DNA of 43,064 nt. It comes from an uncultured Clostridia bacterium (lineage in GTDB: Bacteria; UBA6262; WVXT01). Location of the stretch: positions 1 through 43,064 of the forward strand of contig CAZTSA010000001.1 in assembly GCA_964616885.1 (NCBI GenBank). Direction: 5' to 3'. Below, one piece after another: positions 1-43,064 of this stretch. The stretch's first letter is position 1. Each line of letters starts with the position of its first letter. The notes below the pieces were generated by a model. The model had not been told where the DNA came from. It saw only the letters and a list, made by a program, of their open reading frames with translations, and did not search any database. A program made the position numbers and the translations under genes.

Positions 1-78
1 TCCTCTGCCCTCTGGGGAGAGGGTTAGGCCTGCCCGTGCCGCCTGCTCATTCTGGGCTTAACGGCCAGGGGTGAGGGG
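1..78. repeat. GC-rich composite palindromic repeat (ccctct-gggg-agaggg hairpin, gcctgcccgtgcc unit, ggtgagggg end)
   Basis: It shares the core gcctgcYcattctgggcYttaacggcca with 11490-11535, and the gcccgtgcc/cacgggcagg units with 11540-11600 and 24148-24203. It overlaps the 3' end of nfo. Confidence 0.7.
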
Positions 79-914
79 TATACAAGACTTTCAATTTTCT
101 CCATATTTCTCATATCATCTTCTTCGCTCTTGTGTGGTGTTTCCATAATTCCAGGAAGATGAAGTAGTTTTGGGTGGTTCACAATATTTCTAAATCCTTC
201 GCTGCCTATGTATCCCTCGCCAATATGCCAGTGTCTATCTACCCGGGAACCAAGAGGAGTCTTAGAATCGTTAAGATGAAGGAGTTTCAGTCTATCCAAT
301 CCAATTAGTCTCTCAAATTCTCCTAAGGTCCTTTCCAGACCGTCTCTCTTTGAAAGGTCATAACCCGATTCAAAAGCATGTGCTGTATCCAGGCAGACCC
401 CAATTCTTTCTCTATTTTGTATTCCATCAATAACAGTCTTAATCTGTGAAAATTTATATCCAATCTGCCTGCCCTGTCCAGCCGTATTTTCGATAACCAC
501 AGTTACTTTGTTTCGGACTTTGTGTAGGGAATAGTTTATCGCCTTAATCAGTCTTTCTATTGATTCATTCTCACTTGCATCCCCGCAACTTCCCATATGG
601 GTAATTAGAAATGAGGCACCAAGGATTTCTGCTCTCTCCAGCTCCGAACTCAATACCCCGATTGATCTGGGATAGAAATTCTGATTGGAAGAGGCCAAGT
701 TCGCCAGATAAGGCATATGGAGAAATAAGGGTCTAATGTCCAGTGCCTCCACCCCTTCTCTAAATTTCTTGACTTCCTCCTGCGGCAAGTAAGAAACTTC
801 CCATCCCCTGGGATTATGAGAAAAGAATTGGATGGTCCTGGCTCTTTTCTTCTTTGCCAGTTCAGGCACCTTAGAGAATCCTTCAGCAATCCAGATATGG
901 AATCCAAAACGCAT
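24..914 (-). CDS. nfo: Endonuclease IV (AP endonuclease, Nfo family)
   Basis: I moved the start to MRFGF (ATG at 914). The protein aligns by eye with E. coli Nfo blocks: VVIENTAGQG, IGVCLDTAHAF, HLNDSK, GSRVDRHWHIGEG, IMETP. The last ~15 codons are read out of the GC-rich repeat. Confidence 0.9.
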   Translation of the reverse strand: MRFGFHIWIAEGFSKVPELAKKKRARTIQFFSHNPRGWEVSYLPQEEVKKFREGVEALDIRPLFLHMPYLANLASSNQNFYPRSIGVLSSELERAEILGASFLITHMGSCGDASENESIERLIKAINYSLHKVRNKVTVVIENTAGQGRQIGYKFSQIKTVIDGIQNRERIGVCLDTAHAFESGYDLSKRDGLERTLGEFERLIGLDRLKLLHLNDSKTPLGSRVDRHWHIGEGYIGSEGFRNIVNHPKLLHLPGIMETPHKSEEDDMRNMEKIESLVYPSPLAVKPRMSRRHGQA

Positions 915-918
915 GCTA

Positions 919-1581
919 TCAAGCTCCAGTATCCTCAAACTCTCTCAATCCTTCCAGGAGAATAAATCTTCCAAGGGGCTTGACATGGCAATCGAAACTC
1001 TTGATAAATAGAGTGTTGTTACATAATCCACCACTTAAATAGAAAAAATCCGGCTCATCTATGAATCTGTAGACATTCTCGGCTATCCCTTTAACAAAGC
1101 TTGCCAGAACACTATTTATTTCGCACCCTTCGGCAATCTTATCGAAAATTTTGGCCATTCCTAAAACTCCACAAGTCACGCCCAGGGATTCACACGCTTT
1201 CTTAAGCTCCGATGTCTTCACATTAAAATGGTTTTCCAGAAGTTCAATGGAGAATCCTAATGTTGCCCCGCAAAGAGCGTTCCAATCCATCTCCTGGTAT
1301 TTGCTATTCTTCATTTTCACATACTTGATGTCTCTGCTTCCCACATCTACTACGAGAAAGCTTCCGTTTCCAATTATTCTCCGGCTACCTTTTTCCAGAG
1401 CAACCAATTCGTTAACTACTCTATCTGCTTTCAATCTTGCGTTATGCCCGCAGGCTACATCGAATCTTATGTCACTCTTGAGCACCTCAAGAGTCTTAAT
1501 AACTCTATAGTCATCTTTTTCCGTGTCCAATATTTTAGTGTAACTGGTTCCCACATCGCCTAGAAACATATTCTTCACCAC
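919..1581 (-). CDS. BadF/BadG/BcrA/BcrD-type ATPase (2-hydroxyacyl-CoA dehydratase activase-like), short 220-aa form
   Basis: It has an ASKHA phosphate-1 motif (LGDVGTSYTK) and VVDVGSRDIK. Two Cys positions (NALCGATLG, GVTCGVLG) correspond to the cluster-bridging Cys of HgdC-type activators. The C-terminal motif is LSGGL. Confidence 0.7.
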   Translation of the reverse strand: MVKNMFLGDVGTSYTKILDTEKDDYRVIKTLEVLKSDIRFDVACGHNARLKADRVVNELVALEKGSRRIIGNGSFLVVDVGSRDIKYVKMKNSKYQEMDWNALCGATLGFSIELLENHFNVKTSELKKACESLGVTCGVLGMAKIFDKIAEGCEINSVLASFVKGIAENVYRFIDEPDFFYLSGGLCNNTLFIKSFDCHVKPLGRFILLEGLREFEDTGA

Positions 1582-1612
1582 CCTAAAAGAAAAGAGGTCA
1601 CTGTCCCTATTT

Positions 1613-2326
1613 TTATTTATTTAGTAAAAGATAGGCTTCTATCTTACTTTTAACAGAATTATCAAGAACGTCATCAACTTCAACATAAAGCCCATTATGC
1701 TTCTTTGCCAGATATTTCGCCAGGGAGTTCTTGCTGCAGAAGGCCTGCGCGTAGAATACTGTGGGCAGTTCCTCTCCTACCATCATTTCCAATTCCAGGT
1801 CTGCAGGGACTTTTGCTTCAATACACCTCGCCCAGCCAAAAACATGCGTCTCTTTAGGGAATAGATCCAGTATGCTGAAGTCATTGGGAGGAACCCCCCA
1901 GAAACCATACTTTGGCTCTCCATATTTCAACTTTGACTTATCAACATGTTTGACGATACTGTCCACTATCAAATCGAACTTTTTTCTCAACTCGAGGTCG
2001 CTTTCACATATTATCTGAGGATACCTGTGGGTGGAATTATTTTGAGTAGTAATTATAGGCACATTAAGTTCCCGCTTGAGAATTTCGCTAACGAACCTGC
2101 CGTTGTCACACTTGCTATAGCCATTGTCAAAAATGATGAGGTCCAGTTTCAGGGTCAAAGCATTGGCTATAATGCTTTTGATTGTAGCGCAATATATCTT
2201 TGGCAAATAGAGTTCAGCTTTGGTGTTATCGGTGAAATCGAAAAGTGTATCGAGGTCTATAAAATCGTCTCCCCTGTATTTATCCAAGATTTCCTGGGGA
2301 GGAACTCCCGCTATACCTATCTTCAT
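1613..2326 (-). CDS. 2-hydroxyacyl-CoA dehydratase (HgdB/BcrC/BadD D-component)-like protein, short 237-aa form
   Basis: It is adjacent to the activase-like gene and co-directional with it. It has Rossmann-like alternating segments with several conserved-looking Cys. The assignment rests on overall resemblance and gene context only. Confidence 0.5.
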   Translation of the reverse strand: MKIGIAGVPPQEILDKYRGDDFIDLDTLFDFTDNTKAELYLPKIYCATIKSIIANALTLKLDLIIFDNGYSKCDNGRFVSEILKRELNVPIITTQNNSTHRYPQIICESDLELRKKFDLIVDSIVKHVDKSKLKYGEPKYGFWGVPPNDFSILDLFPKETHVFGWARCIEAKVPADLELEMMVGEELPTVFYAQAFCSKNSLAKYLAKKHNGLYVEVDDVLDNSVKSKIEAYLLLNK

Positions 2327-2589
2327 TTCTTTCTCCTCTTCTTATTATCCAAACGCCAAAATATACAAATGGCGTATCCAATAAGGCAATTAACAGTTTG
2401 ACGATCTTGCTTGCCAGAACTCCCGCTATCACCAGTCGAACAACAAAGATGGCTACTAAAAAATATAAGCCCTCTCTTCTCGCTGAATGGGCTTTTCTAA
2501 AGCTTCCATTAACACCTCCTTGTCGTCGATATATTATAGAATAGCAAAAGAACCAAAATTTGTCAATTAAAACCATGGACTCGGGAATT

Positions 2590-2625
2590 CCCTCTCCCGG
2601 AGAGAAGAAGGATAGGGTGAGGAGG
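2590..2625. repeat. GC-rich repeat fragment (ccctctcccggagag ... tagggtgaggagg)
   Basis: It has the same sequence words as 1-78 and 3094-3179, and lies in the intergenic region downstream of the MazG-like gene. Confidence 0.5.
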
Positions 2626-2770
2626 ACGTAGCTACAGAGCGAAAGCTGTGCATCAATTTAGGGGTGCCACTTCAAGGATGCCTAAAGAAAAGAGCGGCAG
2701 AGAGTCCGTCCCGCGCAGGGAAGGCAGAGCTTACGCTTTGCTGGTACAAAAAGCGGGCGTCGTTGACATA

Positions 2771-3076
2771 TTAGAATTGGAAGCTGGGAAGGTCATAAGT
2801 GCATTGGCAGGGAATTTTTTTGCACCTGGGACAGCCTCTTTTATATTTTTCAATTACCTCTTCTGCGTTCACGTCTAAAAGATTGGCTAAACTTAAAAGC
2901 CAGGCAAAGACATCTCCTACTTCATCCTTGAAATCACTCTTCTTGCCTTCACGGATTACCTTGGCGAACTCTCCTACCTCTTCGACAAACCAGACAAAGG
3001 TCCTAGCAAGCCCTCTCTTGTTGTCTCTGGAATAGTAGATTTCCTTCATTAGGTTCTGGAATTCTCTTATTTTCAA
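2771..3076 (-). CDS. MazG-like nucleotide pyrophosphohydrolase domain protein
   Basis: The EEVGEFAKVI and DEVGDVFAWLLSLAN motifs are typical of all-alpha MazG/NTP-PPase. The C-terminal CPRCKKIPCQC is a Cys cluster. Confidence 0.8.
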   Translation of the reverse strand: MKIREFQNLMKEIYYSRDNKRGLARTFVWFVEEVGEFAKVIREGKKSDFKDEVGDVFAWLLSLANLLDVNAEEVIEKYKRGCPRCKKIPCQCTYDLPSFQF

Positions 3077-3093
3077 TAGGCCCTCCTTTTTTT

Positions 3094-3179
3094 CCCCTCA
3101 CCCTAACCTCTGCCCCAAGGGAGAGGAAATATGAGGAAATTGTCCCTCGCCGTAGCCCTCTCCCCGAAAGGGGAGAGGG
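3094..3179. repeat. GC-rich palindromic repeat pair, including the perfect hairpin ccctctcccc-GAAA-ggggagaggg (3156-3179)
   Basis: cccctcaccctaacctctgccccaagggagagg is followed by a second hairpin. It is related to 1-78, 2590-2625 and 11590-11612. Confidence 0.7.
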
Positions 3180-3203
3180 AAGTTTTTCTTCATTGGTTGA
3201 ACT

Positions 3204-4391
3204 TTAAATCTCTTCCCAGAGAAAGAGTTGCTTATCTATTTCCGGCTTCGGTTCTTCCTTCCCGGGATAAAATTTTCCATCCAGAGTGACAAATCGTCTT
3301 GCTCTTCTGGCAACCACACCCAACTTTTTCAGTTGTTCCAGTTCCTTTAGTTTGGCCGTCTTCCTTAAATGGATAATTCTCTTAGCTGATATTCTGCCAA
3401 TTCCAGGAACCCGGAGCAGTTCTTCAAAAGAGGCCTTATTTATCTCTACAGGAAACCTTTCGGTATTACCCAATGCCCAGGTTAACTTGGGGTCTTTATC
3501 TAAATATAGGTTGCCCTTACCGTCAAAAATTAATTCATCTGCAGTGAAATCATACTTCCTTAATAGGAAATCGGCTTGGTAGAGGCGAAACTCTCTTAAG
3601 GGAGGGCAGGGACGAAAGTTTTCCAGAGGAGTATCTTCTACCGGAGTGAAAGCACTGTAGTAGACTCTACGAAGATTATAATCTCTGTAGAGTTTCTGAC
3701 TGAGGGAGAGTATTTCTCTATCATCGTCTTCTGCCGCTCCTACTACCAACTGGGTAGTCACCCCTGCTTTCAAAGGGTGATTGTGGTTGAAATGGGCAAT
3801 CTTTCTCAGCCCTCCCAGTAGCTCTCGATGAAAATTCTTGTCCGGGGATAATATGGAGAGGCAGCTCTGGTTCGGTGCTTCAAGGTTTATGGAGAGCCGA
3901 TTTGCCAAATTTCCTGTGGCTTCAATGAGAGTGCTATCTACGCCAGGAAGAATCTTACAGTGGATATATCCCCTGTAATTGTGTCGGTACCTCAAAATCC
4001 TCAGAGTCTCCAACATCTTTTCTTGACTGGCATTAGGAGAAACTTTTACTGCTGAAGAGAGAAAAAGCCCTTTGACCCATCCCTTTTTGTAGTACTCCAG
4101 AAAAAGAGAAGCGAGTTCTTGAGGCGCAAATTCTACTCGAGGACAACTTCTGTCTTTCCTATTTACACAGTAGAAGCAGTTGTTCTCGCAAAGATTAGTT
4201 TGCAGAACTTTGAACAGGTTTACACATTCACCTCTTTCTCCTGCCGCAGGATAGATGAGACTGGAGCGGGCAATGTGTTTGTTGGGGAAAATAGCCAGGG
4301 GGAAGCCAGTTACATCGAACCCTGCTAGCTCCCCAAGGAGATTTGCTTTGTGATATGAATTACGTGTTGTCATGGAAAATCCACAATCCAA
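3204..4391 (-). CDS. Radical SAM protein of the 'putative DNA modification/repair radical SAM' type, with a C-terminal helix-hairpin-helix
   Basis: It has the CENNCFYC (CX3CX2C) motif and a C-terminal HhH (LLRVPGIGRISAKRI). Length and layout match the TIGR03916-like family. The start could instead be the internal Met at 4373. Confidence 0.8.
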   Translation of the reverse strand: MDCGFSMTTRNSYHKANLLGELAGFDVTGFPLAIFPNKHIARSSLIYPAAGERGECVNLFKVLQTNLCENNCFYCVNRKDRSCPRVEFAPQELASLFLEYYKKGWVKGLFLSSAVKVSPNASQEKMLETLRILRYRHNYRGYIHCKILPGVDSTLIEATGNLANRLSINLEAPNQSCLSILSPDKNFHRELLGGLRKIAHFNHNHPLKAGVTTQLVVGAAEDDDREILSLSQKLYRDYNLRRVYYSAFTPVEDTPLENFRPCPPLREFRLYQADFLLRKYDFTADELIFDGKGNLYLDKDPKLTWALGNTERFPVEINKASFEELLRVPGIGRISAKRIIHLRKTAKLKELEQLKKLGVVARRARRFVTLDGKFYPGKEEPKPEIDKQLFLWEEI

Positions 4392-4394
4392 ATT

Positions 4395-5576
4395 TCAGAT
4401 TAAGGGCATAAAGCCCGGCATTACTTTGAGTTCCTTTGACCAGCGCCGATAGTCTTTTAGACGCCAATCTTTTTTTGAACCCCGTCTGTTCATAGCCAGG
4501 TCTGTAATTCCACATTTTGCTTCAGTGCAGTTGAGGCAGTCTCCCTGACAATCTGTAGCCGGGAAGAACTTCTCCTTTTCTCTCTTGTAAACAGGTATGT
4601 CAATCCCTTCACAATTTCTTGAACTGGTAAACTCCCGATTTAGTCCTCTGGGTTCTCCTTCAACTAATTCATATTCCATGCATAAGGCGAAAGTCATATC
4701 CAATCTTTCGCAAATATTCCTTATGGTGTCGAATACTTTCTTGCGATAATCTATTTTGGCATTCATATAACCGTCGATGTTTTCTATATATAATTTCCTG
4801 TAATCAAATTCCGTTCCCGGGCCAAAACAGGTCTTTATCTTATTAAGTACTTCCTTGTGGATCTTAAGCGGGATGTCGAGGACACTGGCAATTATATGCC
4901 TGGCTCCTGAATCTCTTGCCCTCTTAATTAATTGTTGAAAATCACGCTTCTTGTCCGTAATATAAGGGAATACAGGGTCTATTCTACAAACGGCATAAAT
5001 TGCTTTTTTTGCCATTCTGTCCAAGTTTTTAAAAAGAACACTATTGGAAGCCCCTTGAGGTGCCAAAATTTTCCTTAAGTCTTCGTTTATGGTCAGAAAA
5101 GATACCTGCCCAAATGAATGTCTCTGCTGTCTTATCAGGTCAATTGCCTCTTCAGGAATTTCTGCTTTAGTAATGAATTCTATGGGAATATTTTTTTCTA
5201 CAAAGACCTCAATTATTTTTTCGGAGAGATGGTAAACATTGTTCACAGGCTGAAACGGGTCGGTAACTGGAGAGAGGTAACCACAGCAAGCGACATCAAT
5301 GGAATCGAGCTGGTCTGAAACAATTTTGTCGAAATCCTTGGCAACTATAATTACATTTTCTTTTCGGAAAGTCTGGAAATGGCCAGGAAATGCTAATGAG
5401 TAACAGAAGAAGCATCCTATCCCACAACCATTGTAAGGATTGATGAGCATTCTCTCAGAAGAACATTCTCTCTTTCCAGGCCACCATCCGTGAAGTTCCT
5501 TCCTGGTGGGCACTACCACGTGCTTCTGCGGTTTTTGGATAATTTCGTACTGTTGCCCACCGATTAAGATGTTCAT
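4395..5576 (-). CDS. Radical SAM protein, SplB/'DNA repair photolyase' (COG1533)-like
   Basis: It has a CGIGCFFCY cluster motif near the N-terminus and a second CX3CX2C (CQGDCLNC) near the C-terminus. The last 8 codons (MPGFMPLI) are encoded by a copy of the GGCTTTATGCCC repeat. Confidence 0.7.
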   Translation of the reverse strand: MNILIGGQQYEIIQKPQKHVVVPTRKELHGWWPGKRECSSERMLINPYNGCGIGCFFCYSLAFPGHFQTFRKENVIIVAKDFDKIVSDQLDSIDVACCGYLSPVTDPFQPVNNVYHLSEKIIEVFVEKNIPIEFITKAEIPEEAIDLIRQQRHSFGQVSFLTINEDLRKILAPQGASNSVLFKNLDRMAKKAIYAVCRIDPVFPYITDKKRDFQQLIKRARDSGARHIIASVLDIPLKIHKEVLNKIKTCFGPGTEFDYRKLYIENIDGYMNAKIDYRKKVFDTIRNICERLDMTFALCMEYELVEGEPRGLNREFTSSRNCEGIDIPVYKREKEKFFPATDCQGDCLNCTEAKCGITDLAMNRRGSKKDWRLKDYRRWSKELKVMPGFMPLI

Positions 5577-5745
5577 TGGTCGTTATTTAAGACAAATACC
5601 TGAGGGCATAAAGTCTTATAATAAAGATGTAGCAGAGTTTCGCTCTGCTGCTATATTGGTTCACGAGACAAGCGTGCACACTGATTACTTTCTTTTCTTT
5701 TTTGGCTTCTTTTTCTCTTTCTTAGTTGGTACTTTCCCGGGCATA

Positions 5746-6219
5746 CTAATCATCACCCCTTTCTCTAAGTTTTTCCATCAAGATAGGAAGATTAATAATG
5801 TCCTCTCTATTATACTCCAACAAGACTTGAAGAGCTTGCTCGTTATTTTCTTTCTCGTACTCCTCCCATAGTTCCATAGCAATCCAGCCATTCACATCTG
5901 CCAGCCGCCTTTCGATTCCCAGCATCTGTTCAACCTTCTTCAGCCCGCCAAAAAGATTTCTTTGCCAGCAGTCATACATCAGGTCATAGGTTACGAAATA
6001 ATCATCTAAATTTATTCTCAATTTCTCTCTTATTATAGGGAGATCGAACCTGCTTCCGTTGTAGGTGTAAATGGTGGTTATACCCGAAAGACTTTTCAGT
6101 AAATTCGGCCTGGTAATTTCTCTTCCCACTAACTGAATTATTGTGCCATCTCCATGACAAATTCCCAGGACAGTTATTTCTCCCTCGAAAGAGGTCTCGA
6201 TGTCCAGAAAAGCTTTCAT
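5746..6219 (-). CDS. RNase H-fold 3'-5' exonuclease (YprB/PF13482-like, DEDD)
   Basis: The motifs FLDIETS (DxE), YNGSRFDLPI and EYNREDI are spaced as in DEDDy exonucleases. Confidence 0.65.
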   Translation of the reverse strand: MKAFLDIETSFEGEITVLGICHGDGTIIQLVGREITRPNLLKSLSGITTIYTYNGSRFDLPIIREKLRINLDDYFVTYDLMYDCWQRNLFGGLKKVEQMLGIERRLADVNGWIAMELWEEYEKENNEQALQVLLEYNREDIINLPILMEKLRERGDD

Positions 6220-6230
6220 GATTCAAATCT

Positions 6231-7238
6231 CTAGCGGAGCAAACACTCTTGAGGTATTCTCTTAGTAGCTACTATTTGGGACGCCCTTTTCAGGAAGCCA
6301 TCAAATTTCACGCCTTGTCTGTATCCTCCGCACCAACCTAAGGAACTATCAACTCTTTGAAAGAATTCATTTATCCGTCTAACAAATACTTCTCTAATAT
6401 ACTTGCCCAGAATTGAAGACAGTGCAATGGGAAAGATGAATTTGTCTCCCGACTTGATAAAACAAACCTTCAATTTTTTCCCTTTACAGCAAACTGTAAA
6501 AGCGTCCACTCCTTCCTTTGCATGATAGGATAGAATTTCAAATCTTTCCCCCAAATAACTCAAAATCTTGTGTTTTCCCCACCCATCTATTTTCCCTGAT
6601 AATAAGGAAATTTTTTCTTCGCCATAATTTTTCAGGAATAGGTCTATGAAATCACCTATGGTTTGAATCTCAAGTGAGTACTTATCCAGATTCTTCGCTT
6701 GTGCTCTATTGAGAGTGGAGGGACAGAATATTCTACTTTTCCAAAAAATGAATTCTATTCTCTTTTGACTTAACGATTGCGTCAATTTTTTCGACAGGTC
6801 TCTTACAAGCTCGGTTTCTACTTTCCAGGAAGGGAGATTATAAGGAGTGCCATTACCACAGAGGGAGCTTTCCCAATTAACAGGGCAATCGCTCAGGAAA
6901 AATTGCCTATTTACGATGATTTGGGGAAAAAAATCATTGTCGAAATCTTGTGGCAATCTTCCATTCAGAAGAGAATAGAATGCAAGTGCTGTGGACTCTC
7001 CCAATTTGTAAGTCCTCTGGTTATTGCTTTGGAAAAGTTCTTTACTGTCACAGACAATAAGACTCGACTTATCCCTTCTATTCCTTGAGATTACTCCTCT
7101 GAGTTCATTCCAGAAGAAATCGTTGTTGAAGTCGTAGTCCCTCTCTACCCTGAAAGCAGTGGCAGTCACAACTAAAGGTCCCAGCATTCTCTGATTTCGA
7201 AGACCCAATCCATTCTCATCAATTCCTACGATTATCAT
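6231..7238 (-). CDS. Divergent RNase HII-like protein with a large internal insertion
   Basis: GIDENGLG..LGPLVV resembles RNase HII motif I (GIDEAGRG..GP.V). CDSKELF resembles DSKxL. KSGDKFIFPIALSSILGKYIRE resembles HKAD....VAAASILAKV.RD. About 130 extra residues lie between motifs II and III. Confidence 0.55.
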   Translation of the reverse strand: MIIVGIDENGLGLRNQRMLGPLVVTATAFRVERDYDFNNDFFWNELRGVISRNRRDKSSLIVCDSKELFQSNNQRTYKLGESTALAFYSLLNGRLPQDFDNDFFPQIIVNRQFFLSDCPVNWESSLCGNGTPYNLPSWKVETELVRDLSKKLTQSLSQKRIEFIFWKSRIFCPSTLNRAQAKNLDKYSLEIQTIGDFIDLFLKNYGEEKISLLSGKIDGWGKHKILSYLGERFEILSYHAKEGVDAFTVCCKGKKLKVCFIKSGDKFIFPIALSSILGKYIREVFVRRINEFFQRVDSSLGWCGGYRQGVKFDGFLKRASQIVATKRIPQECLLR

Positions 7239-7253
7239 CTCTTAGCCACAAAT

Positions 7254-7745
7254 TCAATATTTTTCCCAGTGAAGGACTTCCCTCAACTCTTTCTTGGCCG
7301 GCTTTGGCTGCTCTTCGCTATAACCAATAGGAATCAGGGTAATAAGTTTAAAATCCTGTGGCGCTCCAAGCAGCTGGCGGACTCTTTTTGCATATAGCTT
7401 TTTGTCTCCGGCTACCCAGCAAGCCCCCAACCCGTGTGCGTGGGCCGCCAGGAGTATATTTTCAGTTGCTGCACAGCCGTCTTCTAAGTAGTGTTTAGTC
7501 TGGCGAGAAAAAACGACAACGCAAAGAGGAGCGTTTGCAATAAACTTACCACGATCGGTCATTTCTGCAATTCTCTGCTTCATTTCTTTTTTAGTAACCA
7601 CAATAAATTCGACAGGCTGTATATTTACGGCACTGGGAGCAAGTCGACCGCAATCTATGATATCTTCAATTATTTTTTTGGGGACGCGAGCACCTAAGAA
7701 TTTCCTTTTACTCCTCCTGGTTTTCAGCGCTTTAATGGCTTCCAT
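7254..7745 (-). CDS. Nitroreductase family protein (FMN-dependent)
   Basis: It has the RRS.R..F N-terminal motif and APSA.N.QP, and its ~160-aa size is typical of the family. Confidence 0.85.
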   Translation of the reverse strand: MEAIKALKTRRSKRKFLGARVPKKIIEDIIDCGRLAPSAVNIQPVEFIVVTKKEMKQRIAEMTDRGKFIANAPLCVVVFSRQTKHYLEDGCAATENILLAAHAHGLGACWVAGDKKLYAKRVRQLLGAPQDFKLITLIPIGYSEEQPKPAKKELREVLHWEKY

Positions 7746-7792
7746 AGCGGTTCTCCTGTCAGACTATGGATTCCTGAAATTTTCTCGTTTTT

Positions 7793-7821
7793 ATCTTATA
7801 TTTTTTGCGAAAAAAAGTCAA
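7793..7821 (-). promoter_or_regulatory. Candidate sigma70 promoter for the nitroreductase / RNase HII-like operon
   Basis: On the minus strand: TTGACT, a 17-nt spacer, then TAAGAT. It lies ~50 nt upstream of the ATG at 7745. Confidence 0.3.
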
Positions 7822-7946
7822 TATTACAAAATATAGATACTAGTCCCGGATTCGATCCTTTGGCGTCCTCCCTGAAGTGAGGATATACTGTAACCTTGTT
7901 TCACAATAACTCCAGGTTTTGAGGATGCCTGATAACAAAATAAAAA

Positions 7947-8242
7947 GGCTTGAAGTGAACCTGTAAGCCGAATTCTGTATCCCGATTGGAAATCGGGACG
8001 ATGGTTATTTGTCTGAGCGACCAACCCAAAGAGTAGTAGCGAGACGGGCCGCCTCTCCTCTGCTATTCGGTCTTGCTCCGAGTGGGGTTTAGCCTTTTCA
8101 CTACAGCATTACCTGTACCTGGTTTCTGTGCCACTTTCCGTAGGATCGCTCCCCTTCCGTTTGCACGGAACACTCTGCCCTGTGGAGTTCGGACTTTCCT
8201 CTCCGATAGATATCAGAGCAACCATCCGGTTCACATCAAGCC
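7947..8242 (-). ncRNA. rnpB: RNase P RNA, bacterial type A (compact)
   Basis: The minus strand reads GGAGAGGAAAGTCCGAACTCCACAGGGCAG, CACAGAAACCAGG, AAACCCCACTCGGAGCAAGACCGAATAG and ACAGAATTCGGCTTACAGG, matching the universally conserved regions. P1 is formed by GGCTTGATGTGAACC and GGTTCACTTCAAGCC at the two ends. Confidence 0.9.
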
Positions 8243-8417
8243 TATATGAATGTGCCCTTCAAAAACATTTTTTGAATATCGTTGATCTCAGGAACAAGGC
8301 TGGTACATACCATAGACTAGCACACGTTATAGCGTGTAGTTCTTGCCCAAAGTTGACGCTAGTATGGCCCTTTTGCAAATTTCCATTTGCGGGGGATAAA
8401 TTCTACACCACCTTGGT

Positions 8418-9026
8418 TCAGGCGGAGCTTGGCTCTGCTATCCTAAAAGTAGCCTGTCCCCTTTTTATTGCGAGATTGGCAAGTTGGTCCGCTGCCTTAT
8501 TCTCATTCCTATCTATGAGGCGATAAGTAACCTTTTCAAAGTTAACTTCTACATTTTTTGCCTGTTGAAATAGTCGCCGTAGGCCCTCATTGTTTATCCG
8601 GAATCTTCCATTCATCTGATTAATCAATAATTCGGAATCACTAAATACAATAACGCTTTCAGCTACTAGCTTCTTGCTTTCTCTTAGTCCCTGAATCAAG
8701 GCTTTGTATTCAGCCACATTATTACTGGCTGTCCCGATGTATTTCTTTACTTCTTTAATTTTTTTCTTCTTCCGGTCATAGATAACTACGCCAATTCCTG
8801 AAGGTCCGGGATTGGGCACTGCAGCTCCATCAACATATACCCTGAGATTTCTATATTTTTCGCCTAACGATGGAACTTCTAACATTGAAGCTGCAACCGA
8901 GATAGCTTTCCATATTTTATTGTCACTGAGTCCAGGCAGTTTCTTTTTCGCTGAGAGAAAAGACCTTTCCTCGACAAGAGTCTTCAATATTCTATAGGTT
9001 TCCTTACTTGGTTCGGACTTCTTCAT
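8418..9026 (-). CDS. rnhA: Ribonuclease HI-family protein with a ~70-aa N-terminal extension
   Basis: Candidate DEDD residues lie in VDGAA, NNVAEYKAL, FSDSEL and NKAADQLAN. The ATG at 9026 overlaps the upstream stop (ATGA). The last codons run into the GTAGCCTGTCCCCTTTT motif. Confidence 0.85.
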   Translation of the reverse strand: MKKSEPSKETYRILKTLVEERSFLSAKKKLPGLSDNKIWKAISVAASMLEVPSLGEKYRNLRVYVDGAAVPNPGPSGIGVVIYDRKKKKIKEVKKYIGTASNNVAEYKALIQGLRESKKLVAESVIVFSDSELLINQMNGRFRINNEGLRRLFQQAKNVEVNFEKVTYRLIDRNENKAADQLANLAIKRGQATFRIAEPSSA

Positions 9027-9796
9027 TTTTCTTCCTTGAGGTATAGTATCCTCAAACAATTTCCACAAGCTACTAAATCCTTCCCGCTCAAAACATCATT
9101 TATAACCTGAGGCGGCAAAACTATGCTGCATCCTCCACAAAATCCACCAACTACTGGAACGACCGCGACCCCATCCTTCTTTTCTCTTATTTTCTGATAT
9201 CGCCGGAAAATTTCTGGTTCGACGCTAGCTATTTTCTGTTTCTCTTCGGATTCAACCTCTTGTAGGTTCTGATTAAGGCGCTCTAATCTGTCTTTCAATT
9301 CCTTTTGCTTTCTAGTGACTTCTTCCTTTTCCTTGGCAAGCTCTTCTTCTTTTCTCTTCTCTTCAGCAAGGAGCGTTTCCTCTTGCTCCATTACTGCAAG
9401 AACTGCATCCTCAATATCACTTTTTGACTTCTTATTTTCCTCGATCTCTTTTAGTAATGCGGTATAAGCCTCGTTCGTCTTCACCGTGAATAGCTCGCTC
9501 TGGTGCTTCTTAAGTTCTTCTTCTTTCACCTTAAGGTCCAGCTCCTTATTTTTTCTATCTATCTGTAATTGGGTAATCCCCTTCTTCAACTGGTTCAGAG
9601 ATTCCTGGCTTTGTTCAAATTCCCTTGCCAATCTGTCGATTTCCTTGGGGATCTGTTCTATTTCACTCCGAATCTGGTCCAGAACTAAGTCAACTTCCTG
9701 TAATTCAATTAACCTTTCTAATTGTTCATTCACGTCTATTCCCAGAAAAAAATCTAGACTATTTATACCAAATTTCTGGGACAAAGTCAACTCCAA
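9023..9796 (-). CDS. COG1579-type coiled-coil protein with a C4 zinc ribbon
   Basis: A long heptad-rich E/K/L region is followed by CGGC...18 aa...CGNC. The start is uncertain (TTG at 9796 or the downstream GTG). Confidence 0.8.
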   Translation of the reverse strand: MELTLSQKFGINSLDFFLGIDVNEQLERLIELQEVDLVLDQIRSEIEQIPKEIDRLAREFEQSQESLNQLKKGITQLQIDRKNKELDLKVKEEELKKHQSELFTVKTNEAYTALLKEIEENKKSKSDIEDAVLAVMEQEETLLAEEKRKEEELAKEKEEVTRKQKELKDRLERLNQNLQEVESEEKQKIASVEPEIFRRYQKIREKKDGVAVVPVVGGFCGGCSIVLPPQVINDVLSGKDLVACGNCLRILYLKEEK

Positions 9797-9820
9797 AGTT
9801 CCTCCAGAGGTTGTCTGATT

Positions 9821-10498
9821 TCATTTGGTGTGACCGAGGGGCATAGCAAATAAGGGTTCTATGCCTTCTCCGAAATTGAGAGCTGTCTTTACGAAATCTC
9901 TATCCACAGAACCTACAAATATGGTCCCTAATTTTAATGCCGCACACTGCAAGTAAACATTCTCCCCAATGGCTCCTGCCTCTGCACAGACGAAGGAAAT
10001 TTTCCTTTCCATAGACAAGGTATCGGGTAATTTTGAATAATCTGCAACGAGTATTATCATAATAGGAGCCGTCTTCACATAATCCTGTGTGCCAACGCCT
10101 TTGCGTATATCTTTATCATCAATGGATGAGAGAGAATGGTTTTCAGGAATGTAAAGGAATGTGCCTTTACTTGTAGCAATATAAACCGAAACGGAATAGC
10201 GGGCCATAGCTGAAGGAGAAGTAAGTTTACCAGTGGGGCGATTAACTCCCCGTGCTGCCCATAAGATCTGTCCAATCTCTTTTTCCGTCAATTCCTGACT
10301 GGTGAAGCCTTCTTTGCTTGACCGACGAAGACTGAGCGCTTGTTCAAGACTAACTTTACTCTTTTTCTTAGGGGCAGGTAATTTCCACTCTGCTTGTGTA
10401 GACATTGGTAAGTCTTGTGCGTAATTGCATAAGGTTATAAGAAACCCTGGCCCCATTACCAAAATGAACACTGCTATTTTCCGTAATGTTTTGTTCAA
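9821..10498 (-). CDS. SagB/ThcOx-type nitroreductase-fold protein with an N-terminal signal/anchor
   Basis: It has a hydrophobic N-terminus (IAVFILVMGPGFLITLC) and nitroreductase-like blocks (RRS...F, ILWAARG, AGAIGENVYLQ). Confidence 0.7.
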   Translation of the reverse strand: MNKTLRKIAVFILVMGPGFLITLCNYAQDLPMSTQAEWKLPAPKKKSKVSLEQALSLRRSSKEGFTSQELTEKEIGQILWAARGVNRPTGKLTSPSAMARYSVSVYIATSKGTFLYIPENHSLSSIDDKDIRKGVGTQDYVKTAPIMIILVADYSKLPDTLSMERKISFVCAEAGAIGENVYLQCAALKLGTIFVGSVDRDFVKTALNFGEGIEPLFAMPLGHTK

Positions 10499-10593
10499 TT
10501 TAGTCCTCCTTTTCTTTATATTTATGTTTCTTCACCCTGACCTTGTCTTTACAGGAACAGGGTCTCTTTTTGCTTGTCTAGGAAATAGTCGAC

Positions 10594-10633
10594 AAAAAAG
10601 GAGCGCTTCTCGACGGAGTCGCTCCTTTTTTTT
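10594..10633 (-). terminator. Bidirectional intrinsic terminator downstream of tRNA-Val
   Basis: An A6 run, a GGAGCG...CGCTCC stem and a T8 run. On the minus strand the stem is followed by TTTTTT. Confidence 0.7.
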
Positions 10634-10770
10634 AAATGCGGTAAGATAAAATTTTGCTTAGCACGGCCTCTTTTTCTTTGCTGCTTTCTTCTTTTTCTTC
10701 TTGACTGGCATTGATTTCACCCCCCTCCCTCTCAAAAACGACTAGAAAACTAAGATTTGGATAATTAACC

Positions 10771-10842
10771 TGGGCAATGCTGGGGTTGAACCAGCGACCT
10801 CTGCCTTGTGAAAGCAGCGCTCTCCCTCTGAGCTAATTGCCC
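10771..10842 (-). tRNA. tRNA-Val (anticodon CAC)
   Basis: Manual cloverleaf: acceptor GGGCAAT/ATTGCCC, D arm GCTC/GAGC, anticodon arm CTGCT-TTCACAA-GGCAG, T arm GCTGG-TTCAACC-CCAGC. No CCA is encoded. Confidence 0.95.
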
Positions 10843-10904
10843 TTAAGAAGAATTTCGAAACTAATGGACTCATAAAAACATTATAGTGTGATAGTAAACT
10901 TTTG

Positions 10905-11477
10905 TCAAGAAATTTCAAACTTTTTATCCACTTTTTTGGAAATGATATTGCGCCTCTGGACGATGTAAAGTTTTCTAATTTCATTAAATAGTTCAATATA
11001 TTCCTGGGTTCGATAGTCGGGAAAAGTCCAGGACCGGAAATTAAAAGTGCCCTGGCTGAAATATGAAGTTATCTCACCATAGATTCCATCTCTTAAATAG
11101 ATTCTGTTTGGTGAATCTTTAGTGCTGGCTAAGACGAGCTTGGTGCAATCGAGGTAACCCGGGTCGAGATTAATCAGGCGGCTTGGTTTATCCCTGGAAA
11201 GCGAAAACTTTTCTTCCAGGCCGTTCGTAAAAAATTTGATTTCCACTATCTGCTTTGGCTCGATCAGGCGCTCAAAGCTAAGAAATTGTCTCTTGAGACT
11301 TGTACCCATTTCTTCCTGGTAGTAATCGGTCTTGTCAAAGTTGAATACATTGCTTTTCAAATCAACTGGCCCAAATTTCTCAACCAAGATTTGCGTTACC
11401 TCAGCAAAAAGGTCTACATCTTGAGATATCATACCCACTATTAATTTTACTTTAAGAGGCTCTTTTATTTTGCCCAT
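10905..11477 (-). CDS. DUF4416 family protein
   Basis: This is a ~190-aa protein with the DPGY motif context (INLDPGYL). I placed the start at MGKIKEP, because the longer ORF reads into the GC-rich repeat. Confidence 0.6.
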   Translation of the reverse strand: MGKIKEPLKVKLIVGMISQDVDLFAEVTQILVEKFGPVDLKSNVFNFDKTDYYQEEMGTSLKRQFLSFERLIEPKQIVEIKFFTNGLEEKFSLSRDKPSRLINLDPGYLDCTKLVLASTKDSPNRIYLRDGIYGEITSYFSQGTFNFRSWTFPDYRTQEYIELFNEIRKLYIVQRRNIISKKVDKKFEIS

Positions 11478-11479
11478 TG

Positions 11480-11612
11480 TTCCCCTCAACCCTGGCCGCC
11501 TGCCCATTCTGGGCCTTAACGGCCAAGGTGGGTCGCGCCAGACACGGGCAGGCCCTCGTCATGGCACGGGCAGACCCTCGTCACGGCCCGGGCAGGCCCA
11601 CCCTCTCTCCAA
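11480..11612. repeat. GC-rich composite repeat with three tandem ~22-bp units (gcacgggcaggccctcgtcacg) and a terminal ctctcc-aacg-gggagag hairpin
   Basis: Its sequence words are shared directly with 1-78 and 24148-24203. Confidence 0.8.
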
Positions 11613-11645
11613 CGGGGAGAGGAAAATGATGTGGAATACTTGTTT

Positions 11646-12911
11646 CTAAATCTTTAGTAATTTTAGAAATTTTTCTTTCTCGGTAATGGGACCGACCATT
11701 GCAAGATTAAGGTGCTTGTTAACGAAAATCTTCTTGGCTACTCTCTTTATGTCGTCGGAAGTGACTTTTTCAATCTCTTTCATTTGTTCTTCTGGCAGTT
11801 TAATCTTTCCCAGAAGGAGTTCTTGATGACCAAGAAAGCCTGCTACTCCTGGGGAAAGTTCCAGTTCCAGAGCCATCCTGCCTTTCAGATACTCTTTGGC
11901 TTTTCCCAATTCTTCTTCTCCAACAATTTCCTCGCAGATTCTCTTAATTTCTTCCAAAATTGTAGAAATCGCAATTTCTACTTTGGCTGTCTCCACCCCT
12001 GCGTGAACGCGCAGGTTGCCCGTGTCCAGATAAGATTCGCTGACAGAATCAACTGAATAGACTATGCCTTCTTCTTCTCGAAGACGAACGAATAGCCGTG
12101 AGCTTACCATACCTCCCAGAATCGTATTTAAGACTCTGAGGACATAATGGTCGGGATGCTTATAAGAAAAACTCTTCACTCCCAGACATAGATAAGCCTG
12201 GTCAGTTTTCCTATGCCGGAGGATAATAGCAGCGCCGGTCTGCTTTTCTTTAGAGGGCAAGAAAGTTGGTTTCTTTCTATTTTCCCATTTTGTCAAATAT
12301 TTCCTGACTAATCCTAAAGTCTTTCCAGGCTCAATATCACCGGCAATAGTCACTACAGTGCTATTGGAAGGGAATTTTTTTCTCCAATGGGTTAACAACT
12401 TTTCCCGGTCCATATTCTCAATTACCCTTTTTTTCCCGATCACTTCCCGGCCCAGAGGGTGGTTGCCGTACAGTAGAAATTTATAAGCATCTATTACCTG
12501 GATGTCTGGTTTGTCATGATGCATATTAATCTCTTCCAATATCACACCCTTTTCCTTCTCAATCTCTTCTCTTTCAAATTTGGAATTAAGCAACATGTCT
12601 GAGAGAACGTCCAGGGCAAGTTCAAGGTGTGGACTCGCCAGGTGAATGAAAAAGCCAGTGCTCTCTTCACTGGTGTAAGCGTTCAGTTCTCCTCCCACTC
12701 TATCGATAGCTTCAGAAATCGTTTTGGCACTTGGACGCTTGCTGGTACCTTTAAAGAACATATGCTCCATAAAATGAGTGATACCATTCAGTTCCTCATC
12801 TTCATACCGAGAACCTATTCCGACCAAAATCAAAACTGTGGCCGCCCGTGTTCCTCTCATGGGAGCAGTTATTAGTCTCAAACCGTTACTGAGGATAGAT
12901 TTTCTATACAT
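11646..12911 (-). CDS. M16 family (pitrilysin/insulinase-like) zinc metallopeptidase
   Basis: It has the inverted zinc motif HFMEH plus a downstream E, and is a 421-aa two-domain protein. Confidence 0.9.
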   Translation of the reverse strand: MYRKSILSNGLRLITAPMRGTRAATVLILVGIGSRYEDEELNGITHFMEHMFFKGTSKRPSAKTISEAIDRVGGELNAYTSEESTGFFIHLASPHLELALDVLSDMLLNSKFEREEIEKEKGVILEEINMHHDKPDIQVIDAYKFLLYGNHPLGREVIGKKRVIENMDREKLLTHWRKKFPSNSTVVTIAGDIEPGKTLGLVRKYLTKWENRKKPTFLPSKEKQTGAAIILRHRKTDQAYLCLGVKSFSYKHPDHYVLRVLNTILGGMVSSRLFVRLREEEGIVYSVDSVSESYLDTGNLRVHAGVETAKVEIAISTILEEIKRICEEIVGEEELGKAKEYLKGRMALELELSPGVAGFLGHQELLLGKIKLPEEQMKEIEKVTSDDIKRVAKKIFVNKHLNLAMVGPITEKEKFLKLLKI

Positions 12912-12927
12912 AACGCGATACGCCTGT

Positions 12928-13668
12928 TCAATATCTTCTACGGCGTTTCTTACCTTTTAGAAGAAGAATGAAAAATATTCCGCTTAAGAATCCGCCAATA
13001 TGTGCCCACCAAGCAATTCCTGCTGTCTGAGCAGTTCCCAAACCTAAAGTTAACACCCCGCTAAAGAACTGCATGAGAAACCAAACTCCCAGGAATATAA
13101 AAGCGGGTAACTCCACTATCTGGAAAAAGAAAAAGATGGGAACAAGAGCTATGACTGTGGATTTAGGATAGAGGATGAAATATGCACCAAGGACCCCGGC
13201 AATAGCTCCACTGGCACCAATCGAAGGGACAGTAGAAGTGGGATTGGTAAAGATATGGGCCAAGCTTGCCCCAAAACCGCAGAGGAGATAGAAAATTGGA
13301 AATTTGAAATGCCCCAATCTATCTTCTATATTATCGGCAAAGACCCAAAGATACAACATATTGCCCAAGAGGTGAACCCATCCTCCATGTAAGAAGAGGG
13401 AAGTGACTATTGGCAAATAACGTTCAAAAAGTCCTTTAAATAAGTAGATTCGGGAATCAAGAAAGCGTGCAGGAACAACGCCGGCAAATTTCACGAATTG
13501 GGGCAAGTGTCGGCCCAGGCTAATCTCATAGAAAAAGACAGAGACGTTTGCCAGAATTAAAAGCACAGTGGCAATGGGATACCTTTCTGACGGTATAGTA
13601 TCTTTAAGTGGAATCATCTTAAATTTCTGCTTACCGGGCGACGAAATTTGCTGTAGCAAGCCACCCAA
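12928..13668 (-). CDS. Rhomboid family intramembrane serine protease
   Basis: It has HGGWVHLLGNMLYLW, GASGAIAGVLG (catalytic Ser) and a downstream AHIGG (His), with multiple TM helices. The start may be the internal Met at 13617. Confidence 0.9.
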   Translation of the reverse strand: MGGLLQQISSPGKQKFKMIPLKDTIPSERYPIATVLLILANVSVFFYEISLGRHLPQFVKFAGVVPARFLDSRIYLFKGLFERYLPIVTSLFLHGGWVHLLGNMLYLWVFADNIEDRLGHFKFPIFYLLCGFGASLAHIFTNPTSTVPSIGASGAIAGVLGAYFILYPKSTVIALVPIFFFFQIVELPAFIFLGVWFLMQFFSGVLTLGLGTAQTAGIAWWAHIGGFLSGIFFILLLKGKKRRRRY

Positions 13669-13684
13669 TTTCGCAAGTGCGATT

Positions 13685-14755
13685 CTATTTTGTCGACATG
13701 CCTAATCTACGGTATAAAGAACGGAAATTGATCTCTCGATTGACCAGTTCCGCTGCCCTGGCTACCTTCTTCTTCCCGCTAACTCTCAGACGTCTCAAGA
13801 GATCTTCTATTTTCTCAACGGTTGTGAGTGTATCTTCTTTAACTACCATCATAGGCACTTCACGTTCTTCTGCTCGAGAAACGATAATATCGTTAGGGAA
13901 AAGACTTCCTGTCAAGACAATACATCTCGTAGAGGTTTCCAGTGCAGCGAGCTGAATGTCTGGACGGTCGCCTCCAGTAATAACCGCCTTGTTCCGAACC
14001 TTTCGGAAATACCTTAAAGCTCCTTCAACGTTCATAGCGCCTATCATAAAATGTTCCACTAACTCATCCATTTTGTCATCGCAACACAGAATTTCTCCTC
14101 CCAGGTTATCGCGGAGTTCGCCAATACTAATAGCATTCAATGTGGTGTCCTGGGGAATCATGCCCAAAACTTCTATCCGTTCCCTGTTCAAAAAAGGAAC
14201 TATTCTTCTTTTGAAATACTCAAGCTTGTCTACAGCTATCCGGTTCAGAACGACGCCTATAAAATTGTCTCCCAGAATCTCGCTTGCAGCAAGAATAGGG
14301 TCTACTAAAATATCTGTTTCGCACCTGTCAATTAGGATGGCTTTTGCCTTCATCTTCTTAATTAGTTTTTTCCCCGGGATGCCCAGTAGCGAACCTTCAT
14401 GGAGATTGCCCCCTCCTCCTATCAAAACCAAATCTCTATTCCGGGTAATCTTACTATAAGCGTCCATTACTTTCTTCTGGATACTTCTTATCTTTCCGGT
14501 GTATGCTTGGATGGTTAGGTCCTGAGTCAAAACCACCGGACAAACCAAATCCAATGGGTCCCGGAGTCCCAGGATCTCCTCCATGGCTACTCCATCCTGG
14601 TCGGCTAATACCTTGCCCACTCTGACGGGAAGTCTTCCCAGAGGTTTAAAATAGCCAACGGATATGCCATCGCTTTGAAACCTCTTTCCCAAACCGATAC
14701 AAACCAGAGTCTTTCCGGAATATTCACAAGTAGAACCTACATATAAAGAAACCAT
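13685..14755 (-). CDS. Pta N-terminal-like protein (CobQ/BioD-like P-loop domain plus DRTGG domain), lacking the phosphotransacetylase catalytic domain
   Basis: It has GKT in YSGKTLVCIGL and a DRTGG-type block (VITGGDRPDIQLAALE...CIVLTG). Confidence 0.7.
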   Translation of the reverse strand: MVSLYVGSTCEYSGKTLVCIGLGKRFQSDGISVGYFKPLGRLPVRVGKVLADQDGVAMEEILGLRDPLDLVCPVVLTQDLTIQAYTGKIRSIQKKVMDAYSKITRNRDLVLIGGGGNLHEGSLLGIPGKKLIKKMKAKAILIDRCETDILVDPILAASEILGDNFIGVVLNRIAVDKLEYFKRRIVPFLNRERIEVLGMIPQDTTLNAISIGELRDNLGGEILCCDDKMDELVEHFMIGAMNVEGALRYFRKVRNKAVITGGDRPDIQLAALETSTRCIVLTGSLFPNDIIVSRAEEREVPMMVVKEDTLTTVEKIEDLLRRLRVSGKKKVARAAELVNREINFRSLYRRLGMSTK

Positions 14756-14770
14756 ATAGTCCTCCTCTTA

Positions 14771-14888
14771 CAAATCCCAAATCCCAAATCCCAAATTTCA
14801 AATCCCAAATTACGGGCATAAAGCCCTCCACTACGAATCAAAATCAAAAATCAAAGACCAAAAATCAAAAATTGCGGGCATAAAACCC
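14771..14888. repeat. Two tandem-heptamer modules, (CAAATCC)n and (AATCAAA)n, each ending in CGGGCATAAARCC
   Basis: A direct read shows 6 heptamers at 14771-14812 followed by cgggcataaagcc. A second A-rich module ends in gcgggcataaaaccc. There is a related locus at 33993-34040. Confidence 0.85.
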
Positions 14889-14974
14889 GACTTTTTGGGT
14901 GGCAGAAAAAGTAGCCTGTCCCCTTTTCCGGACCCCTCCCTTTCGGGAGGACTCCAGGCCATTTGACAACGACG

Positions 14975-17071
14975 TTAGATTTTTATTGTTAACCGCGAGT
15001 CAATTACAAAAGCCCCTTTGCCTGCAGGCAGAACCATCAATGGATTTATGTCCATTTCCAGAATCTCAGGAAAATCCGTAACCAGTTGAGATAATCTCAA
15101 AAGAGCCTCTTCCACTGCTGCCAAATCGGAAGGCTCTTCACCACGCATCCCTTTGAGAATTGGGTAGGAGCGAATTTCCTTTATCATCGAGTCCACATCG
15201 TCAAGATCTAAAGGTGCAATTCGGAAAGATATATCCTTAAGCGCTTCTACATAAATTCCGCCAAGCCCGAACATAAGAAGAGAACCGAAAGACGGATCCT
15301 TTGAGGAGCCTAATATTACCTCTTTCCCAGGCCCAATCATCTCTTCTAAGGCCACTCCCAGGATTAAGGCTTCGGGCATAAATCTCTTTGCATTTGATAT
15401 GAGGTCTTCAAAGATTCTTGCCACCTGGGACTTCTCGCTGATTCCAACCTTGACCCCTCCTATATCAGATTTGTGTAAAATGTCGGGCGATACAATCTTC
15501 ATCACTACCGGGTAACCAAGCGACCCTGCTGCCGAGATTGCCTCACGGGAGGTCTCGGTAACAATTCTCCGGGGAAGGGAAAAACCATAGGCCGAGAGCA
15601 CCTGCCTCGTCTCTTCGGGAGTCAAATTAGTTTTTACCTTCTCTTTCGCTTTTGAAAAAATCTTTTCTGCTTTCCCTTTATTTACCTTAAAAGACCTGGT
15701 TTTACCAGAAGGCGTCTCCTTCCACTTTCGGTACTTAACCATGGCCTCCAGGGCAGAAATGGCACGCTCGGGGTAAGGATAGTTGGGTATTTTTCCCGAA
15801 CGTAAAATGTCTATGCCTTCTTTAACTCCTAAGCGCCCCATAAAAGAAGAGACAATGGGTTTATCAGAAACTAATGACGAAATTTTGTTTATGACTTCTG
15901 CTGTTTCTTTTATTTCAGTCATCGCCTGAGGCGTCAAAATTACAACGAGGCTATCAACTCCCGGGTCGTCAATGACAGTTTTCATTGCCTTCTCATAACG
16001 AGTTGCTCCTGCATCACCAATCACGTCTACGGGGTTGTATATAGAAGCGCTTGCAGGAAGATCCTGGCGAAGTTTACTAATTGTTTCTTCCCTGAAAGAA
16101 GCCATATGTAAAATAGAATTCTCGGCTGCATCTGATGCAATGATTCCTGGCCCGCCAGCATTAGTGAGAATAGCAAGATTTGAGCCTCGGGGAATAGGTT
16201 GATAGGCGAAAGCAATAGCATAATCGAAAAGAGACTCTACTGTCTCAGCTCTGATTACTCTCGACTGCCTGAAAGCAGCTTCATAGGCGGTCTCTGAGCC
16301 TGTCAGGGTTCCTGTGTGTGAAGAAGCAGCTCTAGCTCCGGCTTGCGTCCTCCCGGATTTGGTAATAATAATCGGCTTTCGCCGGGAGACCTTTCTGGCT
16401 ACCTCCATAAATCTGACGCCCTTTTCTATTCCTTCCAGATAGCCGAGGATAACCTTTGTTTCAGGGTCATCTGCGAGGGCAAGTAATAAGTCTACCTCGT
16501 CAATATCTGCTTTGTTTCCCAGGCTAATGAATTTTGAGAAGCCAACATTTTCTTCGAGAGCCCAGTCTAAAACGGCAGTACACAGAGCGCCAGACTGAGA
16601 AAAGAAAGCGATATTTCCTCTGGAAGGCATGCCTGCGGCAAATGAGGCGTTGAGGCAGGAAGCAGTATCGATAACCCCGAGACAATTGGGACCAAGAAGC
16701 CTCATACTTGAATCTTTAACAATTTCTACTAATTCCTTCTCCAGTCTGGTTCCCTGTTTACCAGATTCTTTGAAGCCGGCCGAAACAATAATTAGCGAGG
16801 CGATTCTTTTCCTCACGCAATCCTTAAGGACAGAAGGTACAAACTCGGAAGGAATGGCAACTACGGCGAGGTCTATCTCTCCTTCTACTTCAAAAATTGT
16901 GGGATATGCTCTTATTCCCAGAATTTCTTCGGCTTTCGGATTGACTGGATAAATCTTTCCTTTATAGCCGTATCGGACAAGATTGTTCAAAATGCTATGC
17001 CCAACTTTTCCTTCCTGTCGAGAAGCACCGATCACCGCTATTGATGTAGGGTCAAAAAGTTTTTCTAACAC
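14975..17071 (-). CDS. Acetate--CoA ligase (ADP-forming), fused alpha/beta type
   Basis: It has an N-terminal CoA-binding domain (SIAVIGAS), succinyl-CoA-synthetase-like flavodoxin domains, a GTLTGS block (phosphohistidine-loop region) and a C-terminal ATP-grasp. It is 698 aa. Confidence 0.9.
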   Translation of the reverse strand: MLEKLFDPTSIAVIGASRQEGKVGHSILNNLVRYGYKGKIYPVNPKAEEILGIRAYPTIFEVEGEIDLAVVAIPSEFVPSVLKDCVRKRIASLIIVSAGFKESGKQGTRLEKELVEIVKDSSMRLLGPNCLGVIDTASCLNASFAAGMPSRGNIAFFSQSGALCTAVLDWALEENVGFSKFISLGNKADIDEVDLLLALADDPETKVILGYLEGIEKGVRFMEVARKVSRRKPIIITKSGRTQAGARAASSHTGTLTGSETAYEAAFRQSRVIRAETVESLFDYAIAFAYQPIPRGSNLAILTNAGGPGIIASDAAENSILHMASFREETISKLRQDLPASASIYNPVDVIGDAGATRYEKAMKTVIDDPGVDSLVVILTPQAMTEIKETAEVINKISSLVSDKPIVSSFMGRLGVKEGIDILRSGKIPNYPYPERAISALEAMVKYRKWKETPSGKTRSFKVNKGKAEKIFSKAKEKVKTNLTPEETRQVLSAYGFSLPRRIVTETSREAISAAGSLGYPVVMKIVSPDILHKSDIGGVKVGISEKSQVARIFEDLISNAKRFMPEALILGVALEEMIGPGKEVILGSSKDPSFGSLLMFGLGGIYVEALKDISFRIAPLDLDDVDSMIKEIRSYPILKGMRGEEPSDLAAVEEALLRLSQLVTDFPEILEMDINPLMVLPAGKGAFVIDSRLTIKI

Positions 17072-17115
17072 TGTTTAATTTAGTTCCATTTAAAGAGAGG
17101 ATTTTTTCCTTCCCT

Positions 17116-17880
17116 TTATTCTATCTTTTTATCGTATTTTGTTGTTCTCTGCTTAGCCCACTCCCAGGTATAATCGTACAAGTGAAGGCCTTTACTTATC
17201 GCTATGATTTCTCCGTCTTCGATTCCAATCTCTTCTGCCATATACTGCTTTACTAGTTGCAATCCACCCAGGTTTGAGGGGAAACCTCCCCATAAATCCC
17301 AGGACCTGAAATAAGGAATAAAATGGAGTTTCCCATACCTGATTCTAGTGTCTATTAATCTCAGACAGGGAGGATCTTTTAAGCCAACATCAGAAGGCAT
17401 TCCAATCTCCATTATCGCCTGATTCGTGCCATGTCCCTCTGTCCTGTACATTTTTATGACTTCCTCTATCTGGTTAACATTGAGAGGAATTTCTTTCATT
17501 ATCCTTTTTCCTTTAATATTTTCCACTATTCTCACCTTGGGGTCAACCAGTCTCTCACCGTAGGTATAGTCTTCTGTCTCTGTCTTGGCTCCGGTCAAAA
17601 GGTATTGGAGATAACCCTGGATATACTCCATACTCGTTGGGGCTGGAATGCCAGAACCTTCGGGAATAATAGGTATTATCTGATGAGAAGGTTTCTTAAC
17701 CCTGACAGTAACGAAATCGAACTCCAGCCTCTTCTGGCCTTTATAACTACCTCTGGTAACCGTGTAAACTTCCCCCTTCTCCAATATCGCTGAAAGACAC
17801 TGGAACCAGGCATCGTCGAGGTCAAAAGCCTCAATATATACTGGCTTCATACCTTCGTTCTGAGTGGACTGAGTTAACAT
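17116..17880 (-). CDS. thyA: Thymidylate synthase family protein, archaeal-like divergent ThyA
   Basis: It has a PPCL block (catalytic Cys position) and FRSWDLWGGFPSN, matching the ThyA R-S-x-D and G-x-P-x-N motifs. The Asn is retained, which implies a dUMP-type substrate. The start is M1 or the internal MKPVY. Confidence 0.7.
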   Translation of the reverse strand: MLTQSTQNEGMKPVYIEAFDLDDAWFQCLSAILEKGEVYTVTRGSYKGQKRLEFDFVTVRVKKPSHQIIPIIPEGSGIPAPTSMEYIQGYLQYLLTGAKTETEDYTYGERLVDPKVRIVENIKGKRIMKEIPLNVNQIEEVIKMYRTEGHGTNQAIMEIGMPSDVGLKDPPCLRLIDTRIRYGKLHFIPYFRSWDLWGGFPSNLGGLQLVKQYMAEEIGIEDGEIIAISKGLHLYDYTWEWAKQRTTKYDKKIE

Positions 17881-18072
17881 TTCATCACCTCAAGCTTTAG
17901 TTTATTTGACGGATACCGGCACATCGCGTACAACTTTTCTAATTGTATAACGAAGCATGAAACGCCCCGGCGAGTAGATACTAGGTCAAGCTTTCCTTTG
18001 GCACTTCACAGGTTCCCTATCCCCGGGGAACAGAGTATCGAAGTGAGGAGAGTGTAAAGCGATGGCCTGCTT

Positions 18073-19467
18073 TTATTCGAGGAAGTATTTTCTGCCGGGT
18101 CTGATAATTAAGATTTGCCCTATTCTTATCTTATTGATATTTCTTATTTCGTTATCTCTTTTAATCGCGTACACGGTAGTATAGTATGTTCCAGCAATTT
18201 TTCCCAAAATATCTCCCTTCTTCACTTTGTAGCGAATAAGTCCCCTCCCCGGAGTTAAATCCTTTACCTCAGCAACATTGGTAAGAAATCTCTCCTTTGT
18301 ACCAGGAGGAAGTCTTAACCTGAAATTGGGATAGTTCTTCGGAGTACACCAAGCTCGTAAAGCAGGATTCAGTTCTTTTATCTCGGCTTCTGTTGCGCCT
18401 GCGCATTTGGCAATAACTTCCAGGTCAATTACCCTATCCAGAATAATCTCATCATAGCTTGAGGGTTCGTGGAAATCTAAGGAAAACCCGTAGTCTTGAT
18501 AATTTTCTCCAATAATCACACATGCCATAAATTTGGGAACAAAATTTTCCGTTTCCCTGGGCAAAGCTTCTCTCTCTACCAATTGGCTAAAGTCAACGGA
18601 CTTGGAAAATTTTAAATCGTTGCCAATTCCAACTTGACCCCGATTATAAGCAGCCAGGGCTAAATGCCAGTCATTAAACCAGGTATGGAGGTCTTTTAGA
18701 AATTTGAGAGCAGCGTGGGTAGACTTCTCCGGATCTCTCCTCTCGTCTATCCAATAATTAATAACCAATCCTAGCTTTCTGGCAGGAGTTTCCATTAGCT
18801 GCCACAGACCCACGGCCCGAGCCCAAGAATAAGCGTTCACCTTATAAAGGCTCTCCACTATGGGTAAATAGACTAACTCTCGAGGAAGGCCGTATTCTTC
18901 CAGAGCTCCAATAATCATCTCACGGTATCTGCCTGACCTTTCCAGTGCTTCAGCAATTGCTTTTCTTCTCTCTCCTTCACTATAAAGTCTTATATATTTC
19001 TTTACCAAATCATTTTCAGTATCAATGGTTATGGTATAACTTCCTTTTATTTGCTCTGGGCCTAAATTTTCTGTTTCTTTCAGTTCTTCTTTAGAAACCT
19101 CTAGAATCGATTCGGAATTTCTCTCCATTTCTTCGAGAAGCACATCCAGTTTGCCGAAGAGATTATCGTATTCCTCCTTCAATTGATAGTTCAGAACGGC
19201 GTCCAGATTGGACTTGGCTAATTTTTTCAAAGCTTGATGATAAAGATTCTCTGCGAGAGCAACATTTCCCTCTTCGTAGGCTATAACTGCCTGATTATAG
19301 AGGTTTTCTGTCTCTTTAATTGTTTGTTTTAAAGATTCTACCTCTTCCTTAATAGGCGAAGGAGAACTTTTTACGGATTGGGTGATTAGCGGAAGGAACA
19401 AAAAAGTAATCATGAGAGTAGAAAGTAGAAGTATTTGTTTTATTCTTACTTTCATATTCTTTTGCAT
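18073..19467 (-). CDS. Lytic murein transglycosylase (SLT domain) with a C-terminal LysM, MltD-like
   Basis: It has a signal/anchor, the SLT catalytic block (PIVESLY..NAYSWARAVGLWQLM) and a LysM (YKVKKGDILGKIAG...IRIGQIL). Confidence 0.85.
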   Translation of the reverse strand: MQKNMKVRIKQILLLSTLMITFLFLPLITQSVKSSPSPIKEEVESLKQTIKETENLYNQAVIAYEEGNVALAENLYHQALKKLAKSNLDAVLNYQLKEEYDNLFGKLDVLLEEMERNSESILEVSKEELKETENLGPEQIKGSYTITIDTENDLVKKYIRLYSEGERRKAIAEALERSGRYREMIIGALEEYGLPRELVYLPIVESLYKVNAYSWARAVGLWQLMETPARKLGLVINYWIDERRDPEKSTHAALKFLKDLHTWFNDWHLALAAYNRGQVGIGNDLKFSKSVDFSQLVEREALPRETENFVPKFMACVIIGENYQDYGFSLDFHEPSSYDEIILDRVIDLEVIAKCAGATEAEIKELNPALRAWCTPKNYPNFRLRLPPGTKERFLTNVAEVKDLTPGRGLIRYKVKKGDILGKIAGTYYTTVYAIKRDNEIRNINKIRIGQILIIRPGRKYFLE

Positions 19468-19513
19468 TTCAAAATATTTTATATTTTTTCTTCTGAATAA
19501 TCAAATAAAAAAT

Positions 19514-20608
19514 CTATGAGTCAATGACAAATTTGTCTATCTTAAGTGTATTTTTCAGATAATTCATATATTTAAATGAATCGCGGTCCACTGGAATCCC
19601 TTCGACTTTTCTCTCTCTTTCCATGTCGAATTCCTTCTCCCCGGCAATATAGATTCTCTCTTTCCGCTGAAATTTCTTAGAGGCTTTTATTTCCCGGAAC
19701 ATCGTATCTACCGTCTTTTTAAACTCATCGAGTGGGCGGAAAAGTTCTATCTTAATTGCTCCGAAGAAATGGCCAAGATTATAACCTCCTTTCTTAAATC
19801 GGGAAAGATGTACACCAAAATTGGCACCTGTGAAGCAAGCACAGAGAATGTCTACGAGGAGACCCAACCCATATCCTTTATGTCCACCGAATTCTTCTCC
19901 TATCCCTCCCAGGGGAAGGAGCGCAGCTTTCCTGGTAAATATGCCTTCGGTGACTTTTTTTGGATCGGTAAGGGTTTTGCCCCTTTCGTCTATAGCCCAG
20001 CCGGCAAGCATTTTTTTATTTTCCATCTCCAGAACTTCCAATGTCCCTCTCTGGACAATACTGGTTGCCATGTCCAGGACAAATGGAAATGGCCCACCAG
20101 TTGGTACGGCCACACTTATAGGATTTGTTCCCAGAACAGGCTCCACCCCGAAAGTGGGAGCGACCGAAGAACGAGCGTTAGTGAGAGAAATACCAACCAT
20201 ATCTTTTTCCAAAGCCATTGTTGAATAGTAGCCGGCAATTCCAAAGTGGTTACTATTTCTCACTCCGACAAAACCCACTCCAGATTTTTCGGCAATTTCG
20301 ATGCACTTCTTCATAGCTTTAAATGCCACGACTTGACCCAAGCCGTTTCCGCCATCAATCAAAGCAGTCACTGGCGTTTCTTTTACCACTTTTATTCTGG
20401 CGACCGGTTCAATGCCTCCCCCCTTTATACCTTCCACGTATCTCCTCAGGCGAGAGATTCCATGTGACGCAAATCCTCTTAAGTCGGCTGCAACCAGAAT
20501 ATCAGCAACTATCCTGGCATCTGAACTGGGCACTCCCAATTTTTCGAACACCTCGATTATGAAATCTTCCAGTAATTCCTTCTTTAATATCACCTTATTC
20601 TTCTGCAA
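19514..20608 (-). CDS. Ldh_2 family oxidoreductase (malate/L-lactate/sulfolactate dehydrogenase type 2)
   Basis: It has the family blocks GF.SHGISR, NSNHFG.AGYY and GGHKGYGL. Confidence 0.85.
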   Translation of the reverse strand: MQKNKVILKKELLEDFIIEVFEKLGVPSSDARIVADILVAADLRGFASHGISRLRRYVEGIKGGGIEPVARIKVVKETPVTALIDGGNGLGQVVAFKAMKKCIEIAEKSGVGFVGVRNSNHFGIAGYYSTMALEKDMVGISLTNARSSVAPTFGVEPVLGTNPISVAVPTGGPFPFVLDMATSIVQRGTLEVLEMENKKMLAGWAIDERGKTLTDPKKVTEGIFTRKAALLPLGGIGEEFGGHKGYGLGLLVDILCACFTGANFGVHLSRFKKGGYNLGHFFGAIKIELFRPLDEFKKTVDTMFREIKASKKFQRKERIYIAGEKEFDMERERKVEGIPVDRDSFKYMNYLKNTLKIDKFVIDS

Positions 20609-20650
20609 GATTTCTCCCTCCTTGTAGAAACTAACGCAAATTACAATAAT

Positions 20651-20720
20651 TGTAGAGGCTCAATTTATTGTAGGGGTCGGATTTATCAGACCCGCGGGTT
20701 CGATGAATCGAACCCCTACA
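20651..20720. repeat. Palindromic repeat module (tgtagRggctcaatttattg ... gcgggttcgatgaatcgaacccctaca), left copy
   Basis: It is a direct repeat of 21945-22002. It contains the gggttcgat/atcgaaccc palindrome, and the stop codon of the membrane protein gene lies inside it. Confidence 0.85.
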
Positions 20721-21921
20721 TTATTACTGAATAGATAAGTCCAATCGTTATCATAAGAAATATAGGGAAAATCAACTCTTTATAATAAAGCTTCAACCAG
20801 TCAGCCTGGAAATATTCTCTGGTCAATGCCAGACAGAAATGGACGGGTGTCAACAAGACGCCAGCAAATCCACACATAAACGAAAAAGTCATAAGCGACA
20901 ATTTACCATTAAACAAGGGCAGAATGACAGGAAAGGTGATACCGACTGCAGCCATCGTCATCCCCGTCAAGAAACCCACAATGAATGGAAGAAAAGAAAT
21001 AACTAAGTATCGAGGAATACCAGCAGTCCGAAAGAAAAGAGGCAGGCGTTCTATAATTCCTGAGGTTTCCAACATCGCCTTGAAAATCATAACACCAAAA
21101 ACAATAAGAATCATCCCATACTTCTCATGTGCCGCGGAGCGGAAAAGCGTTCTGATAGAAATCCGATTGCTGATGATTGTGAAGGCTATTGATGCAAGAA
21201 GAGCGTATAAGACTTCTAGTCTAAAGACCAGAACCAGAAACATCACCAAAATAATTGGCGATAGATTGAACAGAAAACCCAGAGTTGCTCGACCTCGCTG
21301 GGAGTGAGTTTTCGCTGAATGCTGAGGTTTCCATCTTAGTCTTCCGGTGCCCCAAATTATTCCTATGATAATTGCACTTACGGTCAAAATACTATTACTT
21401 GCAATTACTCTGTATATAGGGACAGCCACAATGCCAGCAGCAAGTATAATTCCCGGATAGAGCGGTAGAGTATATTCCCAGAGATGTCTAAACCAAAAAT
21501 TGAGAAAGGTCTTTCGCTCATTCGATATGCCCATCTCCTGGGTAACTTCCTTTACTACTGGGGCAGAAACGAGCGCCCCACCAAACATGGGAAGAAAACC
21601 AACCACTGCCGGCACAACAGCAATAATCCACCTTATGTCTAAGAGCATATTGCTCATGTTATCAATGATTTTCGTAAAGGTATATGCAGCTGTCATAGAA
21701 GAATTGAATATAATAACTAAGAATAGAGTGGCAACAATCTCTAGAGTCTCTTTTGATAGGCAGGCAGCATAGAAAGTTCTTGAAATCTCTCCTAAGGTAA
21801 ACTTGTGGGCAATAGCCAGAAAGAGCGCCGCTATTATCATGGTAAGAGTCAGACTCAAGTTCCATTTGAAAAGAATCAGAATAATCGCTAAGGACGCAAT
21901 CAAAATTATCAAGTCCTTCAT
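20716..21921 (-). CDS. Polytopic membrane protein, putative transporter (DUF401-like)
   Basis: It is 401 aa with about 10-12 hydrophobic helices and no soluble domains. The family name is tentative. Confidence 0.5.
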   Translation of the reverse strand: MKDLIILIASLAIILILFKWNLSLTLTMIIAALFLAIAHKFTLGEISRTFYAACLSKETLEIVATLFLVIIFNSSMTAAYTFTKIIDNMSNMLLDIRWIIAVVPAVVGFLPMFGGALVSAPVVKEVTQEMGISNERKTFLNFWFRHLWEYTLPLYPGIILAAGIVAVPIYRVIASNSILTVSAIIIGIIWGTGRLRWKPQHSAKTHSQRGRATLGFLFNLSPIILVMFLVLVFRLEVLYALLASIAFTIISNRISIRTLFRSAAHEKYGMILIVFGVMIFKAMLETSGIIERLPLFFRTAGIPRYLVISFLPFIVGFLTGMTMAAVGITFPVILPLFNGKLSLMTFSFMCGFAGVLLTPVHFCLALTREYFQADWLKLYYKELIFPIFLMITIGLIYSVIM

Positions 21922-21944
21922 ATTTTATCTTCTCCGATAGAAAA

Positions 21945-22002
21945 TGTAGGGGCTCAATTTATTGAGTCCGTTTCTGCGGGTTAGATTAATCGAACCCCTA
22001 TG
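21945..22002. repeat. Palindromic repeat module, right copy
   Basis: tgtaggggctcaatttattgag...gcgggttagattaatcgaacccctatg has the same orientation as 20651-20720. Confidence 0.85.
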
Positions 22003-22044
22003 ACATTGGAGTAATTATAGTAGATTTCTCGACAAGAAATCAAA

Positions 22045-22071
22045 CAAAAAAATCTTCCCAGATGGGAAGAT
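22045..22071 (-). terminator. Intrinsic terminator after the response regulator gene
   Basis: On the minus strand: ATCTTCCC-ATCT-GGGAAGAT followed by TTTTTTT. Confidence 0.75.
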
Positions 22072-22111
22072 TTCTTATTTTCATAAATCAAAGTCTTTTC
22101 AAAAACTATTC

Positions 22112-22582
22112 TTAAGAAGTGTCTTTATGCCTTTCCTCAAAAGTCGCCCTATACTCGGCTTTTTCCATAAATTCGTTGAATTTAGTCTCAATTGTATTGT
22201 TAATTGTTACCACTTCAAATGGTTTCACAATATAGTCATCCGCACCTTTTTCGTATGCGCGCTTAACATCTTCCAATCGGTCTAAAGCTGTGAATATAAA
22301 AATAGGAATATCTTTTGTCTTATTGTAAGACTTGAGCAATTCACAAACCCTAAATCCACTCATTCCCGGCATAACCAGATCCAAAAGGATGATGTCTGGC
22401 TCAAGCTTCCTTGCCTTTCTAATTCCATCTATACCATTATTAGCGGTAATCACCTCGTGTCCAAATTGGCTCAATTTAAACTTGAGGAGCGACAGGACAG
22501 CCTCTTCATCATCTATCGCTAATATTCTTAATCGTATTCTTTTTACAATTTTTATTTTACCAAATCTAGATGGAAAAGTCAA
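22112..22582 (-). CDS. Single-domain response regulator (CheY-like receiver)
   Basis: It has the DDE acidic pocket, ILLDLVMPGMSG (phospho-acceptor Asp), T in FIFTA and K in VKPF. Confidence 0.9.
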   Translation of the reverse strand: MTFPSRFGKIKIVKRIRLRILAIDDEEAVLSLLKFKLSQFGHEVITANNGIDGIRKARKLEPDIILLDLVMPGMSGFRVCELLKSYNKTKDIPIFIFTALDRLEDVKRAYEKGADDYIVKPFEVVTINNTIETKFNEFMEKAEYRATFEERHKDTS

Positions 22583-22607
22583 CGATAAAATTGTTATTTA
22601 CCTTGAT

Positions 22608-23507
22608 TCACTCTCCTTCCTTCTTTTCTTCTCCAAAAAACTCTTGCTGTTCAGGTAGGATCGCTTTCCGAAGTAATTCCTTTGTTCTCTCCCCCATTTC
22701 CACAATATCGGCTAGGAAACTTTTCATTTGGAGGGCGTTTCTCGCCGCTGCACCTGCGTGGCAATTATTGAAAAATACATACCCCTTTTGTGCCTTCTCA
22801 TGAATCCTTTTGATGGGGTCAACAAAGTCTTTTAATTCTTTATCGGAATAGAGATAATTATATCGCTCTGAGGTTGGCACATTGAACCAATTCTGGTTTC
22901 TTCCGTGCAACCGCAGGTAGCCTATGCTGGATGTGATTTCTTCAACGAAAGGCATTAACCTGGGCAATTTTGGCTCATCTACTATGCAATAGGCAAGGTC
23001 GTTCTCTCTGAGGAAAGTGAATGTTTCGGGTTTTGCCCAGGCGCGGTTTCTGAATTCGATTACCGCCGGCACATCGCCGAGCCACTCCTTGCATTGAAGA
23101 ATATAATCTTTGCTTTCTGAGGCAGGATAGAAGAAGACCGGGAATTGCAGGAGAATAGCTCCCAGTTTGTTACCGTCCATTAGAGGCTTCAATGAATATA
23201 TGAATTTTCCAAATGTTTCCTTGACCTCGTCCAATTCGGGTTTCTGTTCAAGCCTGCTGTCAAAAGGGTCGTGAGTGATGCCCCTAAAGGCTTTTACTAC
23301 GAAATCGAACTTTTCCGTGGTCTTTTTTGCCAATCCTTCCATGGTTTTGAGTCTGGGAAGGGTATAATATGTGAAGTTTATCTCCACGGTGTCGAACCCG
23401 AGTTCTTGCTCGTAGTACCGAAGGCTATCCTTCGGTTGAATATTTTTGGGATAAACCACTCCTCGCCAGTCTGGAAAGGAGAATCCGCTCGTGCCAATTT
23501 TTATCAT
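22608..23507 (-). CDS. DUF72 (YecE-like) domain protein
   Basis: It has IGTSGFSFPDW, YYE..F..VEIN.TYY and FVVKA. I placed the start at MIKIGTSGF. Confidence 0.85.
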   Translation of the reverse strand: MIKIGTSGFSFPDWRGVVYPKNIQPKDSLRYYEQELGFDTVEINFTYYTLPRLKTMEGLAKKTTEKFDFVVKAFRGITHDPFDSRLEQKPELDEVKETFGKFIYSLKPLMDGNKLGAILLQFPVFFYPASESKDYILQCKEWLGDVPAVIEFRNRAWAKPETFTFLRENDLAYCIVDEPKLPRLMPFVEEITSSIGYLRLHGRNQNWFNVPTSERYNYLYSDKELKDFVDPIKRIHEKAQKGYVFFNNCHAGAAARNALQMKSFLADIVEMGERTKELLRKAILPEQQEFFGEEKKEGE

Positions 23508-23555
23508 TTCATTAACAACCCCCGGTTTCAAAGACGCAAAGACTATCGCTCATGC

Positions 23556-23783
23556 TTACTGCGGGTCTTTCCCAATCTGGACAATTTTATGTCTCGATCT
23601 TTCTCCCCGGACTATCTTTATATGGTTCCTTTTTACTTTGAATTTTAAAGAAAGTAATTCTATTAAGAGTTTGTTTGCTTTCCCTTTCTCAGGTAGGGCA
23701 GTTAGATAAACCTTCCAGCAATTTTCTTCTTGTTTGATTTCATTCTTTCTGGCATTGGGAGCGACTTTAACATTTAAGATCAT
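23556..23783 (-). CDS. DUF167 (YggU-like) protein
   Basis: It is 75 aa with V.PNA..NEI, P.KGKAN..L and I.I..G..S..K. Confidence 0.8.
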   Translation of the reverse strand: MILNVKVAPNARKNEIKQEENCWKVYLTALPEKGKANKLLIELLSLKFKVKRNHIKIVRGERSRHKIVQIGKDPQ

Positions 23784-23827
23784 TACGTAACCTTACTTTC
23801 CATTTTCCAGGGTGGCAAAATAAGAAA

Positions 23828-23901
23828 TGGGCCCACTAGGATTCGAACCTAGGACTCCCTGATTATGAGTCAGGTGCTCTAACCAGCTGAGCTATGGGCC
23901 C
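23828..23901 (-). tRNA. tRNA with CAU anticodon (elongator Met or lysidine-modified Ile2)
   Basis: Cloverleaf: GGGCCCA/TGGGCCC acceptor, GCTC/GAGC D stem, CCTGA-CTCATAA-TCAGG anticodon arm, CTAGG-TTCGAAT-CCTAG T arm. It has no initiator features. The C4:G69 and C5:G68 pairs are reminiscent of tRNA-Ile2. Confidence 0.95.
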
Positions 23902-24134
23902 ATTTTTGCTTTTAAATATTTGCTTCCAGATAAGGTCTTGAAATACTTCTCTCTTTTTCTTGCTTCTACTCTATCGCTAACTGCTTCAAAATAAACTAAT
24001 TCGTATGGCTTCCACTTTTTAGTCGTTCGCGTTTTGCCACTATTGTGTTCTTTTAATCTCTTCTCTATATTTCCTGTTATCCCTTTATATAATTTCCCAT
24101 TAATTTTACTTCTTATCAGATAAACAAAATACAT
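23892..24134 (-). CDS. GIY-YIG nuclease family protein (small, UPF0213/YhbQ-like)
   Basis: It has YFVYLI...LYKGIT (GIY...YIG), R..EHN and E...RE...K. Its last three codons and stop (ATG GGC CCA TAG) are the first 10 nt of the tRNA(CAU) gene. Confidence 0.85.
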   Translation of the reverse strand: MYFVYLIRSKINGKLYKGITGNIEKRLKEHNSGKTRTTKKWKPYELVYFEAVSDRVEARKREKYFKTLSGSKYLKAKMGP

Positions 24135-24137
24135 CTC

Positions 24138-24225
24138 TCAGGTGCTCCCTGGCCGTGACTCGTGCCATGGCACGGGCAGGCCCTCCTCACGGCACGGGCA
24201 GGCTAACCAGATGAGCTATGGGCCC
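24138..24225 (-). pseudogene. Truncated copy of the tRNA(CAU) 5' half, split by a 56-nt GC-rich repeat insertion (24148-24203)
   Basis: The minus strand reads GGGCCCATAGCTCATCTGGTTA, then the 56-nt insert, then GAGCACCTGA. Outside the insert there is one mismatch to positions 1-32 of the intact tRNA. Homology stops at the start of the anticodon loop. Confidence 0.65.
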
Positions 24226-24372
24226 GCAAAAAATACTTCTAACTATAAGTTTCACTTTACTATCTAATTTTGGCTTTGATTGTACAAAAAATGACGGTGG
24301 AAGTCAATAACTATTTGAAGCGTGCAATGACAGCCTCACGTAAAAATGGTCGCTGTTCCTATTTTATCTATC

Positions 24373-25827
24373 TTATTTTTCGTCGAGATAGATGGTTTTG
24401 TATTGAGTGAAGAACTCGATGGCTGTTCTTCCCATCTCCCGGAAGTAGGAGGTGGACTCCTTCATGCCTCCGAACGGGACATGGGGCTCCGCGCCGGCAG
24501 TAGAATTGTTCACATGCACCAAGCCCACACCAATCTCACGTATGAACATGAGCACATTTCCTATATCTCTGGTACAGATGGAGGCACTCAGTCCATAGCG
24601 GGAATCATTGGCAATATCAATGGCTTCCTGAATGTCTCTGGCTTTGAGTATACATACGAAAGGACCAAACACTTCTTCCTGGGCAATTCTCATGCTGGGT
24701 TTCACTTCGCCAAAGATGGTTGGCTCAAGGAAGTATCCCTTTTCGTATTCTCTACCCTCAAGCCGTCTCCCACCACATAAAAGTTTAGCTCCCTCTTCCT
24801 TTCCCACCTTTACATAATCGAGGACCATTTCCAGTTGTTCCTCACTTACCATTGGACCAACCTGGGTTTCTGAATCCATGCCATTTCCGATTCTGAGATT
24901 TTTAGTCTTCTTAACCATAAGCTCCACAAACGCTCCATGTATCTTTTCCTGAACTATTATCCTGCCTGTCGCAGTACATTTCTGACCGGTTGACCAGAAA
25001 GAACCGTCAATTGCTATATCGGTAGCCTGGTCAAGGTCCGCATCTTCCATAACAATTAAGGGGTTCTGGCCGCCCATCTCCAGTTGCAATTTGGGGCGCT
25101 GCCCGGCTACCTTGAGCGCAATTTTACTGCCTGTTGAGCAGGAACCTGTAAAGGATATACCATTAACTGCAGGGTGTGTAACCAGAGCATCACCCAGTTC
25201 GCTACTGCTACCTGTTATAAAATTGAAGACACCAGGGGGAAAACCTGCTTCGTCAATAACGCTGGCCAGTTCGAGACCACATTGCGGAGTGAGATTTGCA
25301 GGTTTGAATACGACCGTGTTACCGTAAACCAGGGCTGGTGCAATTTTCCACAAAGGTATGACGAAAGGGAAATTCCAGGGGGTAAGTACACAGACGACAC
25401 CCAGAGGTTCACGCAGAGTAAAGAGAAGCCTGCCAGGCTTACCCGAAGGAAAGGTTGTTCCGGTCATTCTCCATCCCTCTCCCCCGTAGAATCGAAGTAA
25501 CTGCAGACCCCTCAGCACTTCGCCCTCCGCTTCCTTTAAAGTCTTGCCCATTTCCCGGGTTACCATACCCGTTACTTGATCCAGTCTTTTTTCTAAAATA
25601 TTGGCTACCCTAAACAGTAATTCCCCCCTCTGAGTCGCTGGCGTCGATGCCCATGAGTTTTTATAACTTTCTGCCGCATCAAAAGCAAGATTCACATCTT
25701 CACTGCTGGAACGCTGATATATGCCTATCACATCAGTCGTGTCTGCAGGATTAATGCTTTTATAGGTCATACCCCCTTTAGATTCCTGCCATTTGCCATT
25801 AATATAATTCTTGTTGACCTGATTCAT
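24373..25827 (-). CDS. NAD(P)+-dependent aldehyde dehydrogenase
   Basis: It has FTGS..TG, the LEMGGQNP Glu block and the GQKCTATGR Cys block. It is 484 aa. Confidence 0.95.
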   Translation of the reverse strand: MNQVNKNYINGKWQESKGGMTYKSINPADTTDVIGIYQRSSSEDVNLAFDAAESYKNSWASTPATQRGELLFRVANILEKRLDQVTGMVTREMGKTLKEAEGEVLRGLQLLRFYGGEGWRMTGTTFPSGKPGRLLFTLREPLGVVCVLTPWNFPFVIPLWKIAPALVYGNTVVFKPANLTPQCGLELASVIDEAGFPPGVFNFITGSSSELGDALVTHPAVNGISFTGSCSTGSKIALKVAGQRPKLQLEMGGQNPLIVMEDADLDQATDIAIDGSFWSTGQKCTATGRIIVQEKIHGAFVELMVKKTKNLRIGNGMDSETQVGPMVSEEQLEMVLDYVKVGKEEGAKLLCGGRRLEGREYEKGYFLEPTIFGEVKPSMRIAQEEVFGPFVCILKARDIQEAIDIANDSRYGLSASICTRDIGNVLMFIREIGVGLVHVNNSTAGAEPHVPFGGMKESTSYFREMGRTAIEFFTQYKTIYLDEK

Positions 25828-25983
25828 TCTTTACCTCCTATGACTATCTAGTTTTATTCCGCCTTAGCCGGAAAAGATAATGTAGACTTTACTCCGTTAG
25901 AAATTCTTCCAAGGAAATTTCTAAATTCATTGTTAATGAGGTTTATCTCCGAATGTTTCTCGGTTTTTGATACCCGGTAGAAA

Positions 25984-27147
25984 CTAATAGGCTTTCTCGT
26001 ATATGGAGGCAACATCCTTGAGGTTTGTCTCTCGTGGGTTGACTTTCACGTTCCCGCTTTTCATGGTATCGTCTGCCATCCGGGGAATATCTTCTGTCTT
26101 TACGCCCAAGGAGCTGAGTTTGGCCGGGACACCCAAGGAGTCACGAAGAAAAGCTACTTTCTGGACTGCCCTGGTTGCTGCTTCCGTATTACTCATATTC
26201 TTGACCTCAATTCCCATAACTTCAGCGATGTCTGCATATTTATCGGGCAGGGCCTGGGCATTATACTCCATCACATAGGGAAGAAGAAGTGCATTGGCCA
26301 CGCCATGGGGAATCCCATAGATTCCACCCAGAGGGTGACTCATAGCGTGCACAAGGCCTAGACGGGAGAGGCTAAAAGCCATACCGGCCATGGTGCTTGC
26401 TATCGCCATATTAAATGTCGCTTCAATGTCGCTGTCACTTTCTACTGCTCGTACTATGTTTTGTGAGATTAATCGAATTGCCTTAAGTGCAAGCATCTCG
26501 GAGAAAGGAGTAGCTATCCTTGAACAGTAGGACTCCACGGCATGGCAGAGAGCGTCGAGGCCAACACTGGCAGCAATATGGTGGGGAAGTCCAACCATGA
26601 GTTCAGGGTCTATCAGGGCAAGGTCGGGTATAATCAAGGGGCTTCCAATGGCAGCCTTAAATTTTCTCTTTCTGTCAGTGATTACAGCAAAGGAAGTCAC
26701 CTCGCTCCCCGACCCATAAGTAGTGGGTATGGCAACCATCCATGGAATACGCCTCCCTACCTTGCTTACCCCTTCGTAGTCCATAATCTTGCCGCCGTTA
26801 CTTTTCAGTATTCCAATAGCCTTGGCGGTATCAATGGAACTTCCCCCACCCAGGGCAAGCAGGGAATCGCATTCGTCCTTTTGGAATATTTTGAATCCTT
26901 CTTCTACCACTGAGGAGGAGGGGTTCGGTTCAACATCTTGAAAAATGGCAAAATCTATATGTTCTTCCTTAAGCCTCTGGGCAGTTTCCGCGACGAGGCC
27001 TGTCCGGATTATCCCCGGGTCAGTTACCAGAAGAGGTTTGTGAATTCCCGATTTCTTGATTTCTTCGGCAATTTTTCTGAGGGAGCCTGGACCACAAACT
27101 ATGCGTGTAGGTAAATAGTATTCAAATGATTCCACAATACACTCCAT
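25984..27147 (-). CDS. Iron-containing (group III) alcohol dehydrogenase
   Basis: It has GGGSSIDTAK, and His-rich metal motifs (LDALCHAVES, HAMSHPLGG..GIPHG). I placed the start at MECIV (ATG 27147), which sits inside the tRNA-flank repeat. Confidence 0.95.
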   Translation of the reverse strand: MECIVESFEYYLPTRIVCGPGSLRKIAEEIKKSGIHKPLLVTDPGIIRTGLVAETAQRLKEEHIDFAIFQDVEPNPSSSVVEEGFKIFQKDECDSLLALGGGSSIDTAKAIGILKSNGGKIMDYEGVSKVGRRIPWMVAIPTTYGSGSEVTSFAVITDRKRKFKAAIGSPLIIPDLALIDPELMVGLPHHIAASVGLDALCHAVESYCSRIATPFSEMLALKAIRLISQNIVRAVESDSDIEATFNMAIASTMAGMAFSLSRLGLVHAMSHPLGGIYGIPHGVANALLLPYVMEYNAQALPDKYADIAEVMGIEVKNMSNTEAATRAVQKVAFLRDSLGVPAKLSSLGVKTEDIPRMADDTMKSGNVKVNPRETNLKDVASIYEKAY

Positions 27148-27171
27148 TTCCCAGGGTGGCAAAATAGAAAA

Positions 27172-27223
27172 TGGGCCCGCCAGGACTTGAACCTAAAACA
27201 TCCTGATTATGAGTCAAGCGCTC
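27172..27223 (-). pseudogene. Degenerate tRNA(CAU) 3' fragment (anticodon arm, T arm and 3' acceptor strand; no 5' acceptor strand)
   Basis: The minus strand reads GAGCGCTTGACTCATAATCAGGATGTTTTAGGTTCAAGTCCTGGCGGGCCCA. The sequence upstream of it cannot pair with the 3' acceptor strand. Confidence 0.65.
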
Positions 27224-27305
27224 CATGACAGCAAAAAAATTCCATCTTCCTTTCTTGTTTTAGAAAGAGGAACCAAAATCCTCTGCACCCATAATTGGTC
27301 CTTTT

Positions 27306-27560
27306 TCAAATGAAGATTTTCTCTTCTTTGAGTTTGACAGCAATCAGTGTTTCTGTTGCAGCCGTGCCTGGAATTGCTCTCATCTTATTAACCACGACTG
27401 CGGCAAGTTCATCTACGTCCTCTGCCTGCACAGTAACCACGAGGTCCCACCTGCCAAAAACAGCAATAACTTTCTGGACTCCACTGACCTGCCTTAATGC
27501 TTCCATAACGGCTTCCTCATGTCCTGATAATAAACGGACAAAGACCAGAGCGGAGACCAT
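27306..27560 (-). CDS. Lrp/AsnC ligand-binding (RAM) domain-only protein
   Basis: It is 84 aa with a beta-alpha-beta-beta-alpha-beta pattern (V..V....G.DL.V.V.A.D...L). Confidence 0.75.
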   Translation of the reverse strand: MVSALVFVRLLSGHEEAVMEALRQVSGVQKVIAVFGRWDLVVTVQAEDVDELAAVVVNKMRAIPGTAATETLIAVKLKEEKIFI

Positions 27561-27676
27561 TAAGTTTCCTCCTCAGCTCCAGAAAAATTGAACCAGTAAA
27601 TGGTCCGAAATTAACGCGGAGCTTTTGCTCCGCTACTCCATTCAACCCAGAGCTATGGCTCTCAGGCTACATCTAA

Positions 27677-28249
27677 TTATCGGCTTGATGAGTTTAACCC
27701 ATGTAGCTTCAGGTCAGTGAAATATTTGACCTTACAAGCATGCTCAATAGAACATATTGTAACGAAAGCTTCTTCGACAATCTTTCCGATGGCAATGGGT
27801 CCGTGTTCTTTTATTATGGCACCTTTATGATCTTTTAGGGCATTGGCCGCATTTTGAGCAAGTTCTCTTGACCCTACTCCTCCTGTTATGATAGGAATCT
27901 CATGCAAGAAGTATTTGCTTTCACAGTCGGTCGGGACTAAGAGATTTGTAGAGGAAATCATCGATTGGATTATGGCAAATGGAGAATGTGCGTGGATTAT
28001 GGCTAATGCTGAAGTCTCTTTATAAATATGCCTGTGGACTATGGTTTCTGAGGAAGCTATGGTGTCGAAACTGCTGGGCTTATCCAGATCCAACTCCACG
28101 ACCATGTTCTCATCGACCTCGTCGAGCATGCTGCCACTTCTGGTAATTATGAGTTTGTTTCCCACTCTGACACTTATGTTGCCAAAATGGGAATGGGTTA
28201 ATCCAGATTGAACCAGCTTCTTACCGAATTTGCTGATTTCTCTCCACAT
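27677..28249 (-). CDS. Class II aldolase/adducin family protein
   Basis: It has GNISVR, ITRSGS and zinc His motifs (HRHIY, IHAHSP). Confidence 0.85.
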   Translation of the reverse strand: MWREISKFGKKLVQSGLTHSHFGNISVRVGNKLIITRSGSMLDEVDENMVVELDLDKPSSFDTIASSETIVHRHIYKETSALAIIHAHSPFAIIQSMISSTNLLVPTDCESKYFLHEIPIITGGVGSRELAQNAANALKDHKGAIIKEHGPIAIGKIVEEAFVTICSIEHACKVKYFTDLKLHGLNSSSR

Positions 28250-28287
28250 TGCGGCTCCTTTAGTTGGGAGGCCACGGAGTGCCTCCC

Positions 28288-30024
28288 CTACATTTTAATG
28301 TTAAGTTGTTCCAGTTTCTCCTTTGTAGGAATCCCTTCGCTATTCCATCCCCGGAAACGGTAGTATTCCAGGAGAGAAGATAGAAACTCGTCTTTGTTGA
28401 TATTCCTTCCGTCCACTCCTCCGTCTTCTTGGAAAAACCTTTCAGGAAGGGTATCCTGTTTATTACTGAAATTTTCTTTGAGGTTGAATAATCTTTCTAT
28501 ATTCCAGATCCTTTCTCCTATCTCCAGCAGTCTTTCCGAGACAAAATCTACCCCGGTTACCGCACTTAAGATATTTGCCCATTCTTCCTCCCCTACACTG
28601 AAAAGTGCAAATTTACAAACTACCAAGGAATCGACTGCGGTAAAGAGATTTTGAATGACCTGGACAAGACCAGACTTCCCTGAGAAAGTGAGCCTATTTA
28701 CCAGTTTGGGCTTGCCAAAAATTTCTGGACCAATCATATATGCCCTGAGGTGGCATCCGCCTCTATTAGAAGTGGCATATCCTAAAGCCAACCCCAGGAC
28801 TCCTCGCGGGTCATAGCCGGGTAACTCAAGACCCTTAACCTGCATGCTTGTATCCGGTCTCTTATGAACTCTTGAGTATCTCATCGAGCCTTCTGACAAT
28901 TCCCGTCCGATGTCTTTTCTTTCTCCGATCAGTTCTATTAATTCTAGTAATCCTTCGTCTGTGAGTTGTTCTCCAGTGAGTTCCATATGGCAGGCAATTG
29001 TGCTTCCCGTAGTAATTGTGTCCATACCGTATTCATTGCAGAGTCTATTTGCCTTCATAATTGTCTGAATGCTGGAAATTCTACAGGAGGAGCCGAACAT
29101 ACTTATAGTCTCATATTCGGGTATTTCCATTTGGGAATCCCTGTCTTCACGCTTGCACGCTATGGGACAGGCATAGCAAGGAGTCTTTTTTATAGAAAAT
29201 GTGGAATTTATCTTCTCTCCAGAGATTTCCTCTGCAAATTCGAATCGGGAGAACCTGAAATTCCCGGTAGGGAGAATCCTCATATAGTTTATCAGGTTGA
29301 CGAGAACTGCTGTTCCGTATTCGCTAAGTCCTTTGGAAGATACGGGACTGGCCACAAGAAGCCGACTTATGTCTTGAAAATACTTCTTATACCCATCTTT
29401 GTCAAAGAGCCGTACTTTCTCTCCTCCCGCTACAACAATTGCTTTTAGATTCTTGCTGGCCATCACTGCTCCCAAACCACCGCGACCGCAGGTATGGGTG
29501 TAATCGCTCATTATGCTGGCAAACCTTACGCCTTTTTCGCCCGCCTTTCCTATGCAGGCAACTTTTCCAAATCTCGATAGTTCCCGCGTGACTTCCCTGG
29601 TATTCCTTCCCCATAGATGCTTTGCATCTTTTATGGTGATCTTACCATTGTGGACCTCTATGTAGACTGGCTCCTCTGCTCTTCCGGATATGACTAAGCC
29701 GTCAAATCCAGCAAACTTTAGTTCAGGCCCAAAAGTTCCGCCACTGTTAGAATCGAATATGGTGCCGGTTAGTGGAGATTTTGAAACAGAGGCAAACCGT
29801 CCGGAAGTGGGACAAGTGGTACCGGTGAGCGGCCCGGCAGCAAAGACGAGGATATTTTCCAAGGAGAGTGGGTCGACGCCTGGCTTCACTAAATCATAGA
29901 CTAATTTCACGCCTAACCCGCGGCCTCCCAAATAGTCTGTGAGGAATTCCTTATTTAACGGGATATACTCTACTTTCCTTTCAGTTAAATGAACTTGTGC
30001 GATCTTACCATTCCAGCCGAACAT
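28288..30024 (-). CDS. Aldehyde:ferredoxin oxidoreductase (tungstopterin AOR family)
   Basis: It has the N-terminal AOR block (GWNGKIAQVHLT....YLGGRGLG) and the Cys motif region of the 4Fe-4S/pterin domain. The ATG at 30024 is preceded by GGAGG 5 nt upstream. Confidence 0.93.
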   Translation of the reverse strand: MFGWNGKIAQVHLTERKVEYIPLNKEFLTDYLGGRGLGVKLVYDLVKPGVDPLSLENILVFAAGPLTGTTCPTSGRFASVSKSPLTGTIFDSNSGGTFGPELKFAGFDGLVISGRAEEPVYIEVHNGKITIKDAKHLWGRNTREVTRELSRFGKVACIGKAGEKGVRFASIMSDYTHTCGRGGLGAVMASKNLKAIVVAGGEKVRLFDKDGYKKYFQDISRLLVASPVSSKGLSEYGTAVLVNLINYMRILPTGNFRFSRFEFAEEISGEKINSTFSIKKTPCYACPIACKREDRDSQMEIPEYETISMFGSSCRISSIQTIMKANRLCNEYGMDTITTGSTIACHMELTGEQLTDEGLLELIELIGERKDIGRELSEGSMRYSRVHKRPDTSMQVKGLELPGYDPRGVLGLALGYATSNRGGCHLRAYMIGPEIFGKPKLVNRLTFSGKSGLVQVIQNLFTAVDSLVVCKFALFSVGEEEWANILSAVTGVDFVSERLLEIGERIWNIERLFNLKENFSNKQDTLPERFFQEDGGVDGRNINKDEFLSSLLEYYRFRGWNSEGIPTKEKLEQLNIKM

Positions 30025-30025
30025 C

Positions 30026-30253
30026 TTAGCCTCCAGCAATTACGGGGAAGAGGCAAAGGGTATCTCCATCTTGGAGCATAGTCTCTTTTCCCCGAGTATG
30101 CTCATTGAGGATGACCAGAAGAGGCTCTTCTTCGGGGATTCCTATCTTGGAAAGTAGATCTTTTACGCTGGAGCCTTCCTGGATATTTATTTCCAGATTG
30201 TCTTTTCCGGAAAACTTGCGGATGCTAGCGAAAAATCTTACATTTATTTTCAT
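30026..30253 (-). CDS. MoaD/ThiS-family ubiquitin-like sulfur carrier
   Basis: It is 75 aa with a beta-grasp pattern and a C-terminal GG. Confidence 0.85.
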   Translation of the reverse strand: MKINVRFFASIRKFSGKDNLEINIQEGSSVKDLLSKIGIPEEEPLLVILNEHTRGKETMLQDGDTLCLFPVIAGG

Positions 30254-30286
30254 CAGAAAAAAGGGGACAGGGTACTTTCTCCCTTT

Positions 30287-33200
30287 TTAGAAGAGGCAGT
30301 AAGGGGTTGGGCAACCCCCGGCATATTCTGAGTCCACACTTACGTATCCAGATGCTTCTTCGCTCACCTCTTCCCGGACGGAACCGAGATAGAGGACCTG
30401 CTGGGGTTTGCTTCCATACCTATACACCGTGACCCCTTTGCATCCGAGCTTATACGCAAGCTTGTAAACTTTTTCTACTTCTTCCACTGTGGACTCGTAC
30501 GGGAGATTGACTGTCTTCGATACAGCGTTGTCTGTATACTTCTGGAAAGCTGCCTGCATTCTAACATGCCATTCTGGGGAGATATCGAAAGCTGTCAAGA
30601 ATATCTTTCTTATGTAGGCCGGAATCTTCTTCATCTGTTGTATAGAACCTTTCTTTGCTATCTCCCCCAGTAATTTCTTATTGTAAAATCCTTTACCTAT
30701 GGCTAATTCTTCAAACAGACTATTGGTCTCCAGAAACTGGGTGCCTTCGAGTATCTTTCGGACATAAGATATAGCAAATAAAGGCTCTATGCCGCTGGAA
30801 CAACCCGCAATAGTACTTATCGTCCCTGTGGGAGCAATTGTGGTTAAAGAGGCGTTTCGCACTCTGATTTTTCTCTTATCCCAAACACTTCCTCTAAAAT
30901 TTGGAAAGACGCCCCTCAATTCCGCTAGCCTCTTCGATTTTTCTCTCGCTTCTCTCGTTACGAATTTCATAATCTTCCCAGCGACGCCGATTCCCTCCCG
31001 GGAATCATAGGGAATACCTAGTTTGATTAACATTTCAGCAAATCCCATGACTCCCAAGCCAATTTTTCTATTACTCTTGGTTATTTTTTCTATTTGAGAG
31101 AGCGGATATTTATTGACATCGATAATGTTGTCCAGAAAATGGACAGCGGTTCTTACCACCTTACTCAGTTTTTGCCAGTTTATCTTATTTTTTTCGACCA
31201 TCTTGGATAGATTTATTGAGCCTAAAACACACGACTCGTATGGCAACAACGGCTGTTCCCCACAGTTCGCAACCACGATACCACTGGCAATATACGACCC
31301 AGACACAGGCTCAGTTAAATTATACACTAGTTCTTTCCCATAACGCTCAATAGACTTTACTTTATCGTAGAACTTGTCAGAATAGAAATTACGTTCTCTC
31401 AATTTATCTATTTTTTGAACAAACTTATCCTGAATAAAACCAATAGAATTTAAGAAATTCAAAATGTTCCGCCTAGAAATTTGCAGTTCGAAAAACATTC
31501 CACTTGTTGAATAATCTCTTTTTTCCCCTTGTATAGTGGTATAGCTAAACTTTCTCTGAGGCGGTCTCTTCCTGTCGTAAATTTTGCTCTTGATTCCAAA
31601 ATTTAGAAGCAAAAGCTGAACTTCCTTTAAGAGCCTTTTTGAATTTGAGCTTAATCTAATATAGACAGTGCCATTTCCCTCGCAAATGTTTATTGTTCCG
31701 TCAGAGCTAAATAAGCCCTGCAAAAATCCAGCAATGGATTCCCTGGGAGCGGTGAACATACTTTCAGGGACTACCTTATCAGTAGCTTTAAACGGTCTAA
31801 CACCAAGGAGCTTGAAGAACTCTACGAAGCCCTTACCATGGTAGGATAACTGATAGGAGTTATTACCTCTATTGACTTCTCGAATATTTTTCCCGTACCA
31901 CTTATTCAAAATAGATTTCAGGTAACCTAAGAGAGGTCGGTCGTTCTTTCCAAAACTAAAGCCAACACGACAATCTTTATCCCCAGTCCTCAACCAACCA
32001 TCGCCTATTAGCCAGCCCAGAACTTGCCCTAATTCCTTGCTCCAAAGAGTAGGCAAGTTCAATGTGGCTCTGTTAGTAAAGTTATTTAAGTAATCGCCCT
32101 CAACAGGTAATTTCTTTTCCTTCCTAAAACTACCTGCCCCAGATTGGATCATTACTTCATGGCTGGAATCTAAATTGGCCAATTTAACCCAACCTTGAGT
32201 AGTTAAGACTTTATGGTTGGCGGTGGCAAGCAGTTCATAACCAGATTTAGTAATAAGCTTGAAAACTTCTTTTTCGCCATTTTCGTATATTTTAACTGAA
32301 TTTCTCAATGCAACACCTTCCGTCCCAAGGACTCTGTTGTCCGTCAAGATGTTAATCCCCCCATTAAGGCTGCCATTCTTGTGCCTTTGGTAAATGCTTT
32401 CAATTTTCTCCAAACCCCTTTCGGTGGCGATTAGACACTCGCCAACAATGCAGGGGTTGGTGCTTTCTATTATTCCAATCTGGGCTGTGGGATTATATTT
32501 ATTTATTCGGTCAATAAACACCAGTCCCGGATCTCCTGTCTTCCAGGCTGTCGCTACTATCAAGTTAAATACATCTCTGGCCCTTAATTTTCTGGTAGGC
32601 TTTCCTGTCCTAGGATTTATTAACTCGTACTCTTTATCATCCTCGACTAATTTCATAAACTTATCGGTTATAGCGACTGAGAGATTGAAATTGGTAAACG
32701 CTCCCTCTTTGGTCTTAGCTGTGACGAACTCCAGGATATCGGGGTGGTCTATTCTCAATATTCCCATATTTGCTCCCCTTCTCCTGCCTCCCTGTTTGAT
32801 TATATCTGTTGCCATATCGAACACCCGCATAAATGAAACAGGGCCGGAAGCAATTCCCTTGGTTGACTTGACCAAGTCTCCTTTTGGTCTCAATCTAGAA
32901 AATGAAAACCCTGTTCCCCCACCCGACTGGTGAATTAAGGCCATATCTTTTACTGCTTCGAAGATCGATTTCATAGAATCTTCCACAGGTAAAACAAAGC
33001 AAGCGGATAATTGACCCATTCTGGTCCCGGCATTAATCAGAGTGGGGCTGTTGGGAATGAACTCCAGATTTGACATAATCCTGTAGAACTCCCTTTCTGA
33101 TTTTTCTGGGTCAAATTTTCTCCCATAAAGGCGGTCGGCGCTGGCCACCTCTCTTGCCACTCTCTGGAACATTTTCTTAGGGGTTTCTATTAGATTGCCT

Positions 33201-33580
33201 AATTCATCTTTCAATAGGTATCTCTTTTCCAGAATTCTTACTGCGTTCACTGGCAATTTTAGATCGTCTTCTACGCCAAAGATTCCTTTGGCTTCGCGGA
33301 CTTCTTTTCGCTTCTGGCGGTATAATATATATGCCTTTGCCACTCTGGCAAGTCCATGTTTAATTAGAACATTCTCTACGATATCCTGTATATCTTCAAC
33401 GCCAGGAATTTTTTGCGCAAATTTCTGCTTGACTATCTTTATCACTTCTCGGGATAATTGTTGGGCCAGGTTTCTGTCCTTTAGCCTTACCGCGAGGATA
33501 CTTTTTTCAATGGCCCTGGTGATTTTATCCTGGTCAAAATCGGCTATTCTGCCATTCCTCTTGCGAATTTTTGTTACCAC
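30287..33580 (-). CDS. nrdJ: Class II (adenosylcobalamin-dependent) ribonucleotide reductase with an N-terminal ATP-cone, interrupted by an intein
   Basis: It has an ATP-cone (KRNGRIADFDQDKI). The extein junction STNP|CGEQPL reconstitutes the class II TNPCGE motif, and there is a C-terminal Cys pair. The proposed start is the GTG at 33580 with the SD GGGGAAG; the in-frame ORF continues upstream to 33676. Confidence 0.93.
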   Translation of the reverse strand: MVTKIRKRNGRIADFDQDKITRAIEKSILAVRLKDRNLAQQLSREVIKIVKQKFAQKIPGVEDIQDIVENVLIKHGLARVAKAYILYRQKRKEVREAKGIFGVEDDLKLPVNAVRILEKRYLLKDELGNLIETPKKMFQRVAREVASADRLYGRKFDPEKSEREFYRIMSNLEFIPNSPTLINAGTRMGQLSACFVLPVEDSMKSIFEAVKDMALIHQSGGGTGFSFSRLRPKGDLVKSTKGIASGPVSFMRVFDMATDIIKQGGRRRGANMGILRIDHPDILEFVTAKTKEGAFTNFNLSVAITDKFMKLVEDDKEYELINPRTGKPTRKLRARDVFNLIVATAWKTGDPGLVFIDRINKYNPTAQIGIIESTNPCIVGECLIATERGLEKIESIYQRHKNGSLNGGINILTDNRVLGTEGVALRNSVKIYENGEKEVFKLITKSGYELLATANHKVLTTQGWVKLANLDSSHEVMIQSGAGSFRKEKKLPVEGDYLNNFTNRATLNLPTLWSKELGQVLGWLIGDGWLRTGDKDCRVGFSFGKNDRPLLGYLKSILNKWYGKNIREVNRGNNSYQLSYHGKGFVEFFKLLGVRPFKATDKVVPESMFTAPRESIAGFLQGLFSSDGTINICEGNGTVYIRLSSNSKRLLKEVQLLLLNFGIKSKIYDRKRPPQRKFSYTTIQGEKRDYSTSGMFFELQISRRNILNFLNSIGFIQDKFVQKIDKLRERNFYSDKFYDKVKSIERYGKELVYNLTEPVSGSYIASGIVVANCGEQPLLPYESCVLGSINLSKMVEKNKINWQKLSKVVRTAVHFLDNIIDVNKYPLSQIEKITKSNRKIGLGVMGFAEMLIKLGIPYDSREGIGVAGKIMKFVTREAREKSKRLAELRGVFPNFRGSVWDKRKIRVRNASLTTIAPTGTISTIAGCSSGIEPLFAISYVRKILEGTQFLETNSLFEELAIGKGFYNKKLLGEIAKKGSIQQMKKIPAYIRKIFLTAFDISPEWHVRMQAAFQKYTDNAVSKTVNLPYESTVEEVEKVYKLAYKLGCKGVTVYRYGSKPQQVLYLGSVREEVSEEASGYVSVDSEYAGGCPTPYCLF
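31265..32452 (-). mobile_element. Intein (396 aa) with a LAGLIDADG homing endonuclease domain
   Basis: It starts with Cys (CIVGECLIA), has block B ATANHKVLT and two LAGLIDADG motifs (LGWLIGDGWL, GFLQGLFSSDGT), and ends in GIVVAN followed by the +1 Cys of CGEQ. Confidence 0.9.
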
Positions 33581-33710
33581 ATTTCTTCCCCTATCGGTGG
33601 AGCAAGGATTTGAGCGACCATAAAGGTTGTCCCCACCCGAATTGCTTCCTAGGAAAAGTTGGTTTGCGAGAAGCACTTAATTTCTTGCGTTGCCAAAATC
33701 TTTACGAGCG

Positions 33711-33769
33711 AACTAACTTTTAATCTTCTCTCCGAGCGGCTCCGAAAACTACCCCAACCTTTCCTAACT
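33711..33769. repeat. Direct repeat copy 2 in the nrdJ leader (aactaacttttaatcttctctccgagcggctccgaaaactacccc)
   Basis: It is near-identical to 33940-33988 in the same orientation. Confidence 0.8.
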
Positions 33770-33939
33770 ACACTTTAAAAGATAGCTTGCGAAGAGCTTT
33801 GAGAATTTCAGCCAAAAAACGAGGACGCCCTTCTTGCCTTTCAAGCAAATCATTGTCTGACGAGCGAAGCGAGGAGTTCTGATTTGCGCCCTGCGAAGCC
33901 CGAAGTTTTTTGGCGTTAAGAAATTCCTTAGCGATGAGT

Positions 33940-33988
33940 AAACTATCTTTTAATTCCCTCTCCGAGCGACTCCGAAAACTATCCCCAC
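33940..33988. repeat. Direct repeat copy 1 in the nrdJ leader
   Basis: aaactatcttttaattccctctccgagcgactccgaaaactatcccc. Confidence 0.8.
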
Positions 33989-33992
33989 AATA

Positions 33993-34040
33993 CAATTTCC
34001 AAATCCCAAAATCCAAATCCCAAACTACGGGCATAAAGCC
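33993..34040. repeat. Heptamer tandem repeat (CAAATCC-like x5) ending in CGGGCATAAAGCC
   Basis: It has the same architecture as 14771-14825. Confidence 0.8.
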
Positions 34041-34104
34041 GTACACTACATAGAAAGCGTCTCCGACCAGAAATAATTTACCTATTTTTCAAAAAATAAT
34101 CAAT

Positions 34105-34152
34105 AAAAAAATCCCTGAGTTTAGAGAAAAATAACTTTCCTAAAACCCAGGG
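34105..34152 (-). terminator. Intrinsic terminator of the rpoD operon
   Basis: On the minus strand a ~13-bp stem (TCCCTGGGTTTTAG ... CTAAACTCAGGGA, one bulge) is followed by T7. Confidence 0.65.
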
Positions 34153-34220
34153 ATTATATATTCTAAATTGACTCGGTTGAAGCCATGGCAAGGGCCGCAC
34201 CCTCACGGTGCTTTGTGAGA

Positions 34221-35945
34221 TTATTCAACGTACTCTCTCAAATACTTGCTTCTCGAAGGATGGCGCAGTTTTCTTATCGCCTTTGCCTCTATCTGCCTTA
34301 CCCTTTCCCTCGTTACGTTAAATATCTGACCTACCTCTTCTAAAGTGCGTGGATATCCTACACCAATTCCAAATCTAAGTTTGATGATTTTTGCCTCGCG
34401 CTCACTCAAAGTTGATAATACCCTCTCTATCTCCTTTTGTCGCAAGACATCTAATGCGACGTTAACCGGGGAAAGGTTATCGCGGTCTTCAATGAAATCT
34501 TCCAGATGGCTCTCTTCTTCTTCCCCAATAGGAGTAGCTAAAGATATCGGTTCTTGCATTATCTTCAGTACCGCTCGTATTCTCTCTGGCGCCATCTTCA
34601 TTTCCTTGGCGTATTCTTCAACGAGAGGGTCTCGTCCGTACTTCTGGCGGTACCGACGAGCAATCTTAGTCAATTTACTAATAATCTCTTTCATATGCAC
34701 CGGAATCCTGATGGTACGGGCTTGGTCGGCTATCGCCCGATTTATGGATTGCCTGATCCACCAGGTTGCGTAAGTAGAAAACTTAAACCCTCTCTTATAT
34801 TCAAATTTGTCAACTGCTTTCATCAGTCCGATACTGCCTTCCTGGATTAAATCCAATAACGAGAGGTTGGGATTGATATGCTTTTTGGCAATACTTACTA
34901 CTAGCCTTAAGTTTGCCTTAACCAATTTCAGTTTACCATCGAGAATTTCTGACTCCAGTTGAGTAACCTGGTTGTATAACTCCTTAATAGCCGAAGCGTC
35001 CATTCCTGTATTTCTCTGAAGCTGGAGGAGACGCTGAGAAACGCTCCTTAGATTCTTGTGTATTCCTTCAAACTGCTTTAAGGTTGCTCCCGCTTTCTTC
35101 TTGAATTCTGACTTGGAGATTTTCCTTGCTTTAGCTCTTCGCCACAGCTTTCTTACCTCAGGAAAGGCCAGTTTAAGTTTCCGCTGGTAGTAATCGCCTT
35201 CCTTTTCGATCTGTCTCATTTTCAGACCTATCTGTTTTATTTTCACAATTATTTTCTTAATCTTATCCGATTTCAAGTTCAAATCGAGAATTTGTTGTAA
35301 AATCTTCCTCTTTTCCTGACTCAGTAATCTATCAACCTTCTCAATTGTCTTTCGGCTAATTCTCTTCGTCCTTAATCTCTTCTCGTAGGCAAGGATCTTT
35401 TTCTCGCTCTTGGTGATCTCCCGAACGACTCTTCTCATCTTCTGTCTCATTCTGGCCAAAGCTCTGGTAGTCTTCCGGCCTCGAGGCATTAATTCTTTAG
35501 GGGTAATCTCCCGTTTCTCCAACATTCTACCCATCTGCTTTATCTCTCTTAAAGCTATGGGAGACTCCAAGGCGACCTGTTTCAGCTTCTTTTCGTTGTC
35601 CTTTATGCTCCTGGCTAAATGCATCTCCTGAGTCCGATTAAGAAGGGAGACTTTCCCCATTTCGTTGAGGTACATTTTTATCGAATCACTTGTTTCCACT
35701 TCGGTGGTGGGAGTTATGGGGACTAAGCCTCCTTTTTCCTCCTCGGGCTTTTCCGGCCTTTCAATCAGTGCAATCTTATCAACTACGTCGATTCCTAACT
35801 CATCCAGTTTGGTAAAGATATCGTCTATTTCTTCGGAATCTACTATATCTTCTGGAAGCTGTTCGTTTATCTCCTCATATGTCAGCTTCCCGGTCTCTTT
35901 TCCTTGCTCGATTAGTTCAGAGATTTTTTCCTTGTACTCTTTCAT
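34221..35945 (-). CDS. rpoD: RNA polymerase primary sigma factor (sigma-70)
   Basis: It has regions 1.1, 1.2, 2 ([32 protein letters not shown]), 3 and 4 ([17 protein letters not shown]). Confidence 0.97.
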
Positions 35946-37782
35946 TTTTGCTTCCCTTGAGTTTCTTTGTCAGTTCTCGAAACTTTTCTATTTTTTCTTG
36001 CTCCACTGACAACCCTCTATCTATTAAAGTCGCAAGTTCCTCTCGTATTCTTTCTTTTTCTTCTTCTGATTTATGTATCTTTACTCTCTCAATCAATGCG
36101 TTGACCATTCCCGGAGAAAATTCTGTTTTTTTCTCCTCCATTGCCAGCGAGGCGATAATCTGATTAACCTGGTTTGAAGACTGTAAATCCTGACTGCAAA
36201 TCCTATCCATGATTACTGCCGGGTGTATGGGCTCTTTCTTGTCATGCAATTCGTATATAACATGCACAGTCGTAGAAAGGTCGCTTATAAGGAAATCTTC
36301 GGGAGTAATTTCTACCCTGATTGTTTCAATTTCCTCAGGATAATTAATCATTACCTGTACGAGACCCCTCTCTGCCTTGAGAATTCCTTCTAGGGGAGGA
36401 GAACCTTGAACGCCTTTGATGGAAAAGCCTTCATGACTTCTGCGAGTGTCCAAGGAAGAAGGTTTTTCCCACCGATAAGTCTTTCTGTCTATCCTTGACA
36501 ACTCTAAAAGTAACGTATCTTCCTCAAGAGAAATCAGCTGAGATAGTTTTTTAATCTCATCTTTCTGCTCTACCAGGTTCTTTATCCTTGCAATTATCGG
36601 CAAGACCTCTTCCAACACAGCAACTTTTCCTTCAAAACTTTTCAGATCAGTAGTTTCAGAAATCAACTTTATCCAATGGTCAACTAAAGAGACTGACTGG
36701 GAAATTTGCCTCTGAAATTTTTCTAACCCCTGAGAGCGAAGGAAATCGTCAGGGTCGGTACCTCGAGGAAGTATAGATACCTTCACTTTCACTCCACTCC
36801 CTATCAACAGATCCAATCCCCTTAGTGCAGCCTTGACCCCGGCAGTATCAGCATCGTACACTATGACCACTTCTTCAGCATATCGCAATATTGTAGAAAT
36901 GTGGTCGCTGGTCAAAGCAGTTCCCAGAGTGGCTACACTATTCTCTACTCCAAACTGATGGCAGGTTAAAACATCTGTATATCCCTCTACGACTATGACC
37001 TGATTCTTCTTCTGAATAGACTCTTTAGCAAAGTCGAGTGCATAAAGGGCCTTTCCTTTATTAAATACAGGAGTTTCAGGAGAATTTAAGTACTTGGGCA
37101 AATGATCTCCTAAAACTCTTCCTCCAAATCCAATTACCCTGGACTTAACATCAGAAATTGGGAAAATGATCCGGTCCAGAAACAGGTCGCGATAGTCATT
37201 CCTCTTTTCTGAAAACGTGATTAAACCTGCCTTTTCCAAAAGTGATTTTGAATAACCTTTGTTTACAGCCGCTTCTAACAGGTTACTTCCAGAGCCGGGA
37301 GCGTAGCCAAGTGCAAATTTATTAATAACCTCATCCTTTAATCCTCTTTCCTTGAGATAATCCCATGCCTTCTCTGCAGAAGGTGAACTCTTCAAAAATC
37401 GGTGATAAAAGCTCGCCGCATGCTGATTGATTTCAAAGAGAGCATCTCTCTCGCGCGAGACTCTGGAGGACTCATCCTGGCTGACCTTATCTTTGGGTAG
37501 AGAAATCCCTGCCCGCTTAGCCAACTTCTCCACAGCTTCTATGAAGCTTATCTTCTCATGCTTCATCAGGAAATTGAAGACATTGCCCCCTTCCCCGCAA
37601 CCGAAGCAGTGAAATATCTCTTTTTGCGGTGAAACAATAAAAGAGGGAGTCTTCTCCTGATGGAACGGACAGAGTGCCTTAAAATTGCTTCCAGTTTTTT
37701 TCAGAGGCAAATATTCAGAGACGACCTCTACAATATTACTGGTTTGCCGTATTTGGTCTATTAGATAGCTCGGAATAGCCAA
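35917..37782 (-). CDS. dnaG: DNA primase
   Basis: It has the zinc-binding block CPFH.EKTPSF.V....FHCFGCG and the TOPRIM block ([13 protein letters not shown]). The proposed start is the TTG at 37782 ([11 protein letters not shown]) with the SD GGGGAG; the ORF is open to 37815. It overlaps rpoD by 29 nt. Confidence 0.93.
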
Positions 37783-37845
37783 CTCAGCTCCCCTATGGAC
37801 AAGTAGCAAAAACAACGAGAAAAAAGCACCTGTCCTCTTTTTCTT

Positions 37846-38835
37846 CTATCTGTCGACCCGGTAAAAACCCGAACAAGAAACTATATTCAGAGGCCCAAAC
37901 TTTTCTACAGCCCGATCTAATATCAGATTGAGGCCTAAGGTATCTGATGCCACATGACCAGCAATTACAACATTTATGTGAAACTTTTCTGCATTTTGGT
38001 AATGCTTTTCGCTCATGTGCATTCCCACTATTGTGCCGATTCCTGAATCGCTAAGTTTTTCTAAAGCTTCTTCCGACCCCTCAGTGCCGCCCGTCATATC
38101 AACGAATATCTTTCCAGCCCGCCTCTTTTCAGAACCAATAATAACTTTCGGCCCGTTACCTCGTGTGGTGGCCTGTTCGTACTCCGGGATTTCCTTCAAA
38201 AGCCCAGTTGCATCTTCCACCAGTTCGGGCTTCTTTTCATCCATCAATCCTTGCAAATATGTAGTTACAAAATTATCTGCTGGAGTGTGCACACAAATAA
38301 ATGGAATGTCGAGCAACTGTGCTGCGTCCACCGCCCTGAAGTGATTCACCGGCATGACCTTGCGGCTGACATCCTTTATCTTCTTTGCCAGAAGGTCTTC
38401 CGCTATGTTTATAGGTACACCGTACTTGTTCAGAATATCTGCCTGCATACCCATAACTTCATAGAAATTGGCGTAGGCACGACCTTCAGGGTGGTGAGCA
38501 AGGACCAATTCGATCTCTTTCCCCTGCGACCTCAGGCGGTCGGCTAAAAGCAATTCCGGAGTTTCTATATCAATTCCCACAAGTATGTTCCTTATTTCTT
38601 TTTTAGTGTCATGCAATATCCTGGTATCACTGTAGGGATTGTGAAGAGTTTCCTGGTCAAATTCTCTTTTCTTTTCTTCTGCCATTTTTTCAAATTCTTC
38701 TCTTTTCCTTCTTATTTCCAGTTTAACTCTCTCCGAACCACGGGGATCCTTGGAAATCCCCTGCTCTATAATGAATCTGTAGAATTCAGCGAGTTTCAAT
38801 TTATCATCTCCCCCTAACGTCCTGTTTTCAGACAT
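37846..38835 (-). CDS. NIF3 (DUF34)-like dinuclear metal centre protein, divergent
   Basis: It has the AHHPEG, VHTPAD and AGHVASD metal-ligand-like blocks in NIF3 order. The N-terminal ~70 aa are an atypical charged extension. Confidence 0.55.
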   Translation of the reverse strand: MSENRTLGGDDKLKLAEFYRFIIEQGISKDPRGSERVKLEIRRKREEFEKMAEEKKREFDQETLHNPYSDTRILHDTKKEIRNILVGIDIETPELLLADRLRSQGKEIELVLAHHPEGRAYANFYEVMGMQADILNKYGVPINIAEDLLAKKIKDVSRKVMPVNHFRAVDAAQLLDIPFICVHTPADNFVTTYLQGLMDEKKPELVEDATGLLKEIPEYEQATTRGNGPKVIIGSEKRRAGKIFVDMTGGTEGSEEALEKLSDSGIGTIVGMHMSEKHYQNAEKFHINVVIAGHVASDTLGLNLILDRAVEKFGPLNIVSCSGFYRVDR

Positions 38836-38875
38836 TCACTTTTACAGGTAACGGATTCTCCCTGAGGAGAAAATC

Positions 38876-39508
38876 TTATGTGAGCCCATGATTCTTGGTT
38901 GGAATTGTTCGAGATACGAATTTACTCCCTTCAATATAATAGCGATAAGGAAGATTGCTGCCTTTCTTTATCCCGATACGACCTGTCTTGGTGATGCCAA
39001 AGATTTTTGAAGTTTCTGCGGTTTCTCCCCGATTAGTATCGCTCACAACAAATAGTTTATTCCCGGTCAGGTCAACCCCATTCATGGAAGCGGTAATGCC
39101 TAAAGCCTCGGTCAATTTGCCCGGGCCATTTGTGAGATAGGCTAAGGGTCCACCTATTCTCCTATTTTTTCTCATTAATTGCATGCCTTCTATAGGCTCC
39201 CCAGCTCTAATTAGAACAGCCCCTGGTATACCATACTTTTCCGTAACTATGTTAAAGCAGTAATGTTTGCCGTATACCAGGTAAACATAGGCTTTTCCTG
39301 CTGGCCCAAACATTATCCTGTTACGCGGACTTATTCCGCGATAGGCGTGGCTCCCCGGGTCTTTTTGGCCAAAATAAGCTTCTGTCTCCACAATTTTGGC
39401 CAAAATTGCACCCTTTTCCGTTTTGTGGACTAGCGTTTTACCTAGCAGTTCTTGAGCAACGATTTCTGTGCTTCGGGAATAGAATTTTCTTGGTAATTTG
39501 TCTATCAA
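38876..39508 (-). CDS. mpg: DNA-3-methyladenine glycosylase (Mpg/AAG family)
   Basis: It has FY.R....VA..LLGK.L, IVETEAY...DP.SHA..G...RN..MFGP.G.AYVY..YG and a LTNGPGKL block. Confidence 0.9.
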   Translation of the reverse strand: MIDKLPRKFYSRSTEIVAQELLGKTLVHKTEKGAILAKIVETEAYFGQKDPGSHAYRGISPRNRIMFGPAGKAYVYLVYGKHYCFNIVTEKYGIPGAVLIRAGEPIEGMQLMRKNRRIGGPLAYLTNGPGKLTEALGITASMNGVDLTGNKLFVVSDTNRGETAETSKIFGITKTGRIGIKKGSNLPYRYYIEGSKFVSRTIPTKNHGLT

Positions 39509-39724
39509 TTATCTTTTTCTTTTCAAGCGATCCAAAAACTTGAGTTCCCTTCTCCTTTGCTTCCTTTTTGCTTCGGCAATCTTTCTCTTTCTGCGCACGC
39601 TGGGACTTTCATAATATTCCCTTTTCTTTATCTCAGTCATAAGCCCAGCCCTTTCGCATTCACGTTTAAATCGCCGTAAAGCTTCATCTATAGATTCATG
39701 TTCTCCAACCTTTACCTCAGTCAC
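39509..39724 (-). CDS. rpsU: 30S ribosomal protein S21
   Basis: It has [12 protein letters not shown]...R.G...E...R..YE.PS..RKRK. The start is GTG with the SD AAGGGGTGA. Confidence 0.95.
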
Positions 39725-39875
39725 ATTTCTTCACCCCTTACGTGAATCAGACTGTGCTCTCCATTTATCAGAGCATTCGCTTCTATTAACCGGGGAGCCG
39801 CAAGGGTCGCCCCTCTGCGGCCGTCACCCTTTCCACAAAGCTTGCTATCTATGTGGAGATCTTCCTCGCCACTTT

Positions 39876-40220
39876 TTATCCGGGAGGCCAGGTGAATTTT
39901 CGACCACCCAGCAAGTGGAAATGTATGTGAAATACTGCTTGACCGGCATCGGCATTGCAATTTCCTACGATACGGAAGCCACATTGGGCAATGCTCTCTT
40001 GGGAAGCCAATTTTTGGGCAACCAAGTAAATCTCTCCTATCAGTTCCTTGTCTTCTATGGTCAAATTCATAATTGTGGCTATATGCTTTTTGGGCACAAT
40101 TAGAAGATGTACCGGGGCCTGGGGGTTTATATCCCGAAAGGCTATTACCCGTTCATCCTCGTAAACGATAATCGCAGGAACCCTTTTATTTACAATATCA
40201 CAAAAGAGGCATTTTTGCAT
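39876..40220 (-). CDS. HIT family (Hint-like) nucleotide hydrolase/transferase
   Basis: It has CLFC.I and the histidine triad HIHFHLLGG. Confidence 0.95.
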   Translation of the reverse strand: MQKCLFCDIVNKRVPAIIVYEDERVIAFRDINPQAPVHLLIVPKKHIATIMNLTIEDKELIGEIYLVAQKLASQESIAQCGFRIVGNCNADAGQAVFHIHFHLLGGRKFTWPPG

Positions 40221-40257
40221 TTGTTCACATAGCCATTGGGCAAAATATCAAACTTTT

Positions 40258-40286
40258 ATAATATCACAAAATCTAATAATTGTCAA
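40258..40286 (-). promoter_or_regulatory. Sigma70 promoter with an extended -10, upstream of the HIT/rpsU operon
   Basis: On the minus strand: TTGACA, a 17-nt spacer, then TATTAT. The spacer ends in TGA, which gives the TGn extended -10. It lies ~35 nt upstream of the ATG at 40220. Confidence 0.55.
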
Positions 40287-40309
40287 GAAAAAAAGCGGAT
40301 TTTTTCCAA

Positions 40310-41326
40310 TTATAGCTGGGCGAGCCTACTCTTAAGCAGGTCGATCATCGGGGTGGGTAGCGGGTCCACAGAGTTGCCTAAAGCCACATATGTGCTGACC
40401 CAGTCGCCAAGGTATATGAGGGAATGGAGCCTACATAGGAGAGATTTGCCCCTGGAGATTACGTGCTGCACGCCGGCCACCTTGTTTTTTAGGATACTTT
40501 CTGTTATTTCTATTCTCTTTTTGATTCGCTCGCTTTCAGCACTATCCCTCAGGAAAATTATATAGAATTTCTTGGTGAATTCGCTGCCGGTTGCCCAAAC
40601 TTCAATTTCATTATGATTCATTTCCGGTAATATAGCGAAAAAAGCCGCAATTTTGCTATTTTCGTTAAATTGGTTCTTCCAGCGGATAGCGCATGCAGCG
40701 AGATGGTCAGGAGCATATATGAGGAGGAGATGCCCTGTCACTTTCTCTGATATGTCTTTTGCTAAATTGGCTTTATTTTGAGGGTTATACTCTTTAGCCA
40801 GGATTTGTAAATTCTGGATTGTCTCCCTAGTTTCCTCTTCTTTTGAGCCAACCAATCCCAACCTTTGAAGGAGAGTAAGCACAGGAAAGAATAGATACCC
40901 AAAAGTTGCCCGGGGAGGCATCCCACCTATGATTTCAATTACGTCATTTCCGTTTTTCCGAGACAATTCCTCTAACTTTCCTCCACTGGTAATGGCTATA
41001 ATCCTTGCGGAACGAGAGAGCGCATCACGATAGGCGGATAGAGTCTCTTCAGTATTGCCCGAATAGCTGATAGCGAAAACCAAGGTGTTCTCACCTACAT
41101 AACCCGGAAGGAGATAACCCCGGTTGACTTCAATGGGAATCCTTGCCTCTCCCTGAAGATACGATTTTATCAGGTCGCCACCTGCCGCTGACCCCCCCAT
41201 TCCACAGACCACAACATGGTAGATAGAGCCATATCTTTTTAAATCGATGGGGAAATTCATAGCAATCTGCACTGCTTTTTCACATTGAGAAGGAAAATCT
41301 TCCAGATACTCGATCATCTCGTTCAT
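40310..41326 (-). CDS. Bifunctional phosphoglucose/phosphomannose isomerase (SIS domains, archaeal/thermophile type)
   Basis: It has CGMGGS, SYSGNTEET and a tandem SIS layout of about 340 aa. The start is uncertain (41326, 41317 or the GTG at 41365). Confidence 0.8.
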   Translation of the reverse strand: MNEMIEYLEDFPSQCEKAVQIAMNFPIDLKRYGSIYHVVVCGMGGSAAGGDLIKSYLQGEARIPIEVNRGYLLPGYVGENTLVFAISYSGNTEETLSAYRDALSRSARIIAITSGGKLEELSRKNGNDVIEIIGGMPPRATFGYLFFPVLTLLQRLGLVGSKEEETRETIQNLQILAKEYNPQNKANLAKDISEKVTGHLLLIYAPDHLAACAIRWKNQFNENSKIAAFFAILPEMNHNEIEVWATGSEFTKKFYIIFLRDSAESERIKKRIEITESILKNKVAGVQHVISRGKSLLCRLHSLIYLGDWVSTYVALGNSVDPLPTPMIDLLKSRLAQL

Positions 41327-41377
41327 CGTCCGATCCAACCTCCCTCCCGGAAGGACTCCAAACACTCTGTGATGAAC

Positions 41378-43064
41378 CTATGGCAGGGCTTCAAATCTCT
41401 CTATAATTTTGCTTACCTCATCCTGTTCTGTGGTAGCCAAAACCTTCCTGGCGAGTTCCCGAGCTCTGGTCAGGTTCGTTGACCGAATAATCTTCTTAAT
41501 CTTAGGTATGGACAATGGAGACATACTGAACTCATCCAGACCCATACCAAGAAGAATCTTTGTAAAAGAAGGATCTGCAGCCATTTCTCCACACATTCCT
41601 ACGCGCTTGCCTTCTTCGTGACCAGCATCTATCACCCTTTTAACCAGGCGCAAAATCGATAAATGTAATGGCTTGTAAAGATGAGTCACATTCTCGTTAA
41701 CACGATCTACTGCCAAAGTATACTGGATTAAATCATTTGTCCCGATGCTCAAGAAATCGGCTTCCCGGGCAAGAACATCCGCAATCAGAGCGGAGGAAGG
41801 CGTTTCAATCATCACTCCTATTTCCATATTTTCATTGAAAGGAGTCTTCTCTTTTCTTAATTCATTCTTTACTTCTTCGAGCAACTCATTGGCACGTCTA
41901 AGTTCTTCTACACAACATATCATAGGGTACATTATTTTCAGGTTCCCTTCTACCGAGGCCCGCATAATAGCCCTTAATTGGGTCTTAAAAACATCGGGAT
42001 ATTTAAAGCAAAGCCGAATTGCCCTTAAGCCCATGAAAGGATTACGTTCCGGAGAAATACCGAATTCGCCCACAAACCTGTCCGCTCCCAAATCCATTGT
42101 CCTGATTACCACGGGATAAGGTATCATTTTTCGCGCCACGGAGAAATACTGTTCATATTGCTCTTCTTCGGATGGGAAATCGACTCGATTTAGATAGATA
42201 TATTCAGTGCGGAATAACCCAATTCCTGTTGCTCCGTGGGCGTGAACCGAGGGAATTTCTTCAGGCACTTCGATATTCGCCTGCAATTCAACAGTATACT
42301 CATCGGCTGTGACCGCTGGAAGATCTGTCAGCTTCTTCAACGCCTCTTCGGCGTCGGTATATTTTATTTTCTGGCGTTCATAATTCTCAACTGTCAGTGA
42401 ATCGGGGTTGATAATCACAATTCCTTCTATTCCATCCACGATTATTGTGTCTCCCGGATTGACTTTTTTAGTTACATTTTTCAAACCCACCACAGCGGGA
42501 ATTTCTAATGACTGGGCCATAATGGCTGTGTGCGAGGTTCTTCCCCCGATATCTGTAACAAACCCTATGACATTCTCTTTGCGCATGGCAATGGTGTCTG
42601 CGGGAGTAAGATTATGAGCGACTACAATTACCGGCGATGGCAGAGTAGCCAGCTCTTCCCTTTCCCGGCCGAGCAGGTTTTTCAAAACCCTTTTTCCCAC
42701 ATCCAGAATGTCCATGCTACGGTCTCGTAGATACCCGTCGTCGATTATATTAAAAGTCTTTGTTATTTTATCAATTACCATCTGGAGGGCATATTCAGCA
42801 TTTACCCTTTGCTCCAGAATCACCCTCATCACATCGTTTCTAAGAATGGGATCATCCAGAATTAGGAGATAGGCTTCGAAAAGGCGTACGTGTCTCTTAC
42901 CGAGTTGCTTTAGAACCTTCTGCCTTATTCCGTCCATCTCTTCCTTTGTCTCGGCAAGGGCTTTGCGAAAGCGAAAGATTTCCTGCTTTATATCAGTAGG
43001 CTCGATAGTTCTCTTGGAAATATAGAATTCCTCTTCTTCAAGGAGAAAAGCTCGCCCAATCACA
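41378..43064 (-). CDS. ptsI: Phosphoenolpyruvate--protein phosphotransferase (PTS Enzyme I), N-terminus truncated by the window edge
   Basis: It has GGRTSHTAIMA (phospho-His), the PEP-utilising TIM barrel blocks (GLFRTE, IRTMDLG.D, SIGTNDL.QY) and the catalytic CGE. Confidence 0.95.
   Translation of the reverse strand, partial: VIGRAFLLEEEEFYISKRTIEPTDIKQEIFRFRKALAETKEEMDGIRQKVLKQLGKRHVRLFEAYLLILDDPILRNDVMRVILEQRVNAEYALQMVIDKITKTFNIIDDGYLRDRSMDILDVGKRVLKNLLGREREELATLPSPVIVVAHNLTPADTIAMRKENVIGFVTDIGGRTSHTAIMAQSLEIPAVVGLKNVTKKVNPGDTIIVDGIEGIVIINPDSLTVENYERQKIKYTDAEEALKKLTDLPAVTADEYTVELQANIEVPEEIPSVHAHGATGIGLFRTEYIYLNRVDFPSEEEQYEQYFSVARKMIPYPVVIRTMDLGADRFVGEFGISPERNPFMGLRAIRLCFKYPDVFKTQLRAIMRASVEGNLKIMYPMICCVEELRRANELLEEVKNELRKEKTPFNENMEIGVMIETPSSALIADVLAREADFLSIGTNDLIQYTLAVDRVNENVTHLYKPLHLSILRLVKRVIDAGHEEGKRVGMCGEMAADPSFTKILLGMGLDEFSMSPLSIPKIKKIIRSTNLTRARELARKVLATTEQDEVSKIIERFEALP

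Follow-up and report, generated by a model that had tools for sequence, protein, structure and literature searches.

Two radical SAM genes and their neighbors at a core chromosomal locus of an uncultured Clostridia bacterium

Do five neighboring genes for a nitroreductase, an RNase HII-like protein, a 3′-5′ exonuclease, and two radical SAM enzymes constitute one undescribed pathway, or are they separate genes that lie side by side in a single lineage? The question was raised by a first-pass annotation of a 43,064-nt stretch of the chromosome of an uncultured Clostridia bacterium (hereafter, the window), which had proposed an anaerobic lesion-reversal or excision pathway, a DNA-modification system, or a defense module. 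We approached it through the organization of the locus, the conservation of the block and of its parts, and the affiliations of the individual proteins.

Gene content and organization of the locus

All five minus-strand ORFs were confirmed, and profile searches recovered each of the domains that had been assigned (nitroreductase, RNase HII-like, PF13482, and two radical SAM) as well as the flanking MazG-like, endonuclease IV, and RNase HI genes (Table 1). The reported gaps of 15, 11, 169, and 3 nt agreed with the ORFs, although the last is probably 21 nt: since homologs of the protein with helix-hairpin-helix (HhH) domains are 389 aa in length, its gene probably starts at the ATG at 4373. Moreover, all sizeable genes of the window are on the minus strand, and 12 of its 37 junctions are 25 nt or shorter (median 62 nt), so that neither co-direction nor tight spacing is peculiar to the block.

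Table 1. Features of the block and its surroundings, with positions in the window.
Feature	Position	Strand	Basis
Nitroreductase-family flavoprotein, 163 aa	7254-7745	minus	PF00881, 93 bits
RNase HII-fold protein, 335 aa	6231-7238	minus	PF01351, 24.2 bits, and fold model
DnaQ-like 3′-5′ exonuclease, 157 aa	5746-6219	minus	PF13482, 116.1 bits
Lysine-rich mini-ORF, 19 codons, MPGKVPTKKEKKKPKKKRK	5685-5744	minus	kept in relatives
Terminator-like hairpin ahead of the 393-aa gene	5631-5649	minus	7-bp stem, T-rich tail
SplB-like radical SAM enzyme, 393 aa	4395-5576	minus	family matches, invariant Cys
HhH radical SAM protein (TIGR03916-type, without DUF4130 partner)	3204-4373; mechanical ORF to 4391 (395 aa)	minus	TIGR03916, HhH domains
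G+C-rich hairpin of 10 bp in the gap from the HhH radical SAM gene to MazG	3156-3179
Small MazG-type nucleotide pyrophosphohydrolase, 101 aa	2771-3076	minus	PF03819, 42 bits
Endonuclease IV (flank)	24-938
RNase HI (flank)	8418-9068
RNase P RNA (rnpB), upstream of the block	7948-8237	minus	166.7 bits
Promoter-like site ahead of the nitroreductase gene, TTGACT-17 nt-TAAGAT	7793-7821	minus	scan and conservation

The setting is that of a core chromosome, with RpoD, DnaG, ribonucleotide reductase, rnpB, and tRNAs in the window and a uniform G+C content throughout, and domain searches of the window proteins found no integrase, methyltransferase, or restriction partner. The candidate promoter proposed upstream of the block matched 9 of 12 consensus positions, and the scan alone placed it at chance level, given that promoter-like sites were no commoner in the window than in shuffled sequence (14 versus 9.1 ± 3.1); the site nevertheless gained support from comparison, because the motif ATATTGACTTTTTTT..TATAAGATAAA formed a conserved island in seven of eight relatives in which the surrounding spacer had diverged.

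The 169-nt gap contained, as had been described, a mini-ORF and a terminator-like hairpin. The former starts 2 nt past the exonuclease stop codon, its peptide was present in all 11 relatives examined, and substitutions in it piled up at third codon positions (305, with 69 and 54 at the other two). The hairpin was partly kept in three relatives (L009, L090, and L012), and the spacer before the 393-aa gene varied from 0 to 340 nt, being absent in L005 and L013, where the stop of the mini-ORF abuts the start of the 393-aa gene. The nitroreductase, RNase HII-like, exonuclease, and mini-ORF genes were very tightly packed, in an arrangement strictly conserved within the lineage. Judging from this layout, the block is probably co-transcribed, and co-regulation is thus possible. 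The second hairpin, beyond the HhH radical SAM gene, has no T-tract on the minus strand, so that these genes do not have a canonical terminator in it.

Conservation of the block and of its parts

The full five-gene block was found only in close relatives, at 59-96% protein identity. Synteny in these genomes extended over at least 12-15 kb, taking in the stretch between DUF4416 and endonuclease IV and more, and because this longer synteny surrounds the block, its conservation within the lineage is uninformative. The HhH radical SAM gene was cleanly absent from three of the relatives (L005, L006, and L014), in which all else was kept and MazG followed 20 nt after the 393-aa gene. Outside the lineage, we inspected approximately 72 loci with the 393-aa protein as anchor and approximately 70 with the HhH protein, and the nitroreductase, RNase HII-like, and exonuclease genes were never nearby. 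Adjacency of the nitroreductase to the block, and of the exonuclease to the radical SAM genes, was limited to the window's own lineage, while distant RNase HII-like homologs occupied five distinct contexts, all of them unrelated housekeeping neighborhoods. The gene-neighborhood check thus returned no co-conservation of the five genes outside the lineage, which is largely the outcome that the first-pass annotation had named in advance as refuting a five-gene system, and its suggestion that the nitroreductase may serve as an electron source found no support.

What did recur was smaller. The two radical SAM genes were adjacent and closely coupled in three Latescibacterota-type loci (L008, L034, and L037) and in two from Aerophobetes (L032 and L056), being 1 nt apart in the latter. 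MazG, 60-62% identical, followed the pair in all three Latescibacterota-type loci, with a 257-aa ORF between it and the HhH gene in L008 and L037 (the L008 copy being TatD). Outside the lineage, the pair was present in five of the approximately 72 loci found with the 393-aa anchor and in none of the approximately 70 metagenomic loci found with the HhH anchor; beyond the lineage it is the exception, not the rule. From gene order, the small uncharacterized core of the locus is this putative SplB-like radical SAM/HhH radical SAM (/MazG) sub-module, which recurs across lineages.

Affiliations of the encoded proteins

The 335-aa protein scored below the PF01351 gathering score (24.2 versus 25.8 bits) and had no match in the NCBIfam scan, yet its profile matched the archaeal RNase HII 1eke at 1.6e-9. 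Its AlphaFold2 model (pLDDT 90.7, pTM 0.92) returned RNase H3, HII, or H2A structures as the best five in a Foldseek search of the PDB, four of them at E ≤ 0.001, so that the fold check proposed for this protein recovered a type 2 RNase H. With these enzymes (HII, HIII, and H2A) it shares, besides the fold, an N-terminal GIDE motif, a DSK motif, a helix with SS..GK..R, and the SGY tyrosine motif; unlike them, it is approximately 100 aa longer through insertions and has G(L/F/Y)G in place of GRG. Residues conserved in its family comprise D7, E8, D64-S65-K66, E81, C118, C127, C172, C332, D/E265, and G305-Y306. Among the catalytic carboxylates (DEDD), D7, E8, and D265 are conserved, whereas the third catalytic position is D218 in the window protein but is occupied by Gly in 92% of 145 family representatives; from the alignment, the invariant E81, which like the four conserved Cys sets the protein apart from type 2 RNases H, might replace it. 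The family to which the protein belongs is large and unnamed; it has the RNase HII fold, four conserved Cys, and 856 representative clusters at E ≤ 1e-30. The exonuclease, by comparison, far exceeded its gathering score of 22, with residues 3-151 covering positions 1-164 of the 165 in the PF13482 model and the motifs DIET, NGSRFD, and YNREDI visible.

The 393-aa protein resembles the SplB/COG1533 group, to which PA0069 and Rv2578c belong, in having a radical SAM core with CX3CX2C (C51/C55/C58), and it matched phrog_9252 ‘DNA repair photolyase’ at 1.5e-45. It fell, however, far under the cut-offs of both named families: the best NCBIfam match was PA0069 at 84.4 bits (cut-off 360), followed by Rv2578c at 51.8 bits (cut-off 430), and the NCBIfam scan (E ≤ 0.01) listed no match to the spore photoproduct lyase model. 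It further differs from the SplB-like group toward the C terminus, where it has an additional invariant cluster of Cys (C322, C343, C347, C350, and C355). A sequence-level search of the PDB gave no match for this protein, while Foldseek placed SPL (4fhc/4fhg) as the best PDB fold at E = 3.6e-6 over approximately 205 columns, using a poor model with a mean pLDDT of only 54.5 that was confident only at residues 113-300. The family comprised 162 confirmed loci from many phyla (51-84% identical), with 51-71% identity retained across more than 10 phyla; unlike SplB, it occurs in non-sporulating, mostly uncultured anaerobic phyla.

Its gene neighborhoods, like those of SplB, were rich in DNA repair. 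Among 135 immediate neighbors outside the lineage were RmuC (10), endonuclease V (7, or 11 by clustering), UvrA (5), NUDIX (5), MPG (3, with 7 within approximately 1 kb), and Maf (3), counts that are not independent, the UvrA and RmuC cases all coming from Elusimicrobia/Endomicrobia, so that they amount to approximately five to six independent associations. Five HhH radical SAM genes identified by tblastn were also among these neighbors, falling within 16 Radical_SAM matches. None of these families was in the top 25 for 148 control genes located four to five positions away. This enrichment supports a role of the 393-aa family in DNA repair in general.

Two adjacent radical SAM genes also characterize the radical SAM ‘mobile pair’ A/B (TIGR04471/TIGR04470), and the 393-aa protein weakly resembled protein B of that pair, at 49.5 bits and far under the cut-off of 410. 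Unlike the mobile pair, the HhH protein had no match to the pair-A model, and the window is core chromosome rather than a mobile element.

Proteins of the TIGR03916 family are normally encoded beside a TIGR03915/DUF4130 partner. The HhH protein resembles that family in its CX3CX2C motif (C-ENN-C-FY-C), its C-terminal HhH domain (HHH_3, PF12836, 2.2e-9; PF00633, 3.8e-6), and a score that passes the cut-off marginally (352.2 versus 343.5 bits), its clade straddling that value (331.6-352.2; L008, 348.9; L007, 331.6). [quoted passage not shown] An adjacent DUF4130 gene was confined to 5 of the closest 80 metagenomic loci, each of these at ≤45% identity; the window protein and the 75 sampled relatives nearest to it have no DUF4130 partner next to them. 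The TIGR03916 family itself is still uncharacterized; a 2026 preprint predicts a complex between the radical SAM protein and DUF4130, confirms their adjacency in one example pair, and leaves open whether the substrate is DNA or RNA.

Weighing the possible explanations

That the five genes form one dedicated undescribed pathway, with the radical SAM enzymes altering a lesion, the nucleases excising it, and the nitroreductase giving electrons, is for the most part refuted, since the genes are not co-conserved beyond one lineage, and we consider it very unlikely. Every member does have a nucleic-acid or redox function, spacing is tight behind a conserved promoter, no spacer precedes the 393-aa gene in two relatives, and, as the annotation had recognized, no named repair or defense system matches the block. 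Yet the window as a whole shows tight spacing and co-direction, the HhH member is dispensable within the lineage, RNase HII-like homologs are found in unrelated contexts, and the terminator-like hairpin and the variable spacer divide the block. A role in anti-phage defense or as a DNA-modification island, put forward in the annotation, is less tenable still. Radical SAM enzymes and nucleases occur in some defense systems, which speaks in its favor, but PADLOC-DB 2.0 gave zero hits for eight proteins at E ≤ 0.01, relatives of the 393-aa protein were not found in IMG/VR viral contigs, and uniform G+C, stable synteny, and a core chromosomal segment in which integrase, methyltransferase, and restriction partners were not found leave this role without support and extremely improbable.

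A different substrate was also considered, namely that the two radical SAM enzymes act on RNA (tRNA or rRNA) in an RNA-processing neighborhood. The block is directly downstream of rnpB, a RimO/MiaB-like gene is located upstream of the 393-aa gene in six to eight Aerophobetes loci, a tRNA U5-methyltransferase neighbors it in three loci, MnmA is near the HhH gene in L007, and MetRS is beside it in four loci; the question of substrate that the preprint leaves open is compatible with RNA as well. We nevertheless regard RNA as a rather unlikely target, because the strongest recurrent neighbors are DNA-specific (RmuC, UvrA, MPG, UvrD-PDDEXK, DinG/YoaA, and DinB), the best PDB fold match, obtained with the poor model, is to a DNA lyase, and the 393-aa family is within the SplB-like group. 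The locus holds known kinds of enzymes in new variants and no new five-gene system, and it probably consists of separate genes for nucleic-acid maintenance that cluster on the core chromosome in this one lineage, rather than of a dedicated five-component system.

Taking the locus as such a cluster of separate genes, the conserved promoter most likely drives the nitroreductase, the RNase HII-fold protein, the exonuclease, and the 19-aa peptide, and the transcript would continue past the variable spacer and hairpin into the genes for the 393-aa enzyme, the HhH enzyme, and MazG. Of these products, the exonuclease and the RNase HII-fold protein would be general housekeeping nucleases that act independently. 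The 393-aa enzyme would use SAM and a [4Fe-4S] cluster, together with a second, Cys-bound cluster, for a radical reaction on damaged DNA, probably direct reversal or lesion processing by analogy with spore photoproduct lyase. The HhH enzyme may use its HhH domain to bind nucleic acid and may carry out a second radical step, while MazG would clear non-canonical nucleotides from the pool. We propose, only tentatively and as an unlikely possibility, that in the absence of DUF4130 the 393-aa enzyme partners the TIGR03916-type HhH enzyme and that, with MazG, they form an undescribed pathway of anoxic DNA base-lesion repair. If true, such a two-radical-SAM pathway would hint at the function of the widespread, unsolved TIGR03916/DUF4130 pair.

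Layout of the block and its putative transcription signals

The five open reading frames of the block were located where the first-pass annotation had placed them, with gaps of 15, 11, 169, and 3 nt in gene order, and the families it had assigned were upheld by profile scans with Pfam, NCBIfam, and PHROG. The proposed flanking genes, MazG, endonuclease IV, and RNase HI, were also present. Homologues of the HhH radical SAM protein are 389 aa long, so that translation of its gene probably begins with the ATG at 4373, which would leave 21 nt, not 3 nt, between it and the 393-aa gene. The co-direction and tight spacing of these genes are not distinctive within the window, in which all sizeable genes are on the minus strand of the 43 kb and 12 of 37 junctions measure 25 nt or less. 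Directly upstream of the block lies an RNase P RNA gene, occupying the apparently empty space after the RNase HI gene. The promoter-like site matched the consensus weakly, without excess over the shuffled expectation; it is probably real because it forms a conserved island in seven of eight relatives.

The 169-nt gap contains a lysine-rich mini-ORF of 19 codons (MPGKVPTKKEKKKPKKKRK), starting 2 nt past the exonuclease stop codon and followed by a terminator-like hairpin. The peptide was kept in all 11 relatives examined, and substitutions fell mostly at the third codon position (305 vs. 69 and 54), such that the mini-ORF likely encodes a real small basic protein. The remaining spacer before the 393-aa gene ranged from 0 to about 340 nt among relatives, and in two of them (loci L005 and L013) the stop of the mini-ORF directly adjoins the start codon of the 393-aa gene. 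From this arrangement, co-transcription of the whole gene series is a plausible prediction, which, even if true, would show co-regulation and not a shared pathway.

In some relatives (L090, L091, and L011), the spacer separating the mini-ORF from the 393-aa gene had grown to 300-340 nt and held TTTTTGA tandem repeats together with copies of a palindrome, GGGCTTTATGCCC, that may be a small repeated element. In the window, a perfect 10-bp G+C-rich hairpin (CCCTCTCCCC-GAAA-GGGGAGAGGG) separates the HhH radical SAM gene from MazG; only its plus strand carries a T-tail, and no plus-strand gene terminates there.

Features of the window, and of two loci from other genomes (L007, L050), with the matches that define them
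Feature	Position	Strand	Matches and remarks
Acyl-CoA-dehydratase-activase-like ATPase and 237-aa protein, paired	919-1581 and 1613-2326	-	TIGR00241, 52.9 bits; faint HgdD-like match
G+C-rich hairpin	3156-3179		
HhH radical SAM, 395-aa ORF	3204-4391	-	TIGR03916, 352.2 bits (cut-off 343.5); HhH domains
SplB-like radical SAM, 393 aa	4395-5576	-	Best named relatives PA0069 (84 bits), Rv2578c (52 bits)
Mini-ORF	5685-5744	-	
Exonuclease, 157 aa	5746-6219	-	PF13482, 116 bits
RNase HII-like protein, 335 aa	6231-7238	-	PF01351, 24.2 bits (below threshold, 25.8)
Nitroreductase, 163 aa	7254-7745	-	PF00881, 93 bits
Promoter-like site	7821-7793		
RNase P RNA, bacterial class A	7948-8237	-	166.7 bits
254-aa protein	17116-17880	-	PF00303 thymidylate synthase, weak partial match, 36.8 bits, C-terminal half
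Ribonucleotide reductase large subunit (ATP-cone and barrel)	30287-33676	-	Split by intein with LAGLIDADG endonuclease domain
241-aa protein (Aerophobetes)	L007, 7185-7910	+	Overlaps end of HhH radical SAM gene; no Pfam or NCBIfam match
Homologue of 241-aa protein (Subteraquimicrobium MAG)	L050, 7794-8519		52% identical

Conservation of the block in other genomes

The same block was found in close relatives (L005, L006, and L009; 59-93% identity), where its conservation is uninformative because gene order is shared over at least 12-15 kb, from DUF4416 to beyond endonuclease IV. Distant homologues of the 335-aa protein (23-37% identity) were placed in five distinct contexts (HIT/NadE/GidA; an FtsJ-type methyltransferase; URO-D; MG2/GyrA; and DksA), none of which had another block member nearby; genomically, this protein stands alone. 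Likewise, when all block proteins were searched by tblastn against 80 genome loci anchored on the 393-aa gene, the nitroreductase, RNase HII-like gene, and exonuclease adjoined it in the window's own lineage only, leaving the earlier proposal of a single five-gene system unsupported. At L005, L006, and L014, where the exonuclease and MazG enclose a single radical SAM gene, that gene was the orthologue of the 393-aa one (82% identity); the HhH gene was absent from these loci.

In five loci from other lineages, the HhH gene came immediately after the 393-aa gene. In the three of Latescibacterota type (L008, L034, and L037), MazG was always downstream of the radical SAM pair, in two of them (L008 and L037) after an intervening 257-aa ORF, which in L008 is TatD; in the two from Aerophobetes (L032 and L056), the radical SAM genes were 1 nt apart. 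Among the 80 metagenomic loci closest to the HhH gene, the 393-aa gene was adjacent in the own lineage only, and no locus at 41-63% identity contained it.

Families represented in the block

The first-pass annotation had remarked on the missing DUF4130 partner of the HhH radical SAM protein, an observation borne out by the window protein and by the 75 sampled relatives closest to it, with TIGR03916 scores on both sides of the cut-off. Pfam detected no DUF4130 or UDG domain in any sizeable window ORF, and a home-made DUF4130 HMM, searched against all neighbour and window ORFs, recovered only five distant loci, confirmed by Pfam; these searches revealed no hidden DUF4130 partner in the window. 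Within the 80 closest metagenomic loci, a Pfam-verified DUF4130 gene adjoined the HhH gene in five, all at 45% identity or less, and among the 115 immediate neighbours of the HhH gene scanned with Pfam, three matched DUF4130 and no partner predominated. Sequence comparison of the family with the PDB gave matches only to its HhH segment, apart from weak ones to HydE. Our literature search found no paper mentioning TIGR03916; a 2026 preprint describes a predicted radical SAM-DUF4130 complex acting on nucleic acid, and an earlier comparative analysis had connected DUF4130 with SplB-like enzymes and UDGs. The DUF4130-less group bears on what the canonical, uncharacterised TIGR03916/DUF4130 pair does.

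The 241-aa protein at L007 has a C-terminal CX4CX2CX5C motif, recalling the Fe-S loop of EndoIII, and a GIGxxT-like segment, which suggests that it may be EndoIII-like. Its homologue at L050 is located 1.5 kb upstream of a 393-aa gene.

Scores of the 393-aa protein against PA0069 and Rv2578c were far under the family cut-offs, and the literature on these two offered nothing useful; the PHROG 'DNA repair photolyase' matched at 1.5e-45. No PDB match was found by sequence, and the AlphaFold2 model was poor (pLDDT 54.5), its fold matches therefore being indicative only, with the confident core best matching spore photoproduct lyase. Members 51-84% identical were present in Aerophobetes, Elusimicrobia/Endomicrobia, Latescibacterota, Omnitrophota, Zixibacteria, Gemmatimonadota, Caldisericota, and one archaeal MAG. 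A C-terminal CX3CX2CX4C cluster was invariant, suggesting a second metal or Fe-S site.

By neighbour clustering and Pfam, the 135 immediate neighbours of the 393-aa gene, taken at about 72 loci of other lineages, included RmuC (10), endonuclease V (7; 11 by clustering), RimO/MiaB-like proteins (6), UvrA (5), NUDIX (5), MPG (3; 7 within about 1 kb), and Maf (3), counts that are inflated by clade-level synteny; the HhH radical SAM was a neighbour in five cases by tblastn, contained in 16 Radical_SAM Pfam matches. None of these families was among the 25 commonest in a control of 148 genes drawn from the same loci at a distance of 4-5 positions. The DNA-repair enrichment is real, amounting to about five independent associations, with none in the control. 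The 393-aa family, highly conserved in numerous candidate phyla of anaerobes and recurrently placed next to endonuclease V, MPG, UvrA, and RmuC, thereby becomes a concrete candidate for the oxygen-independent repair of DNA lesions beyond spore formers.

A word-indexed search with the 335-aa protein gave 69 clusters, and a full profile search gave 3722 representatives, 856 of which matched over their full length (about 300 aa) at E <= 1e-30; the family is therefore large. It is unnamed, and we found nothing in the literature on a Cys-rich RNase HII-like family. The RNase HII-like call was corroborated by a confident model (pLDDT 90.7, pTM 0.92), the five best PDB matches of which were RNase H3, HII, and H2A, four at E <= 0.001. 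Conserved across 145 representatives were D7-E8-N9-G10, D64-S65-K66, E81 (invariant), D/E265, an SS..GK..R helix, and G305-Y306, and these representatives and the family alignment (A2) also shared four cysteines (C118, C127, C172, and C332; 96-97%). In 92% of members, Gly stood at the third catalytic Asp position; unusually, the window's lineage has Asp. The cysteines, E81, and the Asp-to-Gly change suggest that catalysis is altered and that a metal or Fe-S site is present; the protein is a type 2 RNase H variant, possibly with a metal cluster.

Readings of the block and its chromosomal setting

The best-supported reading treats the block as a set of independent genes for nucleic-acid maintenance, clustered in this lineage alone, within which the SplB-like radical SAM, the HhH radical SAM, and MazG constitute a recurring sub-module. 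Judging from fold, family, and neighbourhood, this sub-module would process a DNA lesion by radical-SAM chemistry in anoxic conditions. That the radical SAM enzymes instead modify RNA appears unlikely, and a dedicated pathway of all five genes, given how three of them are confined to one lineage beside the 393-aa gene, is more doubtful still. A role for the block in defence is highly improbable: a PADLOC scan of eight proteins returned zero matches, and we rejected a defence module on that basis. The failure of the five-gene system to hold up saves effort on it, and three uncharacterised families, namely the 393-aa, DUF4130-less TIGR03916-type, and RNase HII-fold families, are now better delimited and open to testing. 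All three are variants of known enzyme classes, and none amounts to a novel type of system.

The window belongs to the core chromosome, encoding RpoD, DnaG, ribonucleotide reductase, MPG, PGI, PtsI, tRNAs, and rnpB, with uniform G+C content. Phage origin was rejected, as the alignment of the 393-aa family found no relatives in viral contigs. The paired ATPase and 237-aa protein were among the region's most conserved proteins within the lineage (78-96% identity); in other phyla, neither was seen to accompany the radical SAM pair. Finally, the 254-aa protein may be a divergent ThyA-like enzyme.

Follow-up and report, generated by a model that had tools for sequence, protein, structure and literature searches.

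An open reading frame in the window, by which we mean the whole 43,064-nucleotide stretch of DNA analysed here, raises the question of what role an RNase HII-like protein of unusual length and sequence plays in the cell that encodes it. The initial annotation placed this reading frame at 6231-7238 and proposed that its product is a repurposed nuclease working with a neighbouring exonuclease; the other answer considered here is that the protein is the organism's own RNase HII, the enzyme that clears misplaced ribonucleotides from DNA, in an enlarged and remodelled form. The coordinates proved exact for a 335-aa reading frame, and its strand, which had been left unstated, is the minus strand (ORF list and translation):

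6231-7238, minus strand: gene for an enlarged RNase HII-type protein, P0001, of 335 aa (ORF list, profile, AF2 model, Foldseek)

The assigned start codon is sound, since the N-terminus MIIVGIDENG agrees in the alignment with the N-termini of homologues. In the AF2 model beta1 runs from residue 2 onward, and neither Pfam nor NCBIfam returned a match to an extra N-terminal domain.

Fold, family and closest known enzymes

P0001 is an RNase H2-fold protein, as had been claimed from its sequence, and both the profile and the structural matches to that fold, whose absence was to have refuted the claim, are significant. The family profile matched the PDB entry 1eke, the RNase HII of Methanocaldococcus jannaschii, with an E-value of 1.2e-12 in two stretches spanning chain residues 1-205, and global hhalign of the family against an alignment of canonical RNases HII gave a probability of 98.8% (E 9e-16, 193 columns). 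The AF2 model (pLDDT 92.7, pTM 0.93) retrieved type-2 RNases H from the PDB as all of its top 13 Foldseek matches, each an RNase HII, H2A or HIII (probability 0.99-1.00; TM (target) 0.41-0.67). Single-sequence searches were uninformative for P0001, and homology had to be established by profile methods. A phmmer search found no PDB match at E<=10, and the NCBIfam RNase HII equivalog models reached 14.5 bits, short of their cut-off at 167. The comparison with Pfam PF01351, which had been suggested at the outset, had a divided outcome: the single sequence scored 24.2 bits against a gathering threshold of 25.8, over residues 256-294 only, a shortfall that counts against regarding P0001 as the organism's type-2 RNase H, and at the level of profiles the match to RNase HII was significant. 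Precomputed PF01351 matches are present in many of the more distant family members.

The family is large, approximately 1,365 clusters at 50% identity matching it at E<=1e-30, and its members come from Omnitrophota, WOR-3, Elusimicrobiota, Polyangia, a Kuenenia MAG, Dependentiae and others. A sister family within the same order as the window's organism carries archaeal-type RNase HII (genomes G009 and G010; loci L014 and L015). The window's phylum is very small, and the phylum-wide genome search covered 12 genomes; among the relatives of G035, an unrelated genome that also carries the gene, no second member of the lineage was found. The enlarged, four-cysteine RNase HII is a previously undescribed branch. 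Searches of the literature on RNase HII in connection with Fe-S clusters and with Myxococcota yielded no published description of such a clade, and the literature searched held no biochemical data on any of its members.

The best profile and fold matches are to the archaeal-type RNases HII (1eke; Archaeoglobus fulgidus 1i39/3p83; Thermococcus kodakarensis 1io2). Like these enzymes, P0001 is a single polypeptide with no extra subunits that opens directly with beta1 (M-x-x-x-GIDE), and it carries the beta1 D-E pair, the DSK motif, an xAD/xGD carboxylate after beta5, the (A/S)S(I/L)xxKxxR(D/E) helix and the GSGY tyrosine. Unlike them, it has some 110 additional residues, including an insert of about 65 after alphaA and an extra beta-hairpin, and its clade possesses a four-cysteine site that includes the C-terminal tail, has G-[L/Y/F]-G in place of GRG and DEN in place of DEA, has Gly followed by a conserved Lys in place of the third Asp, and carries a family-specific Glu, E81. 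The family stands as one clade apart from the canonical enzymes, with 98% SH-aLRT support. Bacterial RnhB (Thermotoga maritima 3o3f, E. coli RnhB, PF01351) shares with P0001 its fold, motifs and presumed role as well as its occurrence as one gene per genome, the two forms being mutually exclusive in the genomes examined; P0001 departs from it in the same respects as from the archaeal type and also in its subthreshold PF01351 and NCBIfam scores. Membership of RNase HIII (Bacillus stearothermophilus 2d0a/3asm, Thermovibrio 4py5, Aquifex 3vn5) was rejected. The two share a length of about 300 residues and a type-2 catalytic domain, and RNase HIII is among the fold matches of P0001, but the extra length of RNase HIII is an N-terminal substrate-binding domain, whereas P0001 has no such domain, begins with beta1 and has its extra residues internally. 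RNase HIII is also without the junction tyrosine (PMC9719913), which the P0001 family keeps in 271 of 274 sequences. Its DEDE carboxylates are nonetheless a precedent for a variant arrangement among type-2 enzymes (PMC9719913).

Enlargement and a putative metal site

The initial annotation had described an insertion of about 130 residues occupying residues 70-215. Extra material is indeed present in this region as an insert of about 65 residues, but the interval as a whole is not an insertion, as it also contains canonical elements, namely alphaA (74-92), a core strand (161-171), helices (173-205) and beta4 (210-215), all recognised from the AF2 model and alignment. Profile positions 65-145 lie opposite only 7 residues of 1eke, and a search with the insert alone (88 aa) found no sequence match in the PDB. 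The extra beta-hairpin, with strands at 234-241 and 244-251 in the AF2 model, is without a counterpart in the canonical alignment. These additions and the conserved cysteines are located as follows:

6759-6962, minus strand: insert of ~65 aa, residues ~93-160, with two short helices, a Cys loop and a long helix at 142-158 (profile, model)
6885-6887 and 6858-6860, minus strand: C118 and C127, in the Cys loop of the insert (conservation)
6723-6725, minus strand: C172, the third cysteine, at the end of core strand 161-171 (Cys in 246/274)
6483-6548, minus strand: extra beta-hairpin (~20 aa), residues ~231-252, between beta4 and beta5 (AF2 model)
6243-6245, minus strand: C332, the fourth cysteine, 3 residues before the C-terminal invariant R335 (Cys in 246/274)

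The cysteine-rich patch noticed earlier is genuine and belongs to a wider pattern. C118 and C127 are conserved and form, together with C172 and C332, a set of four that is complete in 122 of 142 sequences and in 220 of a larger set of 274. The spacing is C-x6-8-C-x~40-C-x~154-C-x3-5-end, with the equivalent of C332 lying 3-5 residues from the C-terminus in most members. As in nucleic-acid enzymes with Cys4 metal clusters, the four conserved cysteines occur and disappear as a set. All four are gone at once from the WOR-3/Hydrothermia clade, the ~65-residue insert being deleted, C172 replaced by F, and C332 by D or L; they are also jointly absent from the basal family member P0065, and C172 has become F, M or H exactly in those members without the remaining cysteines. 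Because the four are lost together in one clade, this pattern suggests a putative metal site, either Fe-S or Zn. The cysteines most likely bind one metal centre that would tie the insert (C118, C127) and the tail (C332) to the core, where C172 ends its strand.

As for the nature of the metal, a Cys4 cluster joins distant chain segments in AddB, Dna2, Cas4, PriL and XPD, and a C-x6-8-C layout with distant ligands is known from the Fe-S nucleic-acid enzymes primase PriL, XPD and AddB/Dna2. The P0001 clade resembles these enzymes in drawing its four cysteines from distant segments, including a terminal one, and in that all four can be lost jointly; its fold and cysteine spacing are unrelated to theirs, and the likeness of its putative site to theirs is an analogy of layout only. 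Cys-Pro is frequent and CxxC or CxxH knuckles are absent at the four cysteines; with ligands so widely spaced and no CxxC knuckles, a [4Fe-4S] cluster is slightly more likely than structural zinc. There is still a substantial, if less than even, chance that P0001 functions as RNase HII all the same while its cysteines bind a purely structural zinc or form disulfides. Cys4 is the commonest type of structural zinc site, the tetrad is retained in the aerobic Polyangia, and the existence of one clade that does without it suggests a stabilising, non-catalytic role. Against a structural zinc speak the missing knuckles, the supply of ligands by four segments far apart in the chain, the C-x6-8-C spacing and the abundance of Cys-Pro, and disulfides would be unlikely in the cytoplasm.

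A remodelled active site

The three RNase HII motifs recognised in the initial annotation are all present, map to the canonical blocks and follow one another in the right order. GIDENGLG...LGPLVV aligns with canonical GIDEAGRG...GPVV, CDSKELF with the canonical DSK motif, and KSGDKFIFPIALSSILGKYIRE with (K/N)AD...AASIIAKVxRD. The last was matched to xxADKKYPVVGAASIIAKVHRD with 97% probability by local hhalign of the family against canonical RNase HII, a run that covered the C-terminal block only; the global run was needed to position the canonical beta4 Asp. The relevant features are:

7203-7226, minus strand: residues 5-12, GIDENGLG, with D7-E8 on beta1 followed by G-L-G (alignment with GIDEAGRG)
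7191-7202, minus strand: residues 13-16 (LRNQ), a 4-residue insertion in the loop right after GxG (alignments)
7041-7049, minus strand: residues 64-66, the DSK motif (alignment with canonical DSK)
6996-6998, minus strand: E81, a family-specific Glu in helix alphaA (E in 265/274)
6591-6599, minus strand: residues 214-216 (S-G-K), the end of beta4 and position of the canonical third catalytic Asp (alignments)
6390-6455, minus strand: residues 262-283, KSGDKFIFPIALSSILGKYIRE, with D265 (6444-6446) and the SS(I/L)xGKxxRE helix (local hhalign)
6321-6326, minus strand: G305-Y306, counterpart of the (G)SGY junction-sensing tyrosine (alignment with GSGY/KGY)

Much of the canonical machinery is retained. 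D7 and E8 align with the first and second canonical catalytic carboxylates and are invariant in all 142 sequences; in the larger set they number 270 and 271 of 274, the remainder being gaps or truncations. D265, located after beta5 and aligned with canonical D134, is the fourth catalytic carboxylate and is D or E in 272/274, and the K279 and R282 that follow it are present in every one of the 274 sequences. The same is true of S65 and K66 in the DSK motif, where D64 is D in 261 members, E in 11 and N in 2, and of G305, which with Y306 (271/274) aligns with canonical G168-Y169. Judged from these 274 sequences, the catalytic and substrate-binding residues are under purifying selection.

Other positions depart from the canonical pattern. 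The GR(K)G motif is important in type-2 RNases H (PMC9719913). In place of its basic middle residue P0001 has Leu, giving G-L-G. This residue is L in 104, Y in 28 and F in 10 of the 142 sequences and never R or K; in the set of 274 it is L in 193, Y in 54, F in 16, V in 4 and M in 4, which leaves 3 sequences, the number with a gap at the adjacent E8, with no R or K seen and with both glycines invariant. The LRNQ insertion just downstream is restricted to the window's clade and the relatives closest to it (P0027, P0028, L040); canonical enzymes and all remaining family members show a gap at this position. HMMER aligns the third catalytic Asp of canonical enzymes, located where beta4 ends, to residue 215, and hhalign and MAFFT align it to residue 214, a difference of one residue between methods; P0001 has S214 and G215 there. 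Across the 274 sequences position 214 is occupied by C, A, S or L and never by an acidic residue, and position 215 is G in 250, D in 22 and H in 2. The third Asp is thus a Gly in 91% of family members, an absence that also counts against P0001 as the organism's type-2 RNase H, and a conserved Lys (K216) directly follows that Gly. Where four acidic residues had been expected to converge, only three of the canonical carboxylate positions are kept (D7, E8 and D265). Comparison of G215 with D215 members revealed no convincing column for a compensating acidic residue, positions 263 and 190 being enriched and not conserved. Both groups conserve E81, to which no conserved residue of canonical RNase HII corresponds in the mixed alignment.

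Because the third Asp has given way to Gly, catalysis would probably take place on a three-carboxylate (D-E-D) metal site, and E81 and/or K216 could possibly assist. In the RNases HII studied, the third Asp is essential, as mutation of D105 in Tk-RNase HII and of D141 in human RNase H2A shows. It could therefore be argued that P0001 is a weakened or inactive relative of RNase HII that binds nucleic acid as a sensor or scaffold, type-2 activity having been lost in these lineages, a proposal that we consider unlikely. It would accommodate the loss of the third Asp in most members and of the GRG arginine in all of them, as well as the presence of an RNase HI gene nearby at 8418-9068, and E. coli and B. 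subtilis each tolerate the loss of any single RNase H gene (PMC9719913). However, conservation of D7, E8, D/E265, the DSK lysine and Y306 at 98.5-100% in 274 sequences from many phyla is hard to account for without catalysis, and the D215 members are scattered across the family tree, which implies that the position still tolerates the catalytic residue. Three-carboxylate sites, moreover, are functional in other RNase H-like enzymes, for example the DDE transposases and integrases.

Probable replacement of canonical rnhB and its implications

A profile search of the window's genome, which is 94.9% complete, found no PF01351 gene other than the enlarged one, and hence no canonical rnhB beside it. 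Another PF01351 gene is likewise absent from 28 of 28 genomes tested that carry the enlarged form. In the window's taxonomic family 7/7 carriers, as well as the unrelated genome G035, have no other PF01351 match, and in 20/20 carriers from other phyla, which are MAGs without completeness figures chosen for having the gene, PF01351 matches are only weak, partial and inside the enlarged gene itself. Among the 45 genomes without the enlarged form, 42 had canonical full-length rnhB (E 1e-23 to 1e-47), and in the control genomes the canonical gene was detected in 14 of 14. Because carriers are without another PF01351 gene and nearly all non-carriers possess rnhB, P0001 is most likely the cell's RNase HII and not a repurposed partner of an exonuclease; the complementary distribution also lends indirect support to a ribonucleotide-cleaving role.

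The neighbourhood of the gene points the same way. In the window the neighbouring genes lie close together on one strand, spaced 11 nt and 15 nt apart, and encode a PF13482 exonuclease, a PA0069-like radical SAM protein, a TIGR03916 'DNA modification/repair' radical SAM protein, a MazG protein and RNase HI; PADLOC returned no defence-system match for the P0001 gene or its immediate neighbours. The run of nitroreductase, RNase HII-like protein, PF13482 exonuclease and radical SAM protein is confined to the window's lineage, in 5 of 80 loci (L034-L038). None of these neighbours lies beside the gene in the 75 more distant loci, for which reason a conserved operon with the exonuclease was rejected, and none occurs in the contexts of P0032, P0049 and P0057; across the clade the neighbourhoods are of housekeeping type and non-conserved. 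That P0001 is a repurposed nuclease in a module with the PF13482 exonuclease and two radical SAM enzymes, and not a housekeeping RNase HII, is therefore very improbable: the close same-strand packing, the nucleic-acid enzymes among the neighbours, a gene order kept in five related genomes and the altered active site (G215, G-L-G) speak for it, but the neighbours do not accompany the gene outside its lineage, and a distribution complementary to that of canonical rnhB fits replacement, not an accessory module.

We thus consider it probable that P0001 is the organism's type-2 RNase H and that it represents an enlarged clade displacing canonical rnhB in several bacterial phyla. Because D7, E8, D265, the DSK lysine and Y306 are retained, P0001 would be expected to nick DNA on the 5' side of embedded ribonucleotides and also where RNA and DNA join, and may in this way serve ribonucleotide excision repair and primer removal. 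It would do so with an active site remodelled through replacement of the beta4 Asp by Gly in 91% of members and of the GRG Arg by Leu, Tyr or Phe. A more far-reaching combination of these features, which we put forward tentatively and hold to be rather doubtful as a whole, is that P0001 exemplifies the first type-2 RNase H with a [4Fe-4S] cluster, whose ligands would be two cysteines of the insert, a third that ends the first core strand following the insert and a fourth from the C-terminal tail. Its D-E-D site would operate without the 'essential' beta4 Asp and without the GRG arginine, and whole phyla or classes, among them Omnitrophota, WOR-3, Polyangia and anammox Planctomycetota, would possess no other RNase HII.

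To our knowledge, RNase HII is considered nearly universal and is described by an invariant DEDD site together with a GR(K)G motif. The clade described here, large and natural, breaks both rules yet apparently supplies the only type-2 RNase H of its carriers, which would explain the apparent 'missing rnhB' of several mostly uncultured phyla. Annotation and inferences from gene content are affected because the gene is called too rarely by the PF01351 cut-off and the NCBIfam equivalogs; in practical terms the consequence is a modest one, the need for a dedicated family model. Should the four cysteines hold an Fe-S cluster, RNase HII would have to be counted among the DNA-maintenance enzymes that bear one. 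Finally, the clade offers a natural experiment to show which residues are indispensable for ribonucleotide excision.

Fold and architecture of the enlarged RNase HII-like protein

6231-7238, minus strand: ORF of 335 aa encoding P0001, the RNase HII-like protein

The initial annotation placed this ORF exactly, apart from its strand, here corrected to minus, and the three RNase HII blocks that it quoted all occur in P0001 in the order stated. The N-terminus reads MIIVGIDENG, and homologues start likewise in the alignment. As a single sequence, the protein is only marginally recognisable as RNase HII: Pfam RNase_HII (PF01351) scores 24.2 bits, below the gathering score (25.8), and covers residues 256-294 only, the NCBIfam RNase HII model reaches 14.5 bits where the cut-off is 167, and a phmmer search of the PDB with P0001 returned no match. 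A family profile was built from 69 clusters of a database search (285-354 aa, alignable end to end), and among solved structures its best match is M. jannaschii RNase HII (1eke, E 1.2e-12), followed by the enzymes of A. fulgidus, T. kodakarensis and P. horikoshii, mouse and human H2A, T. maritima and RNase HIII. Global hhalign comparison with an alignment of canonical genes from 13 related genomes gave 98.8% probability (E 9e-16); local comparison aligned the C-terminal block at 97% probability, with D265 opposite the fourth catalytic Asp of canonical enzymes, S275/K279/R282/E283 opposite the AASIxAKxxRD helix, and G305-Y306 opposite GSGY. The AlphaFold2 model computed from the family alignment is confident (pLDDT 92.7, pTM 0.93), and in a Foldseek search of the PDB type-2 RNases H take all of the first 13 places (probability 0.99-1.00; TM-score on target up to 0.67). 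Together, these profile and structural matches identify the predicted fold of P0001 as the RNase H2 fold, as had been proposed at the outset.

Extra internal material does exist where a 130-aa insertion had been suggested (residues 70-215), but it is not one insert, as canonical elements lie inside that region.

Canonical elements and additions in P0001, from model secondary structure and alignments
Residues 74-92: helix alphaA, canonical
Residues about 93-160: insert of about 65 aa, addition
Residues 161-171: strand, canonical
Residues 173-205: helices, canonical
Residues 210-215: strand beta4, canonical
Residues about 231-252: extra beta-hairpin, addition

In the model, two short helices, the loop that bears C118 and C127, and one long helix make up the insert; a PDB sequence search with the insert alone returned no match. 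Members of the window's own clade carry four further residues, LRNQ, directly after GxG (residues 13-16; window 7191-7202, minus strand). Flanked by R17, LRNQ brings basic residues into the loop that, by alignment, holds the GRG arginine in canonical enzymes.

Genomic neighbourhood

On the minus strand the genes run in the order CdsZ-like zinc-ribbon protein, RNase HI, rnpB, nitroreductase, P0001, PF13482 exonuclease, PA0069-like radical SAM protein, TIGR03916 'DNA modification/repair' radical SAM protein and MazG protein. This order is common to five close relatives (L034-L038), and in 75 other loci none of these neighbours adjoins a family member; three distant members lie in unrelated housekeeping contexts. 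The earlier idea of a repurposed nuclease working with the neighbouring exonuclease therefore finds no support beyond local synteny. Other features of the window are as follows.

3204-4391 and 4395-5576, minus strand: two adjacent radical SAM genes
7948-8237, minus strand: rnpB, RNase P RNA of bacterial class A (166.7 bits, E 3.7e-52), flanked by the genes for nitroreductase and RNase HI
8418-9068, minus strand: RNase HI ORF, 216 aa
9023-9796, minus strand: CdsZ-like zinc-ribbon gene
10905-11507, minus strand: DUF4416 member (E 2e-57)
17116-17880, minus strand: 254-aa protein that matches thymidylate synthase only in part (E 3e-9, profile positions 107-224)
30287-33676, minus strand: ribonucleotide reductase large subunit with ATP-cone, 1129 aa, interrupted by an intein with a LAGLIDADG homing-endonuclease domain (Pfam Intein_splicing, LAGLIDADG_3)

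The rnpB match spans only 290 nt against a model of 367 positions, so the RNA appears reduced. The RNase HI ORF has ~70 residues ahead of its RNase H domain and, as listed, overlaps the upstream zinc-ribbon gene by 46 nt; its true start may therefore lie further downstream. One radical SAM gene scores 352 bits with TIGR03916, above cut-off, and carries a helix-hairpin-helix tail; the other is PA0069/Rv2578c-like. The TIGR03916 family is usually paired with a uracil-DNA glycosylase-like partner, of which none was seen here. In L035 the PA0069-like gene has no match and the TIGR03916 gene is a 31-aa remnant; in L038 the TIGR03916 gene has no match.

Active site and conserved cysteines

Residue conservation was counted in 274 aligned family sequences and in a 142-sequence version. 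D7, E8, S65, K66, K279, R282, G305 and Y306 are essentially invariant (n=274), and position 265 is Asp or Glu in 272/274; conserved residues specific to the family are N9, E81 (265/274), N177 and K/R216. The third catalytic Asp, which aligns to residue 215 (HMMER) or 214 (hhalign, MAFFT), is by these alignments missing from P0001: position 215 holds Gly (250 sequences), Asp (22) or His (2), and no acidic residue occurs at position 214 in any of the 274. Members with Asp-215 are scattered over the tree and partly basal, a pattern suggesting that an ancestral Asp was lost repeatedly. E81 and K216 are candidates for standing in for the lost Asp. Two-metal catalysis is supported by three-carboxylate sites in other RNase H-like enzymes. 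Among type-2 enzymes the carboxylate set can vary, that of RNase HIII being DEDE (PMC9719913). The main rival to a functional enzyme, a catalytically dead RNase HII relative, seems rather unlikely.

The GR(K)G motif, with its basic middle residue, is described as strongly conserved in both RNase HII and RNase HIII (PMC9719913), whereas in the enlarged clade this residue is Leu, Tyr or Phe in 263/274 sequences and Arg or Lys in none. The junction tyrosine, which separates HII from HIII (PMC9719913), is kept as an HII feature (Y306). P0001 departs from canonical RNase HII in three features (Pfam threshold, third Asp, basic residue of GR(K)G) and agrees with it in the other sequence and fold features compared.

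Each of the four cysteines C118, C127, C172 and C332 is kept by 84-90% of the 274 sequences, and 122/142 and 220/274 have all four together, in the pattern C-x6-8-C-x~40-C-x~154-C; the last lies mostly 3-5 residues before the C-terminal end, and the first and third are frequently followed by Pro. All four have been lost at once in the WOR-3/Hydrothermia clade, in which the insert is deleted, C172 is replaced by Phe and C332 by Asp or Leu, and are also absent from P0065, a basal member on a long branch. That the four are conserved together and lost together points to one putative metal site, which would hold the insert and the C-terminal tail to the end of the core strand that comes first after the insert. 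With putative ligands from four distant segments and no CxxC knuckle, a [4Fe-4S] cluster would be slightly favoured over structural zinc. A metal cofactor of this kind is unmentioned in the RNase H literature searched, including a 2022 review of RNase H diversity.

Distribution and relationship to canonical rnhB

Run in full against 1.84 billion cluster representatives, the HMM search recovered 1,365 proteins at E<=1e-30, a number that rises to 2,479 at E<=1e-10. Among species-representative genomes, 174 loci encode a relative, assigned by record titles to Omnitrophota, Ratteibacteria, Aerophobetes, WOR-3, Hydrothermia, Elusimicrobiota, Planctomycetota (a Kuenenia stuttgartiensis MAG), Polyangia/Myxococcota (many; including a Nannocystis exedens MAG) and Dependentiae (Vermiphilus). 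In a maximum-likelihood tree, one branch (SH-aLRT 98%) splits 57 family representatives from 18 canonical enzymes.

Type-2 RNase H is near-ubiquitous in prokaryotes according to published surveys, one of which counted, in 353 genomes, 333 genes for RNase HII and 76 for RNase HIII (Kochiwa et al. 2007, PMC1950709). Besides the P0001 gene, nothing in the window's genome (1.47 Mb, 94.9% complete) matches PF01351. Within its taxonomic family, the long form occurs in 7/9 genomes, the window's included, and the canonical gene in 0/9, the two genomes with neither form being 91% and 86% complete. An unrelated genome, G035, likewise has the long form and lacks the canonical gene, as do 20 of 20 carrier genomes from other phyla, in which PF01351 matches are weak, partial and all inside the long gene; these 20 were selected for carrying it and are MAGs of unknown completeness. 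Related genomes throughout the comparison are non-independent samples. A full-length canonical gene was found in 42/45 genomes without the long form (E 1e-23 to 1e-47), and the search picked up 14/14 control genomes. In the sister family of the same order, an archaeal-type RNase HII stands in place of the long form, and also of the usual bacterial type (L014 and L015, in G009 and G010; 210-215 aa, with GIDEAGRGCVIGPMV..., NADKKYPVVGAASIIAKVHRD and GSGYPSD), which fits an archaeal-type ancestor of the enlarged clade. Given that the long form and canonical rnhB exclude each other in the genomes examined, the simplest reading is homologous displacement, with P0001 serving as the cell's RNase HII.

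Overall, P0001 is probably an active RNase HII that takes the place of canonical rnhB; it belongs to a distinct and enlarged clade, has a remodelled active site and bears a putative Cys4 metal site. Proof of an Fe-S cluster, and of catalysis in the absence of the beta4 Asp, would make it considerably more interesting.
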